The position numbers and the translations under genes were made by a program. Shown here one piece after another: positions 1 to 64,000 of a DNA stretch of 64,000 nucleotides; within the stretch, counting starts at the first letter, position 1; each line of letters begins with the position of its first letter. The stretch comes from Obrimoposthia wandeli (lineage: Eukaryota). The stretch spans positions 62,001-126,000 of the forward strand of contig CDROCS010002866.1 of the NCBI GenBank assembly GCA_977020255.1, in the 5' to 3' direction. The notes under the pieces are model-generated. The model was not told where the DNA came from, made no database searches, and was given only the letters and a program-made list of their open reading frames with translations.

Positions 1-46
1 AACTTGTAACTTGTAACTTGTAACTTGTAACTTGTAACTTGTAACT
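1..46. repeat. Heptamer tandem repeat (AACTTGT)n, at least 6.5 copies, cut by the window edge
   Basis: Six exact AACTTGT units plus AACT read directly at 1-46. Confidence 0.95.
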
Positions 47-68
47 ATCAGCATTAATCAAACTCGCT

Positions 69-90
69 AATCACAACCTAAGTTGTGATT
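69..90. terminator. Stem-loop, probable terminator downstream of the 109..843 gene
   Basis: AATCACAAC-CTAA-GTTGTGATT, perfect 9-bp stem, 18 bp past the stop codon. Confidence 0.5.
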
Positions 91-108
91 TTGCAAAGTT
101 TAATTAGT

Positions 109-843
109 TCATTCCAACTTGCCAAGATAACGCTGTAAACTGAAACCTACAGTGAGTGAAAGCTTGTCCGCGGCGGTTCTTAAATCAGGCGCAGAGGTAC
201 CATCTTTTTGTCGACCGGCAAAAATGATCAAGTTACCATCGCCAGATTCACAACTGCGCACATCGGCATATTGTTTGCGTAAATAGCTTAATAACTCAGT
301 GTGATCGTTTTCTCTACCCCAGCAGTTAAGTACCAACCAGCCATTCACTTTTAACTGCGCTGTACATAAATCAATGTACTCTTTACTCACTTGAACAGCT
401 TGCATGCCCTCATCTGTGTATAAATCAGTCATTATCAAATCAACTTTTTTATCCACACCGCGCTTTAAATAAGCACTAGCATCTTCGCAATGCAAAGTGA
501 TTTTTTTACTCGTAGGGAGTCTGAAATACTTTTTAGCGATATCAATAACCGCTTGTCGAATTTCAACCGCTTCAATACGCACCCCTGCAACACTGTGGCG
601 CATAGCCTGTAACAAACTACCAGCACCTAAACCTAATAATAAAACTCTTTTAGGTTCGCAAAATAGCAATGACATCATCATCGCTTGGGTGTAAGCATGT
701 TGTAATAGATGCGGTTGTTGAGTTAATTGTATGCTTTGCTCATCCCCCACTCCAAAAGATAGGATACGACAATCCCCTTCTTCCATTACAGCAATGTCGC
801 CATACTCATCGGTTTGGGTGTATAAATATTTCGGTGTATTCAA
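109..843 (-). CDS. Spermidine synthase-like SAM-dependent methyltransferase
   Basis: LLLGLGAGS SAM-binding motif, AVEI, EDA, DLIMTDLY and GWLVLN motifs typical of class I spermidine-synthase-like methyltransferases. Confidence 0.8.
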   Translation of the reverse strand: MNTPKYLYTQTDEYGDIAVMEEGDCRILSFGVGDEQSIQLTQQPHLLQHAYTQAMMMSLLFCEPKRVLLLGLGAGSLLQAMRHSVAGVRIEAVEIRQAVIDIAKKYFRLPTSKKITLHCEDASAYLKRGVDKKVDLIMTDLYTDEGMQAVQVSKEYIDLCTAQLKVNGWLVLNCWGRENDHTELLSYLRKQYADVRSCESGDGNLIIFAGRQKDGTSAPDLRTAADKLSLTVGFSLQRYLGKLE

Positions 844-960
844 TTGTTTCTCATTGCGTTAAATGCTGATGTGAACTAATAGCCAATCTGGTTTAGCTAA
901 AAGAGAGGGAAAGGTAGAGAATATAGCTAACTTTAGTTTTTTTGCAATGATTAGTGATAG

Positions 961-1032
961 CTAAGGAACGTGTGATCAAGCACCTTAGTTATCCACGGAG
1001 AAAGTTTAGGGGCTTAATCGCGTGCTCCCTGA
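961..1032. mobile_element. Short IS5-like MITE, family B copy 1
   Basis: CTAA-GGAAC...GCTCC-CTGA with imperfect terminal inverted repeats; its reverse complement aligns with 55031-55091. Confidence 0.55.
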
Positions 1033-1051
1033 CATTTAAGACAGATAAACT

Positions 1052-1157
1052 CATTAGTGTCCGGTTTAATTCTGTTGTTCATTAATTCATTGATTTCACG
1101 TTAATCACAAGTATTATTTGGCTAATAAAACACTATGCCATCAATGAGTAAAGAGCC
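1052..1157. mobile_element. MITE family A copy with truncated right end, flanked by a 9-bp direct repeat AGATAAACT
   Basis: First 19 nt CATTAGTGTCCGGTTTAAT are identical to the element at 61835; TCATTGATTT and TCAATGAGT blocks are shared; AGATAAACT at 1043-1051 and 1158-1166. Confidence 0.7.
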
Positions 1158-1173
1158 AGATAAACTACTGAGA

Positions 1174-1899
1174 CTAATCGATTGCCACAATAACCACTAC
1201 TTCAACTAACTCAATCGTTGCACCTGCCGTATCACCGGTTAGGCCATCTAATCTGTTTAACATCATATTGCGCAAGGCAAACACACAAACCACTGCCGCT
1301 AGTACAATGTTAAAAGGAGCGAGTAGCAAGGCACCAACAATACCGAGTATACAGCTACAAAAAACCCGCTGTTTAGGTGCATGCTTAACTAAAATAGCGC
1401 CAATACCGCCTTCTCTGACATAAGGCGTCATCAATAATAGTATAGGCAGTAATGAGCGACTAACTAAAGGTGCTATTAAGAGCATCCAATGTAACTGCAA
1501 TTGAATGATCGCCACAATAGCACTTAATTTCAGTACTAATGTGCACACTAACATCACCACGGCAATTGGTCCGCTACAAGGATCTTTCATGATAGCGAGA
1601 GTGCGTAGCTTATCCCCTTGCCCCCCTATCCAAGCATCACAGCTATCCGCTAAGCCATCAAGATGTAGCGCACCGGTTATTACCACCCATAAAGTTAATA
1701 CGACTGCTGCTGTTAAAAACGCAGGCGCGGCTGATAAAGCAATGGCAACTGCCGCTAGCATCACACCAATCAACAGACCTATAATCGGGTAAAAGATAAG
1801 CGATGCCGCGACTGTTTTATCATCAGGATAGTGCTTAAACTTCACTGGGATTTGCGTTAAAAATTGCAGCGATACTAGTAAGCTTTTAAAGTAATTCAA
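1174..1899 (-). CDS. cobS: Adenosylcobinamide-GDP ribazoletransferase (cobalamin synthase)
   Basis: FLTQIP, TGALHLDGLADSCD, IMKDP and GLTGDTAGA motifs; polytopic membrane protein. Confidence 0.95.
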   Translation of the reverse strand: MNYFKSLLVSLQFLTQIPVKFKHYPDDKTVAASLIFYPIIGLLIGVMLAAVAIALSAAPAFLTAAVVLTLWVVITGALHLDGLADSCDAWIGGQGDKLRTLAIMKDPCSGPIAVVMLVCTLVLKLSAIVAIIQLQLHWMLLIAPLVSRSLLPILLLMTPYVREGGIGAILVKHAPKQRVFCSCILGIVGALLLAPFNIVLAAVVCVFALRNMMLNRLDGLTGDTAGATIELVEVVVIVAID

Positions 1900-2456
1900 A
1901 ATTTTATACTCAATAACTGACCATGCTCTACCGGAAAATTCAGCATTGAAGAAATCGGCAATTGTTGTTCTTGACTCAATAAATAGCGCATCACGCCACC
2001 GTGCGCTATTACCAGCACTGTTTTGTCAGCGTGCTGTTGCTTGATATCGTTAATGGCGAAATCAATACGCTGGCTAAACTGCGCCAAACTTTCGCCATTG
2101 TTAGGTGGGTATTGCTCTGGGTTCGACCAAAATTTTTCTAACTTATCAGGGTATTGCTCCATTACTTCAAGCGCTGTTTTATGCTCCCAATCGCCAAAGT
2201 GGTATTCAGCTAGCCCCTTTTCGATAATCAGTTCAATACCTTGCTCTTGTGCTAGCTGCTGTGCAAATTTAGCACACCTTTGTAAAGGCGAGCTGATAAT
2301 TAACTGCCAGCGCTTTCCTGTACCTAAAAAAGCATCAACACTGGCGCGCATTTGCGCATGGCCAAGCTCCGTGAGTGCCACATCAGTTGAACCGATGTAA
2401 GCACTGCCCGCACTAGTTTTTCCATGGCGTAGTAAATACAGAGCATTACTACTCAT
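1896..2456 (-). CDS. cobC: Alpha-ribazole phosphatase (histidine phosphatase family); start moved to ATG 2456
   Basis: LLRHG, SSPLQRC, LAEYHFGDWE, NGES and AHGG motifs; lies between cobT and cobS. Confidence 0.85.
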   Translation of the reverse strand: MSSNALYLLRHGKTSAGSAYIGSTDVALTELGHAQMRASVDAFLGTGKRWQLIISSPLQRCAKFAQQLAQEQGIELIIEKGLAEYHFGDWEHKTALEVMEQYPDKLEKFWSNPEQYPPNNGESLAQFSQRIDFAINDIKQQHADKTVLVIAHGGVMRYLLSQEQQLPISSMLNFPVEHGQLLSIKF

Positions 2457-3510
2457 CAAGTTTTCCCGCCACCGCAGCTTCTTCAAAAGTAGCCATTTGC
2501 GCATGTAGTTTGCAGGCCATTTGTAAAAGCGGCACACAAAGCGCTGCACCACTGCCTTCCCCTAAACGCATACCTAAATCTAGTATGGGTGTCGCTTTTA
2601 AATGCGCTAACATCAATTTATGACCAGGCTCTGCTGAACCGTGCGAGAAAATCATCCAGTTACGGCTCTGGGGTGATATCGCTACTGCAACCATTGCGGC
2701 GGCACTGCAAATAAAACCATCCACTAAAATGGTGATACCACATTGTGCGGCACTGATATAACTACCGACTAATGCCGCTATTTCAAAACCGCCCATTTTT
2801 TGTAACAGCTGTTCAGGGCTATTTAGGGCATCAGGTTGGGTATTAAAATGTTTTTCTAACACTTGCTCAATGGCCGTTACTTTTCTGCGAATACCCTCTT
2901 CATCTAAACCAGTACCGGGGCCTGTTAAATGCGCAGCTGATTCACCGCTAATCGCTGCTGCCAGCGCCGTTGCAGCTGTTGTATTACCAATGCCCATATC
3001 GCCACCAATAAATAGCTGGCAACCTAGTGCTTGCGCTTTTAGCAGGCTATTACGTCCTACTTCTAATGCCTTTGCACATTGCTCGCTAGTCATCGCCTGG
3101 GCATCTAGCATATTTGCAGTACCGGGCCCTACATACTCATTGATAACCCCTGGAAACTCTGTCGGCGTCACTGTCCCTAAATTAACGATATCAAAAGGCG
3201 CTAATAACGTTTTTGCCAACACGCTAATCGCCGCGCCACCATTGGCAAAATTAGCCACCATTTGCGCCGTCACTTCTTGGGGAAATGCCGATACGCCACT
3301 GGCTGCAATACCGTGATCCGCGGCAAATATACAAATATAAGGTTTATCTACACTAGGGGTTCCACCTTGCATAGCCGCTAAACTTATCGCTATTTCTTCA
3401 AGCTTACCCAATGACCCTAAAGGTTTGGTTAATTGCTGTTGACGAGCTATGGCTGCTTGTTCAGCTGAGCTATTTAAATCTTTTATTGGCTCAAAAATCC
3501 AATTATTCAT
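2449..3510 (-). CDS. cobT: Nicotinate-nucleotide-dimethylbenzimidazole phosphoribosyltransferase
   Basis: LTKPLGSLGKLE, FAADHG, GDMGIGNTT, GGFEIAA and RLGEGSGA motifs. Confidence 0.97.
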   Translation of the reverse strand: MNNWIFEPIKDLNSSAEQAAIARQQQLTKPLGSLGKLEEIAISLAAMQGGTPSVDKPYICIFAADHGIAASGVSAFPQEVTAQMVANFANGGAAISVLAKTLLAPFDIVNLGTVTPTEFPGVINEYVGPGTANMLDAQAMTSEQCAKALEVGRNSLLKAQALGCQLFIGGDMGIGNTTAATALAAAISGESAAHLTGPGTGLDEEGIRRKVTAIEQVLEKHFNTQPDALNSPEQLLQKMGGFEIAALVGSYISAAQCGITILVDGFICSAAAMVAVAISPQSRNWMIFSHGSAEPGHKLMLAHLKATPILDLGMRLGEGSGAALCVPLLQMACKLHAQMATFEEAAVAGKLDE

Positions 3511-3677
3511 GTATGCACCTTTTCTGACTGAGCTTGATTAACATCGTGGCTAATGACATCACATTTATATGCTATTTAGTTCCCATCCAGAAACAGACGC
3601 CTACTGCGACCGGCTCACTGGATCAATCTGAGCACCACTAGATCTATCTTAGCACACATGAACCAACGCAATGAGAA

Positions 3678-4202
3678 CTATTCACTTTTTTGATCTTTTA
3701 ACACATGCGCTAAACCCGCCACGGCTAATGTCACTTTTTGACTGATAGCCGCCAGCTCTTGATGCAATAGCCCCGATTGATCACAGAACTCTCTACTCAT
3801 TTCACCCATAGGGATAACACCCATGTTAGTTTCATTGCTCACAAAAATCACTTTCCCTGCCACGCTTTCCAATGCGACTAACAAGTGTTTCTTCTGCTCT
3901 AAATAGAAATCAGTATCTTTGCTAAACAGGCAATTGGTCATCCAAAGTGTTAAACAATCGACTAGCAAGCATCTATTTGGTGCACTGTATTGAGCAATAA
4001 TATCGGCTAGATACAACGGCTCTTCTACTAACTGCCAAGCGCTGGGGCGCCGCACGCGGTGCTGCTCTATCCGCTGTTGCATCTGCCCATCACCGGATGT
4101 GGCAGTTGCTATATAGATCACGGGCAACCCGGTTTCTAATGCAGCTTGCTCTGCCAATTTAGACTTGCCAGAACGAGTACCACCTAAATATAATTCAATC
4201 AT
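3678..4202 (-). CDS. cobU: Bifunctional adenosylcobinamide kinase / phosphate guanylyltransferase (CobU/CobP)
   Basis: GGTRSGKS P-loop, YIATA, RIEQHR, LVDCLTLW and VSNE motifs. Confidence 0.96.
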   Translation of the reverse strand: MIELYLGGTRSGKSKLAEQAALETGLPVIYIATATSGDGQMQQRIEQHRVRRPSAWQLVEEPLYLADIIAQYSAPNRCLLVDCLTLWMTNCLFSKDTDFYLEQKKHLLVALESVAGKVIFVSNETNMGVIPMGEMSREFCDQSGLLHQELAAISQKVTLAVAGLAHVLKDQKSE

Positions 4203-4210
4203 TTTTAAGC

Positions 4211-5380
4211 CTAGTGATGACTAAAGGTGGCGGCATTAATTTTATCTGCTTCTTCATCTAAAATTGTTTGCGGAAACTGGCTCATAAAGCAGCAGCACAA
4301 GTTTTCACCAATCATTGTTCTAGGGCCTAGTGGATGATCTATGTGTTTATACACACCATGGGAATGTCCATGTTCGTGTGAGTGTTTATTCTCATCCGAG
4401 TGATCGTGTGAATGATCGTGTTCATGTGAATGGCTATGAGAGTGATCATGATCGTGCGAGTGGCTTTCAGCTTCAGCAGATTCTTCAGGATCAACGAACT
4501 CAGCATGATGATGATGTACTTCAACCTCACCTGCTGCTAATCTGCGCTCAAAAGATTGCATCAACGTTTCATTGGCAGAAGTGACCACTTGATCAACCAT
4601 TATTTCACGTAAACGCACTTCAAAAGCATCAATCACTTTTTCGTGATCGTTTAAGTAAGGTGTTTTAATGAATTCAATGTCAGGGTGCAATGCTGCAATA
4701 TGATCAACATACGCATAGATACGTTTTATCAAACGCCCGGTAAATAGAAAATATGGCGCGACCACTATTTTTTTGAACCCTAATTTTATTAAGCGCTCAA
4801 GACCAACCCCGACAGATGGGTAAGTTACACCGGAATACACAGTATCGGCCCAACCAAAACCCATGTCTTCATTCACAATACGCGTCAGTTTTGCAGCTTC
4901 CGCATTCGCTAGTGTGTCGGATGTTCCACGCCCAACTACTACTAACATAGTATCGTGCATGCTCGCAGGTGGCGCTGCACAATCGATATCTAGAGATTGA
5001 TAAATACGCGTTTCAAATGCTTCTATCATCGCAGGGTGTAAACCTAATTCACTACCGTAGTGAATTTTCGTATTGGTATTTTCTAGTTGTGCTTGATAAT
5101 TAATCAATACACTTGGAATATCGTTTCTTGCATGCGTGGCAGCAAATAACATGCCGGGAACAGCGTAGATATCATCAACACCTTGTGCGACTAATTTGTT
5201 AAGCCCCATGTGAATGTTAGGCGCTGAAAACTCTAAAAAGCCATATTCAATCGGCACATCAGGGAAGCGTTGCTTAAGCCCAGCAGCCACACGAGAGAAT
5301 TCTCTTTCTGCATCTTTATCACGGCTTCCGTGACCACAAATCATAATGCCAATCTTTCGGCTAGTTTGGATATCTGACAT
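4211..5380 (-). CDS. cbiX: CbiX-type sirohydrochlorin chelatase-like protein with His-rich and Cys-containing C-terminus; start likely ATG 5380
   Basis: Two CbiX domains (CGHGSRD, P-MLFAATHA, GRGTSD, PYFLFTG), then HHHH, poly-(HS/HD/HE), HPLGP and CCC. Confidence 0.85.
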   Translation of the reverse strand: MSDIQTSRKIGIMICGHGSRDKDAEREFSRVAAGLKQRFPDVPIEYGFLEFSAPNIHMGLNKLVAQGVDDIYAVPGMLFAATHARNDIPSVLINYQAQLENTNTKIHYGSELGLHPAMIEAFETRIYQSLDIDCAAPPASMHDTMLVVVGRGTSDTLANAEAAKLTRIVNEDMGFGWADTVYSGVTYPSVGVGLERLIKLGFKKIVVAPYFLFTGRLIKRIYAYVDHIAALHPDIEFIKTPYLNDHEKVIDAFEVRLREIMVDQVVTSANETLMQSFERRLAAGEVEVHHHHAEFVDPEESAEAESHSHDHDHSHSHSHEHDHSHDHSDENKHSHEHGHSHGVYKHIDHPLGPRTMIGENLCCCFMSQFPQTILDEEADKINAATFSHH

Positions 5381-5454
5381 TTTAATTCTCTTCTTCAAAA
5401 GGTTTAATTCAGCCAATCACTTAAAATATAGTGACTGCTCATTTTAAATGATTG

Positions 5455-6618
5455 CTAACTAGTTTGTGTATTACTTAAAAGGCTTATACACGCGATTACG
5501 CATTTACTTATCCGTAATTGGTGCTCTTTTTCAGTCACGCTTAATATACCTATGCGCAGTAAAGCCTGTTCTTCAATAGCAGCACTTAATGCGCTATTGT
5601 CCAAAACGATAACGCGTATTAAAACACCCGCTTTTGCAAACAAATCTTGCACGGCAAGTGCTTGCTTTAACTTCATTTGGTAACTACTAAACAATGGCTG
5701 ATGCGTATGCCAAGGTATTTCAATACTGTTGATTAACGGTGCAAATAAATTTTGCGTTAATAACGCTGCTTGTGGTATTTGCAAGCGCGCAGTTTGCTGC
5801 CAATGCGTATCTTGCATCGCTTTTGTCGCAAGGTATTGTGCTGGGCCATTAATCATCCACAAACCAAGCTGTTTCTCTATACTTTGCTTTAACACACCAC
5901 GGCAAAACGCAAAGCCTATACGAATCCCCGCCAAACCGAAAAACTTGCCGAATGAGCGTAACACTAGCATATTATTAGGCCACTGGTGGCTCAAAACCGA
6001 CTGCTCCGGTTCCATATCAATGAAGGCTTCATCGACAATCATATAACAATCAGTTGCTAATGCATTTGCCCATTTAATAAGCTGTTGCGGATCAATCAAT
6101 AAGCCCGTTGGGTTATTAGGATTGATCACCACCACATGTTGTTGGTTATTAAGTGCCAGCTGCTGATCAATACTTGCAACCGCTTTTGCTGTATCAAATG
6201 CAGGATATTCATTTAGCTCGAACTTAGCTTGCTGCCAGCTTTGGCGATGTTCGCTATAACCGGCACTGGGCAGTAACACGGCTTTTTTTGTGACGCACAA
6301 CGGTAAGTTCTGAATCAACATTTGCGAGCCTATCAACGGTATCGATTGCTCACTGGCATAATAACGACTTGCGGCTTGTAAAAATGATGGCTGCAAATAG
6401 GGTAAGTGCTGAAAAGCGCTAATAGGTACATCGTCACAAGGATAGCTCTGGGGATTTAAACCCGTTGATAGATCAACCCACTGCGCTAAAGGTATTGAAT
6501 ACTGCGCGCTGGCACTAATGATGTCGCCACCATGTAAAGCACTGTTTGTGATGGCGCTAGGTTGAACATTCAACTGAGCTTTTAAAATACTGTTATTGCT
6601 TTCACTCATTACTTTCAT
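5455..6618 (-). CDS. cobD: L-threonine-O-3-phosphate decarboxylase (Salmonella CobD / Pseudomonas CobC), PLP-dependent
   Basis: HGGD, DLSTGLNP, NPNNPTG, VDEAFID and LRSFGKFFGLAGIRIG motifs. Confidence 0.92.
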   Translation of the reverse strand: MKVMSESNNSILKAQLNVQPSAITNSALHGGDIISASAQYSIPLAQWVDLSTGLNPQSYPCDDVPISAFQHLPYLQPSFLQAASRYYASEQSIPLIGSQMLIQNLPLCVTKKAVLLPSAGYSEHRQSWQQAKFELNEYPAFDTAKAVASIDQQLALNNQQHVVVINPNNPTGLLIDPQQLIKWANALATDCYMIVDEAFIDMEPEQSVLSHQWPNNMLVLRSFGKFFGLAGIRIGFAFCRGVLKQSIEKQLGLWMINGPAQYLATKAMQDTHWQQTARLQIPQAALLTQNLFAPLINSIEIPWHTHQPLFSSYQMKLKQALAVQDLFAKAGVLIRVIVLDNSALSAAIEEQALLRIGILSVTEKEHQLRISKCVIACISLLSNTQTS

Positions 6619-6619
6619 A

Positions 6620-7582
6620 TCAGTAACACCACACAGCTAACGCTAACAACACAACCACCCATAACGCTAGCGTTCTGTTAACCAGAAAACAAGCGGCATC
6701 CACTGAGATGCAAGTAGCTTGTGCTCCTTGTTCTGGTCCTAGAATCGGCCGCTCTTGATATTGGCCATGATAAACAGAGCCGCCACCTAAACGTACATTA
6801 ATAGCACCCGCACCTGTTGCCATTACAGGGCCTGCATTAGGGCTTTTCCAATTAACTCCTTGTGCCTTCCAGCAATGCAATGCACTGCGCGTATTTCCCA
6901 ACAAGGCATAACTTAACGCACACAAGCGCGCCGGAATGTAATTTAAAACATCATCAATGCGCGCAGCCGCCCAACCAAAATAAAAATAACGGCTATTTTT
7001 ATAGCCCCACATCGCATCTAATGTATTACTTAATCGATATAACACCACACCTGGCACACCTAAAATCATGAACCAAAAGATAGCGGAGAAAATAGCATCA
7101 CCGCCATTTTCTAACACCGATTCAGTGGCAGCATTACTAATTTGGCACTCATCTAATTGCGCTGTTTCGCGGCTTACAATCATACCTAATGCTTTACGTG
7201 CCCCTTCAATATCTTGCGCTTTTAATGGTTTTGTCACCGCGACTGCATGTTCTAACAAACTGCGCCAGCCCAGCGCCACATACAGCGCGACACTTGCGTA
7301 GACTAGTGCCGCTAGATCATTTATAAGCCCTTGAGATGCCAATGATTGCTCTATCAAAAAACTCAGGTATGTCAGTGGTAACACAACTAATACCCAAGCG
7401 CAGACACCGAGTAAATAAGCACTAAACTTAGCTGTTTTAGCAGTGCTTTGAGTCAAGTTTAGCTTACGCTCGACATAGAGCGCTAAGTTGCCGAAATAAA
7501 CCAGAGGGTGATATCGTGACACTTCACCGAATTTATAATCAAGCGCTAAACTACACAACAACACACTACAGCTAAACAGCAT
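6620..7582 (-). CDS. cbiB: Adenosylcobinamide-phosphate synthase
   Basis: HPLV, IVSRET, ESVLEN, NTLDAMWGYK, AARIDDVLNYIPARL and SPNAG motifs. Confidence 0.96.
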   Translation of the reverse strand: MLFSCSVLLCSLALDYKFGEVSRYHPLVYFGNLALYVERKLNLTQSTAKTAKFSAYLLGVCAWVLVVLPLTYLSFLIEQSLASQGLINDLAALVYASVALYVALGWRSLLEHAVAVTKPLKAQDIEGARKALGMIVSRETAQLDECQISNAATESVLENGGDAIFSAIFWFMILGVPGVVLYRLSNTLDAMWGYKNSRYFYFGWAAARIDDVLNYIPARLCALSYALLGNTRSALHCWKAQGVNWKSPNAGPVMATGAGAINVRLGGGSVYHGQYQERPILGPEQGAQATCISVDAACFLVNRTLALWVVVLLALAVWCY

Positions 7583-9155
7583 TGGCGTGCGCCTTATCGG
7601 TAGTGCTTGTTAAGTGCTTTTTATCCACTAAAGGGGTTTTATTTGCTTCTGGCTCTTCAAGTGACAACAGCTCAGCTAATTTACTAAACGGCAGCGCTTT
7701 TTCGACTTCATCGGCAAGGCGTTCGATTTGCTGTTCTCTAAAGGCTTGATAGTCAAATGCTTTAATTTGATCCATCCCTGCCCAGTTTAGAATTTCGCGT
7801 AGAATAGCATCGCCTTCGAGTAGTCCGTGCAAATAGGTCCCACGCACACTGTCATCACTATTAGCTGCCCCTTCTAAAACACTTTCCAAGCTACCTTGCT
7901 TAAGAATACGAAACCAAGCACGCTGTAAATCTTCACCACTACTGACCCCTGCATGAATTTCATAGCCACTGATTTGGCTATCACTGTGCAAGCAATACCC
8001 AGTTACATTGGTCAAGGTTTTCACTTCATCTAGAGTGGTTTCTAAATCGAGTAAACCTAGCCCTTCAATAGAACCTGGAGCGTTTTCGATACCCTTTGGA
8101 TCGTGAATCATTTTACCGAGCATTTGATAACCACCGCAAATACCTAATACTTTGCCGCCTAAGCGTAAATGGCGTTCGATAATAGGTTGCCAGCCACTGG
8201 TTTTTAGCCACTGTAAATCACTGCTGACATTCTTGCTGCCCGGCAAAATAATTAAATCAGCCCCTGTATACATTTGTGCATCACGCACAAATTCACAATC
8301 TAGCTGTGGATGTAAACGCAACACATCAAAATCGGTGTGGTTACTCGCTCTTGGGTAAAGTGGAATTGCCACTTTAAAAGGTGTGATATCGGTGCTTAAT
8401 TGCGTTTGATTAACCGCATCTTCCGCTTCTATATGTAAATTAGTGATGTAGGGGATGACCGCAATAGTAGGCACTTGGGTTTTCTCTTCTAACCAATCTA
8501 ATCCCGGTTGTAATAAGCTAACATCACCGCGAAAACGGTTGATAACAAAGCCTTTAACGCGGCGCTTTTCACTTTCACTTAGCAGTGCATATGTTCCAAA
8601 AAGATGGGCAAAAACACCACCGCGATCAATATCAGCCACAATTATCACTGGGCAATCTATGGCTTCTGCAAATCCCATATTAGCAATATCGTGCTCGCGC
8701 AAATTGATTTCAGCAGGTGAACCCGCCCCTTCAATCACCGTCACTTTATATAATGCTTGTAGCGCTTGGTGCGTGGCGACCACGCTTTTTAATAGTTGTG
8801 GCTTGAACTCATGATAGACACGCGCTTTCATGTTGCCGATTGATTGCCCATTAACAATCACTTGCGAGCCGACATCAGAATTTGGCTTAAGCAGTACCGG
8901 ATTCATTAAAATGCTCGGCGCTAAATTGGCCGCTTGCGCTTGCACTGCTTGTGCTCTACCAATTTCACCGCCCTCTTTTGTCACTGCACTATTAAGTGCC
9001 ATATTCTGTGATTTAAAAGGAGCAACTGCAATTTTGTGGCGCGCTAAAATACGACACAGCGCTGTGACTAAGATGCTCTTTCCTGCATCTGAAGTGGTGC
9101 CTTGTACCATCAAGCTGTGCGGCGCTTTAAAGTTTACTTGGCAGGTGTCGCTCAT
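7572..9155 (-). CDS. cobQ: Cobyric acid synthase
   Basis: QGTTSDAGKS, PFKSQNM, EGAGSPAEINL, DIDRGG, SNHTDF, GICGGYQMLG, GYEIH and TYLHG motifs. Confidence 0.98.
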   Translation of the reverse strand: MSDTCQVNFKAPHSLMVQGTTSDAGKSILVTALCRILARHKIAVAPFKSQNMALNSAVTKEGGEIGRAQAVQAQAANLAPSILMNPVLLKPNSDVGSQVIVNGQSIGNMKARVYHEFKPQLLKSVVATHQALQALYKVTVIEGAGSPAEINLREHDIANMGFAEAIDCPVIIVADIDRGGVFAHLFGTYALLSESEKRRVKGFVINRFRGDVSLLQPGLDWLEEKTQVPTIAVIPYITNLHIEAEDAVNQTQLSTDITPFKVAIPLYPRASNHTDFDVLRLHPQLDCEFVRDAQMYTGADLIILPGSKNVSSDLQWLKTSGWQPIIERHLRLGGKVLGICGGYQMLGKMIHDPKGIENAPGSIEGLGLLDLETTLDEVKTLTNVTGYCLHSDSQISGYEIHAGVSSGEDLQRAWFRILKQGSLESVLEGAANSDDSVRGTYLHGLLEGDAILREILNWAGMDQIKAFDYQAFREQQIERLADEVEKALPFSKLAELLSLEEPEANKTPLVDKKHLTSTTDKAHANAV

Positions 9156-12100
9156 GATTGAGTTCCCATTTCTTGTTGCTCATCCATGGTGAGTAATAAA
9201 TCTTGTAGCTTTTTATCGTAGCCTTGTGGGTTTTCCCATAAGCCTCGTTGAGTTGCTTCAAGTAACCGCTCTGCCATTTCTTCCATGGCGTGTGGGTTAT
9301 TATCTTGTAAAAACTGCTGATTTTGCTCATCAAATAACAAAGTATCTGCCACTTTCTTATATTGGTAATCATCAATTAAATTGGTGGTGGCATCATAGGC
9401 AAACATATAATCGACACTGGCGGTCATTTCAAAAGCGCCTTTGTAGCCGTGTTCGCGCATCGCACTTATCCATTTTGGATTGAGTACGCGTGAGCGAATA
9501 ACGCGATTGAGCTCTTCTTTTAAAGTGCGTATTTGCGGTTGCTCAGGGTTTGAATGATCTGAGTGATATATAGCAGGTGCGTTACCTGACAATTGCTTTA
9601 CGGCGTTGCTCATACCGCCTTGAAACTGGTAATAATCATCAGAATCAAGGATATCGTGCTCGCGGTTATCTTGGTTTTGCACGACCACTTCTATATTTGA
9701 TAATTGATAAGCGAACGCTGCAGTTGCCGGGCTCGCATCGCCTTCACTATTGGTATAGGCGTAACCGCCCCAATTGAGATAAGCATCCGATAAATCGCTC
9801 GCTTGCTCCCAACAACGCTCATCAATTAATCCTTGTAACCCAGCGCCATAAGCGCCGGGTTTGGAGCCAAATACCCGATAACTCGCTTCGCGCTGCGCTT
9901 GCTCTTTGGTAAGGCCATTCGCTATTAATTGCTCGGTACGCAGCTCTACATTGCGGGCAATAACATTACTTACCCCAGGGTCATCCATATCGCAAATCGC
10001 TTGTACTGCCGTGTCGTAAAGTTTCATTACATTGGCAAAAGCATCTCGAAAGAAACCAGAAACACGCAAAGTAACGTCCACTCTAGGACGACCTAATTGC
10101 ATACAAGGGATCACTTCTATATCAACCACACGCTGTGATCCAGCTGCCCATACCGGCCTTACACCCATTAAGGCGAATGCTTGTGCGATATCATCGCCAC
10201 CGGTACGCATAGTGGCGGTGCCCCAAACCGATAAACCTATTTGTTGTGGGTACTCGCCGTGCTCTTGTAAATGACGCTCTAGTAATGCCTGCGCTGATTT
10301 TTGTCCAAGCGCCCAAGCAGCATTTGAAGGCACTGAACGATTATCTAAAGAGAAAAAATTGCGCCCGGTGGGCAGTGTATCTAAGCGCCCTCTTGTTGGC
10401 GCGCCACTGGGGCCTGGCTCTACAAACTTGCCAGCTAAACCGCCTATTAAGGCACTAATTTCTTGCTCTACTGAGCGCTCAAGCACTGTTTTAATAACAC
10501 TTTTGCAATATTCAAGCTGAGTTGCTGTGCGCACATATGCGGCTAACTCAGTTAAATCCTCTTCTTGGATAACGAACTGTGTTACCCATTTCACCGCTAA
10601 TAATTCTAAACGCTCACGGGTATCAGCCTGTGTTCGCCATACACTTGTATCTACATCAGCTAACAAAGCAGGTTTTGGACCGGTGTAAACCACTGTACTT
10701 GCTTGGCTTGGATTAAACACTGGCGCGTCTGCCTTTGCATTTTCAGGTGTATCTGCAGCGCTATCCATTAATTTAAAGTCAGCCGCCATGTTGTGCAGCA
10801 AACCTTCATCTTGAATGCTTTTGCCTCTAGGTAAACGCAGCAGCGCGATAATAGTATCCACCAGCTTAGCTTCTGCGGGCAGCTGGCCTAAAATATGTAA
10901 ACCGTGGCGAATTTGCGCTTCTTTAATATCACATAGATAGGTATCTAACTGGTTAAGCACTTCTTCTTCGTGTTCCGCTTTAGCGTCATCTCCAGTATTA
11001 TTTTGAGATGCTTGTAAATTGAGCTCATCTAGCACATTGGTGCTTTTGACTTGCTGTAGTATTTTATCGCGCAGCCAAACTTCACGACGACTATCCATCC
11101 CCAGCGCTTGGTAATACTCATCTACTAATGCTTCGAGTTCCGCCAGCTCACCATAGGTTTCAGCACGGGCCATGGGTGGCATTAAATGATCGATCACTAC
11201 GGCTTGAGCTCTGCGTTTAGCTTGCGCGCCTTCACCTGGATCGTTCACAATAAAAGGGTAAAAATGTGGCATAGGGCCCAGTGCAATATCTGGCCAACAC
11301 TGTGCACTAAGTGCTAACCCTTTGCCGGGTAACCACTCTAAATTGCCGTGCTTGCCGACGTGCACCACCGCATCTGCTTGATAAACGTGGCGCAACCAAA
11401 AATAAAAGGCAAGGTAGCTATGAGGAGGCACTAAATCAGGATCATGATAGTTAGCGAGTAAATCAATATTAAAACCACGTGCCGGCTGAATGCCCACAAA
11501 AATACTACCAAAGCGAATACCGGCAATCATAATGCGGTTATCGCGAAATTTATGATCTTCACTGACATCGCCCCAACGTTCTATTACCGCTTGCTGGCAA
11601 ACGGTTGGCAGCTCTGAAAAATAGCGGCGATAAGTGGTAACATCTAAACTTTGCCAACAGCCTAAATAATGCAAGGTATTGGGGTTGTTAGTAACGCTCT
11701 GTAATAGCTGCTCGATCAGCGCATTGCCATTTTCTGGTAATGCTGCTTTGCTGTTGTTTGATGACGCCTTGCCATTTATTGATGGTGCTTTGCCATTCCC
11801 TTCGCTTAGCTGATAACCCGAATCTTGCAAAGCATTGAGAATATTAATACAAGAGTTTGGTGTATCTAAACCAACACCATTGCCAATACGCCCATCTTTA
11901 GTAGGGTAATTGGCTAAAATTAGCGCGATCACTTTATCTTCATTAACTTTACTGGCTAAGCGTAAATATTTTTTAGCTAAGGTGATCACAAAATTAGCGC
12001 GCTCATGGTGCAACTGATAACGCACTACATCAACTTGAGCGAGTGAGTCTCTATGACTGGCACTTTTAAAACTAATTGCCCGCGTTAATACCCGCCCATC

Positions 12101-13201
12101 TAATTCAGGCAGCGCCACTTGCATAGCAACATCACGTGAGCGTAACCCTTGTGAAAACTCTTGCCAATCTTCCAAAGTGCTACTAGAAAGCACTAGTTGC
12201 AGCACTGGAATATCCACACTAAAAGGCGAGATAAAGGTACTAGGTTGCGATGACAGTTCAGGCGTTTGCGCGCGATTACTGGCAAAACCGGTGGTATTCA
12301 GAATAAGTTTAATTTCAGCGCGTTCTAATAGAGAATTAACTAAAGTAATTGATTCTGGATCTTTCAGAGAAGCGATAGCAATCGGTAATGGATTCAGACC
12401 TTGTAACCGTAACTGATCAATTAATTGATCAAACATTTGCGTATTGGCCGATTGTAAATGGCTGCGATAAAACAATACCGCCACGCGCTGTTTTACTAGC
12501 GCTGCACTATCTTTATCAAGCAGCTGTTGATCATCTGCTGCCCAAAGTTGTTGCCACTGATATAAGCTAGCAGGCTGGTCTTTATTTGATGAATTACTTG
12601 ATGAACTGCCTGATAGATCATTAGCAGAAACGGAGCTTGAAGCCGGCATATATAACTGCGCGCGCGGCAACACTTGTGGCTCTCTCCATTGAAAATCACA
12701 ATTAAAATAGCTTTGCGCAAGACTGTGCAATAAATGCTTGGCGTTTTCAACCCCACTTTCACGTAAGTAGCGCCATACGCGGCGATGCATTACAGATTCA
12801 ACATTACTTGCGCTGGTTAACTGTGGATCTTCGCTATCATCCCCAGGCACTAATATTAATGTATGATCAGGCTGTTTTGCCCAATCACACAAGCGCTCGA
12901 AACCATAGCTCCAGTAGTTTTGCCCGCCAAGTAATGACACAACAATGAGCTTGGCATGGCACAGCACTTTTTGTTCGTATAAATCAAAAGCAGCGGGCTT
13001 TAATAATTGCAACCAATTGGCAATGCGCACACTAGGCGCATCACTAACACTTGCCAATTCACTGACCTCAAGACCGGCAGAAAGCGCAGCTAACTGACTA
13101 TCTGCAGCGGTTAAAATGATGATATCTGCTGGGGATTGATCTAGATCGATAATCCCCTCTTCATCGACAAAACCACCAGGCTTTGCGGCCAATAAATGCA
13201 T
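9152..13201 (-). CDS. cobN: Cobaltochelatase large subunit
   Basis: NYPTKDGRIGNGVGLD, HVGKHGNLEWLPGK, NDPGEG, GPSGAPTRG, LPTGRNF, RSRVLNPKW and GYKGA motifs; 1349 aa. Confidence 0.98.
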   Translation of the reverse strand: MHLLAAKPGGFVDEEGIIDLDQSPADIIILTAADSQLAALSAGLEVSELASVSDAPSVRIANWLQLLKPAAFDLYEQKVLCHAKLIVVSLLGGQNYWSYGFERLCDWAKQPDHTLILVPGDDSEDPQLTSASNVESVMHRRVWRYLRESGVENAKHLLHSLAQSYFNCDFQWREPQVLPRAQLYMPASSSVSANDLSGSSSSNSSNKDQPASLYQWQQLWAADDQQLLDKDSAALVKQRVAVLFYRSHLQSANTQMFDQLIDQLRLQGLNPLPIAIASLKDPESITLVNSLLERAEIKLILNTTGFASNRAQTPELSSQPSTFISPFSVDIPVLQLVLSSSTLEDWQEFSQGLRSRDVAMQVALPELDGRVLTRAISFKSASHRDSLAQVDVVRYQLHHERANFVITLAKKYLRLASKVNEDKVIALILANYPTKDGRIGNGVGLDTPNSCINILNALQDSGYQLSEGNGKAPSINGKASSNNSKAALPENGNALIEQLLQSVTNNPNTLHYLGCWQSLDVTTYRRYFSELPTVCQQAVIERWGDVSEDHKFRDNRIMIAGIRFGSIFVGIQPARGFNIDLLANYHDPDLVPPHSYLAFYFWLRHVYQADAVVHVGKHGNLEWLPGKGLALSAQCWPDIALGPMPHFYPFIVNDPGEGAQAKRRAQAVVIDHLMPPMARAETYGELAELEALVDEYYQALGMDSRREVWLRDKILQQVKSTNVLDELNLQASQNNTGDDAKAEHEEEVLNQLDTYLCDIKEAQIRHGLHILGQLPAEAKLVDTIIALLRLPRGKSIQDEGLLHNMAADFKLMDSAADTPENAKADAPVFNPSQASTVVYTGPKPALLADVDTSVWRTQADTRERLELLAVKWVTQFVIQEEDLTELAAYVRTATQLEYCKSVIKTVLERSVEQEISALIGGLAGKFVEPGPSGAPTRGRLDTLPTGRNFFSLDNRSVPSNAAWALGQKSAQALLERHLQEHGEYPQQIGLSVWGTATMRTGGDDIAQAFALMGVRPVWAAGSQRVVDIEVIPCMQLGRPRVDVTLRVSGFFRDAFANVMKLYDTAVQAICDMDDPGVSNVIARNVELRTEQLIANGLTKEQAQREASYRVFGSKPGAYGAGLQGLIDERCWEQASDLSDAYLNWGGYAYTNSEGDASPATAAFAYQLSNIEVVVQNQDNREHDILDSDDYYQFQGGMSNAVKQLSGNAPAIYHSDHSNPEQPQIRTLKEELNRVIRSRVLNPKWISAMREHGYKGAFEMTASVDYMFAYDATTNLIDDYQYKKVADTLLFDEQNQQFLQDNNPHAMEEMAERLLEATQRGLWENPQGYDKKLQDLLLTMDEQQEMGTQS

Positions 13202-13307
13202 TAAACAAACCTTTTCTATTTAGCTGAGCAAGTACCCACCAAAGCGTGTTTAGTTGGTATTCCTATACAGAGCTTTTATTACTTACTAAAGGTGTTAACC
13301 AAATTCG

Positions 13308-14387
13308 TTAGTTAACTATCGCAGGTTGCAGCGCTGCTTCTATATCTGACTTTTTAATATTTTTGCCAATAAACACTAGCTGAGTACAAGGCGTTTCATC
13401 TGCCTGCCACAAGCGATCGAAGTGAGTATTAATACGCTTACCAACCCCTTGCACAACTTGGCGCATCGGCTTGTTAGGCAATGCTGCAAAACCTTTAGCG
13501 CGATAAATATTATTAGTATCTAGCAAGCCTTGTAATATTGTTTGCAGTTTTTCACCATCGACAGTGCCGACACTGATAACAAACGAGTCAAAGTGATCTT
13601 CAGCATGGCTGTGTTCATGGCCATGTTCATGATGAGCATCATGGTGGTTATGTACAGTATCAATGTGCTCTTCGGTGGCAGCACCTAGGCCGAATAACAA
13701 ATCTAATTCAGCATTCCCATCATCGATGTATAAGGTTTTAACGCCTTGTGGTAAACGCTCATTTAACACAGCGGTTACGTCGCTGCGCTGCTTGTCATCT
13801 AATAAATCGTTTTTACTGATAACCACTAAATCGGCCGCGCTAAGTTGGTCATCTAACAGCTCTTGTAAACTTGGATCGTGATCTAAGCTTTCATCGGCTA
13901 AGCGTTGCGCTTGTACTTGCTCTTCATTGGCTGCAAAACGCCCTGCTGCAATAGCAGGTCCATCAACAACGGTGATTACGGCATCAACAGTGCAATGCTC
14001 TTTAATGCCAGGCCAGTTGAACGCTTGCACTAAAGGCTTTGGCAGTGCAAGGCCAGAAGTTTCAATTAAGATGTGATCAATGTCATCACGTCTGGCAACT
14101 AGCTCTTGCATCACTGGTAAAAACTCTTCTTCAACCGTGCAGCAAATACAACCGTTAGCGAGTTCATAAATGCCATTTTTGCCTTCAACCAGGCTTGCGC
14201 TTTCTTCTTCGCAATCTAATGGGCAGTTACGTAGCAATTCAGAATCAATGTCTAACTCGCCAAATTCGTTAACGATGACAGCAATGCGTTTGCCAGCTGC
14301 TTGGCGCAACACATTTGATAGTAAAGTCGTTTTACCACTACCTAAAAAGCCTGTAACTATCGTGGTCGGTATCTTATTCAGTTTCAT
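13308..14387 (-). CDS. cobW: Cobalamin biosynthesis COG0523 GTPase / metallochaperone; start likely ATG 14387
   Basis: TGFLGSGKTT, VNEFGE, ELANGCICC, IETSGLALPKPL and His-rich HNHHDAHHEHGHEH; adjacent to cobN. Confidence 0.95.
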   Translation of the reverse strand: MKLNKIPTTIVTGFLGSGKTTLLSNVLRQAAGKRIAVIVNEFGELDIDSELLRNCPLDCEEESASLVEGKNGIYELANGCICCTVEEEFLPVMQELVARRDDIDHILIETSGLALPKPLVQAFNWPGIKEHCTVDAVITVVDGPAIAAGRFAANEEQVQAQRLADESLDHDPSLQELLDDQLSAADLVVISKNDLLDDKQRSDVTAVLNERLPQGVKTLYIDDGNAELDLLFGLGAATEEHIDTVHNHHDAHHEHGHEHSHAEDHFDSFVISVGTVDGEKLQTILQGLLDTNNIYRAKGFAALPNKPMRQVVQGVGKRINTHFDRLWQADETPCTQLVFIGKNIKKSDIEAALQPAIVN

Positions 14388-14391
14388 AGTG

Positions 14392-15210
14392 TTATCCGTT
14401 TGTTTTGTCAATTTGAGTCTTTTGCTCAAGTTGCTCTAAATCGTTGATGACGCCTTTGCGCTTGCGAAAGATATTTGGTTTATCTTGGCTGTAAAGGTGC
14501 GAGTCAGCAAAATTATCGGTATCTAATACGTGGCCAACAATAATAAGTGCCGTTAGCTTATAGCCTTTTTCGGCCACCTTATCGCTAATATCAGCGAGTG
14601 TGCCGCTAATTTTATCTTGATCAGGCCAAGAGGTGCGATAGCAAACGGCCACTGGGCAGTCAGCACCGTAATGAGGAATCAACTCAGCGACTATCTTCTT
14701 GATATAAGTAATACCTAAGTGAATAGCCAGTGTTGCACCTGATTTTGCTAACTGCGGTAAACGCTCGCGCTCTGGAAAAGGTGTTTTGCCTTCGTAGCGG
14801 GTAAAAATAATCGTTTGCGATACGCCCGATAACGTTAGTTCTTTACCTAAGTAAGCGGCTGATGCAGCAACGGCGCTAACCCCTGGGATTATTTGATAAT
14901 CGATTCCCAGTTGCTCTAAGCGTCTGATTTGCTCACCAATGGCACCATACAATGATGGATCGCCACACTGTAATCTGGCGACATCTTGCCCAGCTTGCTG
15001 CGCTTTAATAAAGTACTGTTCCATCTCATCTAGATTGATGGTGGCAGTGTCAATAATATGCTCAGCGCTGTCTTCCACTTCTTGTAGCACTTCACGGGGA
15101 ATCAGCGATCCGGCGTAAAGCACTATAGGGCAAGACTTTAAAATTCTAAGGCCTTTGAGTGTCATTAACTCAGGATCACCTGGGCCCGCTCCAATAAAAT
15201 AAACTGTCAT
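14392..15210 (-). CDS. cobM: Precorrin-4 C11-methyltransferase (CobM/CbiF)
   Basis: GAGPGDPELMT, YAGSL, GDPSLYGAIGEQ, SQTII and SWPDQ motifs. Confidence 0.95.
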   Translation of the reverse strand: MTVYFIGAGPGDPELMTLKGLRILKSCPIVLYAGSLIPREVLQEVEDSAEHIIDTATINLDEMEQYFIKAQQAGQDVARLQCGDPSLYGAIGEQIRRLEQLGIDYQIIPGVSAVAASAAYLGKELTLSGVSQTIIFTRYEGKTPFPERERLPQLAKSGATLAIHLGITYIKKIVAELIPHYGADCPVAVCYRTSWPDQDKISGTLADISDKVAEKGYKLTALIIVGHVLDTDNFADSHLYSQDKPNIFRKRKGVINDLEQLEQKTQIDKTNG

Positions 15211-15244
15211 CTTTATTACCTTTAATTAGCGCGAATGCTGTAAA

Positions 15245-16030
15245 TTACAGCTTTTTGCTGTAACCACGCGGAGTGTAAACCCACTCTTTAGTGCCGTTAA
15301 TAATATGCTTTGTTTCACTGTTACCGACACTTACCATGGTGAACATATCAACATCTTTTGCATCCAGCTGTTGTAGTTCAATAATCGTAATACACTGCTC
15401 TGGGCGGGTAAGCTGGCGTCCTATCATTACGGGTGTCGTTGCTGGGCGTGAGTTTAATAAAATGTCACGTGCTGCATTTAACTGCCAATCACGTTTCTTT
15501 GATACTGGGTTGTAAAATGAAACCACAAAATCACCTTCAGCAGCACATTCAATACGCTTTTTTATGCTTTCCCAAGGCGTTAGTAAATCTGAAAGGCTGA
15601 TGGTGCAAAAGTCATGGCCTAACATAGCGCCAACGGCACTGGCACCTGCTTGCATCGCAGAAATACCTGGAATCACTTCAATCTCAACATCTAACCATTG
15701 AGGAGAGCTTTCTAGGCCTTGAAGTTGTCTATCGAGTAATTCAAAAACTAGGGTTGCCATCGCATAAATGCCAATATCGCCACTGGAAATTAGCGCGGTA
15801 TCTTTACCTTGCGCCGCCAAATCTAACGCAAGTTTAGCGCGGTTGATTTCTTCGCCTAAAGGTAAATCATGGCGGTTTTTACCCACACATATTTCACCTA
15901 ATATATCGATATAGAGGCCATAGGCGACTAGATCAGTACTTGCGGCAATCGCTTGCTTCGCTTTAGGAGTTAATAGTGCTAAATCACCAGGGCCGGTGCC
16001 TAAAATAAATAATTTTTTCATAGCATTCAT
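15245..16030 (-). CDS. cobJ: Precorrin-3B C17-methyltransferase (CobJ/CbiH)
   Basis: GTGPG, SSGDIGIYAMA, HDFCTISLSDLLTPW, FYNPVS and YTPRGY motifs. Confidence 0.96.
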   Translation of the reverse strand: MNAMKKLFILGTGPGDLALLTPKAKQAIAASTDLVAYGLYIDILGEICVGKNRHDLPLGEEINRAKLALDLAAQGKDTALISSGDIGIYAMATLVFELLDRQLQGLESSPQWLDVEIEVIPGISAMQAGASAVGAMLGHDFCTISLSDLLTPWESIKKRIECAAEGDFVVSFYNPVSKKRDWQLNAARDILLNSRPATTPVMIGRQLTRPEQCITIIELQQLDAKDVDMFTMVSVGNSETKHIINGTKEWVYTPRGYSKKL

Positions 16031-16124
16031 GTTCTTTTATTGTGTTTGTTTAATAACTTTGGCTATTTTCTTAATCGCCAAAATTGCTTTGTGTTTGTTA
16101 GCATCTAGTCAGTTGGCTTGCATG

Positions 16125-16994
16125 TCAGTTTTCTTGATAGGCGCGCCCGATGGCACAAGTGGCCACTTTCGATTTTTGTTTACTGAGTATTAATTCACTA
16201 CTACGTGGTGGCCTACTATTTTCAGTACTATTTCGAGCCACATTTTGTACTTTATTATCTACATTCGGATCTATCAACTGAGCACTAACCAGCGCTGCTG
16301 ACTCGGCAACACCATAAGTACCGACTGTTTTAAATACATATTCAGAAGGCGTTTGTAGTTGATTTTGCACGGTATTTAACTGACTTGCGCTATAACATAT
16401 AAAAGGTATATTTAGTTGCTCAGCTAACTCAATTAATCCTACCTCGTCGTCTTTAATATCAATGCTGGCAAGCGCGCTAATTTGTTCGATTTCTAAATTG
16501 GCCTGCTTTAAGCTCTGCTTTAAAAGAACTAATAAATCTTCTTTTGGACAGTGCCGTTCACACCCCATACCGGCAGTGTATAAAGGTTTTAGATAGGCAT
16601 TAGCGGTCGTTGAAACTAGCTGCGCACCCAGCATTTTTGCCACTTGTGATGCCAATTCATTTGCGCCGCCTTCATGGCCTGACAGCAGTGGGATAACAAA
16701 CTTACCCGCTTCATCAATAGCTAATACTGCAGGGTCACTTAGTTTATTATCAATAACATCAGCCAGCGTTCTAAAAATAATGCCGGTTGCACAGATAAAT
16801 ATTAATGGCTGTGCTTCGCTAAATGCTTGTTGCACCACTTCTTTAAAAGGCTGCGGCTTATGCAAAAGGCTAGGGGCGCTTCCCTTTACAATGGCTCCTA
16901 CCACTTCACCCGCTGTATTCGCTTCTTGCTGCATGAGCGCTGCCAAGCGTTTAGCTAGTACGTAACCTGGTGCTGTTAAGCTAATAATTTTCAT
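16125..16994 (-). CDS. cbiG: Cobalamin biosynthesis protein CbiG (N-terminal domain plus CobE-like C-terminal domain)
   Basis: ICATGI, K-SDPAVLAIDEAG, LLSGHEGGAN, TTAN, GMGCER and GVAESAAL motifs. Confidence 0.92.
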   Translation of the reverse strand: MKIISLTAPGYVLAKRLAALMQQEANTAGEVVGAIVKGSAPSLLHKPQPFKEVVQQAFSEAQPLIFICATGIIFRTLADVIDNKLSDPAVLAIDEAGKFVIPLLSGHEGGANELASQVAKMLGAQLVSTTANAYLKPLYTAGMGCERHCPKEDLLVLLKQSLKQANLEIEQISALASIDIKDDEVGLIELAEQLNIPFICYSASQLNTVQNQLQTPSEYVFKTVGTYGVAESAALVSAQLIDPNVDNKVQNVARNSTENSRPPRSSELILSKQKSKVATCAIGRAYQEN

Positions 16995-17707
16995 CAGTGA
17001 TTAATACTGCGATCTTTGGTTATCACAAAAAGTGAAAAGTAAGGTCCTTGAGTACTTTGTAAACTGCTGACATCAGTATTGATTAACTGATTATCTCGGG
17101 AGATATACTCTAGATAGTTAGCTTGCTCAGTTCTGCCTGTTTCAGCTAATAGCGCTAAAATTCTGACTCTTGCAAGACCTGCCTTCATAATGACCAGTGA
17201 GTCGTGCTCTAGTAAGGCAGTACGAATTTGCTGATCGGTATGCCGGCCACTGATCACGGCAAAGGACTCTCGCTGTAAGGTAAGCGGCAACTGTAATGCG
17301 GCGGCGGCGGCGTGCACAGAAGAGACTCCCGGCACCACTTCAATTTTATGCTTATCTTGTAAACGTTGCATGATATAGCTAAACGAGCCGAAAAATAGTG
17401 GATCCCCTTCACACAGAAATACCACGTCGTGCCCTTGTGCTAATTGCACTGCAATTGCTTTAGCTCCGGCATCATAAGCGGCGTTCGCACCAGAACGCTC
17501 AGTGCTCATCGGCATCGGTAGTGCAATATGTAATTGTTCTTTAGTCACTTGTGCAAAAGCTTCTCTAGCAATATTCCTCGCTTGAGACTCTCCTTGTTCA
17601 TTCGCTAAATAACTAACCACTGGGCTATTAGCTATCAATTGACACGCTTTTAACGTGAGCAATAATGGATCACCTGGGCCAACGCCAACGCCGTATAAAG
17701 TTGCCAT
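16994..17707 (-). CDS. cobI: Precorrin-2 C20-methyltransferase (CobI/CbiL)
   Basis: LYGVGVGPGDP-LLTLKA, LCEGDPLFFGSF, VPGVSS and PYFS motifs. Confidence 0.96.
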   Translation of the reverse strand: MATLYGVGVGPGDPLLLTLKACQLIANSPVVSYLANEQGESQARNIAREAFAQVTKEQLHIALPMPMSTERSGANAAYDAGAKAIAVQLAQGHDVVFLCEGDPLFFGSFSYIMQRLQDKHKIEVVPGVSSVHAAAAALQLPLTLQRESFAVISGRHTDQQIRTALLEHDSLVIMKAGLARVRILALLAETGRTEQANYLEYISRDNQLINTDVSSLQSTQGPYFSLFVITKDRSINH

Positions 17708-17708
17708 T

Positions 17709-19076
17709 TTAGTAATCCCTATTTTGTGGTTGTAAATCGTTATCAGCAGACACTGTCATATCTGATTTCTTTTGATGTGTTCGTTGGTTGCTAAGATTTA
17801 TCACAGGCACTTCGCTTTTTTTAATAAAACTGAAAACACTGACTGGTAGTGCTTGGCGATACACTAGCTGCCCCGCTAAATAATCTCCATGGCTAATAGC
17901 CACTTGCTGCGTGCTAACTTTCGCATCACCGCGCATATTGCGAGTATTTAAAAAGTCGATCAAGTGGTGTTTGGTATTTTCTAACACTGCGCTCGCCACT
18001 ATTTGCCCACCAACGTCCAATTGTGTCCAAAGACGCTCTAAAAGCTGTGGTAACATGCCATCACTACCGCCAATAAAGATTTTATTGGGCTTGGGTAGTT
18101 TAGCTAAAATTCCCGGCGCACTGCCTTGCACTGGATGCAAATTAGTCACTAAACCGAATTTTTTTTGATTTTGTTGCAAGCATTCAAAGCGCTGTGGGTT
18201 TTTTTCAATCGCAAAAATTTTCGCCTGTTCACACCAGTAACCCAGCTCAATTCCCACACTGCCACAACCCGCGCCAATATCGTAAATAACATCTCCAGCT
18301 TGTGGCTGTAATAAAGATAAGATGCACAAACGCACTTCCACTTTAGTGATCATATTCTTGCCCTGATCACCATCGGTAATAAAATGATGGTTGGCAAAAC
18401 CTGGAAACAGTGGCAACGGCTTCACTGAAGCCCCTGTTTCGATAACGGAGATATGTAGCGGGTCAAACTCTTTAGGATTACGTAATAACGCTTTCACAGG
18501 GAAAGTTTCTATTTCCTCATAGCGATAACCTATCGCTTCACAAACCGTAATTTTTGCTTCGTAATAACCGGCCTCCACCAGTTCATTAGCAAGTATTTTA
18601 GGCGTACTTTGTGCATCCGTTAAAATAATTAAAGTTTGATGTTCACGCAGCTTGCTACGTAACTTTCCCACTGGCCTGCCGTGTAAGCTTAGCACTGAGA
18701 CTTTCTGTAAAGAGAGACCCAATCGATGACATGCTTCTTGAATACTGGAAACCGCCGGATAAAATGCCAATTGTTCCGCACTAAAATTACGGCCAAACCA
18801 ACTACCAATGCCGTAATACAGTGGATCACCTGAAGCGAGCACCACTATTTGACGCACACCTTGATTGTAGTACTGCTCAAGCACTGTTTTCAACACATCC
18901 AACTTGGGCAGCAACGGCTTAATTTGATGTTCTTTTAATAAATGTTCAACTACTTTCAATTGCCTTTGCGAGCCCAAGACCATTTCAGCGCCGAGCAATA
19001 TTGACATCGCACTATCGCTGAGCTGAGCAGATTCGCAGGCACCTAAACCGACAATCGAAATTTTTATATCTTGCAT
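17709..19076 (-). CDS. cobL: Bifunctional precorrin-6B C5,15-methyltransferase (CobL / CbiE-CbiT fusion)
   Basis: LASGDPLYYGIG and SLHGR (CbiE part); ITKVEVR, DIGAGCGSV and IFIGG (CbiT part). Confidence 0.94.
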   Translation of the reverse strand: MQDIKISIVGLGACESAQLSDSAMSILLGAEMVLGSQRQLKVVEHLLKEHQIKPLLPKLDVLKTVLEQYYNQGVRQIVVLASGDPLYYGIGSWFGRNFSAEQLAFYPAVSSIQEACHRLGLSLQKVSVLSLHGRPVGKLRSKLREHQTLIILTDAQSTPKILANELVEAGYYEAKITVCEAIGYRYEEIETFPVKALLRNPKEFDPLHISVIETGASVKPLPLFPGFANHHFITDGDQGKNMITKVEVRLCILSLLQPQAGDVIYDIGAGCGSVGIELGYWCEQAKIFAIEKNPQRFECLQQNQKKFGLVTNLHPVQGSAPGILAKLPKPNKIFIGGSDGMLPQLLERLWTQLDVGGQIVASAVLENTKHHLIDFLNTRNMRGDAKVSTQQVAISHGDYLAGQLVYRQALPVSVFSFIKKSEVPVINLSNQRTHQKKSDMTVSADNDLQPQNRDY

Positions 19077-19140
19077 ATCAAATTAAATCCAAAACGAAGT
19101 TCTTTGCTATTTTATTGGCAGCGATGATTGACAGCGCTAT

Positions 19141-19782
19141 TTAATAAATTTCACCTTCAATACAACGTAGTAATGCGTTACAAGTTGCCGCTGTTACCGC
19201 ACTACCCCCTTCACGACCTAGTAAGGTAATACATTCTATACCTAATTGGCGATGCTCGTCCCACAGCGCTTGCTTGGACTCAGCGGCACCGACAAAACCG
19301 ACCGGCATGCCGATAATTAACGCAGGCTTTACTTGGCTTTGGTCAATCATTTCTAACAGCCTAAATAAAGCAGTTGGGGCATTGCCTATCACCACCACAC
19401 TGCCCTCGAGATACTCTTGCCAATGCTCTAATGCTGCCATAGTACGGGTTTCGCCACTTTTCTTAGCACTGGTGGCCACTGCAGCGTCATTTAAAAAACA
19501 CAGCGGTTCTTTTTGCAGCATGCGTTTGGTTAAACCTTGTTTAACCATTTCTACATCACATAAAATATGACATTGGCCCTGTAATGCTTTGATGCCTGCC
19601 AAACACGCGTTATCACTAAAACGTACTTGCTCTGCAATACCTGGAATACCAACGCTATGCACGATACGCATCACAACTTGTTGCTGCTCGATACTTAAGC
19701 CTGTTAATTGTGTTAACTCACGTATTTGTTTAAAGCTTTCTGCTTCAATGTGTTGCGGGTTTTTTATGTAGTTATAAGTCAC
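19141..19782 (-). CDS. cobH: Precorrin-8X methylmutase (CobH/CbiC)
   Basis: IEAESF, TRTMAA, IGNAPTALF, GMPVGFVGAAESK and GGSA motifs. Confidence 0.97.
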   Translation of the reverse strand: MTYNYIKNPQHIEAESFKQIRELTQLTGLSIEQQQVVMRIVHSVGIPGIAEQVRFSDNACLAGIKALQGQCHILCDVEMVKQGLTKRMLQKEPLCFLNDAAVATSAKKSGETRTMAALEHWQEYLEGSVVVIGNAPTALFRLLEMIDQSQVKPALIIGMPVGFVGAAESKQALWDEHRQLGIECITLLGREGGSAVTAATCNALLRCIEGEIY

Positions 19783-20629
19783 TGATAATTCTCATTTCTT
19801 CTTCTTTGGTTTTATCATTAAAACGCGCAACGCATTTTAATACATGATCAAGTAAATGACTGATCTCATTAAATTGACAACTTTCATCACGATTCCCCTG
19901 TACTGACAATACTTGTGGCCTTGCCAGTAGTAGCACGTCTACCTGTAGTATTCTGGCGGCTTCTAACTTGGCGTAAGTTGCCTCACCGCCCGCATTTTTA
20001 GACACAACTACATCCACTTGTAAATCGGTCAACAAAGCTAATTCATCTGCTAGGTTAAATGGCCCTATCGCTTTGATCCATTGTACATTTTCAGCTAAAT
20101 CAGCTCTTGGCGGTGCCGCCGTGCGATACACAACTTGTGAACAGCGCGCGGCTAAAATATCTAACTGAGTTTGACTTAATTGCCCAGTACTTATAAAGGG
20201 CTTTTGATAGCTAGTGCAACTTTCAAGTAATTGCGACCAAGAGCTTAATTCTTGCCAGTTATCAGCAGCTGTTGGTTGCCATGCTGGTCTCACAAAGCGC
20301 CAGTAATACTTACCCAATTGTTGACAACTGCTATTCGCTTGTTCACTCATCTTAATAGCATAAGGATGTGTAGCATCAAGCACTGCATCTATTTTTTGTT
20401 CATTTAAATAATGAGCTAATCCGCCTAACTGACTAAAACCACCACTAATAACGGCACAGTTTAAATTAGGCTTTCTAACTAACCCCGCTATTGAATAGAT
20501 AATTTCAAACGGTTCTCTATCACAACCTAACTCACCGCTATCATCTTCATTCTTAAAAGCAGTGTTTTCTAACAATGCTGAGGTGATTTTTCGAGCATCA
20601 CTGGTGCCACCCAAGACTAATAATTTCAT
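19772..20629 (-). CDS. cobK: Precorrin-6A reductase (CobK/CbiJ)
   Basis: LVLGGTSDA, SGGF, DATHPYA, GPF and SKNAGG motifs. Confidence 0.95.
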   Translation of the reverse strand: MKLLVLGGTSDARKITSALLENTAFKNEDDSGELGCDREPFEIIYSIAGLVRKPNLNCAVISGGFSQLGGLAHYLNEQKIDAVLDATHPYAIKMSEQANSSCQQLGKYYWRFVRPAWQPTAADNWQELSSWSQLLESCTSYQKPFISTGQLSQTQLDILAARCSQVVYRTAAPPRADLAENVQWIKAIGPFNLADELALLTDLQVDVVVSKNAGGEATYAKLEAARILQVDVLLLARPQVLSVQGNRDESCQFNEISHLLDHVLKCVARFNDKTKEEEMRIISDL

Positions 20630-21867
20630 CGAGGCAACTTCTCTTGAGAATTGCCTACAACTAACTGATCAGGAAAACTAGCAATCATTTCTCCTTGACG
20701 GTTAATTGCAAAAACTTCTACTTCAACGCCACTCGCCACTATTTTTTGTGCTTGTAACTGTGCTAACTTACAAATCATATTCGCTAATTCTAAGCCTGCC
20801 GCAGTGCATTTTTGTAACACTTCTATGCTGGTATTGGCTGCTAATATTTCAGCTAGTAACTGCTGTTGATCTTGATTTTGTTGATGCTTTTGTTTCTGCT
20901 GAGGCTCTTGTTTTTCTAGATCTAAATGCTGATTACTCAAACGCGGTTCAACATTAGCTTGTGCTTGTAACTGTCGCGCGCAATCGGCTAAAAACTCGAA
21001 ATCAATACTACTCTTACGACTGTTTAAATCTAATTCGCCCTGTGCCAATTTGGTCATTTTTCCAAAGCCGCCACAAATGCTGAGCTTACTAACTTGCCCT
21101 TTCTTAAGATGCTTCAGTAGTGCACCTACAAAATCACCCATTTCAATCAATGCGGTATCAGCCAGCTGATAGTACGCTTTAATCGCGGCTTCAGAGCTAC
21201 TGCCAGTGGACGCTGCTATATGGCTAATATTATTGCTTGCAGCAACGTCTACGCCTTGGCGAATAGAGGCAATGTACGCAGCACAGGAGTATGGTCGCAC
21301 TATACCGGTGGTACCTAAAATGGATAATCCGCCGAGAATACCTAAGCGCCCATTCATGGTCTTTTCAGCAATTTGTTCACCATCAACCACGCCAACAGAT
21401 ATTTCAAAACCGCCCAGATATTGATGCGTTTTGGCGTAATTTTCTAAGTGCTCTGTCATCATTTTTCGCGGCACCGGATTAATGGCCGGTTCGCCAACTG
21501 CCAGCAACAATCCTGTTTTTGTAACTGTACCCACGCCCTTTGCCGCTTTAAAGGAAATGCCAACCACTGAGGTTAAGCGCAATTGTACGAATAATGTTGC
21601 CCCGTGCGTTGCGTCAGGATCATCACCTGCATCTTTAATCGTTGCAACCTGTACGCCTTTAGATAACGGCTGATCATCTTTCAATAGTTGGTAATCAATA
21701 ATATCCAGCGTGACAACTTTGCCTCGCGGTAGTGTAATTTCAACGCTTTTCGGATATTTTTTGGCGAACAACACCTGACAAGCAGCCACGCAGCAAGCAG
21801 TGGCGCAGCTTCCAGTGGTTAAACCACTGCGCAAAGGCACTACTGTTTCACTGCTTTCTTGCCACAT
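20626..21867 (-). CDS. cbiD: Cobalt-precorrin-5B C1-methyltransferase
   Basis: LRSGLTTGSCATA, KDAGDDPDATHG, GEPAINPVPR and T-NGRLGILGGLSILGTTGIVRP motifs. Confidence 0.97.
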   Translation of the reverse strand: MWQESSETVVPLRSGLTTGSCATACCVAACQVLFAKKYPKSVEITLPRGKVVTLDIIDYQLLKDDQPLSKGVQVATIKDAGDDPDATHGATLFVQLRLTSVVGISFKAAKGVGTVTKTGLLLAVGEPAINPVPRKMMTEHLENYAKTHQYLGGFEISVGVVDGEQIAEKTMNGRLGILGGLSILGTTGIVRPYSCAAYIASIRQGVDVAASNNISHIAASTGSSSEAAIKAYYQLADTALIEMGDFVGALLKHLKKGQVSKLSICGGFGKMTKLAQGELDLNSRKSSIDFEFLADCARQLQAQANVEPRLSNQHLDLEKQEPQQKQKHQQNQDQQQLLAEILAANTSIEVLQKCTAAGLELANMICKLAQLQAQKIVASGVEVEVFAINRQGEMIASFPDQLVVGNSQEKLPR

Positions 21868-21904
21868 TTACTAATTACCTATCTATTATTTTCATATTTT
21901 TTTA

Positions 21905-21939
21905 TGGTTAAAATAGCGCTTGAACCGCTATTTTAACCA
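21905..21939. other. Perfect 14-bp intra-operon stem-loop between cobB and cbiD
   Basis: TGGTTAAAATAGCG-CTTGAAC-CGCTATTTTAACCA. Confidence 0.7.
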
Positions 21940-21955
21940 GTGGTAGCAATCGCAA

Positions 21956-23347
21956 TTAGGCGCTTTGCTGCCAATTGCTAAGGTATTCATAATCGGGTTC
22001 AGCCAAATCACCGTTAAATATTTTTGCGATGGCTTCTGGGTTTGATGCGAAAAACAGATGCAAATAACTAGCGGTTAAATTCCCTTCACGATAAATACCT
22101 TCACCGGGAGCGGGGTGTCTTTGTCTGCGTCCGAAACCAATCGCGGGTGTAGTGCCACTGCTGCGTGACCTATGATGAGCATGGCCACGTACTTCCCCTT
22201 CAGGTAATACCGCGGTTTGCATTCCTTGACAGCCACGCTTACCTCTCATCCCGCCTTCGCCTTGCAAAATGCCTGCCATCGGAAAGTAAACCCCTTCTAA
22301 ATCGGTCAAGCCAGTCAAGCAATACAAAAAACCGCCACACTCCGCTAGGATGGGTTTTTGTTGTTGCTGAAATTGCTGAATTTGTATTTTCATCGCTTGG
22401 TTTTCTGACAAACCTTTACAGTGTAGTTCAGGGTATCCACCTGGTAGCCAAAGTGCATCTGCATCGGGAATTACTTGATCATGAAGCGGCGAAAAGTAAC
22501 ATAACTGTGCACCAAGACTTTCCAATATTTCTATATTCGCCTGATAGATAAAGCTAAAAGCCTGATCCTTAGCTACAGCTATAGTTTTTCCCAACAGCAG
22601 TTTTTGCGTAACAGGCGGGGCATCCGCAGCTTCAAAAACCACTGTGGCAGGTAATTCTAATAAAGCGTTCGACGTTCCAGCTCTTAGCACACCTTGTTCT
22701 AACCACTTACAGCCATTTTCAAAGCGCTCTTCTAATTCTTGTGTTACTTCACTGGCTTGCACTAACCCTAAATGACGCTCTGGAAGTGCAACATCAGGCT
22801 CTTTTGCAAGACAAGCAAGTAGCGGCAACTGACCTGATAATGCTTCGCGAATCAGCTGCGCATGTCTCTCAGTACTGCAGTTATTGGCAATTAGACCAGC
22901 ACACTGATAATCATCGCGAAAATTTGCAAGGCCTAAAGCAACCGCCGCTGCTGTTTGCGCCATGCCCTTTACGTCCATAACAATGGCAATAGGAATCCCA
23001 AATTTTGCCGCTAAATCGGCACTCGATGGCTCTCCATCAAAAAGCCCCATCGCCCCTTCAATCAAAATTAAATCAGCGCTTTTCGCGGCTTCAAATAACA
23101 TTTGTTTACAGTATTGCTCACCCGCCATCCATAGATCTAACTGCGCAGTTGGAGCATTTGAAGCTTGTGCTAAAATTTGTGGATCAAGGTAATCTGGCCC
23201 TGTTTTAAAAACGCTTACCTTTTTTCCTTGTAGGGTGAACCATCTTGCCAAGGCTGCTGTTACTGTGGTTTTGCCTTGCCCTGAGGCCGGTGCCGCTATA
23301 AAAAGTGCTGCGCAAGTCACGCTGTTTTCAATGCTTAAATCAGTCAT
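21956..23347 (-). CDS. cobB: Cobyrinate / hydrogenobyrinate a,c-diamide synthase (CobB/CbiA)
   Basis: SGQGKTT, FKTGPDYLD, IEGAMGLFDG, LPERHLGL, DQAFSFIY, PGGYPEL and AECGG motifs. Confidence 0.97.
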   Translation of the reverse strand: MTDLSIENSVTCAALFIAAPASGQGKTTVTAALARWFTLQGKKVSVFKTGPDYLDPQILAQASNAPTAQLDLWMAGEQYCKQMLFEAAKSADLILIEGAMGLFDGEPSSADLAAKFGIPIAIVMDVKGMAQTAAAVALGLANFRDDYQCAGLIANNCSTERHAQLIREALSGQLPLLACLAKEPDVALPERHLGLVQASEVTQELEERFENGCKWLEQGVLRAGTSNALLELPATVVFEAADAPPVTQKLLLGKTIAVAKDQAFSFIYQANIEILESLGAQLCYFSPLHDQVIPDADALWLPGGYPELHCKGLSENQAMKIQIQQFQQQQKPILAECGGFLYCLTGLTDLEGVYFPMAGILQGEGGMRGKRGCQGMQTAVLPEGEVRGHAHHRSRSSGTTPAIGFGRRQRHPAPGEGIYREGNLTASYLHLFFASNPEAIAKIFNGDLAEPDYEYLSNWQQSA

Positions 23348-23348
23348 T

Positions 23349-23936
23349 TTAATATTCTATCCCCGCCTGCGCTTTAACGCCTTGACGAAACGCGTGCTTT
23401 TCATCTTTTATCAAACTGATGGTATCAGCTATTTCTTCAAGTGCTGTCGGCATCATTCGCCCTGTAATCATCACTGACTGATCTTTGGGTCTATTTTGCA
23501 GCGCTTCTATAACGGGTGCCAGCGGCAGGTAGTCATATTTAAACATATAACTCATTTCATCGAACACTAGCATGTCGTAACTATCATCAGTCAAAAGCTT
23601 GGAAGCTAATTCCCATGCTTGCTGAGCTGCTGCTATATCTTGGCTTTTATCTTGTGTTTCCCAAGTGAACCCATGACCCATTACATGCCAATCAATTTGG
23701 GGGTGATCTTTAAAGAACTTGAATTCACCTGTTTCTAAGCGCCCTTTTACAAACTGTATCACTGCACAGCGCTTACCGTGACCAACACTACGGGCCATAG
23801 TACCTAGTGCCGAGCTGCTTTTACCTTTACCCGGACCTTTCAATAAAATTAACACGCCGCGCTCTTCAGTAGCTTTAGCAATGCGCTTATCGATAACCGA
23901 TTTTTTAGCTGCCATTTTCTCTTGATGTGTTTTCAT
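23349..23936 (-). CDS. cobO: Cob(I)yrinic acid a,c-diamide adenosyltransferase (CobO/BtuR)
   Basis: GKGKSSSA, QFVKG, GFTWETQ, FDE, ITGR and KHAFRQGVKAQAGIEY motifs. Confidence 0.97.
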   Translation of the reverse strand: MKTHQEKMAAKKSVIDKRIAKATEERGVLILLKGPGKGKSSSALGTMARSVGHGKRCAVIQFVKGRLETGEFKFFKDHPQIDWHVMGHGFTWETQDKSQDIAAAQQAWELASKLLTDDSYDMLVFDEMSYMFKYDYLPLAPVIEALQNRPKDQSVMITGRMMPTALEEIADTISLIKDEKHAFRQGVKAQAGIEY

Positions 23937-23955
23937 AATATTAATCCTTATGCTG

Positions 23956-25878
23956 TTAGCTCTGTAACAAATGGTAATAGGAAGCGCCTAGCTGCTGAGC
24001 AATTTCTTTACCGCGCCCTCGCTTGACTGCACTATTTTCTGTATCAATTAAAACGGTGGGAACATTGAGACTCATATCCATTACTTGTGCTTTAGAGCGT
24101 CCATCGGTAATTAGATAACAACGTACTGCTGTCTCTTTTTGGGTGCGCCGCAAAATACTTCGAGCTTGCTCTAACACCTTACGCAGTGGTGTGCCACCGC
24201 CAACATCAATATTATGCAAGGTGTCCACCAGCTCTTTAGGTGCTCGGACTTTAGCTAATACATCTTGTACGTTACTATTTCCAAAACCTAAAATTTGTAA
24301 AGTTTCGCGCTGTAAATAAGCCTGCTTGGAAATTGACAAAACACAGCTTTTTGCTCTTGCAGACAATTGATTAACTAGAGTGGAGGCTGATGTATCCAGT
24401 AAAACTAAATGCAAAACACTGGCGCGCTTTTGCGCTATTCGATAGTGAACATTTAGCTTTGGCCATTGATGAACACTTTTTAGCATGGTTGCAAACCAAT
24501 TAATTGATGGATTTGCGGTTAGCTCTTTTTTTTCAGTGGTGAGATCACTGCTCTGCAAAGAGGAGTGTGTATTTCCAGCTGTTTTAGCTTCACTGATATT
24601 CAGTAAGCTAGTCGTATTTTTAACACTCGATAGATCTGCCTGAGGAAACAAACTAGCTAGATCACCAGTCAATTGGGTATTTATCGTATTAATGGCTTCA
24701 CTTTTTTGCCCACCTAACATACTACCCCAATCACTATCTGCCTGGTTACCAGTGTCAGCATTTGTATGAGGACTATCAGATGCTGTTGATTGAGTTTGGG
24801 CAGGTTGATTTTGGGTAGTCTGGCTTTGAGTAGAATTCTTAGGCTTAGGTCGGGAAAAGGGATTGTTAGGAGGGCTACTGCTTGCGCAATTGTCGCCGTT
24901 ATCTAATTCAGTATTTTTATTACCTGAACCTTCGTTGGGTTTGTCTTCTGATTGGCTATCGTTGCTGTCATTATTATCATCGCAATCGTGGCTATTACGC
25001 TTTGGAGAGCCTTGTTTGCGTCTATGCACTAAAACGAGCTCTTCAACAGCGTCAATATCCAATACTTCTATTTGTATTGCTCCTCGCCAAGCAGCATGCG
25101 CTAAAGCCGCACGATACATGACAATATCAGCACGTAGCCCATCTACTGCTGCGTTTTGACAGCGCTGCGCAATATCTATGCGCAATTCATCAACACAATC
25201 TATTTTTGCTAATTGCTGGCGCGCTTTAATAATCTGTTCGCTTAATTGCTGCTGCTGTTGCTGATATTTTGCAAGAAACTGCTGAGGATCATTTTCAAAC
25301 GCTTCACGGCTTTTAACAATCGCAACACGCTGTTCAATAGTTAACTGATTATTAAGCACCACCATAAGACCAAAACGGTCTTTTAATTGCTCTCGCAATT
25401 CTCCCTCATCGGGATTCATGGTACCTATTAAGGAAAATTTACTGCTGTGTTGATGACTAATCCCATCTCGCTCTACTCGGTTAACACCACTGGCTGCTAC
25501 ATCTAACAACTGATCTGTTAAATGATCTGCTAATAAATTAACTTCATCCACATACAAAACCCCACCATCTACTTTGCTTAATAGCCCTGGCGAGAAATTT
25601 AACTTCTGCTTTTGCAGCACTTGCTCTATATCTAAAGTGCCCGTTAGCATTTCTAAACTGGTTGCTAAAGGCATCGTTATAAAGGGAATTGGTTGTGAAT
25701 TGATAGAGGGAAGTATACTTGCAAGCGCTCTGGCGAGAGTGGACTTGGCGCTTCCGCGCGGCCCACTGACTAGCACTCCACCAATTGTTGGATTAATGGC
25801 CGCTAAAATCAGAGCTTTCTTAAATTGTTGTTGACCTTGAACCGCACTAAAGGGAAAGTCAGCGTATGTATTTGACAT
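23956..25878 (-). CDS. Fused ChlI-like AAA+ / ChlD-like vWA chelatase subunit, putative CobN partner; start likely ATG 25878
   Basis: FPFSAVQGQ, GPRGSAKS Walker A, LYVDEVNLL Walker B, GTMNPDEGELR-QLKDRFGL, long S/N/Q linker, LLDTSAS MIDAS, GGGTPL and LITDGR. Confidence 0.9.
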   Translation of the reverse strand: MSNTYADFPFSAVQGQQQFKKALILAAINPTIGGVLVSGPRGSAKSTLARALASILPSINSQPIPFITMPLATSLEMLTGTLDIEQVLQKQKLNFSPGLLSKVDGGVLYVDEVNLLADHLTDQLLDVAASGVNRVERDGISHQHSSKFSLIGTMNPDEGELREQLKDRFGLMVVLNNQLTIEQRVAIVKSREAFENDPQQFLAKYQQQQQQLSEQIIKARQQLAKIDCVDELRIDIAQRCQNAAVDGLRADIVMYRAALAHAAWRGAIQIEVLDIDAVEELVLVHRRKQGSPKRNSHDCDDNNDSNDSQSEDKPNEGSGNKNTELDNGDNCASSSPPNNPFSRPKPKNSTQSQTTQNQPAQTQSTASDSPHTNADTGNQADSDWGSMLGGQKSEAINTINTQLTGDLASLFPQADLSSVKNTTSLLNISEAKTAGNTHSSLQSSDLTTEKKELTANPSINWFATMLKSVHQWPKLNVHYRIAQKRASVLHLVLLDTSASTLVNQLSARAKSCVLSISKQAYLQRETLQILGFGNSNVQDVLAKVRAPKELVDTLHNIDVGGGTPLRKVLEQARSILRRTQKETAVRCYLITDGRSKAQVMDMSLNVPTVLIDTENSAVKRGRGKEIAQQLGASYYHLLQS

Positions 25879-25923
25879 AAATAAATCCAAAACAAGCACC
25901 CACCGTGCTTTCTTAAAAACAAG

Positions 25924-26045
25924 AAATAAGGCCGGTTCCGGGCTAGAGTTTAATTTTCATCAAGCTCATTACCGTTGCGGGGGCAGCGCTGGAATATACA
26001 CCATACTTCCCGATTATCCACTCGCTAAAGCGGCACCTTAAATTT
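25924..26045 (-). ncRNA. Cobalamin riboswitch (B12 element) heading the cob cluster
   Basis: Minus strand reads AGGTGCC...AATCGGGAAGTATGGTGTATATTCCAGCGCTGCCCCCGCAACGGT...AGCCCGGAACCGGCCT: conserved GGGAA, GGTG-A-TCC and GCCCCCGCAAC elements. Confidence 0.92.
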
Positions 26046-26227
26046 AGCCCACAATGTAACTCACCCACTCCATCAGATACAAGTAATATGTTATCAGTAA
26101 TCCTAGATTGGTGATTTTGGGCATTTTAGTGAACTATTTTTATACTTAATTCTCACCTTAACCATTGAATAGCTCTTAATGTTGCTGTGTATTGATCAAC
26201 CACTGCCTTCTTTACTATACTACTGCT

Positions 26228-26764
26228 ATGGATAATTCTATTTTAAATGATGGCTCAACTCTTCCTTTATTTAAACAAGTCGTCAAAAAAACCAAGCAAG
26301 CTTCTATCGTCAGCCAAAATTCTGAGCAGGGCTTGGTGCTTAACGCTATTTTGGATTTAAATGGCAGCATTAGCCTGTCCCCTGAAAAGCAAATTATAGC
26401 GCGCCTAGATCACCTTTCTGTTGGCAGCATTAACGAAGACCAGCCACAAAACTCTGATATTTTAGCTTTACTGCTGGACCCCGAGGATATCAGCGCCTTG
26501 ATCGAATCTAATATTCAATTGAATAATCATGCCAACAATAAAGATATTCTATTTGCAGGCAAACAAGAAAGTACTATTTTAAAACTTGAAGATGTTTTGC
26601 ATGAAGATGACAGTTTGGATGAGTTATTACCCCCAAGCGCAGATCATTGGTATTTATATGGAGATGGGCGCATGATTGACAGGGCCATTACCAGCCCTAG
26701 TATCAAAGAAATTCACAATGAGTTATTACTCCAACAGTTACTTACCCAAAACTATACGGAATAA
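26228..26764 (+). CDS. Hypothetical acidic protein (ATG 26228; the ORF extends to TTG 26192)
   Basis: Long ORF with no overlapping gene; no recognised catalytic motif; LKLEDVL...LDELL...LLQQLL C-terminal region. Confidence 0.55.
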   Translation: MDNSILNDGSTLPLFKQVVKKTKQASIVSQNSEQGLVLNAILDLNGSISLSPEKQIIARLDHLSVGSINEDQPQNSDILALLLDPEDISALIESNIQLNNHANNKDILFAGKQESTILKLEDVLHEDDSLDELLPPSADHWYLYGDGRMIDRAITSPSIKEIHNELLLQQLLTQNYTE

Positions 26765-27030
26765 TGCAGGTAGTCGCTAATATGGCTTAGACGACTTATA
26801 AGCGATGCTGACTTATTGCTACTATCCTCTTCTCTTTGCTTGCTATTACTTCTACCTATTTTCTCAATTTTTTAATACAGTAAGAAATCACATGACAGCC
26901 ATACAGTTAAATTTTAATAATGAACTCCGCCCTAAGCTATAAAGTTGTTTGCCGTTTTCAACTAACTGATGATTAAGCGATATGTGGTTAATTCTGCTAG
27001 ATTTTAGCAAATGATTTTCTTTTTAATGTC

Positions 27031-27240
27031 TAAAATCAAAATATTAAAAGCGGTTTCGACTACGTCGAGTTCATTTCTTTTGCATGGCCAAAAGAAACAG
27101 AACCAAAGAAAAGGCCACCCAAGATTACCGAATGATTCCTATACTATTCACTAAATTGACGGCGGTAATCTGATGGGATTCTTTTTGGCCCGCTGCCATA
27201 ATGACTATCAGCCTAAAGTAAATCTGATTACGCTTATTAA
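27031..27240 (-). repeat. Truncated terminal cassette, paralogue of the ORF-less first cassette (no attC found downstream)
   Basis: 27051-27120 matches 34424-34493 at 66/70 nt by eye; begins with the same G|TTAATA core as cassette 1. Confidence 0.75.
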
Positions 27241-27333
27241 CGCCTCACTAAGAGGCAAATAATAGTTGGTTAAAATAAGCGACGAAGGAGAAAAACCAAC
27301 TGTTATTTGCCCTTCTTGAGTGACTTGTTATAT
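27235..27333 (-). other. attC of the parDE cassette
   Basis: Top (minus) strand ATATAAC-AAGTC-ACT[C]AAGA...TCTTAGT-GAGGC-GTTAATA, with the extra base in L''. Confidence 0.92.
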
Positions 27334-27382
27334 TTTTTATACCATAATATATTATATATAGGTACTTACGAGGTTTTAACTT

Positions 27383-27622
27383 ATGGCTAAAAACACAAGT
27401 GTTACACTAGGTGATCATTTTGATCAATTTATAAACCAACAACTTAATACTGGACGTTATGGCTCAGCAAGCGAAATTGTTAGAGCGGGATTAAGAGCTT
27501 TAGAAGATCAAGAAGCTAAGCTTTTAAACTTACGCAATATGCTAATCCAAGGCGAACAAAGCGGTGCTGCCGAATACAGCTATGAAGGCTTATTGTCTGA
27601 ATTAGATAAAGATAACCATTAA
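27383..27622 (+). CDS. parD: ParD-like RHH antitoxin (CC2985 type), cassette-borne, antisense to the array
   Basis: NTSVTLGDHFDQFI...GRYGSASEIVRAGLRALE; stop codon overlaps the toxin start (TAATG). Confidence 0.9.
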   Translation: MAKNTSVTLGDHFDQFINQQLNTGRYGSASEIVRAGLRALEDQEAKLLNLRNMLIQGEQSGAAEYSYEGLLSELDKDNH

Positions 27623-27915
27623 TGAATAAGTTTGTATTATCTTCGAAAGCCAAAACAGACTTAATTAAAATAGCTAAATATACTCAAATAACTTGGGGAC
27701 TTTCTCAGCGGAATGATTACTTAAAGGTATTGGATAATACGTTTAACTTATTAGCTGATGATCCAGGCCTAGGTATTAACTGTGATTACATTAGAGAAGG
27801 TTACAGTAAATACCCACAAGCCAGTCATGTAATTTATTACAAAGAAAATAAAAGCAACCAAATCTTTATAGTAAGAATATTATATAAAAGTATGGATGTT
27901 AACTCCGCACTCTAG
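27622..27915 (+). CDS. parE: ParE/RelE-family toxin
   Basis: LSSKAKTDL-KIAKYT-TWG, LADDPGLG, SHVIYYK and IVRILYKSMD motifs. Confidence 0.9.
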   Translation: MNKFVLSSKAKTDLIKIAKYTQITWGLSQRNDYLKVLDNTFNLLADDPGLGINCDYIREGYSKYPQASHVIYYKENKSNQIFIVRILYKSMDVNSAL

Positions 27916-27919
27916 AAAA

Positions 27920-27994
27920 ATATAACGCTTTGCACACGGGCGCGTGAAACGCGTCCGAGCCCCGTAGGGGCAGAAGCCCTGCAACTTGTTAGCT
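27920..27994 (-). other. attC, short family (GGCGCGTGAAACGCGTCC core)
   Basis: R'' AGCTAAC and R' GTTATAT; the latter complements R'' ATATAAC at 27327-27333. Confidence 0.9.
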
Positions 27995-28009
27995 CTGACT
28001 GAATAATAA

Positions 28010-28384
28010 CTATCGCGCCTTTAACCTTTCGCACAGTTCGTGGATGATGCTATCAAGCCTTTTACTTGACAATGACTTTAATGGAAATTTCAAAGTTGTA
28101 TCAATGATATTTGAACTATCATTAAACATTTCTATAACTTGTTTCTTTGTCCATTTTTTTGATAAGAATCCAGGAGACAACGCGTAATGACACATAGAAT
28201 ACCAAAACTCATTACCTGTTGAATCAATGACTTTTACAATTTCTTTGTCTTCAATTGGTATCGCATTAACGCAACCTTTTGCCAACTGCTTAAAATTGAA
28301 TGCTGAATACAATTGGTCACCCGACAGTATAATGACCGGGTAAATTGGTTTTCTTAGTATTATTCGAAAATCTACTTCACTCAT
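28010..28384 (-). CDS. Cassette hypothetical protein (124 aa)
   Basis: Single ORF fills the cassette bounded by the AGCTAAC/GTTAGCT pair. Confidence 0.75.
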   Translation of the reverse strand: MSEVDFRIILRKPIYPVIILSGDQLYSAFNFKQLAKGCVNAIPIEDKEIVKVIDSTGNEFWYSMCHYALSPGFLSKKWTKKQVIEMFNDSSNIIDTTLKFPLKSLSSKRLDSIIHELCERLKAR

Positions 28385-28418
28385 TTTCTGATTATGCTCG
28401 ATATGTGAGGGTTTATGG

Positions 28419-28510
28419 AGCTAACGCCGCATTAAGCTGATAAAAATGGTTGGTTATAATCGCGGAGCGATGCCCAACTGTTTTTATTCCGTTTAAGCAA
28501 CTTGTTGAAC
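28419..28510 (-). other. attC whose R'' box is the insertion point of the recombinase-HUH element
   Basis: GTTCAAC-AAGTT-GCTTAAAC...GCTTAAT-GCGGC-GTTAGCT. Confidence 0.88.
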
Positions 28511-28611
28511 GAAGCCGCTATGCGGCAGAAAAAACAGCAACTCTCCAGCCTTTAAGCGCACCCTATCTATGAGGTAATCAATTTTGATTATCAAACATAG
28601 GAGGGTTCCTC

Positions 28612-29511
28612 ATGAACTCAGCAGACCAGAAAATCACCGAACATCTTTACCAGCAACATATTACCAACCTTAAACTGCAAGGTAAACGACCCAATACTAT
28701 CGATTCTTACTCTCGATCATTACGTCGATTAACTGCTTTCTTTGATCGAAGACCCGATGAATTAAATACCAATGATCTAAAATGCTATTTTGCTTCACTC
28801 ATTCAAACTCACTCTTGGAGTACTGTCAAAGTAGATCGCAATGCTTTCCAGTTTTTCTACCGTTTCGTGATTAATAGACCTTGGGAATGGCTCAATATCG
28901 TCAAACCACCTCAAGTAAAAACACTCCCCGATATCCTAACACCCAATGAAATTTCAGCTATTATTTCACGCACTAAACAACTGCGATATCAAACTTTCTT
29001 TCTCACCCTTTATAGCTTGGGACTACGCTTAGGTGAAGGACGGCATCTGGCGGTTGGTGATATAGACAAAGCGCTAATGCAAGTACATATCCGCAATGCT
29101 AAAGGAGGAAAAGACCGATACATCACACTGCCGCAGCGCACCTTGAAAGCACTACGCTTCTACTGGGTAACCCACCGCCATCCCAAATGGATATTCCCTG
29201 GTAAATCGTCTACACCGGACACTGTGATTGATTCAAGCGGCATACAAAAGGCGCTCAGAGCGGTTGTTAAAGAATGTCCCTTCAATAAGAAAGTGTCTCC
29301 GCATACTTTACGACATTGCTATGCAACCCACTTGCTCGAACTGGGTGTCGATTTGCGTTCCCTACAATCTTTACTTGGGCACAACAGCTTAAACACCACT
29401 GCTCGGTACACCCAGCTCACTGATATACGAATCAAAGATACGGCAAATAAAATCGATTTACTCGCTGACAACCTTTCTATTGATTGGGAGGTGAGTCATG
29501 ACGCTGGCTAA
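28612..29511 (+). CDS. Tyrosine recombinase (phage integrase family, N-terminal SAM-like domain), intact
   Basis: YSLGLR, AKGGKDR, HTLRHCYATHLL, LLGH and TTARY: full R-K-H-R-H-Y set; lacks the IntI-specific insertion. Confidence 0.93.
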   Translation: MNSADQKITEHLYQQHITNLKLQGKRPNTIDSYSRSLRRLTAFFDRRPDELNTNDLKCYFASLIQTHSWSTVKVDRNAFQFFYRFVINRPWEWLNIVKPPQVKTLPDILTPNEISAIISRTKQLRYQTFFLTLYSLGLRLGEGRHLAVGDIDKALMQVHIRNAKGGKDRYITLPQRTLKALRFYWVTHRHPKWIFPGKSSTPDTVIDSSGIQKALRAVVKECPFNKKVSPHTLRHCYATHLLELGVDLRSLQSLLGHNSLNTTARYTQLTDIRIKDTANKIDLLADNLSIDWEVSHDAG

Positions 29512-30532
29512 CATCATTAAAGAACATCGAGCGGCGTTTATTGCGCGCAATCATCAACGTATCACACCTAGAATGTTGCGCTTAATGGATGCCTTATTAT
29601 TATGTCGCTCTGAGCAGGCCGGGAAAAGTTTATGGCACTGCAAACATTGCCAGTCCATTGAGCGATTTCCGTTGTCTTGTGGGCATAGAAGCTGCCCGAT
29701 GTGTCAACAGCGTGACACAAGCCAGTGGTTTGAAAGAGAGCAGGAAAAGTTGTTACCTGTGGATTATTTTATGCTGACGTTGACTCTACCTTTTGAGCTG
29801 CGCAACGTCGTTTGGCGTAACCAGCGTAGGGTCTATGCTGCTATGTTTACGATTGCATCGCAATTGGTTAAAGACTTTGCAATGACCTCAACCAAGCTCG
29901 GTGCAGAACCGGGCTTTATCAGTGTGTTGCATACTCATACCCGAAAGCTCGACTACCATCCCCACTTGCATATTGTGATTCCAGGCGGTGGATATAATCG
30001 ACCAAAGCAGCAATGGATCAAAAATAAAGGTGGGTATTTATTCAATCAAGCTGCTGTGGCTAAAGTGTGGCGAGCGAGAATGCTGAATTACCTCAACCAA
30101 GAAAAGCTTAAGTTCCCCAAGCTTCCCCTTCAATGGATTGTTGACTGTCGAAAAGTGGGGCGTGGCTTACCCGCGCTTAAGTACCTCTCGCAGTATTTAT
30201 ACCGAGGTGTACTTAAAGATCAGAATATTATCAGTTCAAATAATGGCGAAGTAACCTTCAAATATTGGAAAAATACAGGTGAGCGATGTACACGCACACT
30301 GCCTGTACTCGACTTTATTTGGCTAGTATTACAGCATGTTCTACCTAGGCGTTTTCGGCGTTTGCGCTGCTACGGATTTTTACACAGTGGCGGTAAGCAA
30401 CTACTAAAGCGAATTCAATTATTACTGTTAGTCATCCTACCGGCGAAAGGTAAAGCGCGAAAGAAACCTGATGTGCTATGTCCTCACTGTCAATATGCGA
30501 TGACCTTTCTGTTGATTTCGCGTCGACGATAA
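29498..30532 (+). CDS. IS91-family (Y2 HUH) transposase / rolling-circle protein
   Basis: N-terminal Zn-binding region (CRS...HCKHC...SCGHRSCPMC), HTH...HPHLH HUH motif, YLSQY Y2 motif, RCYG and C-terminal CPHC. Confidence 0.92.
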   Translation: MTLANIIKEHRAAFIARNHQRITPRMLRLMDALLLCRSEQAGKSLWHCKHCQSIERFPLSCGHRSCPMCQQRDTSQWFEREQEKLLPVDYFMLTLTLPFELRNVVWRNQRRVYAAMFTIASQLVKDFAMTSTKLGAEPGFISVLHTHTRKLDYHPHLHIVIPGGGYNRPKQQWIKNKGGYLFNQAAVAKVWRARMLNYLNQEKLKFPKLPLQWIVDCRKVGRGLPALKYLSQYLYRGVLKDQNIISSNNGEVTFKYWKNTGERCTRTLPVLDFIWLVLQHVLPRRFRRLRCYGFLHSGGKQLLKRIQLLLLVILPAKGKARKKPDVLCPHCQYAMTFLLISRRR

Positions 30533-30743
30533 AGATGATGGAATGTTATTAACGATTGGAACGTAAATACTAACAAAAGGAAAAGCCTATAAAAATAGTT
30601 TAGTAATCAATACCCTAAATATTAGCGAAACAAGCTAAGGACGGCGCTCGGCTTCCTATAATACAAACGAAACCTGCCACTTTAGTCCCGTCAAAATATT
30701 CATCCGTTATCCACTATATAAAGGTACGACCACCACCGGGCTT

Positions 30744-30798
30744 GTCCAACAACCTGATAAGGCGCCGGCTGCGCGACGCCTATCCTTATTTGTTAGCC
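30744..30798 (+). other. attC-like site at the right end of the IS91-like element, oriented opposite to the array
   Basis: Plus strand GTCCAAC-AACCT-GAT[A]AGGC...GCCTATC-CTTATTT-GTT; the extra base is on the plus-strand L'' arm. Confidence 0.6.
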
Positions 30799-31679
30799 GT
30801 TTTTACTTGCAAAAGAAAATCTAAGAAGTGCTGTCTATTTATTTGAAAAGCACCTTCCATACCCATATACGCTATTAATAATGAACCATTTGACGATGGT
30901 AAAAAGGTAATTTCTTTATGTAGTAAAGCTTCTTCATTATAGAGGTAATAACTTTCTAGTTTTTTAACTCCCAATGGCTTAGCTATAATTTTTGAGTCTA
31001 TTTCAAATTGGGTTAACCAATAATCATTAAATTCTTTAGTTTCTTCAGAAGGTGAATAAATCAACATTATGGTTGATTGTGAGCGACCCGCTTGCGATTT
31101 ATCTTTTACAGCTCCTGTCGAGATAGTTAATAACTGCGTTCCCATCCCGTTGGTAGCATTAAATTCGTTTATAGCACCTATCATGAAATAGTAAGGGAAT
31201 TTTGCAGACCAATTCCCACTTTTAGCTTCAACTCTGAACATGTCATTTATAGCAGAGATTTTTATTCCTTCGCTGACTTTCATAAATGAAGGCATAGCCT
31301 TCATTTTATCGTTCTTAACTTGGTTATAAAATAAGTGTGAACCATAAGCGCCAAGTTTTTCGCTCCAAGAAAGCAAAGTACTCAAAACAAGATCATTTTC
31401 TGCGGGAAGAATTACTCCATCTTTATTGTTTAGCTCTGAAACATACGAACTTAATAAATAATATAAATGTTCTCTCGGTCCCTTCATAGTTTGAGCATTT
31501 AATTTTGAGTAATTGGTGTTTAGCCAATTATTAAACGCTGTTGAATCAACAATAACTTTAGCATAATCAAAAACAGGCTCTGCAAGTGGTAGTTTGGAAT
31601 ATCCATCCATTGGTTTGTAATCACTTGCGTAATTATTTAATGAAATGAATGATAAAAAAAAGATTATTAAAATTTTCAA
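30786..31679 (-). CDS. Cassette-encoded secreted/periplasmic hypothetical protein (297 aa)
   Basis: N-terminal MKILIIFFLSFISLNNYA signal-peptide-like segment; bounded by the GGCTAAC/GTTAGCC pair. Confidence 0.8.
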   Translation of the reverse strand: MKILIIFFLSFISLNNYASDYKPMDGYSKLPLAEPVFDYAKVIVDSTAFNNWLNTNYSKLNAQTMKGPREHLYYLLSSYVSELNNKDGVILPAENDLVLSTLLSWSEKLGAYGSHLFYNQVKNDKMKAMPSFMKVSEGIKISAINDMFRVEAKSGNWSAKFPYYFMIGAINEFNATNGMGTQLLTISTGAVKDKSQAGRSQSTIMLIYSPSEETKEFNDYWLTQFEIDSKIIAKPLGVKKLESYYLYNEEALLHKEITFLPSSNGSLLIAYMGMEGAFQINRQHFLDFLLQVKTANK

Positions 31680-31701
31680 ATTGCTTCCCTGCTCGATAAA
31701 C

Positions 31702-31801
31702 GGCTAACGCCCTGTTAACAGGCAAAAAATTGTTGGCTAAAATAAGCGACGAAGGAGCAAAAGCCAACTGTTTTTTGTCCTTGTTTAACAGCTTGTTAGG
31801 T
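31702..31801 (-). other. attC, long family (AATAAGCGACGAAGGAG core)
   Basis: R'' ACCTAAC and R' GTTAGCC; internal similarity to 27235-27333. Confidence 0.92.
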
Positions 31802-31804
31802 AAC

Positions 31805-32173
31805 TTACACCCAACGCCCAAATCTTGCTATTTGCTGAGGCATATACTCCAAAAACCACGTACGATCTGAAGCTATAATTTGAGTAGTTTCTTGGTTAAA
31901 GTAGCTCTGCAAGTTCTCAAGAAAGTTTGCCCAAGTAACATACTCTAAATTTGACCAAGAATTATGAATAATAATTAATTCTAAATCTCCACTTATAGCT
32001 TTGCTATTTAGCCAAGAAGTTAATCTCTGTGTATGCTCAGGATCTTCGAAAGACGCTATCACCCATTCACTTGTTTCATCTACTCCTTCATCCCAAGTAA
32101 TTTCAATTAAATTGGGCTGTACAAGTTTTTTTATATCCCTCACTCTTAAATTGGGATTTAGAAGATTGACCAT
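31805..32173 (-). CDS. Cassette hypothetical protein (122 aa, Trp/acidic-rich)
   Basis: ORF fills the cassette, with an AAGGA RBS just after the GTTAGGT core. Confidence 0.75.
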   Translation of the reverse strand: MVNLLNPNLRVRDIKKLVQPNLIEITWDEGVDETSEWVIASFEDPEHTQRLTSWLNSKAISGDLELIIIHNSWSNLEYVTWANFLENLQSYFNQETTQIIASDRTWFLEYMPQQIARFGRWV

Positions 32174-32181
32174 CCTTAGTT

Positions 32182-32253
32182 ACCTAACGCTTCAAACAGG
32201 GGCGCGTGAAACGCGTCCCGCCCGAAGGGCTTTACTGATTTGACTTGTTATAT
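32182..32253 (-). other. attC, short family
   Basis: R'' ATATAAC and R' GTTAGGT; shares GGCGCGTGAAACGCGTCC with 27920-27994. Confidence 0.9.
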
Positions 32254-32822
32254 TGTGAAGCCCAACTTTTGAGCTCAGGCCACCAAATATTACTAACATC
32301 GAGATCCTTCGATACCTTTTTATTTTGCTTTGCCTTTAACTTTCGATCTTTTGGAAGTTTAGACTTTAGCCCCCAATATGGTAGAGGAGCTAAGCCACTT
32401 GGTACGGCTGGGTTTTCAACCATGCTATCCGTATTGGCATCAATAATTTCGTCTTTGGTAACTACCCAATAATGATTCCATGAAAACCCATTACTATATG
32501 AAGCTTTACCTGATACGACTTTCGAATAAATACCAAGATGATTCAGTGACAATCTAAGTAACATAGCAAATTGCTGACACATTTCTGAACGACCGAATAA
32601 ATTTTCATCAACTAATGAAGCTATTTTATCTATTAATGCGATACGAAAGGCTAAATCCAGTATTTGAGAATCGCCTATAAGATTTTCAGACGGCAGTGGG
32701 CGAACACTGTTCTCTTTTTGTTTTCGTATAGATGCAACAATCCTTATTTGCTCAGGATGGGCTGTTTGAAGAAACTCTTCGACAGTGGCATTAACAGCTG
32801 GAGATACTTCTCGAAATTCCAT
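32232..32822 (-). CDS. Cassette protein with a putative transglutaminase/papain-like Cys-His-Asp triad
   Basis: EMCQQFA...L...LGI...VSG...HYWV...IIDAN spacing. Confidence 0.6.
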   Translation of the reverse strand: MEFREVSPAVNATVEEFLQTAHPEQIRIVASIRKQKENSVRPLPSENLIGDSQILDLAFRIALIDKIASLVDENLFGRSEMCQQFAMLLRLSLNHLGIYSKVVSGKASYSNGFSWNHYWVVTKDEIIDANTDSMVENPAVPSGLAPLPYWGLKSKLPKDRKLKAKQNKKVSKDLDVSNIWWPELKSWASQYNKSNQ

Positions 32823-32846
32823 TTACGCTCCGATGATTAATTATCA

Positions 32847-32951
32847 ATATAACGCCCGCAGCAACTGCAGGCTAAAATTGGCTATTTTTGTGCGTTCTTT
32901 TGCACAAAAGGTGACAGTTTTAGACTGTCAGATTGACTGCGCTTGTTAGGC
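32847..32951 (-). other. attC
   Basis: R'' GCCTAAC and R' GTTATAT; long imperfect palindrome between them. Confidence 0.9.
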
Positions 32952-33703
32952 TAGGGCTTCACTACTGCTGCTGTTCTATCTGAGTTTTGTGACAAATATA
33001 AATTAACATTGTCTGTCAAAGCTTGAATAATATTTATCTGTGCAGCTGTTTGCTGATCTACAGGTAATGACTCGCTAATTTTTAGAGCGAGGCTTATATT
33101 TTGAGTAATTACCAGTTTCTGATGATAATCGCTCATTTTTAATATTGTTTTATTGTAAAGATAAAAGAACACAGCAGCTATAAACTCACTCAACACTCCT
33201 GCACCTGTAGTCACATAAGCAGGCTCTGTTTTACCTAGGAACATCAATGTTATTCCTGCAATTATTACAGCCAAGCCAACGGTAGCAGCGATAGCGGATA
33301 AAATGAAACTTTTTTCTGCTTGAACCTGTGTTTGTAAATAATACTTATCAAGATATTTAAAATTGATTTTTACTAGGTTAGTAAAAAAGTTAGCTTCTAG
33401 ATCATTTTGAAGTTGCTCTGCGCCAACTTGCAATGATGTCTGTTCAACTTGCTTGGATACTAGATTAAATACCCATTTTCGGAATTGGTAGTACATTCCG
33501 TAGTAAATAAATGCTCCAATTGCGCCAATCAAAAGCCCAAATGCTATGACACCGAAAATCTGCAACTGTTGTGGAAGGCCAAAAAAATCTTCCTCATAAC
33601 CCGAAAATGAGTACGGCAAGGCAAGCACGATGGCCCATATAGACCACACTTTCCAAGAAAAAACTGGTGGTTTTCTTTGATTACTCATCGGTTCATCCAT
33701 CAT
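32951..33703 (-). CDS. Cassette membrane protein; C-terminal half resembles the TRADD-N-associated 2TM domain
   Basis: YYLQTQVQAEKSF-SAIAATVGLAVIIAG...GVLSEFIAAVFFYLYNKT...YHQKL pattern, recognised from memory of the family; additional N-terminal TM helices. Confidence 0.6.
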   Translation of the reverse strand: MMDEPMSNQRKPPVFSWKVWSIWAIVLALPYSFSGYEEDFFGLPQQLQIFGVIAFGLLIGAIGAFIYYGMYYQFRKWVFNLVSKQVEQTSLQVGAEQLQNDLEANFFTNLVKINFKYLDKYYLQTQVQAEKSFILSAIAATVGLAVIIAGITLMFLGKTEPAYVTTGAGVLSEFIAAVFFYLYNKTILKMSDYHQKLVITQNISLALKISESLPVDQQTAAQINIIQALTDNVNLYLSQNSDRTAAVVKP

Positions 33704-33707
33704 TAAT

Positions 33708-33807
33708 GCCTAACGCCCCACTAAGAGGCAAATGATAGTTGGTTATAATAGAGAGCGAAGCGAACAAAACCAACTGTTATTTGTCCTGCTTGAGTGGCTT
33801 GTTAGGT
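33708..33807 (-). other. attC, long family
   Basis: R'' ACCTAAC and R' GTTAGGC; CACT[C]AAG/CTTAGTG L boxes. Confidence 0.92.
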
Positions 33808-34209
33808 GCTGTTTAGCACCAATTGTTTACGTTGTTTCAATGCTAACCAATAACTTATAAATATAAAACTAAGTAATTTTGCTATATGCCAGTAAATTAC
33901 AGATATTGTAATGTGATCAATTGTGTAATTTGGATAAAAAACTATTACCGAGTAAATAATGATTGAAACCATAGAAAGATAAAAGGCATTTCCAAGCGTA
34001 AATAAGCGTTTTTTATACACTATAAACAATGGAATTGAACAAATATAAAAAATTACCAACCCAATAATAAAGCCTATAAAGCCAAATGAAAAACCCACAA
34101 CAGATTTGTAAGTTTGAAATATTATGACTTCAAAAATAGCAGATAAGAAAATCAATACTATAGCTGGAATCAATATAGCATTAACTTTATATAGAAAATT
34201 TATCAGCAT
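33802..34209 (-). CDS. Cassette hypothetical membrane protein with about 4 TM helices (135 aa)
   Basis: Four hydrophobic stretches; the stop TAA lies inside R'' ACCTAAC. Confidence 0.75.
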   Translation of the reverse strand: MLINFLYKVNAILIPAIVLIFLSAIFEVIIFQTYKSVVGFSFGFIGFIIGLVIFYICSIPLFIVYKKRLFTLGNAFYLSMVSIIIYSVIVFYPNYTIDHITISVIYWHIAKLLSFIFISYWLALKQRKQLVLNST

Positions 34210-34238
34210 AGTATTGAATGCATCATGATTGACTAAGC

Positions 34239-34321
34239 ACCTAACGCTTGCAGCAGAGGATTTTTAACCGTTTAGGCACGAAGTGCCTGTTAAAAATTCC
34301 TGCTGACTGCACTTGTTAATA
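34239..34321 (-). other. attC of the first (ORF-less) cassette
   Basis: R'' TATTAAC and R' GTTAGGT; central GGCAC-GAA-GTGCC hairpin. Confidence 0.9.
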
Positions 34322-34694
34322 CGATATTACTCGCTGTTTATTCAGTGAGGGTAACGAAACATTCTTAATATGAACACTTTTAACTGATTTATTTTTTAAA
34401 GTTTAAAATCAAAAGATTAAAATCGGTTTCGACTTCGTCGAGTTCATTTCTTTTGTGTGGCCAAAAGAAACCGAACCAAAGAAAAGGCCACCCACGATCA
34501 CCGAAAGATTCCTCCACTATTTACCAAATGAACGGCCGTTCGACAGGGCCATCCATGGCCCACTCACTCTACGCGACATCATGTCGCTCCGCTTCGTTAA
34601 TTTAGTAAATAGCTACGGCGGTAATCTGAAGGGTAATTTTAGTCCTCTGCAATAATTAACACGAAACTAGAGCAAACAAAGCAAATCGTATTAA
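34245..34694 (-). other. First cassette, 450 bp, ORF-less, carrying a highly structured repeat
   Basis: Bounded by G|TTAATA (34695) and R'' TATTAAC (34315-21); no sense-strand ORF of 60 aa or more; several nested hairpins. Confidence 0.75.
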
Positions 34695-34747
34695 CAGTTT
34701 TATTAGGCGGAACAGTTCCGTGTTTAAACAAGGAACTGTTCCGCCTA
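34689..34747 (-). other. attI (core G|TT at 34695/34694) with an adjacent 44-bp palindrome
   Basis: Minus strand GCCTAAT-AAAACT-GTTAATA resembles attI1 GCCCTAAA-ACAAA-GTT; no attC arm upstream. Confidence 0.75.
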
Positions 34748-34865
34748 TCATGTTTTATAGTTTATTCATTAATGCAATATTAGCATTATATTTCAAGACT
34801 TAACGCCTTATTTTACTTTTTAATAATTTGTAAGATGCGGAATGGTTCTTCCTATCACCGTCACC

Positions 34866-34899
34866 TTGACAAAACCTTATAAACTGTATATAAACACAG
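34866..34899 (+). promoter_or_regulatory. intI sigma70 promoter overlapped by a LexA (SOS) box
   Basis: TTGACA (34866-71), 17-bp spacer, TATAAA (34889-94); CTGTATATAAACACAG (34884-99) fits CTG-N10-CAG; AAGGAG RBS follows. Confidence 0.9.
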
Positions 34900-34923
34900 T
34901 ATTAGAAAATAAGGAGATTAAAG

Positions 34924-35907
34924 ATGAAATCACCTTTCCTTCGACTTATCCGCGAGCATATGCTCGCCAGACATTACGCCGTTCGCACTGTTGATACGTA
35001 CCTTTATTGGATTAAATACTACATCAACTTCAATAAAAAAACTCACCCCTCGAAACTCAATGAGTGGCATGTAGAAGCATTTCTCACCTTCCTAATTGTC
35101 GAAAGAAATGTAGCAATTAGCACTCAAACTGTCGCATTAAATGCCGTTGTTTATTTATACAGAGAAATAGATAAATCCCCACTTTTTATGAATATGAATT
35201 TCACTAAGAGTAAGCGTGCAACAAAATTACCTACAGTACTAACAGCCGATGAAGTCAAAAAATTATTAACGCTAATGCCCATAGCCCAACAATTACTCGC
35301 TAAACTCATGTACGGCAGTGGTTTACGTTTAATGGAAGCGATTCGATTACGTGTAAAGGACATTGATTTTAACTACCACACTTTGAGTATTTTTAATGCT
35401 AAAGGTGGAAAACACCGCAGAGTCACTCTGGCCCGAGAATTGACTCAAGATTTAAAAGAACAAATAAATATCAGTAGGAAGTACTTTGAAGCCGATAAGC
35501 TTAACTCTGGATATGCTGGGGTATATTTACCGCATGCTTTACATAGAAAATATCCTAGCGCACCTTACCAATTACTATGGCATTACTTATTTCCATCAGG
35601 TAATTTAAGCATTGACCCTAGGACAAAAACACAGAGACGGCAGCACATAGATGCAACGACCTTTCAAAAGGCCATCAGACGCGCCGCCATAAAGGCAAAT
35701 ATAGAAAAACAAGTCACTGCCCACACATTACGCCATTCTTTCGCGACCCATTTATTACAACGCGGTACTGATATCAGGACAGTGCAAGAACAACTGGGCC
35801 ATAGCGATTTACGTACCACTCAATACCCGTTAGTTGGATAGTATACTCATGTCATTCAAGCGGGCGCTAATGGTGTTATCAGCCCTTTAAGCACTCTGCC
35901 TACTTAG
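34924..35907 (+). pseudogene. intI: Integron integrase, interrupted by an in-frame TAG (35839-41) before the catalytic YTHV motif
   Basis: MYGSGLRLME, KGGKHR, IntI patch (GVYLPHALHRKYP...W-YLFPS...DPRT...RRQH), HTLRHSFATHLL, LGH, then TTQ-YPLVG-stop-YTHVIQAGANGVISPL in the same frame. Confidence 0.88.
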
Positions 35908-36163
35908 CCTGAATACTGCCTGAAATATCCGCGAGAAGTAGCTTCCAAAATAAAGACCAACGATTCCATTCTAGACTCCCACATTATCACAACAGACGAC
36001 CCATTGTGCTGTCGGCGGAAAAAAAGCATATAGGACACTTTCAATACACAAAGCATTCTATTTTGTTTACTTTTGGCCGCGTTAACTTTATATATGAAAG
36101 AAAATAGCTTAACTGAAAAATAGCCGATACAAACTCATAAGAACAATACCAAAAAGGTCTTAC

Positions 36164-37027
36164 ATGTCTAAGTACAGTACACATATGGCACCAAGCGATG
36201 CTGAAACCAGAAAACAAGCTAAAGTAACTGTTTGCTATGAAGTTGACCAACTACCCAGTTATGATCATCAGTTTTACCAACAAGCTCGCGCACAACTCAC
36301 CAAAGTTGATGAAATAATTATACCGCCACGAGATGCCGCTAGCTTTAAAGTACCAAAAGGGCATTTTTTCAGAATTAGCAGTGTTGAAGGGCCACAAGTA
36401 GGCGATCTCAATTTATTTAATGCTAACGATATTGAAGAGCGGTTTTTTAGCGGCAAAACCCGCCAATTACAAGCTAGTCATTTAACGACCGGGGATAGAC
36501 TTTGGTCGAATTTACCCAATCTAAGAGCGATAGCTACCATCACCCATGACACTTTAGATTGGTATGGATGGGATAATGATGGCGCTAGCGTTCATGATGT
36601 TATAGGCACTCGGTGTGACCCTTATACTAATCACATGTTAAAACAAACCGATTATCATTATTGCTGCCATTCAAATTTAACACGCGCTTTAGCTGCACAT
36701 CTTAACGTCTCCACTAAAGAAGCTGAACCTTACGTACACGATGTAATGAATGTATTTATGTGTACAGGTTTCACTAAAGATACCCATCAATACTTCATGA
36801 AAGCGAGCCCTGTAAGACCTGGTGATTTTATCGAATTCTTTGCAGAAATAGATTTACTTGGCGTACTTTCTACCTGCCCAGGCGGTGATTGTGGCAGCAG
36901 CCATTCCGATGATGAAACACTTTGTTACCCACTTAAAGTTGAAGTATTTAGCACCCAAAGCGAGAATCTTCTACATTGGAAAGAAGCACAAAAAAGCGCA
37001 TACGATGGCTCCCACGGATTAAAATAA
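36164..37027 (+). CDS. Urea carboxylase-associated family protein (DUF1989-like)
   Basis: EGPQVGDLN, HDVIGTRC, CCHSNL, HDVMNVFMC, GDFIEFFAEIDLL and STCPGG motifs. Confidence 0.85.
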   Translation: MSKYSTHMAPSDAETRKQAKVTVCYEVDQLPSYDHQFYQQARAQLTKVDEIIIPPRDAASFKVPKGHFFRISSVEGPQVGDLNLFNANDIEERFFSGKTRQLQASHLTTGDRLWSNLPNLRAIATITHDTLDWYGWDNDGASVHDVIGTRCDPYTNHMLKQTDYHYCCHSNLTRALAAHLNVSTKEAEPYVHDVMNVFMCTGFTKDTHQYFMKASPVRPGDFIEFFAEIDLLGVLSTCPGGDCGSSHSDDETLCYPLKVEVFSTQSENLLHWKEAQKSAYDGSHGLK

Positions 37028-37042
37028 CTTCATATAAATTTT

Positions 37043-37089
37043 AAATGAGCATCTAGAGCTATTGTACTGCATGCTTTGGATGCTCATTT
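37043..37089. terminator. Long stem-loop downstream of the DUF1989 gene
   Basis: AAATGAGCATCTAGAGC...GCTTTGGATGCTCATTT followed by T. Confidence 0.5.
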
Positions 37090-37319
37090 TCGTTAAAACC
37101 TCACTAAACTTCACCTTTACGCCTTTAGTTACATCGCTCTTGCTCCACCTGAATTGCGCAAAACAGTTTTTTTAGTTACATAAATGTAGAAATTATTAGA
37201 TTTATGCAGAAAACAAATGCCAAGACGAGTGATAAAATTTACTATTGCGCAATAGTGTGTGATTTACCTATTCAGCTCAGCAATATTTGTAGCTCCCAAG
37301 CCTATTGCATATTAACTAA

Positions 37320-38294
<975 letters not shown>

Positions 38295-38319
38295 AAAGAA
38301 AACAACAAGAGGATATAAT

Positions 38320-38793
38320 ATGATTAAAATTGGCGATAGCATTCCTGAAGCTACATTAAAGATCATGAGCGAAAACGGCCCTAAATCTTTTGAAACAGCT
38401 ACTGAGTTCCAGAATAAAAAAGTAGTACTTTTCGCGGTTCCCGGTGCTTTCACACCAACATGTAGCGCAGCTCACCTACCTGGCTTTGTTGTACACTACG
38501 ACCAATTTATTGATGCTGGTGTTGATACTGTTGCATGCCTGTCTGTTAATGACGCTTTCGTTATGAATGCATGGGGCTTAAGCGCAAATGCTGAGAACAT
38601 AGCGATGCTTGCAGACGGCAACGCAACTTTTACTAAAGCTTTAGGCTTAGAATTAGATGCTAGCAAATTCCATATGGGAATTAGATCTAAACGTTTCGCA
38701 TTAGTTATCGATAACGGCATTGTCACTTACGTAGCTGTTGATGATTCTGGTCTTGATAAAACTAGCGCAGAAGAAGTTTTAAAGAACTTATAA
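38320..38793 (+). CDS. Peroxiredoxin (Prx5/type II family)
   Basis: VPGAFTPTCS-HLPG, SVND-FVM-AW, ADGN and RSKRFA motifs. Confidence 0.95.
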   Translation: MIKIGDSIPEATLKIMSENGPKSFETATEFQNKKVVLFAVPGAFTPTCSAAHLPGFVVHYDQFIDAGVDTVACLSVNDAFVMNAWGLSANAENIAMLADGNATFTKALGLELDASKFHMGIRSKRFALVIDNGIVTYVAVDDSGLDKTSAEEVLKNL

Positions 38794-38875
38794 AAATAAA
38801 TGCAGCATCTATTAAATAAGTTCTGTAATTAAGCAAGCTCTGCAATCAATTAAAATAGCATAAGATGAATTTACT

Positions 38876-39589
38876 ATGATCCCTTGGTTGTCAGAGCATA
38901 ATCATGATTTCCCTACTACTTCCAGCGCCTTGAGCGAACCTAATGGCTTGCTCGCCGCTGGCGGCGATTTATCTCCAAATCGCTTAATCGCCGCTTACAA
39001 GCAAGGGATTTTCCCCTGGTACAGCGATCCTGACCCTATATTGTGGTGGAGCCCTGCGCCAAGATGTGTGCTACCTATAGATCAGCTGCATGTTTCCAAG
39101 AGCTTGAAAAAAGCCATTAAGAAAAAACAATTCTCAGTCAGCTTTGATAAAGCGTTTAGCCAGGTTATACATCAGTGTTCACTCTCTCGTAAGGATCAAG
39201 AGGGAACATGGATAACCGATGATATCCAAGCTGCTTACTTGCAACTGCATCACATGGGCGTTGCTCATAGTGTAGAAGTCTGGGATCAAAATGAACTCGT
39301 TGGTGGCTTATATGGCATTGCTTTAGGTAATGTTTTTTTTGGGGAATCTATGTTCAGCAAACAAGACAACAGCTCAAAAATTGCTTTTTGCTTTTTAGTT
39401 AATCAACTTAGAAGCTGGCATTTTAAAGTGATAGACTGCCAAGTTCACAGCCCGCATCTACAGAGCTTAGGAGCAATTGAAATTGATAGAAAAGATTTCC
39501 TCAGCTACTTAGCAAATCAAGATAAGAGCCCCACACTGGCTCCCAATGGATATTGGGATTTATCTATACTGGCTGAAGATATCTGTTAA
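38876..39589 (+). CDS. aat: Leucyl/phenylalanyl-tRNA--protein transferase
   Basis: PNGLLAAGGDL, AYKQGIFPW, WWSP, AHSVEVW and FFGESMFS motifs. Confidence 0.97.
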   Translation: MIPWLSEHNHDFPTTSSALSEPNGLLAAGGDLSPNRLIAAYKQGIFPWYSDPDPILWWSPAPRCVLPIDQLHVSKSLKKAIKKKQFSVSFDKAFSQVIHQCSLSRKDQEGTWITDDIQAAYLQLHHMGVAHSVEVWDQNELVGGLYGIALGNVFFGESMFSKQDNSSKIAFCFLVNQLRSWHFKVIDCQVHSPHLQSLGAIEIDRKDFLSYLANQDKSPTLAPNGYWDLSILAEDIC

Positions 39590-39733
39590 TGTAGCTGCAA
39601 CGGGTCTATAAACACCAAAGCTGGCAAGAGATACCACATCAACACGATGTGCTTTAAACCAACCCCTGCTATAATTAAAACTTAAGACTAAAATCTAAAA
39701 CTCCCTTTAAATTATTAATGATAGCAGATTCGT

Positions 39734-40444
39734 ATGACGCAATTGACAGAACTACAGTTTTACGCAACCCCTGAACACGATTGCAGCTACATTTCTGAAT
39801 TAAAGGCTAAAACACTTTTCATCGACCCAAAAACAGATATTGATCAAATCGTTTATACCCAGTTATCCGAACTTGGATTTAGACGCAGTGGCACCCATAT
39901 CTATCGTCCGCACTGCGATGATTGTCAATCTTGTATCTCTATCAGAGTAGCAGGCGATACTTTTAAAATGTCTAATTCTCAACGAAGAGTGTTTAACAAG
40001 AATAAAGATATCATTGTTACTAAAGTACCAGCCAAATTCACAGATGAATACTACGCACTTTACGAAAAATACATAAACACACGCCATCAAGATGGGGATA
40101 TGCACCCTCCTTCTGAAGAACAGTTCAAAAGCTTCTTAATAGATTCTAAACAAAACAGCAGTTTCTTAGAATTTAGACTTCCTACTGGAGAACTAATCGC
40201 TGTAGCTAGTATTGATGTATTAGAAAAAGCACTCTCTGCTGTTTACACCTTTTTTGATCCCAGCCTAACAAAAAGAAGCTTAGGCACCTTCGCTATATTA
40301 TGGCAAATTATAGAAGTCCAAAGGAGCAGCCTTAATTACTTATACTTAGGTTACTGGGTTGAAGATTGTCAAAAAATGAAATACAAAACAGATTTCAGGC
40401 CTATGGAATTACTCATAAATGGAAAATGGCTTCAAGCAACTTAA
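39734..40444 (+). CDS. ate: Arginyl-tRNA-protein transferase / Asp-Glu leucyltransferase (Ate/Bpt)
   Basis: HDCSY, GFRRSG-HIYRPHC, SAVYTFFDP, SLGT and YLYLGYWV motifs. Confidence 0.93.
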   Translation: MTQLTELQFYATPEHDCSYISELKAKTLFIDPKTDIDQIVYTQLSELGFRRSGTHIYRPHCDDCQSCISIRVAGDTFKMSNSQRRVFNKNKDIIVTKVPAKFTDEYYALYEKYINTRHQDGDMHPPSEEQFKSFLIDSKQNSSFLEFRLPTGELIAVASIDVLEKALSAVYTFFDPSLTKRSLGTFAILWQIIEVQRSSLNYLYLGYWVEDCQKMKYKTDFRPMELLINGKWLQAT

Positions 40445-40710
40445 TTTTTAAGCGGGCACATACATTACTAACAACTGCTTAACACAGATTATTACGATTC
40501 TTTTTTAGCACTGTGAAATACAAACATCCTGCTATTTAGCTGCACTTTTCGCTACTTTTAAAGCTATCTGATGTCATTTTACAGTTAATTTGCTTATTTT
40601 CACATAAGTTCAATAAATTCCTTTGATATTGTGTGTGTTTTTTGGCAGAATACGGGCCGCTCTGCAGTGGGTTCTTGGCCCATTCAGCACTTTCCACAGG
40701 TAGGTAATCA

Positions 40711-40929
40711 ATGGCTAAAGAAGAAAGCATCGAAATGGAAGGCACCGTAATTGATACGCTGCCTAACACTATGTTCCGCGTAGAGTTAGAAAACGGTCAC
40801 GTTGTCACGGCTCACATATCCGGAAAAATGCGTAAGAACTACATCCGTATTCTTACAGGTGATAAGGTAAAAGTTGAATTAACACCTTACGATTTAAATA
40901 AAGGTCGCATCGTTTATCGTGCTCGCTGA
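40711..40929 (+). CDS. infA: Translation initiation factor IF-1
   Basis: [11 protein letters not shown]...[15 protein letters not shown]...[17 protein letters not shown]. Confidence 0.99.
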
Positions 40930-41278
40930 TAATACGAACTGTCTGGATAAAACCTAAAGTAAACACCTGCTTTTAGCGTACCCCAGCTTAAAACAATGAC
41001 ATGTTATTTAAGCTATCTATATTTCAACTGCACCATCTCGCAAATTTACATCCTCTAATACAATATTAGAGGATGTTTATATCTACCTCGTTTAATATAA
41101 TTAACAAACTTTTGACACAATGCATCCAACTTAAGTTAATCGTATTACATTTTTTGATATGCTCTAGATTTAGCTAAAAACTGAACTCTTTAATAATAAT
41201 CAAAGACCAGAGAAAAAACTGTTTATAAAAAGCCTAATTTGCCGGTTCAATTTAAGCTTTTATCAACGAATAATACTA

Positions 41279-41467
41279 TTAATGCATCTCGTCATATTTT
41301 TTGCGTATAGCAAACAATTGAGGCTGAATATCCAGAGGTGCAAAATTCATAGCCTGCTCAAACAAGCCTTTATTTTCTTCAGACAATCGCTCCTCTTCTG
41401 TCATTTTTGTTAACTTTCTCATCGCTTCAACAAATCTTGGATCGTAATTTTCTGTACTCATATTCAT
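41279..41467 (-). CDS. Small hypothetical protein (62 aa)
   Basis: GTGAGG RBS upstream; helical, charged, protein-like composition; isolated in an intergenic region. Confidence 0.65.
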   Translation of the reverse strand: MNMSTENYDPRFVEAMRKLTKMTEEERLSEENKGLFEQAMNFAPLDIQPQLFAIRKKYDEMH

Positions 41468-41993
41468 TCCTCACTTACAGCTTCTTAAGATCAAATAAGT
41501 ATACCAAATACCTGCAAAATACCGCTAGCTACATCCAACACTCAGTACAAATAAGTAATGAGTATTACTCCGTTTCTAACTTCCTGATTATTACTTAAAC
41601 AATTTTCATAAAATGCACAGCGAAAAACCAAAACACTTGCTACCAACTACCAGTTTACAATCGCGAAAAATAGCTTCTTACCTTGTTATTTTGCCCGAAC
41701 CCATAGTTTTCACTGTTAAGCTTTTGTTGTTTATCCAAACTTGCTGTCGCGCATATAACAATTAGCACTTAATTATGCTTTTTATCTATCTTTTCTTGTT
41801 CAATGACCAGACTCCTCATAAAATACTACAACGGTAAACTTAATCGACAATAGCTTACAATCTGCAGAACGCAGAACGCTCTCTGAATCCTAAATCTTAC
41901 TTTTATTGATTTCATGATGGCTAGGCAATCGTATCGCTTATTACTTGGCATTAAGAACCCAAACCCTATTACCCTTAAAGGCTTATATTCACT

Positions 41994-43712
41994 ATGCGCG
42001 CCAGCAACTTTCTAATTTCAACTTTAAAAGAAACCCCATCTGATGCTGAAGTAATCAGCCATCAATTGATGCTTAGAGCCGGTATGATCCGCAAATCAGC
42101 ATCAGGGTTATATTCTTGGCTGCCACTTGGCCTGAAAGTAGTGCGCAAGGTTGAAAAAATTGTGCGCGAAGAGATGGACAGAGCAGGCGCTTTAGAAATC
42201 TTAATGCCTTCAGTACAACCCGCTGAAATCTGGAAAGAATCAGGCAGATGGGTAGAATACGGCCCCGAGCTGTTACGCATTAATGATAGACACGGTTCTG
42301 AATTTTGCTTAGGCCCTACCCATGAAGAAGTAATTACTGACATTGTTAAAAAAGAACTGCGCAGCTACAAACAGCTACCTGTAAACTTTTACCAAGTACA
42401 GACTAAATTTCGCGATGAAATCCGCCCACGATTTGGTGTAATGCGCTCCCGTGAATTCATCATGAAAGATGCTTATTCTTTCCATGTAAATGAAGATTCT
42501 TTAAAAGATACTTATCAAACAATGTTTGATGCTTACGTTAGAATTTTTGATCGTTTAGGCTTGGATTATCGACCTGTAATTGCAGACAACGGCTCTATCG
42601 GTGGTTCTGGGTCACATGAATTCCATGTGCTCGCATCATCTGGTGAAGATGACATTGCCTTTTCCGATCAAAGCGATTATGCAGCAAATGTAGAATCAGC
42701 AGAAGCACTAGCTCCAACTTACGCAAGAGCTGCTTCTACTATGGAACTACACATAAAAGACACTCCTAACGCCAAAACCATTGCCGCTTTAGTAGAACAA
42801 TTTGACCTGGTAATTGAAAAAACGGTGAAAACGCTGATTGTAGAAGCCGAGGAAGGCAGTGACTCAGAACTAGTTGCATTGATCGTTCGCGGTGATCATG
42901 ACTTAAACGAAATAAAAGCCGAGAAATGCACTGCTGTAAAAAGCCCTTTAACGTTTGCCAGCGAAGAAGCCCTACTTAAAAACATTGGCGCCAATGCAGG
43001 CTCTCTTGGCCCAATTGATTTAAAGATGCCTATCATTATCGATAGAAGTGTTGCATTAATGTCTGATTTTAGTGCAGGCGCCAACGTCGACGATAAACAT
43101 TACTTTGGGATTAACTGGGAAAGAGATTTACCTATTCCTGAAATTGCTGATTTGCGCAATGTCCAAGCAGGCGACCCAAGCCCATGTGGCGAAGGCACGC
43201 TATCAATCAAACGTGGTATTGAAGTTGGTCACATATTCCAATTAGGCTTAAAATATTCACAGGCGATGAATGCAACTGTACTTGATGAAAACGGCAAATC
43301 TCAGCACATGCACATGGGATGCTATGGTATAGGCATAACCCGAGCTGTTGCAGCGGCTATTGAACAGAACTACGATGATAGCGGTATTATCTGGCCTACT
43401 AACCTAGCGCCATTTAAAGTAGCACTTGTCCCTTTAAACTATGACAAATCAGAGGATGTTCAACAAACAACTGATGCACTTTATCAGCAGCTGCAATCTG
43501 CAGGTGTCGACGTTTTTCTCGATGATAGAAAAGAACGCCCAGGCGTTAAATTTGCCGATATGGAGTTAATGGGCATGCCTCACAGACTTGTAATTTCTGA
43601 TCGCGGCATCAAAGCGGGCACTTTTGAATACAAAGGCCGCACTGATGATGAAAAACAAGATATAAGCTCAGAAGGTGCTTGTGAATACTTACTTGCACAA
43701 ATAAATAAGTAG
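41994..43712 (+). CDS. proS: Proline--tRNA ligase (with YbaK-like insertion domain)
   Basis: [41 protein letters not shown] and GCYGIG motifs. Confidence 0.99.
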
Positions 43713-43720
43713 CCCTTACT

Positions 43721-44287
43721 TTGAAAGCATTACAACGGGCCGCCGTGCCCGTTTTATTAAGCCTATACTGTCTTCAGGCTTTTGGCCAAAGCCAGTCAGA
43801 TATAAGCCCGCTACTTCGCCAGGCACTCAAACAATCTATTGCGCAAGCCTCTAGCTTTGAAGATCGCTTTGATGCTGAAGTATGGCTCATTGACATGTCA
43901 GGCCGTATTAATGGCTTTGTTCGTGATGAACTCGAGCGCATCGAAATTCTTAAGGCTGTACATGCTCAAGCGGCTATCAACAAACTACCAATTGATATAG
44001 TAATGGGTCTAATAGAAACGGAAAGCCATTTCAATCGCTTTGCGCTCTCCCCTGCTGGCGCACAAGGCTTAATGCAGATAATGCCCTTTTGGAAGCTAGA
44101 AATCGGCAGACCTATGGATAACCTAATCGATATTGCTACCAATATTCGCTACGGCTGCACAATTCTAAAACACTACCTTGATCGAGAACGAGGCGACATG
44201 ACCAAAGCGCTCGCTCGTTATAATGGCTCTCGAGGCAAACAAATCTACCCTAATAAAATTTATAAAAACCGCACTAAGTACCAATAA
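43721..44287 (+). CDS. Lytic transglycosylase (SLT domain)
   Basis: IETESHF, SPAGAQGLMQIMPFW and ALARYNG motifs; TTG start with a signal-like N-terminus. Confidence 0.92.
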   Translation: MKALQRAAVPVLLSLYCLQAFGQSQSDISPLLRQALKQSIAQASSFEDRFDAEVWLIDMSGRINGFVRDELERIEILKAVHAQAAINKLPIDIVMGLIETESHFNRFALSPAGAQGLMQIMPFWKLEIGRPMDNLIDIATNIRYGCTILKHYLDRERGDMTKALARYNGSRGKQIYPNKIYKNRTKYQ

Positions 44288-44412
44288 TATATTTTTTATC
44301 ACACTATAACTTTCTTATATTCCATGCTTTCGTGCCTGCTTTTATAATGATTCTTAATCAATAAAACTGTTTATCTCGAATAACATGAGTAAGTGACATT
44401 ATTGAAGAACCT

Positions 44413-44445
44413 ATACTTGACTAAAATACTAGGTTTATTCATAAT
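44413..44445 (+). promoter_or_regulatory. iscR promoter with a type-1 IscR-like operator
   Basis: ATACTTGACTAAAATACTAGGTTTAT resembles ATASYYGACT-type IscR sites; TTGACT, 17-bp spacer, CATAAT. Confidence 0.6.
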
Positions 44446-44476
44446 TACACTCTTAGATAACCTCACTGGAAAATCG

Positions 44477-44944
44477 ATGCGCTTAACAACCAAAGGAAGA
44501 TATGCAGTCACTGCGATGCTAGATTTAGCATTACATACCACTGACGGCCCCATAAGCCTTTCTTGTATATCGGAAAGACAAGGCATTTCGCTGTCTTATT
44601 TAGAGCAATTATTTTCTAAATTACGCAAAGGGCAACTGGTTAACAGCATCAGAGGACCTGGTGGTGGCTACCAACTCAATAGAAATACAAATGAGATTAA
44701 TGTTGCCCAAATAATAGATGCTGTCAATGAATCTATTGATGCAACAAATTGTGGCGGTACAGGTGATTGCCAAGACGGTGATTTTTGTCTCACACACCAT
44801 CTATGGACGGATTTAAGCGATCAAATACATCAATTTTTGAGCAGCATTAGTTTAGCAAAACTTGTCGAAAGAAAAGATGTTGATTTGATAGCAATACGCC
44901 AGAATGATGTTCAAAACCTCAATTTCACCCAAAACAGTATTTAA
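44477..44944 (+). CDS. iscR: Fe-S cluster assembly regulator IscR (Rrf2); start ATG 44477
   Basis: [33 protein letters not shown] and C-X5-C-X5-C-LTH ligands. Confidence 0.95.
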
Positions 44945-45089
44945 ATGATTTTCCACAAATTAAATACTGAGTAACAATCGAATTTAAACCGATAAATATC
45001 AATCTATTAACCTGCACTAACCCAAACGATCAATAGAATCGTTACCTAAGTTAATAGTGAAATTAGTATTATTAAATGAGCAATGACAA

Positions 45090-46526
45090 ATGACCGATCA
45101 ATTAGATGAGGCGCTCTCCAGAGAATACGAAGCTGGATTTGTCTCAAACGTAGAATCAAGAACTTTCGATCCCGGTGTTGATGAATCTGTTATACGTCGA
45201 ATTTCAAATATGAAAGACGAACCTCAATGGATGCTTGACTGGCGCCTGAAAGCGTTTGCTTTATGGCAACAAATGCCTGAACCCGATTGGGCACATGTCG
45301 CTTATGATAAAATAGATTTCCAATCTATTTCCTATTACAGCGCACCTAAAAGCATGGATGAAAGACCGAAATCTCTCGATGAAGTTGATCCTGAACTGCT
45401 TCGCACCTATGAAAAGTTAGGCATTCCGCTTATCGAGCAACAACAGCTAGCGGGCATCGCAGTTGATGTGGTTTTTGACTCTGTATCGGTTGTTACAACG
45501 TTTAGAGAAAAACTTAAAGAGCAAGGCGTTATTTTTTGCCCAATTTCAGACGCTATTAAAGAGCACCCTGAACTGGTTAAAAAATACTTAGGAACCGTGG
45601 TTAGTCAGAAAGATAATTTCTTTGCAGCACTTAATTGCGCCGTGTTCACAGATGGATCATTTGTTTATATTCCCAAAGGCACTCGCTGCCCAATGGAGCT
45701 TTCAACATACTTTAGAATAAACGAACTCAATACCGGGCAATTCGAGCGCACTTTAATTATCGCGGATGAAGGTAGCCATGTCAGCTATTTAGAAGGCTGC
45801 ACCGCACCCCAACGTGACGAGAATCAGCTTCACGCAGCCGTCGTAGAACTTGTTTGCTTAGACGGTGCTGAGATTAAATACTCCACCGTGCAGAATTGGT
45901 ATCCAGGTGATGAAAACGGCAAAGGCGGCATCTATAACTTTGTTACCAAAAGAGGCATCTGTCACGACAACGCTAAAATCTCTTGGACACAAGTTGAAAC
46001 AGGCTCTGCCGTTACTTGGAAATACCCAAGCTGTATTTTAAAAGGCGACAACAGTGTAGGTGAATTTTATTCCGTTGCCCTAACTCGTGGTGCCCAACAA
46101 GCTGATACCGGCACTAAGATGATTCATCTTGGAAAGAACACAAAATCCACAATCATCTCCAAGGGCATTTCTGCTGGTAAAAGTAATAATAGCTACCGCG
46201 GGCTTGTTCACATGGGTAAAAGCTCGAGCGGTTCTCGAAACTTCACACAGTGTGATTCACTGCTTATTGGCGACAAATGCGGAGCGCACACCTTCCCTTA
46301 CGTGGAAAGTCGCAACCCTACAGCGATTGTTGAGCACGAAGCCACCACTTCTAAAGTGAGTGACGATCAAATGTTCTTGTGCAGACAGCGCGGACTTGAT
46401 CCTGAAAAGGCAGTTTCAATGATAGTGAATGGCTTCTGTAAAGAAGTATTTAAAGAATTACCTATGGAGTTTGCGGTGGAAGCTGGCAAACTTTTAGAGA
46501 TAAGCCTTGAAGGTTCTGTAGGCTAA
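45090..46526 (+). CDS. sufB: Fe-S cluster assembly scaffold
   Basis: [31 protein letters not shown] and HEATTSK motifs. Confidence 0.98.
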
Positions 46527-46575
46527 AACACTTAGCAAACACACCCATTCAGGTAACGGTTTAGGATTAATACAC

Positions 46576-47343
46576 ATGTTAAAGATTAATAACTTGCACG
46601 CCAGCGTAGCTGAAAACAACATCATTAAAGGTTTGGACTTAACCATCAATGCAGGTGAAGTTCATGCCATTATGGGCCCTAATGGAGCCGGCAAAAGCAC
46701 CTTAAGCTACGCGCTTACAGGCAGAGAAAACTACGAAGTAACGCAAGGATCTGCTCTTTTAGATGGTAAAGATTTATTAGATTTAGAAGTTGAAGAACGC
46801 GCCAGCGCAGGTTTGTTCTTGGCGTTTCAATATCCTGTAGAGATTCCTGGTGTCAGTAATATGGAATTTTTAAAGGCCTCTGTAGACGCACAACGTAAAG
46901 CGCGTGATTTAGAAGCACTGACCTCTTCGGAATTTTTAAAGCGTGCGAAAGCTGCTTGTAAGCAAGTAAATTTACCGCTTAGTTTCCTCAAGCGTGGCGT
47001 AAACGAAGGCTTTTCTGGCGGTGAAAAGAAGCGTAACGAAATCATGCAAATGATTTTATTAGAACCTAAGTTAAGTATCTTAGATGAATCTGATTCAGGT
47101 TTAGACATTGATGCACTAAAAGTTGTAGCTGAAGGCATCAACAGCCAGCGTGACGGCCAACGTTCTTTTTTAGTCATCACTCACTACCAGCGTTTGCTTG
47201 ACTATATCAAACCAGACTACGTGCATGTTTTAGCAGATGGAAAAATCGTAAAAAGTGGCGGCCCTGAGCTCGCGCTGGAACTTGAAGCTCAAGGATACGC
47301 TTGGTTAGAGTCTTATGATCGCACTGCACAGGATGAAGATTAA
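46576..47343 (+). CDS. sufC: Fe-S cluster assembly ATPase
   Basis: GPNGAGKS, FQYPVEIPGV, NEGFSGGEKKRNE, LDESDSGLDID and THYQR motifs. Confidence 0.98.
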   Translation: MLKINNLHASVAENNIIKGLDLTINAGEVHAIMGPNGAGKSTLSYALTGRENYEVTQGSALLDGKDLLDLEVEERASAGLFLAFQYPVEIPGVSNMEFLKASVDAQRKARDLEALTSSEFLKRAKAACKQVNLPLSFLKRGVNEGFSGGEKKRNEIMQMILLEPKLSILDESDSGLDIDALKVVAEGINSQRDGQRSFLVITHYQRLLDYIKPDYVHVLADGKIVKSGGPELALELEAQGYAWLESYDRTAQDED

Positions 47344-48593
47344 TGAGCAGCTGGCTAGCACACACGATTACCCAAGCAGAAACCGTTAGCGACTGGTTAT
47401 CACCTAAGCGAGCAGCATCGCTTGAACTGCTTAAAAATACTACTTGGCCTAGTCGCAAAACAGAAGCATGGAAATACACACCTATCAATGTGATAGAGCG
47501 AGCTAACTTTACATCTAATAGCACATCTAACACAGTCGCTTCTGATATCCCTAATTTAAATGCTATCAACTTAGTATTTATTGATGGCATTTTTGATGCA
47601 CAAGCTTCAGACAATCAATTTCCTGAAGGCTTGACAATTACATCATTAGACAATGCAGACAACAACGACTGGGCGCTAGAGAGCTTTACACAAACGAAGC
47701 CTGATCGTCATTTTTTTGGTTTAATCAATGATACTTTAGCCACTCAAGGCAGCATTATTGACGTCAGTGCTGATTGTGCCATAAACCAACCTATTCGTAT
47801 CGTACAAAGCTTTAATAGCGGTTCACAATCTCACACACGCATCATAATGCGTGTTGGAAAAAACGCTAAAGCTTGTGTTATTGAACAGCTTGAAGGCAAC
47901 GAGCTATGCTTAAATACTAGCTTCGCAGAATATCAAATTTGCGATGGAGCCACTCTTGAGCACTATCGCTTAGCTATGCAATGCCAACAGGCGATCAGTG
48001 TCGGTGGTTGTCATTTTAAACTAGGTCATTCTTCTCGTTTAAATAGCAACTTAATTGGCTTTGGTAGCCAGCTCTCACGTGTTGATATGGATATTATCCA
48101 TGCAGGCGAAAATAGTGATGCAAAACTAAACGTCATTTATTTACTTGATGGAAGAGAGATCTTCGATCTTCACAGCTGCATAGAGCACACCCAGCCTAAT
48201 GGCACGAGTGAACAGAATGTGCGCTGTATTGTCGCCGATCATGCAAACGCTATCTTTAATGGCCGTATACACATACATCGCGACGCACAAAAAATTCTGG
48301 CTGAAATGAATAATCGCAATTTATTAATGTCTCCAAATGCACAGATCAACACTAAACCGGAGCTTGAAATTTACGCTGATGATGTGCGCTGCGCCCATGG
48401 CGCTACGATGGCTGAAATTGATGAAGGCGCCATGTTCTACCTTCAATCTAGAGGCATCAGCCGCACTGACGCGCAAGTTCTGCTCAGTTTTGGTTTTATC
48501 AATGAATTGGTTGATTTGATGAACAATAACGCGGTTGCTGAATGGTTACGCCCTCAACTACGCGCTCGCTTTGCTGCTATGGAGATACGTTAA
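47343..48593 (+). CDS. sufD: Fe-S cluster assembly protein
   Basis: EAWKYT, FNGRIHI, NRNLL and TKPELEIYADDVRCAHGAT motifs. Confidence 0.96.
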   Translation: MSSWLAHTITQAETVSDWLSPKRAASLELLKNTTWPSRKTEAWKYTPINVIERANFTSNSTSNTVASDIPNLNAINLVFIDGIFDAQASDNQFPEGLTITSLDNADNNDWALESFTQTKPDRHFFGLINDTLATQGSIIDVSADCAINQPIRIVQSFNSGSQSHTRIIMRVGKNAKACVIEQLEGNELCLNTSFAEYQICDGATLEHYRLAMQCQQAISVGGCHFKLGHSSRLNSNLIGFGSQLSRVDMDIIHAGENSDAKLNVIYLLDGREIFDLHSCIEHTQPNGTSEQNVRCIVADHANAIFNGRIHIHRDAQKILAEMNNRNLLMSPNAQINTKPELEIYADDVRCAHGATMAEIDEGAMFYLQSRGISRTDAQVLLSFGFINELVDLMNNNAVAEWLRPQLRARFAAMEIR

Positions 48594-48595
48594 CA

Positions 48596-49822
48596 ATGGC
48601 ATTTGATGTTCAAGAAATTCGCCGAGAATTTCCCATACTAAAGCGCACTGTACATAATAAACCACTGGTTTATTTAGACAATGCAGCGACAACACAAAAA
48701 CCACAAGTGGTTATTGATGCCATCGTTGATTTTTATAGCAACTACAATTCTAATGTGCATCGTGGCGCTCATCAGCTTGCCGATGAAGCCACTCGAAAGT
48801 ATGAAGGTGCACGTGACACAATCGCACAATTCATCAATGCTCAAACCCGATGCGAAGTCATTTGGACATCAGGCACCACTGAATCGATAAACATTGTTGC
48901 CAATGGGCTAGCAAAGCAACTAAAGACTTCTGATGAAGTTTTAGTGACTGAAATGGAACACCACGCCAATTTAGTTACCTGGCAACAAGCGTGTAAAATC
49001 AGTGGAGCCACACTTGTGGTTGCGCCCATCAACGATGAAGGCGAATTAATTCTTGAGAAATACTTATCACTAATTAACTCAAATACACGATTGGCTTCAT
49101 TACCACACGCATCTAATGCTTTGGGTACGTTAAACCCCATCAAATCCCTTACCACTAAGATCAAAGATCTTAGCCAAGGTAACGCATTAGTGATGATTGA
49201 TGGAGCACAAGGCATTGCTCATAGCCATGTTGATGTTCAAGATATTGGTTGTGACTTTTACGTATTTTCAAGCCACAAGTTTTACGGACCTACTGGCCTA
49301 GGCGTATTATGGGGCAAGGAAAACTTACTTAGCGATTGGCCTGTATGGCAAACAGGTGGCGAGATGATTTCGGAAGTCACTTATCAAAGTGCTAAATGGA
49401 ACACCCTACCCTACAGATTAGAAGCTGGAACACCGAATATCGCTGATGTTATCGGTTTCGCTGCTGCAGTGAACTGGTTCCAACATTTAGATGTATCCGC
49501 CATTCTTGCACATGAAAACGCGCTATTAGATCAAGCAACGCAAATGGCAAGAGCATTTGATGGATTGCAAATAATTGGCGACGCTAGCGAGAAAGTACCT
49601 GTTTTAAGTTTTGTAATGGATCGTGGCCACCCAGCTGATATAGGCTTTATTTTAGATAGACAAGGCATCGCGATAAGAACCGGTCACCATTGCGCCGAAC
49701 CTTTAATGAACCGCTTAAATGTACCTGGTACCGCACGTGCTTCATTTGCGATGTATAACACCAGCGAAGAAGTAGAAAAACTCTTTAGCGCACTTGAAAA
49801 AGTCAAGATGATGCTAGCATAA
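48596..49822 (+). CDS. sufS: Cysteine desulfurase; start ATG 48596
   Basis: YLDNAATTQKP, NVHRG, EHHAN, SSHKFYGPTG, EAGTP and RTGHHCA motifs. Confidence 0.97.
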   Translation: MAFDVQEIRREFPILKRTVHNKPLVYLDNAATTQKPQVVIDAIVDFYSNYNSNVHRGAHQLADEATRKYEGARDTIAQFINAQTRCEVIWTSGTTESINIVANGLAKQLKTSDEVLVTEMEHHANLVTWQQACKISGATLVVAPINDEGELILEKYLSLINSNTRLASLPHASNALGTLNPIKSLTTKIKDLSQGNALVMIDGAQGIAHSHVDVQDIGCDFYVFSSHKFYGPTGLGVLWGKENLLSDWPVWQTGGEMISEVTYQSAKWNTLPYRLEAGTPNIADVIGFAAAVNWFQHLDVSAILAHENALLDQATQMARAFDGLQIIGDASEKVPVLSFVMDRGHPADIGFILDRQGIAIRTGHHCAEPLMNRLNVPGTARASFAMYNTSEEVEKLFSALEKVKMMLA

Positions 49823-49838
49823 CCTCAAGGAGAAATTT

Positions 49839-50192
49839 ATGTCTATTGAAACTTTTGATCCTAAAGGTGTTGATATTACAGTCACTGAAAAAGCGACTAA
49901 GCATTTTGCGAAAAACTTGCAAAGCAATACACAACAGCTCATCCGCTTAAGCATTAAAAAAAGCGGCTGTACTGGGTATGCTTATGTTTTAGATTACGTA
50001 TCACAACTTGAAAATGGCGATAAGTTATTAGCACTCGATCATGATGTCAATTTAGCCGTCTCTGAAAAGGCTGCTCAAATAGCACAAGGCACTGAAATTG
50101 ACTATGTGTTGGAAGGGGTAAACAGAGTGATAAAATTCAACAACCCTAATGTGATAGCAGAATGCGGATGTGGAGAAAGCTTTACAGTATAA
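49839..50192 (+). CDS. sufA: A-type Fe-S carrier (SufA/IscA/HesB)
   Basis: KSGCTGYAY and NPN-ECGCGESF motifs. Confidence 0.9.
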   Translation: MSIETFDPKGVDITVTEKATKHFAKNLQSNTQQLIRLSIKKSGCTGYAYVLDYVSQLENGDKLLALDHDVNLAVSEKAAQIAQGTEIDYVLEGVNRVIKFNNPNVIAECGCGESFTV

Positions 50193-50372
50193 GTTTTTAA
50201 TTACTTTCACTATCGGTAAACGGTGAAGCGATAAGTTAAGACCAATAAGGTAAAGCTGCTGATTTTTATTTATCAGTAGATCTCCAAAAACCCGAGCAAT
50301 CTCTTGATTTCAACTAAGATAAGCTTATGATTGCGCTATTATTAACAGCTTATTTTGCAAAGAAGAAACATT

Positions 50373-50906
50373 ATGCAACAAAATACCGTCGTCACGCAGC
50401 GTGAATGCCCTGCTCGTCGTGTACCTTCAGGTCAAATGACCAGCATTCCAGCTGGTCAATTTATCAACATAAAGCAAGATCTTGGTGGTAATTATACAAT
50501 TACTTGGCAAGGTAATATGTTACGCATTGACGGCACTGATGCCAGCGCAATTGGCAGGCAGCCTGAAGTTATCTCCTTTAGCGAAAACAACACTACCGAC
50601 ATAGATCCCACCCAAGTTTGGGAAGCGATTAAAAGCGTCTTTGATCCCGAAATCCCGGTTAACCTGGTTGATTTAGGTTTGATTTACGCAGTTGATGTAG
50701 ACCAGGCAACTAAAGCTGCAAACATCACTATGACACTTACCGCGCCTGGCTGCGGCATGGGCCCTATATTAGTCAGCGATGTTGAGTACCGTGTTGGTAA
50801 AGCACCTAATGTAGAGCAAGTTAATGTTGAATTAGTGTTTGACCCTCCTTGGCACAAAGATATGATGAGCGAAGAAGCGCAACTAGAAACAGGTTTGTTT
50901 TTTTAG
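50373..50906 (+). CDS. sufT: Putative Fe-S assembly protein SufT (DUF59 domain); start ATG 50373
   Basis: GGNYT...GNMLRIDG-DA, FDPEIPVNLVDLGLIY, MTLTAPGCGMG and FDPPW motifs. Confidence 0.88.
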   Translation: MQQNTVVTQRECPARRVPSGQMTSIPAGQFINIKQDLGGNYTITWQGNMLRIDGTDASAIGRQPEVISFSENNTTDIDPTQVWEAIKSVFDPEIPVNLVDLGLIYAVDVDQATKAANITMTLTAPGCGMGPILVSDVEYRVGKAPNVEQVNVELVFDPPWHKDMMSEEAQLETGLFF

Positions 50907-50960
50907 GTTTTACACTTTTGCTCTACATCTATTTAACTTAAAGATAGTACCATCATTTAC

Positions 50961-51389
50961 ATGGAAAATTTTATGACCCAGCCGAGCACCTCTGACATCA
51001 TTGAAGATCTAGAATTTTTTGACGACTGGGAAGAACGCTACAAATACATAATTGATTTAGGCGAAGATATGCCTAAAATGTCTGCTCAACTGCAAACCCA
51101 AGAGCGTATTGTAAAGGGATGCCAAAGTAATGTTTGGATCGACGTTCAACCCAATGGCAACAAGCTAAACTTCACCGTTGACTCAGACGCCATTATTGTA
51201 CGCGGTATCCTTGCTTTGATAATGGCGGCTTATAACGATAAAACTGCCAGTGAGATTTTATCTTTTGACATTAATGAGTATTTTAAGCAATTAGATTTAG
51301 AGCAACATATTAGCCCTACAAGAGGCAACGGATTACGTGCAATTGTTGCTAAAATACAAGGCATTGCCAAGGCTTCTAACCTTAATTAG
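50961..51389 (+). CDS. sufE: Cysteine desulfuration protein
   Basis: DWEERYKYIIDLG, VKGCQSNVW, DSDAIIVRG and SPTRGNGL motifs. Confidence 0.95.
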   Translation: MENFMTQPSTSDIIEDLEFFDDWEERYKYIIDLGEDMPKMSAQLQTQERIVKGCQSNVWIDVQPNGNKLNFTVDSDAIIVRGILALIMAAYNDKTASEILSFDINEYFKQLDLEQHISPTRGNGLRAIVAKIQGIAKASNLN

Positions 51390-51652
51390 TGGCTTTAGCC
51401 TAGAAATCAAAGCAGTCATTCTACTTTTAATGACGTAGCTTCTTTACTCCGACATGGAATTCAATAAACACTCGACAGTGCCATTGCTGTTATGTGTTTA
51501 TAGCTGCAACCACTAAATTTTCCTTTTAGAGTATACACTGCTGCCTAGCATAAGGCGCTTATCCTTTGCGTTATGCATCTAAGCAACCACTCCTAACACG
51601 GCAGAACAGCGACTAAACATAAATAATTGTTTAGAGCCCCTTATTAAATATT

Positions 51653-52330
51653 CCTGAATTCAAATTTGAAGTGCATCATCTAATCCAGTAGAAAGAGAAG
51701 TCAGCTGAAGGTAAGCTCTTCATGTTAATGACACTTGACTTAGAGCAACGATAATATATGTGCTAAAGAAAAGAGTTATTCGGCGGGAAATTGCATGAGG
51801 TTAGTCAATCCACAGTTAACGAGAATTGATACGTAATACAGGCGCAAGAGGCTATCGCTATAAACGCTCAAGAGAAAGCCCCAACGCCGTAATTAGAGCA
51901 ACTAAAATGACGCCGAGCATGATCGCGCTTATCAATTGCGTCTTGAATATCCGCAAATATCAGGCTGAAGGCTAAACCAGAGTCGATTAATGAAAAATGT
52001 ATGGGCCGATCATCCAAGGCAAAAAGTACGACAAGCGCCGTCCGGTAGATCAGATAATTACGAATCGAATCATCCGGTGATTGGTAAAGGCCACAGTGGA
52101 GCGTTGGTGACAGTTGTTGAAACGAAGTTTATCGAAACAAGTAGAAGGCAAAACAGCTGCGGCAGTGACGAATATATTGCATTATCACAGCTGATAATGG
52201 TAAGGAGTTCATCATTTCTGATCGGATTACTACGCCAGTATTTTCCTAAAAGACTCACAGAGCGAGATTAAGCGAGCCGTTGAAAGATTAAATGCACCAA
52301 GAAAAATTGTTGGGTTTTAAACAGTAGTAT
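51653..52330 (+). pseudogene. Heavily degraded IS30-family transposase relic
   Basis: Fragments in shifting frames: HLTLEQR-, RNTGARGYRY, IGKGHSGALVTVVE, TADNGKEF and AVERLN...GFK. Confidence 0.8.
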
Positions 52331-52778
52331 GAAAATAGACCATGCAAAACGAAACCCTAGTTTAATCAATTAATATCCGCCATGAATTAATGAGAAAATC
52401 CAGCCCACCCTAGATAATTTAGAATTAATATCGAAAGGCGACAATTTATTTTTATTATTCTCGCCAGAATCGATCATCACAGTCGATACTCTACATAGTA
52501 GAAAAAATAAATAGCCAGCGACCCTATGCACTCACATAGAACAAATTAAGTGCCCTTAGTCAAAACAAACGCTAAAAGTAGCCAGCTTTGTGTTAATAGA
52601 TAGCATGAGGCATCAAACATTGGGGCACAGCTAGGTTATTAAAAATATAGCTGTTAAATCAATTCATATATTAGCGTTCAAAATAGCAAAAAAGCGCGTC
52701 AAAGCACGCTTCAAATACTGCTAATATTGATTCGAATATGCTATATTCTCGGCTTGTTTACTAGATTATAAGAACTAA

Positions 52779-54113
52779 ATGCAATCAACTACACATGCCA
52801 CTAATTATCGTATTTCTTTAAGCGCTGAAGACTTTGATGTCATCCCTAGCGCCAAGGAATTCAAACGCTCGATTTTAGAACATATTCGCAATGCCAAGCA
52901 GCGAATTTATATCACGGCACTCTATTTACAAGAAGATGATGCAGGTAAAGAAATATTGCATGCTCTTTACGATGCAAAGCAAATTAACCCCAGCTTAAAC
53001 ATTCGTATTTTTGTCGATGCTCACCGCGCACAGCGTGGTCTAATAGGCGATGACAAATGTTTGGGAAATCAAGATTTTTACCGAAAGATTGATGAGCAAT
53101 ACCTGCATAAAATTGATTTATACGGCGTACTAGTAAAGACCCAAGAACTCTTTGGAGTACTACACCTTAAAGGCCTTATATTTGACAACACTGTTATATA
53201 CACAGGTGCTAGCATTAATGATGTTTATCTACATCAAGCTGAGAAATGCCGCTACGATCGCTATCACATCTTAAAATGCGCTGATCTAGCCGATTCTATG
53301 GTCGATTATCTTCATCGCTATATTATTCAACCAGGCTTTTCCCCACTACTAAACACAGCTGAACGTCTAGAAAAAAAAGTACAAAAGAAATATGCAAAAA
53401 AACAAAAATCTTTGCTGAAGAGTTCTAATTACAACATTCAAGTTCATCATGATAAAGCGGGTTCTATCAAAGTAAAACCGATGGTAGGCTTTGGTGCTAG
53501 GGGCAACAAAGTTAATAACTGTATACGAGATCTATTGAAATACTCTCGCCAGTCGCTAGTCATTTTCACTCCCTATTTTAACCTTCCTAAAATTATCACT
53601 AAAGATCTCAAAAAAGCGCTTAGTCGCGGTGTTATAGTAACGATGGTCATTGGCGATAAAACCGCTAACGACTTTTTTATCGCTCCTGATCAGGAGTTTT
53701 CAAAAATTGGCATTATCCCCTATATATATGAAATATTATTGCTGCGTTTTATTAAACGTCATCAAGCCTATATCGATAAAGGCCTACTTAATATACATTT
53801 ATGGAAAAATGACAGTCATAGCTTTCACTTAAAAGGCATCGTTGCAGACAACCAGCATCACTTACTAACGGGTAATAATTTAAACCCACGTGCTTGGAAT
53901 TTGGATTTGGAAAATGCAATATTGCTAAAAGATAGCCAACGTTTACTAGCTGATAAATGGCAGGCTGAGCTGGCAGATGTATTGAAATTTACGCAAAAAG
54001 TAGCTCATAGTAATGAATTACAAAATATGGCAGATTACCCTAAGCATGTTCGAGATCCTATTCGCAAACTGCAGCTCACTCAAATAGATAAAGTACTTAA
54101 AAAGTTTATGTAA
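52779..54113 (+). CDS. pssA: CDP-diacylglycerol--serine O-phosphatidyltransferase (PLD type)
   Basis: ITALYLQED, HRAQRGLIG, HLKG-FD-YTGASIN and second HLKG...LLTGNNLNPRAW motifs. Confidence 0.96.
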   Translation: MQSTTHATNYRISLSAEDFDVIPSAKEFKRSILEHIRNAKQRIYITALYLQEDDAGKEILHALYDAKQINPSLNIRIFVDAHRAQRGLIGDDKCLGNQDFYRKIDEQYLHKIDLYGVLVKTQELFGVLHLKGLIFDNTVIYTGASINDVYLHQAEKCRYDRYHILKCADLADSMVDYLHRYIIQPGFSPLLNTAERLEKKVQKKYAKKQKSLLKSSNYNIQVHHDKAGSIKVKPMVGFGARGNKVNNCIRDLLKYSRQSLVIFTPYFNLPKIITKDLKKALSRGVIVTMVIGDKTANDFFIAPDQEFSKIGIIPYIYEILLLRFIKRHQAYIDKGLLNIHLWKNDSHSFHLKGIVADNQHHLLTGNNLNPRAWNLDLENAILLKDSQRLLADKWQAELADVLKFTQKVAHSNELQNMADYPKHVRDPIRKLQLTQIDKVLKKFM

Positions 54114-54160
54114 ACCGTCCTATAAAACACAATTATTCGTAAGCGCGCAAATTATTGTAC

Positions 54161-54199
54161 AAAATCAAGCTCTTCACTATCTGTTTTGAGCTTGATTTT
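54161..54199. terminator. Bidirectional terminator between convergent pssA and marC
   Basis: AAAATCAAGCTC...GAGCTTGATTTT, 12-bp stem with A/T tails. Confidence 0.7.
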
Positions 54200-54265
54200 A
54201 ACAGAGCAGCACTACTAATACGCCATTATTACTCCTTTAATAATTGCTTTAGGCCACTAGCATAT

Positions 54266-54865
54266 TTAGTTACCTGTAATATTCACGATACCATCATAGA
54301 TAAACTGAATCGCTAACGCAGCCAAAATAACCCCTAAGAAGCGCCTTAATATATCATCGCCTGTACGTCCAATCACTCGTTTCAAGTGCCTAGAGACCAA
54401 CATACAACAAAAAGTAGCGCCTGTAATTGTCAGTATAGCCGCTGCGACAGCAAAGTCCGCAGCATTTTCATTTGACTGCGAAAACAGTAATATAGCTAAA
54501 GTTAAAGATCCAGGCCCTGCCATCATCGGGATAGCCATTGGAAAGACTGAAATATCATTATTTTCAGTACCCTTTGCAAACTCTGTCTCTTTAGTAATTA
54601 AATTGAAGGCTGTGAAAAACAACAAGATGCCTCCAGATATACGAAAAGCATGAATACTAATCCCAATTAAATTCAGAAATGGCTCCCCATACATTCCAAA
54701 AATAAGCAGCAATACAGTGGCGATACTCACCGACTTTACTGCCATTTTCAAACGAAACTTCTTATCCTCCGGTGGCACTAAAGAATGGAAAATAAGCGCC
54801 GTGCCTATAGGATCAATAATCACCATTAATGAAGCTAATCCTGCAAAATATATTGATAAATCCAT
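54266..54865 (-). CDS. MarC family integral membrane protein
   Basis: IIDPIG, FRISGGILLF, VFPMAIPMMAGPG and R-LGVILAALAIQF motifs. Confidence 0.93.
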   Translation of the reverse strand: MDLSIYFAGLASLMVIIDPIGTALIFHSLVPPEDKKFRLKMAVKSVSIATVLLLIFGMYGEPFLNLIGISIHAFRISGGILLFFTAFNLITKETEFAKGTENNDISVFPMAIPMMAGPGSLTLAILLFSQSNENAADFAVAAAILTITGATFCCMLVSRHLKRVIGRTGDDILRRFLGVILAALAIQFIYDGIVNITGN

Positions 54866-55030
54866 CTTTTTTCAAACCCTTATTCATACCTAACAAAAAG
54901 TTATCCATTGTATCACTACCCACACTAAACGCACTTCGCTGTTGGCTCCTTGATACATAAAATATAAAATCCCACAAAAAACTTTACAGCTTTTCAGTAT
55001 CTGCTACTATCTCAAAAATTATTAATCACG

Positions 55031-55091
55031 CTAAGGAACCAGCGATTAAGCACCTAAACCTTCTGTATGGACTTGATCGCATGCTCCTTAA
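55031..55091. mobile_element. Short IS5-like MITE, family B copy 2
   Basis: CTAA-GGAAC...GCTCC-TTAA; aligns with the reverse complement of 961-1032. Confidence 0.55.
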
Positions 55092-55161
55092 TGAAAGCAG
55101 ATAATTCAACTCCACAAAATTATTAACTAAATACTTTAATGCAAGCGCGTAGGAGAACCAT

Positions 55162-55542
55162 GTGAGTGAAACAAATCAAACTAAAAGCGGATTCTTAGCT
55201 TTAGTTTCAAAGCTATGTTTTGATGAAGAACTGCCTATCCGTTTTATCTATAAAACAGTACCTGAGCACCTTAATGATACTGGCTGGCGTATGTATACAG
55301 GCTACGAGAATGATGAGTATCTAGCTAATGAGCTTGCTAACATGGTACCAGTACCAGTCGATAAAATGTGTGAGATGGATCAAAGCTTAGTAGCATTAGT
55401 ACAATATAATGCAGGTACTGTTTGGGAACGTACTCCCCATGAAGAGAAATGGTTAAGAGTACATGATTTTAAAATCCCTTCTGCGCAAGTCGCTGTAAAC
55501 ATCACTAGTGACATCAGCAAATTCAACCAAGAAGTCCTATAG
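55162..55542 (+). CDS. DUF2185 / Imm33-like protein
   Basis: LVSK...RFIYK-P...DTGWRMYTGYE-DEY pattern; GTG start after AGGAG. Confidence 0.75.
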   Translation: MSETNQTKSGFLALVSKLCFDEELPIRFIYKTVPEHLNDTGWRMYTGYENDEYLANELANMVPVPVDKMCEMDQSLVALVQYNAGTVWERTPHEEKWLRVHDFKIPSAQVAVNITSDISKFNQEVL

Positions 55543-55575
55543 CACCTTTTAATATCGTTTTTTATACGCTACCCA

Positions 55576-55602
55576 TTGAAAATCTTTTCTTAGTCCTCAT
55601 AT
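55576..55602 (+). promoter_or_regulatory. Sigma32 (RpoH) promoter of the small heat-shock gene
   Basis: TTGAAA, 13-bp spacer, CCTCATAT matches the CTTGAAA/CCCCATnT consensus. Confidence 0.8.
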
Positions 55603-55711
55603 AAGACTTAGTGGCGCTCATGAGAGGCCACTATCGTAGACATAACGTCTCACCCACTTAGTCTTAGGATAAGTGTTATTAAAGCCCGCATCATCAATGC
55701 TGGATTTACCA

Positions 55712-55738
55712 CATATTGCTTAAAAGGATATGAATATG
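55712..55738 (+). promoter_or_regulatory. ROSE-like RNA thermometer hairpin over the RBS
   Basis: CATATTGCT-TAAA-AGGATATG: UUGCU pairs with the AGGA SD with a bulged G; ATG at 55736. Confidence 0.75.
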
Positions 55739-56152
55739 AGAACTTTAGATTTAACCCCACTATACCGCTCAGCTATTGGCTTTGATCGTTTAGCATCTAT
55801 CATAGATAGCGCAAACCGTAATGAGCAACCCGCTTTTCCCCCTTATAATGTAGAATTGTTGAGTGAAAATGAATATCGCATTACCATGGCGGTAGCCGGT
55901 TTTAGTTTTGAAGAATTAACCATAGATTCTGAACAGAGCAGCGTGACTATAAGCGGCGAAAAAGCAGCCAACGATGATTCACCGCACTACTTATATCAAG
56001 GCATTGCCGCACGTAATTTTGAAAGACGCTTCCAGCTAGCTGATCACGTCAAAGTGGTGAAGGCAAATATGGAGAATGGTTTATTACACGTGTATTTAGT
56101 ACGTGAGATACCTGAAGCGATGAAACCTAGAACGATTCAAATAGAACGCTAG
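55736..56152 (+). CDS. ibpA: Small heat shock protein (Hsp20, IbpA/B family)
   Basis: MRTLDLTPLYRSAIGFDR, FPPYNVE, AVAGF, YQGIA-R-FERRF and NGLL motifs. Confidence 0.95.
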   Translation: MRTLDLTPLYRSAIGFDRLASIIDSANRNEQPAFPPYNVELLSENEYRITMAVAGFSFEELTIDSEQSSVTISGEKAANDDSPHYLYQGIAARNFERRFQLADHVKVVKANMENGLLHVYLVREIPEAMKPRTIQIER

Positions 56153-56168
56153 GTCGCACAAAAAGAAG

Positions 56169-56204
56169 GCTAGAGAAAGGTTTTTGACCGCTCCTTTTTC
56201 TAGC
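56169..56204. terminator. Terminator between convergent ibpA and aroC
   Basis: GCTAGAGAAAGG...CCTTTTTCTAGC stem. Confidence 0.6.
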
Positions 56205-56291
56205 ACTCAAAAACCTCAATCAGTATTAAAGCTAGCAGTCATATTCTAAGTTTACCTCAAAAGACTCAACTGACTCATTTGAATAACGACA

Positions 56292-57383
56292 TTAAGTTGG
56301 AATAGTGTAGCCTGACTGTACATCAGCGTTTTGCGCTCTATCTCGTAAGAAATGATCCATTATCACTATCGCCAACATTGCTTCTGCTATAGGCGTTGCC
56401 CGGATACCCACACAAGGATCATGACGACCTTTGGTAATCACCTCAACTTCTTCACCGCTAGCATCCACTGAACGACCTGGTATACGCAAACTGGAGGTCG
56501 GCTTAAGTGCAATATGCGCAATCAAATCTTGCCCTGTCGTTATGCCACCAAGTACACCACCACAGTGATTTGATAAAAAACCACTATTCGTCATTTCATC
56601 TCTATGCTCAGTGCCTTTTTGCTCAATACAGGCAAAACCATCACCAATTTCAACGCCTTTGACCGCATTAATACTCATTAATGCATGCGCTATTTCTGCA
56701 TCGATTCGGTCAAATATGGGTTCACCTAAACCCACCGGCATTCCCATAGCATGCACAGAAATTTTGGCACCGATAGAATTACCTTCTTTGCGCAAGGCAT
56801 CCATATATGTCTCCATTTCTTGCACTACGCTAGCATCTGGACAGAAAAATGGGTTGTTGCCAACGTTATCCCATGCAAAATTTTCAGGGTTGATTTTAAT
56901 CGGCCCTAATTGTGATAGGTAACCTTTTACTTGCACGCCTTTGCTCGCTAAAAACTTCTTAGCAACCGCCCCCGCTGCAACACGCATTGCTGTTTCACGC
57001 GCTGAAGCACGCCCACCGCCTCGATAGTCACGAAAGCCATACTTATGAGTATAGACGTAATCGGCATGTGCGGGTCTAAAAGTATCTTTTATATTGCCGT
57101 AGTCTTTAGAGCGCTGGTCAGTATTGCGTATTAATAGCCCTATTGAGGTGCCTGTTGTCTTTCCCTCAAAAACGCCTGAAAGAATTTCTACCTCATCTGC
57201 TTCACGACGCTGCGTAGTATGTCTTGACGTACCTGGTTTGCGTCGATCAAGGTCGATCTGCAAATCTTCAACAGATAACTCAATCCCCGGAGGGCAACCA
57301 TCAATGACACAACCCAGTGCAGGACCGTGGCTCTCACCAAACGAGCTTACTGTAAATAACTTACCAAAACTATTACCAGACAT
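56292..57383 (-). CDS. aroC: Chorismate synthase
   Basis: [32 protein letters not shown] and GRHDPCV motifs. Confidence 0.98.
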
Positions 57384-57449
57384 ATCTATTTTTTAACCTC
57401 TACCAAAACATCCAATCTAAAAATCGCGACGAAAGACCATAAATTATTA

Positions 57450-58379
57450 TTAAAAAAGCTCTCTATATTGCTTTAAATCTGCAGCGCTTATTGCAAAAAC
57501 ACCATTGCCACCAGCCTCTAACTCTACCCAAATAAACGGCACTTGCGGATATTGCTCCATCAAATGCACTTCACTGTTCCCTACTTCAACCACTAACAAG
57601 CCGTCATCAGTTAAATAATCAGTAGCTTGTGCCAAAATCTTCTTACATAAATCTAAGCCATCATCACCACTACCTAAAGCAAGCGCTGGCTCATGCTGAT
57701 ACTCCGCGGGCATCGATGACAAATCGCTTTTATCTACATAAGGGGGGTTACTTACAATAAGCTGATACTTTTGAGATATATTTGCAAAAAGATCACTTTC
57801 AATGATATTTACTTGATCTTGCATTTCATGCTTGTTCACATTAATTTTAGCTACTTCTAAGGCACTTGCACTAATATCGGCTATATCAACAATAGCTTCT
57901 TCAAAAACATAACCGCAAGCAATGCCAATACAACCAGAACCAGTACATAAATCTAAGATTCTATCGACAGGTCCTATGCCTAAAAACGGACTAAATTGAT
58001 TTTCAATTAGCTGGGCGATAGGTGAACGAGGAATAAGCACTCGCCTATCAACAAAAAAAGGCATCTGCATGAACCATGCCTGATTAATAATATAGGGCAA
58101 TGGTTCTCGTTGGGTAATACGCCGCTGCATAAACTCAATTACCCGCTCTTTCTCTACATCCAGTAATCGCGCATCTAAGACCTGCTCTTGTGCATCCCAC
58201 GGAAGGTAGACGGCAGCTAAAACCAGCTGACTCGCCTCTTCATATACAGATACATGACCATGACCTAAATAAACTTCCTGCTGCATCATTTGAGAATAAC
58301 AGCTACGAATGTAATCACGAATGCTGTGTAAATTTTCCATAAGTTGAGTTCGATCAATCATTTTACTGTCTATTTTCAA
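57450..58379 (-). CDS. prmB: 50S ribosomal protein L3 N5-glutamine methyltransferase
   Basis: YLGHG, IPRSPIAQLI, LDLCTGSGCI, SNPPYV, HEP-LAL and VEVGNS motifs; upstream of aroC. Confidence 0.95.
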   Translation of the reverse strand: MKIDSKMIDRTQLMENLHSIRDYIRSCYSQMMQQEVYLGHGHVSVYEEASQLVLAAVYLPWDAQEQVLDARLLDVEKERVIEFMQRRITQREPLPYIINQAWFMQMPFFVDRRVLIPRSPIAQLIENQFSPFLGIGPVDRILDLCTGSGCIGIACGYVFEEAIVDIADISASALEVAKINVNKHEMQDQVNIIESDLFANISQKYQLIVSNPPYVDKSDLSSMPAEYQHEPALALGSGDDGLDLCKKILAQATDYLTDDGLLVVEVGNSEVHLMEQYPQVPFIWVELEAGGNGVFAISAADLKQYRELF

Positions 58380-58689
58380 AAAAAAACTATTGTACCTTTT
58401 GCACCTTCGTATTTATACGTAAACCAACTACCTATATACAAATTTAAAATCAAAGTTACTCTTTTTCCAAACAAACTGCCGCCACTAAGCACTTGTAACT
58501 TAAACGGCCCTCAATGGTTTTCATTCATGACAAAACTCATTAAATCGAGGCTAACTTGAGCGCTTTTACCTGTCTTTTTACCATCATTTTACCTACCAAA
58601 CGGCAAAACAACATTTTAGCTCTAAAAATTTTGCTAATTACAATCAGCAAAGTTATTATTTGATTTACTAGATAGCTGACTTACTAACC

Positions 58690-59289
58690 ATGCCTGATTT
58701 TAACATCCCGTCTTTTGAAAACCCTCTTTTTGATGCAAAACCTGATCAGCAAGAAAACACTCCACAAACTTTTGCTCAAGCCATGCAAGATGTTATCCCT
58801 ATAGCGCAAGATAAATTAAAAACGCACAACAAAACGAACCTTCGCAAAAACAAAGATAAACAATATCATCGCGAACAAGCAGTACAAAACATAACGCAAG
58901 TTACGGATGGGTTATCCACCGAAGCGGTTAATATTGTTGAATCAGATCAGGCTTTACTGTTTGCAGCACCGGGTGTACAACTTAGGGTAATAAAGCGTTT
59001 ACAAAAAGGACATATGCCCTGGGAGCAAGGTATTGATTTACACGGTTTTACCATTGATCAAGCGCGTAATCAGCTCAGCCAATTTATTAATGCTAGTTTC
59101 CATCAAGGCTGCCAAATCGTATTAATAGTGCATGGTAAATCCTATAGTGAATCAGGGTCATTACCACTATTGAAATCCTACGCAAATGACTGGCTAAGAC
59201 AGTTACCACAAGTACTTGCATTTAGCTCAGCTCAAGCCAAAGACGGCGGAGCGGGAGCACTCTATGTTTTATTAAGACGTAAGAAGTAA
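58690..59289 (+). CDS. Smr/MutS2-domain endonuclease (SmrA-like)
   Basis: IDLHGFT, IVHGK, WLRQ and GGAGALYVLL motifs. Confidence 0.9.
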   Translation: MPDFNIPSFENPLFDAKPDQQENTPQTFAQAMQDVIPIAQDKLKTHNKTNLRKNKDKQYHREQAVQNITQVTDGLSTEAVNIVESDQALLFAAPGVQLRVIKRLQKGHMPWEQGIDLHGFTIDQARNQLSQFINASFHQGCQIVLIVHGKSYSESGSLPLLKSYANDWLRQLPQVLAFSSAQAKDGGAGALYVLLRRKK

Positions 59290-59460
59290 TTAACCTGATA
59301 AGAAAGACCAGCACTTATGGATGCCTAATAAGATATAAAACAGACTTGCATAGACACCTTTAACGTCAAACGCTAGAATATTACACAATCTACTTTACCT
59401 CGCTAATAAGTTGCAGTAAGTTAGCGCCTTTATTTATCTTCCTCGGAGTTACTGGTTAAA

Positions 59461-60000
59461 ATGGAAAAAGCATTTGCCAAAATTATAGAGAGTATTGGAG
59501 AAGACCTTAGCCGTGAAGGGCTATTAGATACTCCTGCGCGCGCCGCCAAAGCCATGACATATTTAACTCAAGGCTATACACAGTCGTTAGATGTTGTGGT
59601 TAATAACGCGCTTTTCCCCTCGGATAACAGTGAAATGGTTGTCGTTAAGGACATTGAGTTTTACTCTCTTTGTGAACACCATATGCTACCGTTTATTGGA
59701 AAAGCACATGTTGCCTATATCCCCCAGGGCAAAGTTATTGGTCTATCAAAATTGGCTCGAATTGTAGATATGTTCGCAAGACGCTTACAGATTCAAGAAA
59801 ATATGACCAAACAAATCGCCGAGGCGATTATGCAAGTAACGAATGCTGAAGGTGTCGGTGTTGTCATAGAAGCAGAACATATGTGCATGAAAATGCGCGG
59901 CGTTGAAAAACAAAATAGCACCATGAAGACATCTATGTTACTAGGGTCTTTTAGAGGCCGCCCTGCAACACGTGCTGAATTCTTCTCTTTAGTTAGTTAA
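59461..60000 (+). CDS. folE: GTP cyclohydrolase I
   Basis: [34 protein letters not shown] and H-CMKMRGV motifs. Confidence 0.98.
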
Positions 60001-60519
60001 TAGCTGCTGCTTCAGCACCTCTCTCTTTGAGCCGATTAATTACCTTTGCTTGGTCTTATCAAACAATGTTACCTAATCGAGCTCAAATCGTTCATGACAT
60101 CGCTTATACAATCTCTTACACTAACCTGAATCTTTTTTCGCCGAGCTCTCCTTGGCTTATTTTCGCGCTACATATAAAAAAGATTAGTTAGGATAAAGTA
60201 AACGAAATCAAATTAACTTCGTTCCAATAAATGTAATCACTTCAATATACAAAGCTTTATTTTCATGAGCAGTGTTCTATGTCGGCTATTATAAATATTA
60301 CACTTTTCGCTTAGTATCATATTTTTAGCTTTCAATATTTTCATTGATTTAAATTCCTAGCCATACAAAATACAGATATTGTATGTAATTTCACTTTGTT
60401 ATACTTTCTTTAAAATAACCCAATTATTTAGCTACTTAGCTGTATCGATACACTTTAGTGAATAACTTTATAGTAAGTATTTTATCGTATTTAATCACAA
60501 CTGAAACATAGGGCTTGCA

Positions 60520-61824
60520 ATGACCTACCTTCGAGAAATAAAGCTATCCGCCATTAGCGCTAGTTTATTTACCCTTCTTATCAGCATTTCTGCGCACGGA
60601 GTTACCTTAAAAGAAGTATACGAAATGGCAGTAAAATCTGATCCATTATTACAACAAGCTGCGGCGAGCTTACAAAGCAGCGAAGAGAATATTGTTCAAG
60701 CTAAGGCGGCTTTGTTGCCGACGGTTGACGGGGAAATAAAAATAGATAGACAAGATCATTCGAACAGCACAGATAGTAATGATAAAAGCTATGCTGTTAA
60801 CTTAATTCAGCCAGTATACTCGCCAGCACTTAAATCTGCCTATTCAAAAGTAAAAGCGCTAGAGCAACAAGCTAAACTGCAATTTCAGCGCAGCGAGCAA
60901 GATTTAATCATACGCACCGTTAATGCCTACATAGCTGCGATGATCGCAAAAAGCGATCTAACCACCGCAAAAGCTCAAGAGCGCGCCATAAAGAGAAGAT
61001 TGGATAGAGTAAATGCAGAGTTCGACGTAGGGGTTATTGCAATCACTGATGTCCATGAAGCTCAAGCATCATACGATAACACCAAAGTTAATTTAATTAT
61101 TAGTGAAGGCAAACTCGAAAACAGCTTTGAAGCGCTACAACGTTTAACAAATACTAGTATTAGTGCGATTGATAGCTTAAACAAAAATTATAAAATTATT
61201 CCGCTTAGCCCCAATAACCCAGAGCACTGGATTACTCAAGCTGTTGCGAATAATTTAATTATCCTTGCAGGAAAGCGTAGTATTGAATCGACCCAGCAAG
61301 ATACTAATATTGCCGAGGCAGCCTTAAAGCCCGCGGTTAATTTAAAAGCTTCGCACTCTCGACACAATAACAGCCAATCTGGCTCAGAGACTGACAATAC
61401 CATTTCATTAGTATTAACTATGCCGTTATTCAGTGGTGGGGCATTGAAATCAAAAGTTCGCCAATCTCTGACGGCACAGCAGATAGAAAAATCTAAACAA
61501 CAAGATAACATCCGTGCATTAACTCAGCGCACTCGCACCCTTATTCGCGATATTCAAACCAATGTGTTAGCTATAAAAGCAAGAAAGCAGAGCATTATAT
61601 CAAGTAAAGCAGCACTTGATGCGATCAGCGAAGGCTTTAAAGTGGGCACACGAAATATAGTCGATTTATTACAAGCAGAACAGTCACATTTGAGCGCTCA
61701 AAATGAATTTTCAACAGCACGTCTTAATCACATTAAAATGCTGTTCAACCTAAAATTTGAACTCGGCAAAGTTGATCAAACTGATATAACTGACTTGGAA
61801 CAATGGATGAAACGCCCTAATTAA
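60520..61824 (+). CDS. tolC: TolC-family outer membrane channel
   Basis: Signal peptide, A-AALLP, QPVY, TDVHEAQA, PLFSGG and GTRNIVDLLQAE motifs. Confidence 0.9.
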   Translation: MTYLREIKLSAISASLFTLLISISAHGVTLKEVYEMAVKSDPLLQQAAASLQSSEENIVQAKAALLPTVDGEIKIDRQDHSNSTDSNDKSYAVNLIQPVYSPALKSAYSKVKALEQQAKLQFQRSEQDLIIRTVNAYIAAMIAKSDLTTAKAQERAIKRRLDRVNAEFDVGVIAITDVHEAQASYDNTKVNLIISEGKLENSFEALQRLTNTSISAIDSLNKNYKIIPLSPNNPEHWITQAVANNLIILAGKRSIESTQQDTNIAEAALKPAVNLKASHSRHNNSQSGSETDNTISLVLTMPLFSGGALKSKVRQSLTAQQIEKSKQQDNIRALTQRTRTLIRDIQTNVLAIKARKQSIISSKAALDAISEGFKVGTRNIVDLLQAEQSHLSAQNEFSTARLNHIKMLFNLKFELGKVDQTDITDLEQWMKRPN

Positions 61825-61834
61825 CTAATAACAA

Positions 61835-61987
61835 CATTAGTGTCCGGTTTAATTTTTGCTGCTCTCTAACTCATTGATTTTACGTTAACGGCAAAAACAC
61901 TTTAGCTAAAAAATATCTATTTATCCATGATAGAAAACCACAAATCAATGAGTTAGAGGGCTTACATTTTTTAACCGGACAACAATG
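61835..61987. mobile_element. Complete 153-bp MITE, family A, with terminal inverted repeats and a 9-bp target duplication TAATAACAA
   Basis: Left CATTAGTGTCCGGTTTAA and right TTAACCGGACAACAATG; inner IR CTCTAACTCATTGATTT/AAATCAATGAGTTAGAG; TAATAACAA at 61826-34 and 61988-96. Confidence 0.85.
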
Positions 61988-62229
61988 TAATAACAATTTA
62001 AAAAAGGTGATATAAAACGACCAAACCAATCAACCTGCGCGCTACTAAATACAAGTGGCGCGAATCTTCAGTCAATTAAACAGCTCTCGCAACAACCTTG
62101 TGTGGATGAAGGTATTCTTGCAGATTTTAATATATTGATTTTTCGAGGATAAAAAATATTGACTCCCAGTAAAGAAGTGAAGAGCCTAAAGAGTTGTATC
62201 ATTATTGTAATATAAAAAAGCAACACTTT

Positions 62230-63033
62230 TTAGTGAATAACGGGCTCTTGGCTTTCAGATCCCGGTAATATTAACTGTCCTTGAGAGTCAAAAGCAAGCG
62301 CCCCTTTCTCAGTTGCTATATCAAGTAAATGATCAATAACCATCTGCGTAATATGACTACCGATAATAATGCCTGCCGGTGGATCGTTCTCAAAAACATC
62401 ATCAATAATTAAATCATCAGCACGTAATGCCAATAGCAACGGATTCTCACTTACTAAAGGCGCAATCTCTTGGGGAGTAAATACACTGTGTCCTCCTGCG
62501 ACTTGAATAGCAAGTGAATAAGCATCAAGTACTTGAGTATCTAATTGCTGCATATATTCGTCTTCTGCGCCTTTTAATAGCTGGCTTAAAGCGCTGATCT
62601 CACGTTTAGATATGTTAGCGGTTGCTGTTTTCGAACAACTGTAATCAATGTCGCTAATTTTTATTGAGTCCATAGCTTCAATTTCAGCATTTTCTATTTG
62701 CATTTCTCCATCACTGTTCACTTCAAGCCAACCATGCTGAACAGCAGAATCTAATAAAACTTCTATGGCAGCGTTATGGATATTTACGGCAATAATAACA
62801 GCAGCACAAGGGTTATCCGCTTCTTCGGCACTTTTAATCAACCCTCCTGCTCTAGCCGCCAGCAATGTAGGATCTTGCGTGACTATATCGGCTAATTGAT
62901 CAGTATTTATTTGTAACTGAGCCGCGCATAGCTTCTCTGCACTCAACAATGGCTGAGAGCCTGATTTATGCTGTAATATTTGCACATATTCCACTCGTAA
63001 ATTTTCCAGAATATCCGTCAAAATCTGACTCAT
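62230..63033 (-). CDS. Acidic hypothetical protein with a two-fold internal domain repeat
   Basis: QDPTLLAARA...AAVIIAVNI...LLDSAVQHGWL versus ENPLLLALRA...AGIIIGSHI...LLDIATEKGAL. Confidence 0.75.
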   Translation of the reverse strand: MSQILTDILENLRVEYVQILQHKSGSQPLLSAEKLCAAQLQINTDQLADIVTQDPTLLAARAGGLIKSAEEADNPCAAVIIAVNIHNAAIEVLLDSAVQHGWLEVNSDGEMQIENAEIEAMDSIKISDIDYSCSKTATANISKREISALSQLLKGAEDEYMQQLDTQVLDAYSLAIQVAGGHSVFTPQEIAPLVSENPLLLALRADDLIIDDVFENDPPAGIIIGSHITQMVIDHLLDIATEKGALAFDSQGQLILPGSESQEPVIH

Positions 63034-63118
63034 ATAATCTTTTCCTTCACTTTTTGAGTGATTACAATAATTAACGACTTAATGGCAAAAATAATCACAT
63101 TATTACATTTGAATCTAA

Positions 63119-63757
63119 TCAATGAAAAGTAATACCTATCGGTGTTATAGCGCCCTTGAGTTGATCAAAGCACTCTCTTAATTCAGATAAAGGCCTGAGT
63201 GCATAATCGATTGGATCTTGCGGTAACTCTATCCAATCAAGTGCCCATATTTTAGTCATCAACTCATATTCCCCGATAAGGGCATCAAGAAATATCATGA
63301 CAGCTTCTATCCGCGGATCATCTTCTAATGCTTCTGGCACATAGGGCATATAAATAGTTAAATGTAATTTCTTATCGCTACTTTGCAACGCAAACCAATA
63401 ATCACTAATTTCACACATTTCACCTGCTACATTTATGCAATTAGGAATAGGGTCATAGCGGTGATTAAACGCTTTGAAAGTTATACCTTTAACATTGGGC
63501 GCAGCCCCAACTAAGGACAATACAGAATGAATAGATTCAGGATAACCGTCACAACCAAAAATCATTTCAATCGGCCCCTCTTCATCCGCCTCGAAATGAA
63601 AAGTTAGATTTTCATCTATAATTTGCAATCTATCTCTATAATCGCCTAATAGAAACTCTGCACCAAACTGATTATCATCACGACTATCAAGTACTTGCTC
63701 AATAGTCGTTTCCAGTTTTTGCCAGAACTCTTCTATTTCTTTTGCGTGATGTGGCAT
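63119..63757 (-). CDS. Conserved-looking hypothetical protein (212 aa)
   Basis: Long ORF; FW...FHF...IFGCDGY...LVGAAP...FLDALIGEY pattern; function not recognised. Confidence 0.7.
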   Translation of the reverse strand: MPHHAKEIEEFWQKLETTIEQVLDSRDDNQFGAEFLLGDYRDRLQIIDENLTFHFEADEEGPIEMIFGCDGYPESIHSVLSLVGAAPNVKGITFKAFNHRYDPIPNCINVAGEMCEISDYWFALQSSDKKLHLTIYMPYVPEALEDDPRIEAVMIFLDALIGEYELMTKIWALDWIELPQDPIDYALRPLSELRECFDQLKGAITPIGITFH

Positions 63758-63888
63758 CTATATCTTATCTCACTCTCTGATTTGCCATACTTAAAATTGA
63801 TTAAGCATCAATTAATTGCGTAGCAAAAACTCAATACACACCTTTATACGATCTATTTTCAACGCTCAAATCTCGATAACTATTAACA

Positions 63889-64000
63889 TTATGTGCGCGG
63901 TACTACTACGCCCGTTTGACCTTGGTATTTACCCGCTCTATCTGCATAGGAAGTTTCACATATTTCATCTGCACCTAGAAACAGCATTTGAGCGACACCT
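63889..64000 (-). CDS. dcd: dCTP deaminase, 3' end only (not in the ORF track)
   Basis: Minus strand translates [36 protein letters not shown]-stop, the typical Dcd C-terminus. Confidence 0.9.

What the first reader, a model, noticed from the sequence alone, without database searches (positions are those of the whole stretch)
28502..30798. Self-contained recombinase + HUH element that behaves like an autonomous, attC-targeting cassette
Seen in sequence: a 2288-bp block (28507-30794) has TTGTT at both junctions and sits antisense exactly at the R'' box of an attC. Removing it restores R'' GGCTAAC, the perfect complement of that cassette's R' GTTAGCC (31702-08). Its right end carries an attC-like fold oriented with the element (GTCCAAC...GAT[A]AGGC/GCCTATC). 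Circularisation would create R' GTTGAAC opposite R'' GTCCAAC (one mismatch), as in a true excised cassette. It encodes an intact tyrosine recombinase and an IS91-type Y2 HUH protein. Established: IS91 derivatives with an upstream tyrosine recombinase are catalogued, and group IIC-attC introns and IS1111-attC elements target attC antisense. Inference: HUH-generated ssDNA circles are integrated at attC by the element's own recombinase, making it an integron parasite or IntI-independent cassette. I know of no mechanistic description of this.
Basis: partly seen in the sequence, partly recalled or inferred. Interest (0 to 1): 0.88.

Follow-up and report, generated by a model that had tools for sequence, protein, structure and literature searches.

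The report
IS91-type element that targets integron attC
A 2.3-kb mobile element encoding an integron-like recombinase and a rolling-circle transposase sits at one exact spot in an integron recombination site, and about 70 relatives show that this placement is the family's habit and needs no integron integrase.

Summary
Window 28507-30794 is an intact IS91-family element. It carries an IntI-like tyrosine recombinase (YR) that lacks the IntI extra domain, overlapping a Y2 HUH transposase. It lies after TTGTT in the R'' box of an attC, antisense to the cassettes.

The placement is a family habit. Of 71 distinct left junctions in marine Gammaproteobacteria, 47 end exactly at the 3' end of an attC covariance-model hit, all in the same orientation. 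About 9 more look like attC by eye. About 14 share only (T/A)GTT|A.

There is no target duplication, and the crossover must lie at G|TT, GT|T or GTT|.

The right-end hairpin is conserved with compensatory changes. A joined right-left junction folds like an attC bottom strand.

IntI is not required. Seven near-identical copies occur in a Nitrincola genome with no IntI, and the window's own IntI is cut off before its catalytic tyrosine.

Which enzyme integrates the element is unresolved: roughly 0.45-0.5 for the YR and 0.35 for the HUH transposase.

Such elements are catalogued, and ISShvi3 has been seen in Shewanella integrons, but I found no description of attC targeting. First-stage notes flagged the same element type on other pieces of this genome.

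The parts
28419..28506 (-). Main part of the interrupted attC. R' GTTAGCT lies at 28425-28419 on the - strand. The + strand is the bottom strand and ends in CTTGTT.
   Evidence: Covariance model R1 hit 28419-28510 on +, 26 bits, E 0.004; sequence.
28502..28506 (+). Target pentamer TTGTT. It is target-derived, not part of the element.
   Evidence: In the Nitrincola copy L019 the left pentamer is TAGTT, while the element is identical to its six sister copies.
28507..30794 (+). The whole IS91-family element, 2288 bp.
   Evidence: Its ends match the conserved left end GAACGAAGCCGC and right end CTTATTTGTT of about 70 relatives.
28507..28530 (+). Left end with small hairpin GCCGC-TAT-GCGGC (28514-28526). 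On the bottom strand it reads hairpin + TTCGTTC, like the terIS of IS801/IS1294.
   Evidence: Conserved. The terIS description comes from PMC13181058.
28612..29511 (+). Tyrosine recombinase, 299 aa. It is IntI/Xer-like and lacks the IntI-specific insertion. It overlaps tnpA by 14 nt.
   Evidence: PF00589 and PF13495. TIGR02249 scores 150 bits against a cut-off of 265. It is 29% identical to the window IntI, with the large alignment gaps on the recombinase side where IntI carries extra residues (53 gap positions in total). Tree.
29498..30532 (+). IS91-family Y2 HUH transposase, 344 aa.
   Evidence: PF04986 and PF14319; NF033538 at 341 bits.
30738..30794 (+). Right end: box GGGCTTGTCCAAC, hairpin 30756-30784, terminal CTTATTTGTT. 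It is oriIS-like, and when joined to the left end it is attC-like.
   Evidence: nhmmer hits and listing. Covariation. Folds.
30795..30800 (-). Remainder of the attC R'' box (AGCC on +), now separated from the rest of the attC.
   Evidence: The first base of the right flank is A in 41 of 41 usable relatives.
30786..31708 (-). The cassette whose attC is interrupted: ORF 31679-30786 and cassette start GTTAGCC at 31708-31702.
   Evidence: No Pfam match.
34924..35841 (+). Resident integron integrase, ended by an in-frame TAG immediately before the YTHV motif that holds the catalytic tyrosine.
   Evidence: TIGR02249 at 404 bits over model positions 1-295 of 315; translation.

Best explanation
The block is an intact member of the IS91-family subgroup that carries a tyrosine recombinase (YR) gene upstream of, and overlapping, the Y2 HUH transposase gene. 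From memory, this is the ISShvi3 / ISSde12 / ISSod25 type.

Shown:
- The family inserts without target duplication immediately after (T/A)GTT, followed by A.
- It strongly prefers the CTTGTT|A of the R'' box read on the attC bottom strand, so the element lies antisense to the cassette array.
- It does this without an integron integrase.

Inferred, most likely mechanism:
1. As in IS91, the HUH transposase releases the bottom strand as a single-stranded circle. It cuts after GTTC at the terIS-like left end.
2. In that circle the joined ends fold into an attC-bottom-strand look-alike. This has a 7-12 bp R-box helix (GTTCAAC paired with GTTGRAC), an internal loop, and a covarying stem with one extra T on the 3' arm.
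3. The element's own IntI-like YR exchanges one strand at G|TT between this fold and a GTT-containing target.
4. Replication completes the insertion, as for integron cassettes.

After insertion both halves still look like attC sites, so the array stays formally intact.

Probabilities: attC-targeting, IntI-independent IS91-type element about 0.9. YR as the integrating enzyme about 0.45-0.5.
For: Identity.

Family size and hosts: 4417 recombinase homologues at E<=1e-30, in Shewanella, Vibrio, Photobacterium, Psychromonas, Pseudoalteromonas and others. 78 loci were fetched.

Targeting:
- Left ends are always preceded by xTTGTT, and most flanks are attC.
- Model R1 was built from 20 uninterrupted attCs. 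47 of 71 distinct junctions end exactly at the 3' end of an R1 hit, all on the element's strand. The two-sided binomial test gives 1.4e-14.
- TTGTTA occurs about once per kb, so attC sites should be only a few percent of such motifs.

Orientation: R1 hits lie on the intI strand in six integrons: the window, L104 to L106, L111 and L112. The model therefore reads the bottom strand.

No duplication and crossover position:
- L019 has target TAGTT against element TTGTT.
- Psychromonas right ends finish in TTATT while their targets read TTGTT.
- Together these place the crossover at G|TT, GT|T or GTT|.

IntI-independence:
- Seven copies differ by 0-1 base over 2285 bp in a 5.1-Mb Nitrincola chromosome with no match above the IntI cut-off.
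- The window IntI is truncated.

Structure:
- In the right-end hairpin, 5 of 7 inner pairs show changes on both sides and 94% of cells are paired.
- Junction bottom-strand folds give -11 to -16 kcal/mol, with z from -2.1 to -4.6.

Recombinase:
- It groups with IntI and apart from XerC/XerD (branch support 100/99).
- The literature places IS91-associated recombinases in the 'Integron-like' subgroup, without the IntI insertion.

IS91 itself inserts as a bottom-strand single-stranded circle (PMC13181058).

Co-occurrence: 22 of 26 genomes with the recombinase have IntI, against 117 of 275 without it (Fisher p = 4e-5).
Against: - No experiment or read evidence here shows a circle, an empty site, or which enzyme cuts. 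Read laying had contigs only.
- Canonical IS91 transposases do both excision and integration on their own.
- Read on the sense strand, the target YTTG|TT is IS91's own preferred CTTG tetranucleotide. An HUH-only route therefore fits too.
- My attC model does not score the right end as an attC at E<=0.1.
- The R-box pairing across the junction shows no compensatory change. 20 of 34 copies have GTTCAAC, 12 have GTCCAAC with one mismatch, and 2 have GCTCAAC.
- About 14 of 71 insertions are not in attC sites.
- The genome co-occurrence with IntI is confounded by taxonomy.
- The hand count of 47 of 71 was made from tables, not by script.
Confidence: 0.5

Rival explanations
1. HUH-only transposition. 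The Y2 transposase performs excision and integration as in IS91. It recognises a short motif (YTTG/TTGTT) on single-stranded DNA at the base of a hairpin. The tyrosine recombinase is an accessory. It sits where orf121 sits in IS91, and might steer targeting, improve end cleavage, or resolve multimers.
For: - IS91, IS801 and IS1294 need only TnpA, and IS91's targets are CTTG and GTTC.
- Targets here are CTTG|TT, TTTG|TT, ATTG|TT and TTAG|TT, and the right end finishes in TTTG|TT.
- Both ends carry subterminal palindromes like oriIS and terIS. The left end reads hairpin + GTTC on the bottom strand.
- The non-attC insertions share only a short motif.
- The recombinase gene overlaps tnpA just as orf121 does in IS91.
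- One metagenome contig has a 310-nt partial copy joined head-to-tail to a full copy, as rolling-circle read-through would give.
Against: - With the IS91 layout (terIS upstream of the genes, bottom strand transferred), the target base run 5' of the cut is NNNT. It is not GTTC-like, unlike IS801 and IS1294.
- The CTTG reading needs oriIS and terIS swapped relative to the genes.
- It does not explain the invariant GTT+A in both partners, the consensus-like R boxes GTYCAAC and GTTGAAC, or why this subgroup always keeps an intact IntI-like recombinase.
Confidence: 0.35
2. The block is an ordinary, if large, integron cassette. Host IntI inserted it, using the element's attC-like site.
For: With boundaries shifted by two bases the element reads TTGAAC ... 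GTCCAAC ... G, the formal shape of a cassette. The junction fold resembles an attC.
Against: - IntI inserts at R' or attI in the sense orientation. All 47 insertions in model-detected attC sites are at R'' and antisense.
- There was a recent burst of seven copies in a genome with no IntI above cut-off.
- The window IntI lacks its catalytic tyrosine.
- The element carries two genes and IS91-type ends.
- My attC model does not detect its site.
Confidence: 0.03
3. The recombinase alone moves the element as a small integrative element. The HUH protein serves only replication or copy-number amplification of the excised circle.
For: The HUH domain gives a weak Rep_1 match (PF01446, E 4e-4). In run X1 the contigs laid on the element have depths of 26-36, against 14 and 10 for the contigs on the two flanks.
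Against: - The transposase scores far above the IS91 equivalog cut-off.
- The ends are IS91-like.
- There are no recombinase-type core sites, meaning paired inverted binding sites around a 6-8 bp overlap, at the two junctions.
- The excess depth may simply reflect further unassembled copies.
Confidence: 0.07

Closest known systems
IS91-family elements with an upstream integrase gene (ISShvi3, ISSde12, ISSod25; names from my memory of ISfinder)
   Same: - Same two genes in the same order.
- Hosts overlap: Shewanella and relatives.
- A homologue from S. denitrificans OS217 is 64% identical (P0049).
[quoted passage not shown]
   Different: This is probably the same group. What differs is what has been recognised. 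That paper states that no IS interrupted an attC. I found no account of site- and orientation-specific attC insertion or of the attC-like junction. I could not compare directly with ISfinder entries.
Canonical IS91 / IS801 / IS1294
   Same: Y2 HUH transposase with a zinc-binding N-terminus. No target duplication. Two unlike ends with subterminal palindromes. A terIS-like end finishing in GTTC on the bottom strand. An upstream gene overlapping tnpA. A single-stranded circle intermediate.
   Different: - The upstream gene is a tyrosine recombinase, not orf121.
- The target is TTGTT|A in attC rather than any GTTC or CTTG.
- With the canonical strand assignment, the bases 5' of the target cut do not resemble the ter tetranucleotide.
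IS1111-attC group (IS110 family)
   Same: Insertion sequences that target attC sites at a fixed position and in one orientation (cited in PMC9229058).
   Different: A different enzyme (DEDD transposase, known from the literature), different ends, and no recombinase or HUH protein.
Group IIC-attC introns
   Same: They insert antisense to cassettes at TTGT|T on the attC bottom strand, within a base or two of this element's site. They depend on the folded single strand (orientation; the exact TTGT|T site is from my own knowledge).
   Different: They are retroelements with a ribozyme and reverse transcriptase. Here both ORFs are DNA enzymes.
Integron cassettes and IntI, including insertion at non-classical GTT sites
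   Same: A folded bottom-strand hairpin with R boxes RYYYAAC / GTTRRRY and an extrahelical base. Crossover compatible with G|TT. The recombinase groups with IntI. Secondary targets need little more than GTT.
   Different: - The recombinase lacks the IntI extra domain and falls below the family cut-off.
- The partner used is R'' antisense, not R' or attI.
- The element makes its own circle and carries its own enzymes.
CTX-phi and other elements that exploit XerCD
   Same: A single-stranded circle folds into a hairpin that mimics a recombination site. A Xer-type tyrosine recombinase integrates it by one strand exchange (discussed in PMC4792948).
   Different: Those elements borrow host XerCD and target dif. 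This one encodes its own recombinase and targets attC.

Membership tests
IS91 family | Y2 HUH transposase with an N-terminal zinc-binding domain | tested here: met
   PF04986 at 7.7e-41 and PF14319 at 1.1e-25. NF033538 at 341 bits against a cut-off of 125. HPHLH and YLSQY motifs.
IS91 family | No target-site duplication | tested here: met
   The left pentamer varies with the target (TAGTT in L019). The right pentamer varies with the lineage (TTATT in Psychromonas, TAGTT in L031).
IS91 family | Two unlike ends with subterminal palindromes, the ter end finishing in a GTTC-like tetranucleotide | tested here: met
   The left end reads GCCGC-nnn-GCGGC-TTCGTTC on the bottom strand. The right end has a covarying stem of up to 15 bp. 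Family description.
IS91 family | Target tetranucleotide GTTC/CTTG abutting oriIS | tested here: inconclusive
   On the sense strand the target is YTTG|TT, which is IS91-like. With the canonical layout (oriIS downstream of tnpA, bottom strand transferred) the abutting bases are NNNT.
Integron integrase (IntI) | Score above the TIGR02249 cut-off | tested here: not met
   150.5 bits against a cut-off of 265.
Integron integrase (IntI) | Additional IntI-specific domain inside the catalytic domain | tested here: not met
   The alignment with the window IntI places the large gaps in the recombinase, where IntI carries extra residues (53 gap positions in total). This agrees with bioRxiv 10.1101/542381.
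Integron gene cassette | An attC recognised as such, inserted at R' or attI in the sense orientation | tested here: not met
   The right end is not hit by model R1 at E<=0.1. Insertion is at R'' and antisense in 47 of 47.
Integron gene cassette | Movement depends on IntI | tested here: not met
   Seven near-identical copies in a genome with no IntI above cut-off.
attC-targeting mobile elements (functional class) | Insertion at a fixed position and orientation within attC, in many independent events | tested here: met
   47 of 71 junctions end at the model's GTT, all in one orientation.
IS1111-attC group / group IIC-attC introns | DEDD transposase, or a reverse transcriptase with a ribozyme | tested here: not met
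   The only two long ORFs are a tyrosine recombinase and an IS91 transposase. I ran no Rfam scan.

The most novel reading that the evidence does not exclude
These IS91-plus-recombinase elements may be a sister system, or a living relative of the ancestor, of integron cassette recombination. An HUH enzyme makes a bottom-strand single-stranded circle. The joined ends of that circle form a proto-attC. An IntI-like recombinase that still lacks the IntI extra domain recombines this fold at G|TT with attC, attI or bare GTT sites. This would be a two-enzyme transposition pathway: HUH for excision and a tyrosine recombinase for integration. It would be the first natural case of single-stranded hairpin recombination by a non-IntI, element-encoded recombinase.
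Probability: 0.3. Interest if true: 0.9.

Novelty: new variant of a known kind. Interest (0 to 1): 0.72.

Why it matters
Only two kinds of mobile element are known to home to attC sites: IS1111-attC insertion sequences and group IIC-attC introns. This would be a third kind, built from different enzymes, and it is widespread in the chromosomal integrons of marine bacteria.

The element carries the closest non-integron relative of IntI, together with an enzyme that makes single-stranded circles. That combination turns two open questions into bench experiments:
- How hairpin recombination by IntI arose.
- What the unexplained recombinase in this IS91 subgroup does.

There are practical consequences too:
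- These insertions split attC sites and create short attC-like sites.
- This can mislead cassette annotation and alter cassette excision.
- Tools such as IntegronFinder may miscount cassettes where these elements sit.

Tried and rejected
- Target duplication of TTGTT: rejected.
- IntI-inserted cassette: rejected on orientation, on the IntI-less burst, and on the truncated resident IntI.
- A first fold-based attC classifier crashed and was too strict. I replaced it with covariance model R1.
- R1 does not detect the element's right end or the natural right-left junction as an attC. 'attC-like' therefore rests on motif and fold, not on the model.
- Reads: only Logan contigs were available. There was no circle joint and no empty-site contig, only higher depth for the element than for its flanks. 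This is no evidence either way.
- An empty-site copy of the interrupted cassette was not found in the assembly or in the Nitrincola genome.
- The metagenome scan for a right-left junction gave one contig. It is a 310-nt partial copy joined to a full copy, not a circle. Its breakpoint shows no GTTC or TTGTT.
- Literature: seven searches found no description of attC targeting by IS91-type elements. ISfinder and TnPedia could not be consulted.
- Replication-strand bias was not pursued. Seven Nitrincola copies with an unknown origin are too few.
Full report
**1. What is in the window**

The window lies on a bacterial contig inside a 1.35-Gb, 6912-contig assembly. It holds a small chromosomal integron.

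- intI is at 34924-35841 on the + strand (TIGR02249, 404 bits).
- Cassettes run on the - strand, from about 34705 down to about 27230.
- Eight attC sites all read xTAACGC...CTTGTTA on the + strand.
- The + strand is therefore the attC bottom strand.

Between 28506 and 28507 one attC is split by a 2288-bp block. Joining the flanks gives GGCTAAC on the - strand. This is the exact complement of GTTAGCC at 31708-31702, where that cassette begins.

The block encodes two proteins.

- A 299-aa tyrosine recombinase (PF00589, PF13495).
- A 344-aa IS91-family transposase that overlaps it by 14 nt (PF04986, PF14319; NF033538 at 341 bits).

**2. Is the placement chance or habit?**

The same assembly holds diverged copies on other bacterial contigs, 65-68% identical in DNA.

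On contig C321, three copies each follow an attC at ...YTTGTT|GAACGAAGCCGC. Two of them show a complete right end...CTTATTTGTT|A.

The recombinase has 4417 homologues at E<=1e-30. They occur in Shewanella, Vibrio, Photobacterium, Psychromonas, Pseudoalteromonas, Rheinheimera, Ferrimonas and others. Many sit on contigs of about 2.3 kb, as expected of a repeat.

I fetched 78 loci from species-representative genomes.

- The left end GAACGAAG is nearly invariant.
- It is always preceded by xTTGTT, once by TAGTT.
- Most flanks are plain attC sites.

To test this objectively I built a covariance model, R1, from 20 uninterrupted attCs. I searched 627 kb with it.

- By my count from that table, 47 of 71 distinct left junctions end exactly at the model's 3' GTT.
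- All 47 hits are on the element's strand. The two-sided binomial test gives 1.4e-14.
- About 9 further flanks are attC-like by eye, or are attC halves.
- About 14 are not attC.

TTGTTA occurs about once per kb. attC sites can therefore account for only a few percent of such motifs in a genome. This last step is an estimate, not a measurement.

In six integrons where intI is in view, the model's hits lie on the intI strand. These are the window, L104 to L106, L111 and L112. The orientation is therefore antisense to the cassettes.

**3. Anatomy of the insertion**

The first base of the right flank is A in all 41 usable right ends.

The two TTGTT are not a duplication.

- The seven Nitrincola copies differ by 0-1 base over 2285 bp, yet one has TAGTT on its left.
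- The Psychromonas lineage ends in TTATT, and others end in TAGTT, CTGTT or TCGTT, while their targets read TTGTT.

It follows that the left pentamer is target DNA and the right one is element DNA. The crossover can only lie at G|TT, GT|T or GTT|.

The right end is conserved. It consists of a box GGGCTTGTYCAAC, a stem of up to 15 bp with one bulged base, and CTTATTTGTT. In the inner stem, 5 of 7 pairs show changes on both sides and 94% of cells are paired.

The left end has a 5-bp hairpin. On the bottom strand it reads hairpin + TTCGTTC. This matches the published description of the terIS of IS801 and IS1294: a subterminal palindrome next to a GTTC cleavage site.

In IS91, terIS lies upstream of the genes and oriIS downstream, and the bottom-strand single-stranded circle is the form that inserts.

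I joined right and left ends in silico.

- The result folds into an outer helix, GTTCAAC extended to about 12 bp against GGCTTGTYCAAC.
- Inside it are an internal loop and then the covarying stem.
- On the bottom strand the extra base is a T on the 3' arm, where attC bottom strands carry their extrahelical bases.
- Energies are -11 to -16 kcal/mol, with z from -2.1 to -4.6.

The two R boxes fit the attC consensus RYYYAAC / GTTRRRY.

After insertion two things hold.

- The right end plus the displaced AGCC still forms a short attC-like site.
- The old attC gains GTTCAAC as its R''.

Formally, one cassette has become two.

**4. IntI is not needed**

The closest relative is 90% identical in the recombinase protein. 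It occurs as seven near-identical copies scattered over a 5.1-Mb Nitrincola chromosome. That chromosome has no match above the IntI cut-off. Only one of the seven copies, L021, is in an attC detected by the model.

The window's own IntI stops at an in-frame TAG just before YTHV.

In a sample of 301 genomes of the order, 26 carry the recombinase. Of these, 22 also have IntI, against 117 of 275 without it (Fisher p = 4e-5). This fits an element that lives off integron arrays, but shared ancestry inflates the figure.

**5. The recombinase**

- It is 29% identical to the window IntI.
- It lacks the stretch that makes up the IntI-specific domain.
- It scores below the IntI cut-off.
- Its best solved relatives are archaeal XerA/XerC-like proteins, then IntI4.

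In a small maximum-likelihood tree it groups with IntI, and with one unclassified Nitrincola recombinase, apart from XerC and XerD. Branch support is 100/99, with a long-branch warning.

This agrees with a published classification that puts IS91- and IS3-associated recombinases in an 'Integron-like' subgroup without the IntI insertion.

**6. Mechanism**

Shown:
- a precise, orientation-specific preference for attC;
- no target duplication;
- a crossover within GTT;
- conserved, structured ends;
- independence from IntI.

Inferred: which enzyme does which step.

I favour a division of labour, at about 0.45-0.5. HUH makes the bottom-strand circle, and the recombinase integrates it by an IntI-like single-strand exchange at G|TT. 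My reasons are as follows.

- GTT+R is invariant in both partners.
- The junction mimics an attC bottom strand.
- IS91 is now known to insert as exactly that strand.
- With the canonical IS91 layout, the bases 5' of the target cut (NNNT) do not resemble the ter GTTC.

The main rival, at about 0.35, is that HUH does everything and the recombinase is an accessory.

- Read on the sense strand, the target is YTTG|TT, IS91's own CTTG.
- The non-attC sites share only a short motif.
- The recombinase gene occupies the place of IS91's regulatory orf121.

One lineage in Psychromonas arctica sits 134 bp upstream of intI in the opposite orientation, at CTTGTT|ATAG. This may be attI. If so, the element follows the strand that carries TTGTT|A whichever way the array runs.

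**7. Comparison with what is known, and novelty**

Elements with this gene pair are catalogued. The names ISShvi3, ISSde12 and ISSod25 are from my memory.

[quoted passage not shown] The same survey stated that no IS interrupted an attC.

Seven literature searches found no account of attC targeting or of the attC-like junction for this group.

First-stage notes of this scan flagged the same element type on other pieces of this genome.

I therefore class the copy itself as a new member of a catalogued group. I class the behaviour as a new variant among attC-targeting elements.

**8. Limits**

- Counts of attC junctions were made by hand from tables.
- Model R1 was trained on attCs of these same marine hosts.
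- The run data were contigs only.
- ISfinder was not available.
- No experiment supports any enzymatic step.

Noticed in passing
window 35809-35841: The resident IntI reads ...LGHSDLRTTQ YPLVG* YTHV.... An 18-nt in-frame block ending in TAG cuts the protein off just before the catalytic tyrosine motif, so the integron is probably inactive.
   Followed up: partly
window 34378-34625 and 27030-27230: A non-coding repeat of about 250 bp lies in the first cassette next to attI and again at the far end of the array. The Nitrincola chromosome G001 holds about 40 or more matches to it at roughly 70-88% identity. It looks like a dispersed MITE-like or structured element.
   Followed up: partly
L110 (G182:C1:128500-133200), also L073 and L075: In Psychromonas arctica the element lies 134 bp upstream of intI, on the opposite strand, at CTTGTT|ATAG in a non-attC site that may be attI. 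The recombinase gene is frameshifted. Near-identical recombinase fragments occur at three places in that genome, two of them a few hundred bases to a few kb from an intI copy.
   Followed up: partly
L122 (metagenome contig OJFP01002730.1), reverse strand 702-3312: This is the only natural right-left junction found. The last 310 nt of the element are joined head-to-tail to a complete, identical copy. Either rolling-circle read-through or insertion into the right end of a resident copy would give this. The contig starts with what looks like library adapter sequence.
   Followed up: partly
L014 5150-5252 (G000:C253, about 3657150-3657251): A solo right-end remnant of about 100 nt, with the box, hairpin and CTTATTTGTT|A, lies inside another cassette array of the same assembly. 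No recombinase or transposase gene is next to it.
   Followed up: no
window 28507-30794 in run X1: Contigs laid on the element have k-mer depths of 26-36. The contigs on the flanks have 14 (left) and 10 (right), and contigs break at both element ends. This suggests further identical copies, or free copies, in the source sample that are not in the assembly.
   Followed up: no
L112 2138-5781 (G280:C1): In this copy the transposase gene is split by about 2.6 kb of inserted DNA. Residues 2-170 and 170-343 lie 2.6 kb apart.
   Followed up: no
L060 3880-3905: This insertion lies 10 nt beyond an attC end. The flank reads CTTGTTATGTTCTTGTT|GAACG, so a second TTGTT just past R'' was used.
   Followed up: no
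window 27383-27915: A ParD/RelE-type antitoxin-toxin pair forms a cassette that reads on the + strand, opposite to its neighbours. This is common for toxin-antitoxin cassettes in chromosomal integrons. The naming is from the translations only, and I ran no family search on it.
   Followed up: no
G002 (Psychromonas MAG OY821666.1), 232-605 kb: At least ten copies or fragments of the element lie on the + strand on both sides of intI (431762-432706, +). This suggests a very large array, or several arrays, riddled with the element.
   Followed up: no
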